Shown here in pieces: positions 1 to 64,000 of a stretch of DNA of 64,000 nt. A program made the position numbers and the translations under genes. The DNA is from Eledone cirrhosa (Eukaryota): the NCBI GenBank assembly GCA_964016885.1, contig CAXHJY010001721.1, positions 5,190 through 69,189 on the forward strand, written 5' to 3'. Position 1 is the first letter of the stretch. Every line of letters starts with the position of its first letter. Below the pieces are notes generated by a model. That model was not told the DNA's origin and searched no databases. It worked only from the letters and a program-made list of their open reading frames with translations.

Positions 1-29749: not shown

Positions 29750-32515
29750 TACATATGAAGCAACTACAGACAGTAATATGTGTCACATATCGGCCGCCCG
29801 ATGCCCCCAGTCATGAGGGGAAATTTGAGGATAGCCTAAGTAGGATAGAAGAGGTCCTTGACAAACTGGACCAGGGTCTCAACATCCTACTGCTGGGAGA
29901 CTTCAACCTACCAAAGGTCAAATGGCCTGAGGGCCACCTCCTCCCTGGAATGACGTCAATAGAACAGAGACAGACGGAATCCCTGCTGGCCCTCACACAC
30001 AGGCTGTTCATGAAGCAAGCAATACTCCTCCCAACAAGAGGCGAAAATGTCCTGGACCTCTGTTTTACAAACAACGAAGTGCTCATCCACAATGTAAAGG
30101 TGACACCAACAATTCTCTCGGATCATAACTTAGTAGAGCTAATGATATGTGGTCCAAGAGAACCAACAGAGACAAAACCACCAAGAAGCTCCGGGACGTT
30201 ATCCAACCTTAACTTCTACAAGGCTAACTGGAAAAAGATTAAGAGTGAAATCCGGAAGCAAACATGGAGTGAAAACACCGCCACACAAGACACTAACACA
30301 CAATTTCAACACTTCATGACAACGATACACACCATATGCAAAAAGTGTGTCCCGGAGAAAGAGGCAAACAGACACAAAAATCTTATTCCCAGAGATAGGA
30401 AAATCCTTATGAGACGTAGAACTAAACTCTCAAACCAGTTGAATAGTCAACAAAACAAAAACAAGAAGGAATCCTATTTGAAACGTGCACTACTTGACAC
30501 CGAGATTGCACTCAAAGTTTCACATGAGAATGAGAGGGCAAAGAAAGAGAACAGGGCCATAGAAAACATTAAAACAAACCCTAAGGCCTTCTTTAAATTT
30601 GCAAAAGAAACTGCCTCAGTACACTGCAAGATTGGGCCACACTTCCACACGGACGGTTCACTAACCGAAAATCCCCAAGAGATATGTGAAATACTGAACG
30701 AACAGTACAAAAGTGTCTTCACATGTCCACTGAGGCACATGCAAATAACGAAGCCAGAGGAGTTCTTTGATGCCACAACACTACATCAAGAAATGGCAAC
30801 CATCAACCACATAGACATAACAGAGGAGGTTATGGTGTACGCCATTGATGAAATTAGAACAGACTCGGCTGCTGGACCTGATGGATTCCCAGCAGTTCTC
30901 CTAAAAATATGTAAGCGGGCCTTAACAACTCCACTGAAGATGCTCTTCAGAAGCTCCTTGGCTAGCGGTGTACTACCCAGGGAGCTGAAAGAAGGCACAA
31001 TATGCCCTATCCATAAAGGAGGTAGTAGAGCGGAGGCCAAGAACTATAGGCCAGTCTCCCTGACGTCGCATATCAGTAAGGTCATGGAGCGAGTCGTCAG
31101 AAAGAAACTAATCACTTTCCTCGAAGAAAATGACCGCCTGACTAGCACGCAACATGGCTTCCGCCCAGGAAGAAGCTGCCTTACACAGCTGCTACATCAC
31201 TACGACTGGGTACTGAGACAACTACTAGACAGCTCACATGTGGACGTGATATATCTTGACTTTGCGAAGGCCTTTGACAAGGTCGAACACGGAATGATAT
31301 GTCACAAACTACACGGACTCGGCATAACTGGAAAAGTAGGTGAGTGGCTGCATGGCTTCCTAAGGGACAGAAGCCAGGCAGTCGCAGCAAATGGGGCCCT
31401 CTCGAGGGAGACACCGATGACAAGTGGGGTGCCCCAGGGGACAGTCCTGGGACCACTACTGTTTTTGGTGGCTCTCTCGGACATGCCCTCTGTGGTGCAT
31501 GCAACAACATCCCTCACTAGCTATGCTGATGACACTAAGGTAGCACAGGCAATCAAAAACCCGACTGACGCTGCCCTTTTACAGCAGGATCTGGATGCCA
31601 TATACAGATGGGCGGAAGAAAACAACATGCAGTTTAATGCTGGGAAATTCCAAGCCCTACAATACAAACCTGCAAACACAAACACAAATATAGTGGAACA
31701 CAGCTACACAGGACCAGGAGGGACCGATATCCCCGTGTCAAAATCGATACGAGACCTGGGCATAGACATGAGCGATGATGCATCTTTTTCTTCACACATC
31801 ATGAAAGTGGCGACAACATGTAGACGACTCGCTGGCTGGATCTTGAGGACTTTCCGGACAAGAGATCGAGACACCATGTTGACATTGTGGAGGACTTTTG
31901 TCCTAAGCCGCCTGGACTACTGCTCCCAGTTGTGGTCACCCCATAGTGTCAAACTAACCACGGAGCTTGAGGCAATCCAGCGAAGCTACACCAAGAGGAT
32001 TGCCAAGATGAGGGAGACAAGCTACTGGGAGAGGCTAAAGGAACTGAACCTCTACTCCTTGGAGCGAAGACGGGAGAGATACGCAGTGATCTACATGTGG
32101 AAAATCCTGGAGGGACTAGCGCCAAACTTTGGCATTGGGAGCTGGACCAACCGTCGAACAGGACGTCACTGTGTGGTGCCAAAGGTCCCGTCTTCCACAT
32201 CTAGAATAAGGAGCAGGTATTGCAATAGCCTGGGATTCAAGGGCCCTCAACTCTTCAACAGGCTGCCGAGGCATCTAAGAGACTTGCATGACGTGGAGGT
32301 GGATGTCTTTAAGAAACATGTCGACACCTTTTTATCCAGGATCCCGGATGAGCCCACAGCAAGACACGAGGGAAACCTAAGGGCAGCAGCAACAAACTCC
32401 CTCCTGCACCAGTGGCCAACCTATACAGGCTGGAGATAAAATGTGTAGCAACAAGGGCGGTGCCCCAGCATGGCCTCAGCCGGATGGCTGAAACAGGTAA
32501 AAGAGTAAAAGAGTA
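29750..32515 (+). mobile_element. CR1-group LINE, family 1, ending in (GTAAAAGA)2 at (TA)n
   Basis: ORF2, short 3' UTR and tandem tail. Confidence 0.92.
29755..32439 (+). CDS. CR1-group LINE ORF2 (APE endonuclease, 5'-truncated, + RT), family 1
   Basis: YRPP, GDFNLP, LDL, SDH; [38 protein letters not shown]; uninterrupted 894 aa. Confidence 0.95.
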
Positions 32516-32523
32516 TATGTACA

Positions 32524-32593
<70 letters not shown>

Positions 32594-32723
32594 TGTATAT
32601 ATATATATGTATATATATATATACATATATGTATATATATATGTATATATATATATGTATATATATATGTATATATATATATGTATATATATATGTATAT
32701 ATATATATATGTATATATATATG

Positions 32724-32844
<121 letters not shown>

Positions 32845-33529
32845 ATATGTATATATGTATATATGTATATATATGTATGTCAGGTCACCAGTTGGTGCTA
32901 CTGGTAACATGTATCCCAGTACTACCTGTCTCATGGTCGTGTCGTTGGCGACTAAACTGGCAACCCCACCAAGGTTTCTTGGTGAGGAGGGTGACTTTGG
33001 ACATCCTGTGGGACTAAAAACAAAACCTGTCAAAGGGCAAAGGAGCTCTTAAGAGTCAATGGCCATCCAAAATCACCGGGAGAGATGACCCCTTAGCCTT
33101 TGTCAAGGCAGAATTCTAGGAGAAGGAAAACTCTGATATAACACCTGCAACTCTGATGGTATCCAATGACGTTGACTTGTTCTTTTTGGTAAATATCATC
33201 TTGGTTAAGAGAGTGGGACTGGCTTTGTGCAGTGCCTTTACTCACTATAAAAGCTTCACAGCACAGGCATTGCTTTGTATCTGGAGATATCTCTGCACTT
33301 GTCGTCACATGGTACCATGGGCCCAGCACTATGTGTCAATAATTGTCACAAGTGTAGTGTTTGTACCAGAGTTTTCATGTCGCAGGCTGGACTAAAAAGT
33401 CACACTCGTTCAGCGCATAGGTAGGGGTTCTCCTACATGGATATAAAGTAGTGGCCGTACTCGGAAACGAGTTGGCAGCCATCATATATATGTGTATATG
33501 TATATATATATATATATATGTATATATAT

Positions 33530-33841
33530 AATGTCTCTCATCAACAATCAGAGAAGAGCTGAAGAGGCCTGGGCCATTGAGAAGATCAAACTCAATCCCA
33601 AAGTGTTCTTTTCATTTGCAAAAAAACACAAAATCACTGGCTCTACTGTTGGCCCTCTAATTGATGAAAATGGCACTCTTCAAGACAATGCTAAAACCAT
33701 GGGTGAGATACTGCAGAAACCATACTGCTCTGTTTTCAGCAATCCTGATATGTCCGATCTGGGCTGTATCGGCGATGTTACTCCCCATTACACCTTATCG
33801 GACACAACGTTTGGCGCCCCTGATGTCTTAGCGGCAATAAA
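33530..33841 (+). mobile_element. Internal fragment of LINE family 2
   Basis: Nearly identical to ~54965-55273 ([18 protein letters not shown]...). Confidence 0.9.
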
Positions 33842-34870
33842 TACGAAGGAGCCATGGAAAAGTATAAGACCCTCATAGAACTGGACATGAAAGGAATTTG
33901 CCCACTATACAGGAGCAAATCATGGAATAGCTTAGATAGGGCTAGACATAAGATAGGGAAGGCCACATCAGGGTACGACAACCAGAGATATCAGAGTGTC
34001 ATGTTTGTGGACGCCACCCCTGGAGGGAAATTAGCTAACCAGTGTAGAAAGGCCCTGAGAAAGACCCACTTAAAAATAAAGGTGGTAGAAAAGCCAGGAA
34101 CCACCATAAAATCCCTGATCAGCAAAACCTTACCCTATGCTAAGTCAAATTGATGCGCGACGCCGCGCAAGCACACGCAGCGAACTGCGAACGGCGCTCC
34201 CGGCATCTGACGCGTTGTCGGTCTCAGTCTAATATTTGCGCCGCGACCAATGCGAAGGCCGACCGTGTCGACGCGATCTGTTGGGACCGCGCGGAAAGAC
34301 GGAACGACGACAGCGACGAACGCTGAGCGCGTTTGTAACCCGACTCCCGGGTGCGACCTGCGATCGCGGCCTCACCGCGAGGAGAGTGGATAACTGTGGC
34401 AATTCTAGAGATAATACATTCAACTGAGGCCGCGATCGCAGGTCGCACCCGGGAGTCGGGTTACAAACGCGCTCAGCGTTCGTCGCTGTTGTCGTTCCGT
34501 CTTCCCGCGCGGTCCTAACAGATCGCGTCGACACGGTCGGCCTTCGCATTGGTCGCGGCGCAAATATTAGACTGAGACCGACGACGCGTCAGATGCCGTC
34601 AGCGCCGTTCGCAGTTCGCTGCGTGCGGTTGCGCGGCGTCGCGCATCAATTCGACTTAGCATAAAAATGTTATGAACAGTTCTTTGATTCTTATATTTCA
34701 TATAACTTCTCTGTAAATCATCTGATGTTTTTACATTGAGCTACTTAACTTACTGGTAATAAGGTAGTAATATATTACTGTCTACAACTATTTAGGGTTT
34801 GTATAAAAAAATATATATAACTGCAAAAGGTTTTTGTATTTACATAACCATAAATAGTATAATTAATACT
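33842..34870 (+). mobile_element. Deleted PLE-like remnant: RT thumb/linker-like ORF 33854-34153 plus pseudo-LTR end 34664-34870
   Basis: PLYRSKSW..SVMFVDATPGGKLA..KVVEKPG resembles PLE thumb/linker as recalled; 34664-34870 is a diverged homologue of 8332-8522. Confidence 0.6.
34138..34661. mobile_element. GC/CpG-rich foldback or MITE: 237-bp TIRs, 50-bp spacer, apparent TA target duplication
   Basis: TA|TGCTAAGTC...GACTTAGCA|TA; arms 34138-34374 and 34425-34661 near-perfectly complementary. Confidence 0.85.
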
Positions 34871-34879
34871 ATATCTATA

Positions 34880-34938
<59 letters not shown>

Positions 34939-34939
34939 C

Positions 34940-34971
<32 letters not shown>

Positions 34972-34997
34972 GATATATATATGTATATATATATATC

Positions 34998-35120
<123 letters not shown>

Positions 35121-35121
35121 C

Positions 35122-35156
<35 letters not shown>

Positions 35157-35160
35157 GTAT

Positions 35161-35189
<29 letters not shown>

Positions 35190-35193
<4 letters not shown>

Positions 35194-36846
35194 GACATAG
35201 AATATTCGAAAATATTCTGTATGTTTATAATAAACATTTTGAAGACCTAATCGCTATAGAATAGAATACGTCACGTATTACAATTAGATTCTCGATAAAA
35301 GCAAGGGAAGTAATCTACGCGTTTCATTCTCGTAAGAAATCATCAGGACTACATATCCAGTGCTTTTATCGAGAATGACACAGCTAGAGACTTATAGAAT
35401 ACTTAGCTGTGTACAGGAACTGGTTTGAAAGAGCGGTTGCCGGTCCGGCAGAAATTAGAAATTGGAATAAATGCTCTGAAATAGCGATATATATGTGAAT
35501 ATAGACATAGAATATTCGAAAATATTCTGTATGTTTATTTTCGAATATTCTATGTCTATATTCACATATATATCGCTATTTCAGAGCATTTATTCCAATT
35601 TCTAATTTCTGCCGGACCGGCAACCGCTCTTTCAAACCAGTTCCTGTACACAGCTAAGTATTCTATAAGTCTCTAGCTGTGTCATTCTCGATAAAAGCAC
35701 TGGATATGTAGTCCTGATGATTTCTTACGAGAATGAAACGCGTAGATTACTTCCCTTGCTTTTATCGAGAATCTAATTGTAATACGTGACGTATTCTATT
35801 CTATAGCGATTAGGTCTTCAAAATGTTTATTATAAACATACAGAATATTTTCGAATATTCTATGTCTATATTCACATATATATCGCTATTTCAGAGCATT
35901 TATTCCAATTTCTAATTTCTGCCGGACCGGCAACCGCTCTTTCAAACCAGTTCCTGTACACAGCTAAGTATTCTATAAGTCTCTAGCTGTGTCATTCTCG
36001 ATAAAAGCACTGGATATGTAGTCCTGATGATTTCTTACGAGAATGAAACGCGTAGATTACTTCCCTTGCTTTTATCGAGAATCTAATTGTAATACGTGAC
36101 GTATTCTATTCTATAGCGATTAGGTCTTCAAAATGTTTATTATAAACATACAGAATATTTTCGAATATTCTATGTCTATATTCACATATATATCGCTATT
36201 TCAGAGCATTTATTCCAATTTCTAATTTCTGCCGGACCGGCAACCGCTCTTTCAAACCAGTTCCTGTACACAGCTAAGTATTCTATAAGTCTCTAGCTGT
36301 GTCATTCTCGATAAAAGCACTGGATATGTAGTCCTGATGATTTCTTACGAGAATGAAACGCGTAGATTACTTCCCTTGCTTTTATCGAGAATCTAATTGT
36401 AATACGTGACGTATTCTATTCTATAGCGATTAGGTCTTCAAAATGTTTATTATAAACATACAGAATATTTTCGAATATTCTATGTCTATATTCACATATA
36501 TATCGCTATTTCAGAGCATTTATTCCAATTTCTAATTTCTGCCGGACCGGCAACCGCTCTTTCAAACCAGTTCCTGTACACAGCTAAGTATTCTATAAGT
36601 CTCTAGCTGTGTCATTCTCGATAAAAGCACTGGATATGTAGTCCTGATGATTTCTTACGAGAATGAAACGCGTAGATTACTTCCCTTGCTTTTATCGAGA
36701 ATCTAATTGTAATACGTGACGTATTCTATTCTATAGCGATTAGGTCTTCAAAATGTTTATTATAAACATACAGAATATTTTCGAATATTCTATGTCTATA
36801 TTCACATATATATCGCTATTTCAGAGCATTTATTCCAATTTCTAAT
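35190..36846 (+). mobile_element. Retrozyme-like tandem array, family J: 300-bp unit x ~4.4 plus inverted arm 35190-35538
   Basis: Lines repeat exactly every 300 nt; one HHR per unit; flanked by (TA)n. Confidence 0.92.
35708..35750 (+). ncRNA. Minimal type I HHR, family J; repeated at 36008, 36308, 36608 (+) and 35310-35352 (-)
   Basis: GTAGTC-CTGATGA-tTTCTtacgAGAAt-GAAA-CGCG-TA-GATTAC; stem I extended by ATTCTCGATAAAAGCA/TGCTTTTATCGAGAAT. Confidence 0.88.
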
Positions 36847-36851
36847 ATATA

Positions 36852-36932
<81 letters not shown>

Positions 36933-37087
36933 GTAAATATATATATCTATATATATGCAAAGTTTTATTTAAATTGTTGGGTTAACAACGAGTAAGTATT
37001 TATAACTGATATAAAAGCACTCAACAAGTATTTGGAGTATATTTACGATATTAAATAAATGGAAACTATATTTATAAAACCATATTT

Positions 37088-37151
37088 ATTTCATTATATA
37101 TATTTCAGGGATATCATATTAAAAATATGTTATGCCTTCCTCAGACAAAAT
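37088..37151 (-). ncRNA. Type I HHR, family A (second copy)
   Basis: Minus ATTTTGT-CTGAGGA-AGG...CCT-GAAA-TATATA-TA-ATGAAAT; N7 differs from the 3473 copy. Confidence 0.75.
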
Positions 37152-37189
37152 ACAATATAAACAGTCTTATAAATAGATAGATTCGATAT

Positions 37190-37192
37190 CTC

Positions 37193-37249
<57 letters not shown>

Positions 37250-37278
37250 CTATATATATATATATGTATATATATATC

Positions 37279-37309
<31 letters not shown>

Positions 37310-37798
37310 CTCTCTATATATATATGTATATATATATATCTATATATATATATGTATATATATATATATCTATATATATATATGTATATATATATATCTA
37401 TATATATATATGTATATATATATATCTCTATATATATATGTATATATATATATGTATATATATATATGTATATATATATATTTATATCTCTATATATATA
37501 TATATCTATATATATGTATATATATATATCTATATCTATCTATATATATATATATATATATCTATATCTATATATATGTATATATATATATCTATATCTA
37601 TATCTATATATATATCTATATCTATATATCTATATATATGTATATATATATATCTATATCTATATCTATATATATATCTATATCTATATATCTATATATA
37701 TGTATATATATATATCTATATCTATATATATATATATATATATCTATATCTATATATATATATATATCTATATCTATATATATATTTATCTCTCTATA

Positions 37799-37871
<73 letters not shown>

Positions 37872-37916
37872 GTATATATATATATATATATTTATCTATA
37901 TATATATATATATATT

Positions 37917-37957
<41 letters not shown>

Positions 37958-37996
37958 CTCTCTCTATACATATATATATATATTTATATATATATA

Positions 37997-38079
<83 letters not shown>

Positions 38080-38084
38080 GTATA

Positions 38085-38136
<52 letters not shown>

Positions 38137-38140
38137 TATG

Positions 38141-38227
<87 letters not shown>

Positions 38228-38238
38228 GTATATATATG

Positions 38239-38312
<74 letters not shown>

Positions 38313-38328
38313 TGTATATATATGTATA

Positions 38329-38375
<47 letters not shown>

Positions 38376-38376
38376 G

Positions 38377-38407
<31 letters not shown>

Positions 38408-38423
38408 GTATATATATATATAT
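37190..38423. repeat. (TA)n/(TATC) microsatellite
   Basis: Direct reading. Confidence 0.98.
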
Positions 38424-38779
38424 CGTTTCTGAATTTGTTTAGCAAGATTATTTATCTGAAATCGTGTGTTGAAACCGTTATTGTTATACTTTGGGAGGGT
38501 CATGTTGCCAATAAGAAACACACGCACCAGTTGCTTTCACTTCAATTTATTATATATTTATAAATTTACAAATCTACAAACTTATAAATTTCTGGTTGGT
38601 TGGTTGGTTCCACAACCAGATAGTTGTTTATTTATAGTCATAGTCCTTTCGTCACACACTCTGTGACCTCTTCAGTGACTGGGGATTCCTTTCTTTGTTT
38701 CTGTGCCTTTCCTTTCTTCTGTCCTACGCCATTTTGTTTCTGTGTGTGTGTTGTGTGCCACACAACACACACACAGAAT

Positions 38780-39921
<1,142 letters not shown>

Positions 39922-40608
39922 TGTATATATATATATATATATATGTAAAAGAATAGAGGTGTAACACACAAGTTATTATATATTGGTAAACGGAATAGAA
40001 AATGCTGACAAATTGTTCACAGTGAAAAATAGTTTAATTAGGAATAAGTGAGAATTAGTAATTGTATTGGTCAGTATTCAGTTTTGGTTTTAAGTTTTAC
40101 CGGTTGCGCATTTCTAATGCTTTTCAAAAATAATTTTGAGATAGAGCGTCCGTGATGTTTGCTCTGATCTGATTAGTTTTGGGAATTCTACCTGTTTTTA
40201 TGTTAAAAAAGTGGCTCCAGCGGTATTAAAATAAGTGTTGCGCCAATTCGTGTTGCAAAAATTCTTGTGGTCAAAACAATTTTGATTGGTCGGTAGAGGT
40301 CATGTGAATGTAAAAAATTGATTTTGCGCCAAATGTAGGTTTGTGTCGGCTGACTGAGAAATGACTTTTTCACAACAAATATGTGTGTGTGTAGTAGTAG
40401 TAAAGTGTTCGTTGTTGTGATAATGGTCAGCAGGGATCTGTGTGCGGACCGCATTTGACTGTTCAAATGCCTATTAAGACAAGTGTGTGTGTGTAGCAGA
40501 GTAATTCGTGGTAGAGGGATGGTCAGTAGGAATGTGTGTGTAAGTGAGTGGGGGATATTTTAACATGTTAAAAGATATTTTTCAGCTCTTGTCTTGTCTT
40601 ATACGGAG

Positions 40609-40609
<1 letters not shown>

Positions 40610-40674
<65 letters not shown>

Positions 40675-40903
40675 CTCTTTGTATGTTAATGTACGCGTGT
40701 GTATGTGTGTGTGTATATATGTGTGTGTGTGAGAATGTGTGTGTGTGTGTGTGTGGGTGGACCAGTATTTTTTTCCTGGTAAAATGGTGTACATTATTCG
40801 ATATTTTCAGTAAAATCGATTCTCTCAATAGAACATCAAAAACGTTAATAATAAAAGGTGTGAAATGATATATAGTATTGGCATAATACCAAGGTGTGTG
40901 TGA

Positions 40904-40990
<87 letters not shown>
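40610..40990. repeat. (GT)n tracts within the PLE 3' region
   Basis: Direct reading. Confidence 0.95.
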
Positions 40991-40993
<3 letters not shown>

Positions 40994-41437
40994 AGATTGT
41001 ACGTACTGAAAGGGGGATCCCTTAGGCCTTGCCGTATTGGAATACCTGTGCACAAATATGTATCTGGAGTGTGTCCAGAAATTGTATAGCTGTGCACAAA
41101 TATGTATCTGGAGTGTGTCCAGATTGCACGTACTGCAAGGGGAATTCATTAGGCCTTGCCGTATTGGAATACCTGTGCACAAATATGTATCTGGAGTGTG
41201 TCCAGATTGTAAGGCCTTGCCGTATTGGAATACCTGGGCACAAATATGTATCTGGAGTGTGTCCAGAAATTGTATACCTGTGCACAAATTGTACACTTGT
41301 GCACAAATTGTACACATGTATCTGGAGTGTGTCCAGAAATTGTATACCTGTGTACAAATATGTATCTGGAGTGTGTCCAGATTGCACGTACTGCAAGGGG
41401 AATTCATTAGGCTTTGCGGTATTGGAATACCTGTGCA
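40991..41437. repeat. Modular minisatellite (core CACAAATATGTATCTGGAGTGTGTCCAGA) in the PLE 3' region
   Basis: About 6 core copies with variable spacers. Confidence 0.9.
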
Positions 41438-41659
41438 TAAAAATGTATGTGCCCATCAGTGTGCAATGCATGTGTGCGTTTATGTATGTGTGTGTGTCGG
41501 CACGTTTATATCTATAGACATCAAAAGGTATGCACATTTATGTATATTTGTGTTGCACCATAGAACATGTGTGTTTACATATGTCATTGTGTTTATATGT
41601 GGGTAGAGATGTGTGCTGATGTAGGTATGTATGTTGACGTGTGTATGTTGTGGGTTCGT

Positions 41660-43971
41660 CTTAGGGAGAAGTGTTTAGACGGGGTCCGTATTTGTTAATA
41701 AAGTAAGATTCCTTGCTGATGCGCTGGGTGTGGGTGGCATTATCTTTAAATTTGTAGAGGGGAAAGATTCTGAAGTTGGGATGATTTTGGGCGGCACAGG
41801 TATCAATGTGTTCACTCAGTGGTATTTTCCTGTATTCCCGTATTTTAATTTAGGATCTATGGACAGTCATGCGTTGGCAGAGGCTGTTTTTGGTCTCTCT
41901 TTGGTCTGTATTGTTCTCGACAACCTAAGCAAGTTAATACATATATTAGATTTTCCGATGCACATGTGAAATTGTGTTTTACTATAAAACGTTGTCTTTC
42001 TTTGAAATAGAATTCCGAACCCTCTATTAGGTTGATGCAAATGCCACAGTTGGGTCTATCGCATTTTTTTACTGTGGGTTTCATTGTTGTGGTTGGCAGT
42101 ACTTTGGCATGTGTTAGGATGTTTTTCATTGACTTAGATTGTCTTTTGCTCTTTATGATATCGTGTGTTCGTAGGATTTGGTTCATTCTATGGTCCTTTT
42201 TCAACACAGGGATGTTCTGGAGGATGGTGTCAAAGGCCTCATTGTTGAGGGGTTGTGTGTGGAGATGTATGGAAGAGCTTTTAGTTTCGGTTGATTTACT
42301 TTAGGGTGTCTAAGGTCCTGGGTACTGAGTTTTAGGGCACGTTGGATTCCATTGTCAATTAGTGATGCAGGGTAGTCCTTGCCTATGAGTGTGTCCTTTA
42401 GTTCTTGTAGCCGTAAGTAGCAGGTGTTTTTATTGGAGACTATAGTACAGATTCTCTTGGCTAAATTGTAGGGAATATTAATTTTAACGTGTCTAGGGTG
42501 GAAAGAGTTGAAAGGAAGATATTGCTTGGAGTCTGTGGGCTTGTAGTATATGTCTGTTTCTATTTTTTTGTTATGGATCTTAATGAGGATGTCGAGGAAG
42601 GGGAGTTGTTGATGGCTGTATTCCATCGTGAAGTTAATATTCGTGTTGAGCCCATTTATAAGGGTGTGAAATTCTTTAAGTTTCTCGATGTTTTCGTGCC
42701 AAAGGATGAAGCAGTCATCTAGATATCGCTTCCAGTTCCTTTCTATGTGTAAGTGGAGAGTGTTTCCAAATTTGTTTAGGACTTTAGTGTAGAGGGTGAT
42801 TTCCAGGTATCCCATGACTAGGTTGGCATAAGTGGGGGCTGTTTTCGTTCCCATAGCGGTCCCAGATTTCTGCCTGTAGGGTTTGTTATTGAAAACGAAG
42901 TAATTGTTCTCCAAGATAAATTTGAGTCCCTCTATCACGAATTCTTTTTTGATGCGTTGTGGGAGTTCATTGTGGTAATTATCCAGCCAGAATTGGATAG
43001 CTTCTATTCCTAGGTTGTGGGGGATGTTGGAGTATAGGTTGACTACACGAACGTCACTAGTAGGGTTTGTTCAGGAAGTGGCATATTAGGGAGGTGATTG
43101 AGCATATCTAGGTCGTCCCTTATATAGCTTTTGATGTGTTTGAGAAGGGTATCAATGAAGTTGCTAACGCGGTGGGTTTCGCAAGCGGGGCCTGCTATTA
43201 TAGGTCTTAATTTGAGATCATTGGGTGCGGGGAAATTGATGACTATGTCTGTGGCTTCCTTGCATGCCTTACTTATTAATTCGCTTTTATGTACTTTAGG
43301 GATACCGTAGAAAAGGCTGGATTTACTTGTGAAGTCTGTGATGAAGCTGAATTCCTTGTTAGTGAGTCCTTCTTTGTATTGGTTGATCAGAGTTTTTAGG
43401 TTTCTCATAATTTTCTGTTGATTGTAGTGTTCAGCCTTTTCGTAGTATGTTTCGTTTTCCAAAGTGGAGAGCGCTAAGTTGATATAGAATTCTGTCTCCA
43501 TTAGGACTACTGTACTCCCTTTATCAGCCTCTTTAATTGTAATGGTTCTGTCGGTTTTTAATCTATTTAATTCTTCCCATTCTTCCTTGTTGAGGTTTGG
43601 CTTGTGTTTTTGTCTGTGCAAGTGTTGGTAAGGGAAGTTTGTGATGTGTTCACAGAATTCGTCCAGGATTTTATTTCTACCTTTTGATGGGGTGTAATTG
43701 CTTCTATTTCTGGCTAATGATTCATCCTCATTGTACTGGTCGAATAGTTGTTCACTGAGTCGTAACTTTCTACAGAAGTCTGTGATGTCTTCCTTCATTT
43801 CATAGTAGTTAGGAGGTATAGTGGGATCGGTGTGAATTTAAGACCTTTGGAGAGTAAGTTGATAAGGTTGGGTGTTGGTTCTGCACTAGCAAGATTGATA
43901 ATTTGTATTACTATCGGTTTCTCCTCCCTGTCTTGTGTTATTTTGTTTGCCTGTATCTGTGTGCTGTGTCT
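41660..43971 (-). pseudogene. PLE RT + Cys-rich linker + GIY-YIG, several frameshifts
   Basis: IINL..LLSKGLKFTP; ADKG; FYGIPKVHK; LRPII; GTAMGTKTAPTYANL; RYLDD; LPFLD; YYKPT; CDRPNCGIC; CASENLIYVLTCLGC. Confidence 0.92.
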
Positions 43972-62708: not shown

Positions 62709-64000
62709 TAACTTTGAATAACTTTGAAATGTTTTGGCCAGTATTGGCCCAGGCCATGTCTAACTTAATAGCACCACCTGGCGAAGTCTTTCAATTCAGG
62801 ATTTGGGCACCATGGCCCATTCGAGAAGAGAATTACTGTTTGCGGAGACATATCCGGGTGTGGGTGGTTTGTCCGGGATTACTTGGAGGAATTTGTCCAA
62901 AGACTTCTTGAATTTTGTGTGGTCAGTTTCTGTTTTGACGTGTCCTGGTGTGATGTTGAAGAGAGCAGGGCCGATTGAGGTGAAATAATTGTGCCGTATT
63001 GTTGTTATGAGTTGCGATTTAGATTTTTGAATGGGACGGATAGCACGGGGCCCAAGCCTTGGGTGTATCTTGAAGGCGATGCCAACATCATTTGGGCAGT
63101 GATGATGGAACATTTTCCACATCATGCAGATAATATAACGCTCACGGCGACGTTGGAGTGAGTAAAGTTTCAGGTTTTCCAATCGACCCCAGTAGTCAAG
63201 GTCTGACATGCCATCTATCTTTTTCGTGATTGCCCTTTGAGGAGCTTCAAGTTTCATGATACTTTGTTTCGTGTGGGGAGACCACAGTGGACAACAGTAT
63301 TCAAGGTGTGGTCGGGCGAAAGTAGAGAAGAGAAGGATAATGGTGCGGGAATCTCTCGACTGGAAGGTTCTGAGGATCCAGGAACACATTCTGCGGGCCA
63401 TGTCAACTTTGCTGCTTATATGCGTGGTCCAGCTTATGTTGCTGTCCACGGTTACTCCCAAGTCTCTGATGTTGTTAGATGCCACGAGAGTTTCCCCGGA
63501 GGGAAGGGAGTACGGGAGTTTCAGAGCATCCTCTTTTCCAAAGTGGATCAGTTCGAATTTGTCTTCGTTCAGTAACATGTTGTTCTTTTCTGCCCATTGG
63601 GTAACAGCCAGTAGGTCTGACTGAAGGCTTATCCGGTCATCCACGCCATTGATGACCTTTTGGAGCTTGGAATCATCAGCGAAAATTTTAATGTTGCTGT
63701 GTTTGATGATGTCAGTGATGTCATTAATATAGATGATGAAGAGAAGTGGGCCCAACACAGTGCCTTGTGGGACTCCACTACTGACTTTGGCTGGGCTTGA
63801 TTTGACTCCCTCAACTACAACATGTTGGGTTCTGTTTGACAGGAAGCTCTTGATCCACTGCAGCAGCTTTCCAGTGACACCAATATTGGACAGCTTTCTC
63901 AGTAGAATGTTATGATCAACCCTGTCAAAGGCCTTGCTGAAATCAAGGTAGATAACATCAGTGTTGGAACCCTCTCCCAAGGCTCTCAAAATGTCATCAA
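62709..64000 (-). mobile_element. Second copy of LINE family 2 (3' part; RT frame from the window edge to 62796)
   Basis: Near-identical protein to the C-terminal part of 55262-56833; same 3' tail. Confidence 0.95.

Follow-up and report, generated by a model that had tools for sequence, protein, structure and literature searches.

The window, a stretch of 64,000 nucleotides of genomic DNA from Eledone cirrhosa, contains two divergent arms that are built from copies of a 310-nt unit and lie inside a (TA)n microsatellite. The direct arm contains 4.23 copies that are 100% identical to each other, and a 350-nt inverted arm, again 100% identical to the unit, is joined to it through a 3-nt overlap; in total there were 0 mismatches across the 1,661 matched bases of array and inverted arm. 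The features of the locus are given below, with unit phases counted from position 35536 as phase 1.

34870..35188, no strand: (TA)n microsatellite, left half of the target
35189..35538, minus strand: inverted arm, 350 nt; outer end of the "short" class at phase 26, inner end at phase 297
35316..35346, minus strand: copy of the hammerhead core within the inverted arm
35536..35538, no strand: overlap of 3 nt (microhomology) joining the arms
35536..36846, plus strand: direct arm, 4.23 x 310-nt units; outer end of the "long" class at phase 71 (family mode 64)
35564..35599, plus strand: place within the unit of both family-wide end sites (short, phases 29/38, in an internal AT run; long, phase 64)
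35684..35704, plus strand: distal helix I, 5' strand (16-bp helix 35684-35699, 2x2 loop, 3-bp helix 35702-35704), recurring every 310 nt
35705..35713, plus strand: loop 1 (3 nt opposite a lone U, 35751) and the proximal helix I of 6 bp, 5' strand
35714..35744, plus strand: type I hammerhead core (CUGAUGA, helix II with U-U base and 6-nt loop, GAAA, palindromic helix III)
35745..35772, plus strand: helix I, 3' strand (proximal 35745-35750, distal 35752-35772)
36847..36956, no strand: (TA)n microsatellite, right half of the target

An earlier note on this DNA had described a 300-bp period and about 4.4 apparently identical units with an inverted arm. The identity and the inverted arm hold, whereas the period is 310 nt, exact in the direct array (996/996 positions match at 310, compared with 282/1006 at 300), and the count is 4.23. 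The very recent insertion that the note had proposed is supported by the lack of mismatches and by the low divergence within arrays across the family. No stretch free of stop codons exceeds 59 codons in the looped unit, and the GC content is about 0.3. We found no LTR, PBS or PPT in the unit (PBS and PPT being judged by eye), and no ORF, such as the RT + GIY-YIG ORF of autonomous PLEs, either in the unit or between the arms at the 20 loci scanned for ORFs; at the 64 loci added later the arrays consist of unit sequence only, bar short junction inserts. By its sequence features the repeat belongs to a known class, the non-LTR retrozymes, and these features support the retrozyme identity suggested previously. 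A separate element, a GC-rich and near-perfect hairpin of ~528 nt (34136-34663) with arms that are ~91% complementary and almost spacerless, lies 200 nt to the left of the TA tract; it is probably of the fold-back or MITE-like kind.

The family to which the locus belongs has more than 1,000 insertions. A 27-nt marker of the unit occurs 16,564 times in the 3.0-Gb genome, which is a minimum for the number of units and amounts to ~5 Mb of repeat, and 217 of these markers carry the loop variant seen in the window; unit length at other loci is 308-311 nt, and the longest array observed extends over ~15 kb. Genome-wide there are 1,046 junctions of long ends and 1,245 of short ends with (TA)n, while the reversed controls gave 0. 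We examined 104 stretches besides the window; haplotypes were analysed in 88 of them, those in which an arm held two full units or more. Thirty-four haplotypes were distinguished among these 88 loci, the majority haplotype being common to both arms in 54 of the 56 informative loci (54/57 before removal of L147, which holds two loci). The contig that carries the window (C1748) is small and unplaced, as might be expected if one unit had been expanded and a chimeric inverted arm attached during assembly. We give this explanation next to no credence, since more than 1,000 loci follow the same grammar with locus-specific haplotypes and differing junction phases, and in an independent run the unit reaches a summed depth of ~2-6 x 10^5, the variants being the same. 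Assembly expansion of a single unit, which the earlier note had considered, is refuted at the family level by the 16,564 exact markers, by the locus-specific haplotypes and by the recurrence of the same variants at high depth in the contigs of that run.

The unit is present in 20 runs under 17 organism labels (16 studies), none of them on record as RNA, which speaks neither for nor against expression. The run with the high depth, X1, has the same loop variants as the assembly. Runs X4, X8 and X16 contain the unit together with an adjacent unrelated repeat, at 10^-3 to 10^-5 of the depth in X1; the comparison included 4 of the 20 runs, covering 3 of the 16 labels besides A. Horizontal transfer is disfavoured because the low-depth runs also carry the neighbouring unrelated repeat (3 of the 16 other labels examined), and the evidence favours host DNA carry-over or thinly sampled relatives as the better explanation of the occurrences under other labels.

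The ribozyme and its extended helix I

Each unit contains one hammerhead core with a palindromic ACGCGT helix III, as had been noted, and the core and its three helices are present in all 5 copies at the locus. From the hammerhead consensus, cleavage is predicted after position 35744 and also after 36054, 36364 and 36674. Helix I has 6 bp and continues through a 3x1 loop, 3 bp and a 2x2 loop into a 16-bp helix; helix II has 4 positions and helix III has 2 bp. The perfect 16-bp helix claimed to extend stem I was confirmed, and the 101-nt ribozyme region folds with z = -5.36, none of 200 shuffles folding as well. Rfam gave no match at the gathering score in the whole window, and scans by E-value returned no hammerhead at E up to 10 for the window haplotype and none for a sister family described below either; a sister haplotype matches Hammerhead_HH9 at E = 0.042, below the gathering score. 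Identification of the hammerhead thus rests on motif and fold.

Canonical metazoan type I hammerheads have a helix I of 6 bp, a helix II of 4 bp and a helix III of 1-2 bp with a palindromic loop, and the minimal type of PLEs has a helix II of 7-8 bp, a helix I of 4-5 bp, an ill-defined loop 1 and a helix III that is absent or reduced (PMC4209133). The geometry observed here is canonical metazoan type I, not the "minimal HHR" of the earlier note; a minimal PLE-type hammerhead is ruled out by the 4 positions of helix II and by a helix I of 6 bp with a defined 3x1 loop and a distal helix. The base of helix II is U-U in the window and A-U in 7 of the 34 haplotypes. The axolotl ribozyme HHR_Amex2 also has U-U at this place; its monomer cleaves weakly and its dimer well (PMC7229834).

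The genome also contains a diverged sister family, with units of 317-321 nt and 1,897 first-look candidates, whose ribozyme has the same geometry in other letters. Four of the 6 proximal pairs of helix I are changed on both sides between the two families, as are 8 of the 21 distal positions, and all 11 distal positions with an altered 5' base still pair in the sister family, an outcome that 2 of 100,000 shuffles reproduced (using the majority letters from 33 copies, in what is a single two-family comparison). Such compensatory change supports the functional role that had been proposed for the extended helix I. A contact between loop 1 and loop 2 is known from type I hammerheads (PMC6155905). 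Here the first U and the last A of loop 2 are invariant in 34/34 haplotypes, with variable inner bases. The sister family retains the 3x1 loop, with its single U in 32 of 33 copies, while pairing closes the 2x2 loop beside the 16-bp helix. Because the sister family pairs the 2x2 loop yet keeps the 3x1, the 3x1 loop by the 6-bp stem is the likely candidate for the tertiary contact with loop II that the earlier note had suggested for an internal loop.

Substitutions within the main family also bear on function. Those that are inherited, that is fixed within an array, kept pairing at 6/6 paired positions and never struck the core. Among 21 private substitutions, which may include assembly errors, pairing was kept in 3, while 16 break a pair and 2 fall in the core (Fisher p = 3e-4 for the comparison with inherited changes). 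The sparing of the ribozyme by inherited substitutions indicates that it is under purifying selection.

Ends, arms and centre junctions across the family

After pieces of two very long arrays had been dropped and stretches with two loci split, 102 loci were scored for their structure. Ninety-one were two-armed, and all 91 were divergent, with the RNA 3' ends facing outward. At 89 of the 90 loci with both ends visible there was one short and one long end, the remaining one being unclassified; this figure is partly circular because 54 of the loci were picked as long and short pairs. Loci from the DNA search alone were not selected by their ends. In this set 17 of 21 had an inverted copy, and the two-armed loci paired a short with a long end in 16/16 cases (of the 21), with TA at all outer ends. 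Similarly, on C1 0-218 Mb (the first 81 long and 100 short junctions) all 54 divergent end pairs were long plus short; no long-long or short-short pair was found there, though these were equally detectable. Nine of the 11 one-armed loci start at the short site.

Short ends fall mostly at phase 29 or 38, within the internal AT run, and 80 long ends fall at phase 64. The distance from short to long is 26-35 nt and corresponds to a PLE-type "tail", which only one of the two ends carries. The earlier note had the array start and end at different phases of the unit; the outer ends (phases 26 and 71 here) are not at arbitrary phases, being drawn from two fixed sites across the family. Together with the inverted arm, these sites are the family's general pattern and the main clue to the mechanism. 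Target duplications are unreadable because the insertions sit inside (TA)n. A search for empty sites among the retrieved loci gave 5 rows from 3 loci, of which one was usable, a paralogous empty-like site with a pre-existing TA tract of ~22 nt.

The inner ends of the arms are spread across the unit. Only 3 of 182 lie within 5 nt of the cleavage site, compared with 6.5 expected, and their distribution is not fully even (chi-square p = 0.01); haplotype SNPs can also halt the end caller. The arms average 1.6 kb at the long end and 1.3 kb at the short end, and 92-93% exceed one unit. Among the 91 centre junctions, 43 have an overlap of 1-4 nt, 10 are blunt, 28 contain inserts and 10 have longer overlaps. 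Just 2 junction types recur among the 91 loci, and one of these is the unit's own 16-bp inverted repeat. The inner phases of paired arms are unrelated (10/91 within 20 nt, 12 expected), and we accordingly rejected the window's inversion point as a family-wide fold-back site.

Most private variants are not common to both arms, and long homogeneous arrays occur in many different haplotypes. There are nevertheless mosaics: both arms of L067 read H1, H1, H2 inward from the outer ends, L117 switches variant within one arm, and L059 has the same private variant in both arms. In three long arrays private variants recur at 7, 17 and ~27 units. Two very long ones, L130+L166 (C2:186.67-186.68 Mb) and L065+L152 (C1:97.46-97.48 Mb), contain ~41 and ~48 units, with recurrence at 17 and ~27 units, which may stem from duplication of a higher order, a multimer template or an assembly error. 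For L037 we abandoned the idea that its arms stem from different templates, as only single units differ. To account for the mosaics and multi-unit recurrences one must invoke multimer templates, a switch of template, unequal exchange at a later time or errors in the assembly.

These data bear on single priming followed by fold-back, in which the cDNA would snap back, the second arm would be copied from DNA and the tail would result from resolution by the endonuclease, an origin of the tail that has been suggested for PLEs (PMC8557442). Fold-back would fit the microhomology at the centre as well as L059 and L067. It is nonetheless improbable in our judgement, since the inner phases of the arms are unrelated, one arm of L117 is partly another variant and most private variants are confined to one arm.

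Candidate helper, template and mechanism

The reading that we hold with good confidence is that this non-autonomous, non-coding 310-nt non-LTR retrozyme is mobilised in trans by an endonuclease-bearing PLE. The window itself contains the following RT frames.

8681-11040, plus strand, and 5081-5647, minus strand: Hydra-like PLE RT/endonuclease frames with an asparagine-rich insert, recognised by motif and not detected by Pfam
29710-32439 (909 aa) and 53697-56833 (514 + 549 aa): non-LTR retrotransposon-type endonuclease-RT frames
41857-45278, minus strand; 46480, minus strand; 47017, plus strand: frameshifted Neptune-like PLE with minimal-type hammerhead motifs nearby, in opposite orientations

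The clade names Neptune-like and Hydra-like follow from a comparison of motifs with published PLE clades (PMC8557442), not from a tree. The young Neptune-like family has an upstream 455-aa ORF and an intact 784-aa RT + GIY-YIG frame, with 36,637 first-look candidates and many intact copies at ~98% identity; its members occupy (TA)n tracts, their 3' copies are inverted, and a tail of 34-39 nt starts from an internal AT run. The Hydra-like family (62,247 first-look candidates) has intact 830-aa copies elsewhere in the genome and a long 3' region without a hammerhead motif. A third PLE family (L206-L208) has asparagine-rich open frames of up to 1217 aa and a minimal hammerhead, and its two TA-joined ends, seen at one locus each, are ~60 nt apart, beyond the usual tail. 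Since no unit-like terminal repeat was found at the 3' ends of any of the three families (8, 3 and 3 loci), we propose the helper at the level of the class.

Spread at the DNA level, through extrachromosomal DNA circles and recombination in (TA)n, or by a non-PLE retrotransposon, would make the hammerhead a passenger. The higher-order repeats in long arrays speak for DNA-level turnover. As an account of the family this is very unlikely, because it has to contend with two fixed ends in strict short/long coupling, with an autonomous PLE of the same layout in this genome and with selection on RNA structure both within the family and between families.

The target, the two fixed and coupled ends, the divergent arms, the sharing of haplotypes, the microhomology joins and the selection on the ribozyme are observed; an RNA intermediate, a PLE enzyme and priming on two strands are inferred. 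Under PLE mobilisation, arrays would be transcribed and the hammerhead would cut the RNA to monomers, which would probably be ligated into circles. The PLE protein would then nick both strands of the (TA)n target, and reverse transcription would be primed at an internal site by each 3' end, at phase ~29-38 in one case and at ~64 in the other. The number of units copied into each cDNA would vary, with one RNA variant serving for both, as the shared haplotypes suggest, and copying would proceed either around a circle or along a long multimer. Joining of the two cDNA 3' ends through 0-4 nt of microhomology or short inserts would yield the divergent palindromic array, and later unequal exchange or template switching may remodel some of the long arrays.

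The form of the template is the least certain part. The earlier note had proposed rolling reverse transcription of a circle, which is plausible and fits the few inner ends at the cleavage site, but certain arrays point to multimer templates or to turnover at the DNA level. Given mobilisation by a PLE, we regard a circle as the probable template and a linear multimer as the less probable one. The absence of an inner-end pile-up at any RNA 5' end, the long homogeneous arrays in many haplotypes and the selection for cleavage speak for a circle; a pure monomer circle does not explain L067, the switch within one arm of L117 or the recurrences at 7, 17 and ~27 units. The most specific form of our reading is offered tentatively, at somewhat under an even chance: a PLE enzyme, probably a dimer, would begin reverse transcription twice, in a coupled manner, at points 26-35 nt apart on a single circular ribozyme RNA, once from each strand of a cut (TA)n tract, and both cDNAs would roll around the circle and then be sealed head to head. 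The same machinery could instead copy a long linear multimer transcript, with no circle and with a hammerhead that is partly active or acts elsewhere. We consider this possible though rather unlikely. It would accommodate the mirrored mosaic of L067, the one-arm switch of L117, the private variant in both arms of L059 and the multi-unit periodicities, and for the anole PLE the dominant in vitro substrate was uncleaved RNA (PMC11167929). It sits poorly with inner ends that are not clustered at a start or at the cleavage site, with the scarcity of recurring junction types, with purifying selection on the ribozyme and with long homogeneous arrays in so many haplotypes.

Comparison with known systems and related repeats

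Like published metazoan non-LTR retrozymes, the family has a non-coding tandem unit of 150-450 bp with GC under 50% and one type I hammerhead per unit, lacks LTR, PBS and PPT, and co-occurs with PLEs (PMC7229834, PMC7761336, bioRxiv 10.64898/2026.07.22.740005). The main texts of these papers describe head-to-tail arrays only and report no divergent two-arm arrays, fixed paired ends or (TA)n targeting; the present family has two divergent arms, fixed paired ends and (TA)n targets. Circular RNA has been demonstrated for published metazoan retrozymes, whereas the present family is known from DNA. Published animal retrozyme constructs often fail to cleave (1/9, bioRxiv 10.64898/2026.07.22.740005). 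The retrozyme papers propose PLE helpers from co-occurrence and terminal-repeat phylogeny, and in the parts of these sources that deal with it the mechanism is left open (PMC7229834, PMC7761336, bioRxiv 10.64898/2026.07.22.740005).

An inverted truncated copy and a 30-40 nt tail at one end are the hallmark of PLE insertion (PMC8557442, PMC3846280), and the origin of the tandem and inverted structures and of the tail is stated to be undefined (PMC8557442). The family shares with endonuclease-bearing PLEs (Penelope/Poseidon, Neptune, Naiad, Hydra) the 5'-truncated inverted copy, the tail at one end and microhomology junctions (PMC8557442, PMC3846280, PMC11167929), along with (TA)n targeting, described for several PLE clades, and a hammerhead, which PLEs carry in the terminal repeat. 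Its tail of 26-35 nt overlaps the published range. It differs in having no ORF, in that both arms are multimers of a short unit, and in its canonical ribozyme with a long helix I in place of a minimal one. The purified anole PLE cleaves AT-rich DNA on both strands, and two internal RT starts define the tail; no strand difference in start was reported for it in vitro (PMC11167929), whereas the present family strictly combines one end of each kind. The non-autonomous Chlamys PLEs (such as MRC1) are likewise non-coding, moved by PLEs, often multicopy in head-to-tail order and found in microsatellite targets (PMC8557442, PMC9977147). As described there, they differ in occurring in green algae, in lacking a canonical hammerhead and in having 3' similarity to a known autonomous partner, no such partner being found here among the three PLE families examined.

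In the main texts of the open-licence literature we found no description of two-armed, tailed retrozyme insertions. What appears to be new is the full PLE integration footprint, with strict pairing of ends, at more than 1,000 young retrozyme sites. In L1 twin priming both target strands prime reverse transcription, and inverted and direct segments are joined by microhomology, with the second priming at a variable internal site; the second start here is fixed, 26-35 nt from the first. The PLE footprint is carried here by a pure ribozyme repeat, which points to the class of enzyme responsible for spreading repeats of this type, and the strict rule of one short and one long end is a constraint absent from published in vitro work. 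Because a 310-nt RNA with two mapped starts, a defined target and intact candidate helper proteins share one genome, the questions of retrozyme mobilisation and of the PLE tail are testable in a single in vitro reaction. If the coupled-start reading is true, the more than 1,000 insertions would be a natural record linking ribozyme circles to PLE integration, and the PLE tail would arise from strictly paired, non-interchangeable start sites. Long perfect palindromes, ~5 Mb of them, lie in microsatellites and may in addition be of consequence by giving rise to double-stranded RNA and instability.

Several related repeats were noted in the course of this analysis. The sister family (L122:8194-8602; L173-L202) is older, with a 5-bp helix III and a continuous 20-bp distal helix, and its ends are of the same short and long classes, in (TA)n; no attached PLE ORF was seen in the flanks of 30 of its loci. 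A third hammerhead element (L126:7430-8300; L123:1400-1540) has a helix II resembling that of the main family, with its U-U base, and is found in an inverted arrangement in (TA)n, often beside a Neptune-like element. Within the window, a 448-bp tandem at 27162-28160 (2.2 copies, 99% identical) carries a minimal-type hammerhead motif with palindromic helix III and is possibly a second retrozyme or a PLE terminal repeat. An identical hammerhead-like motif is present at 24047 and 26850, and the two occurrences, 2.8 kb apart, probably delimit a tandem or terminal repeat.
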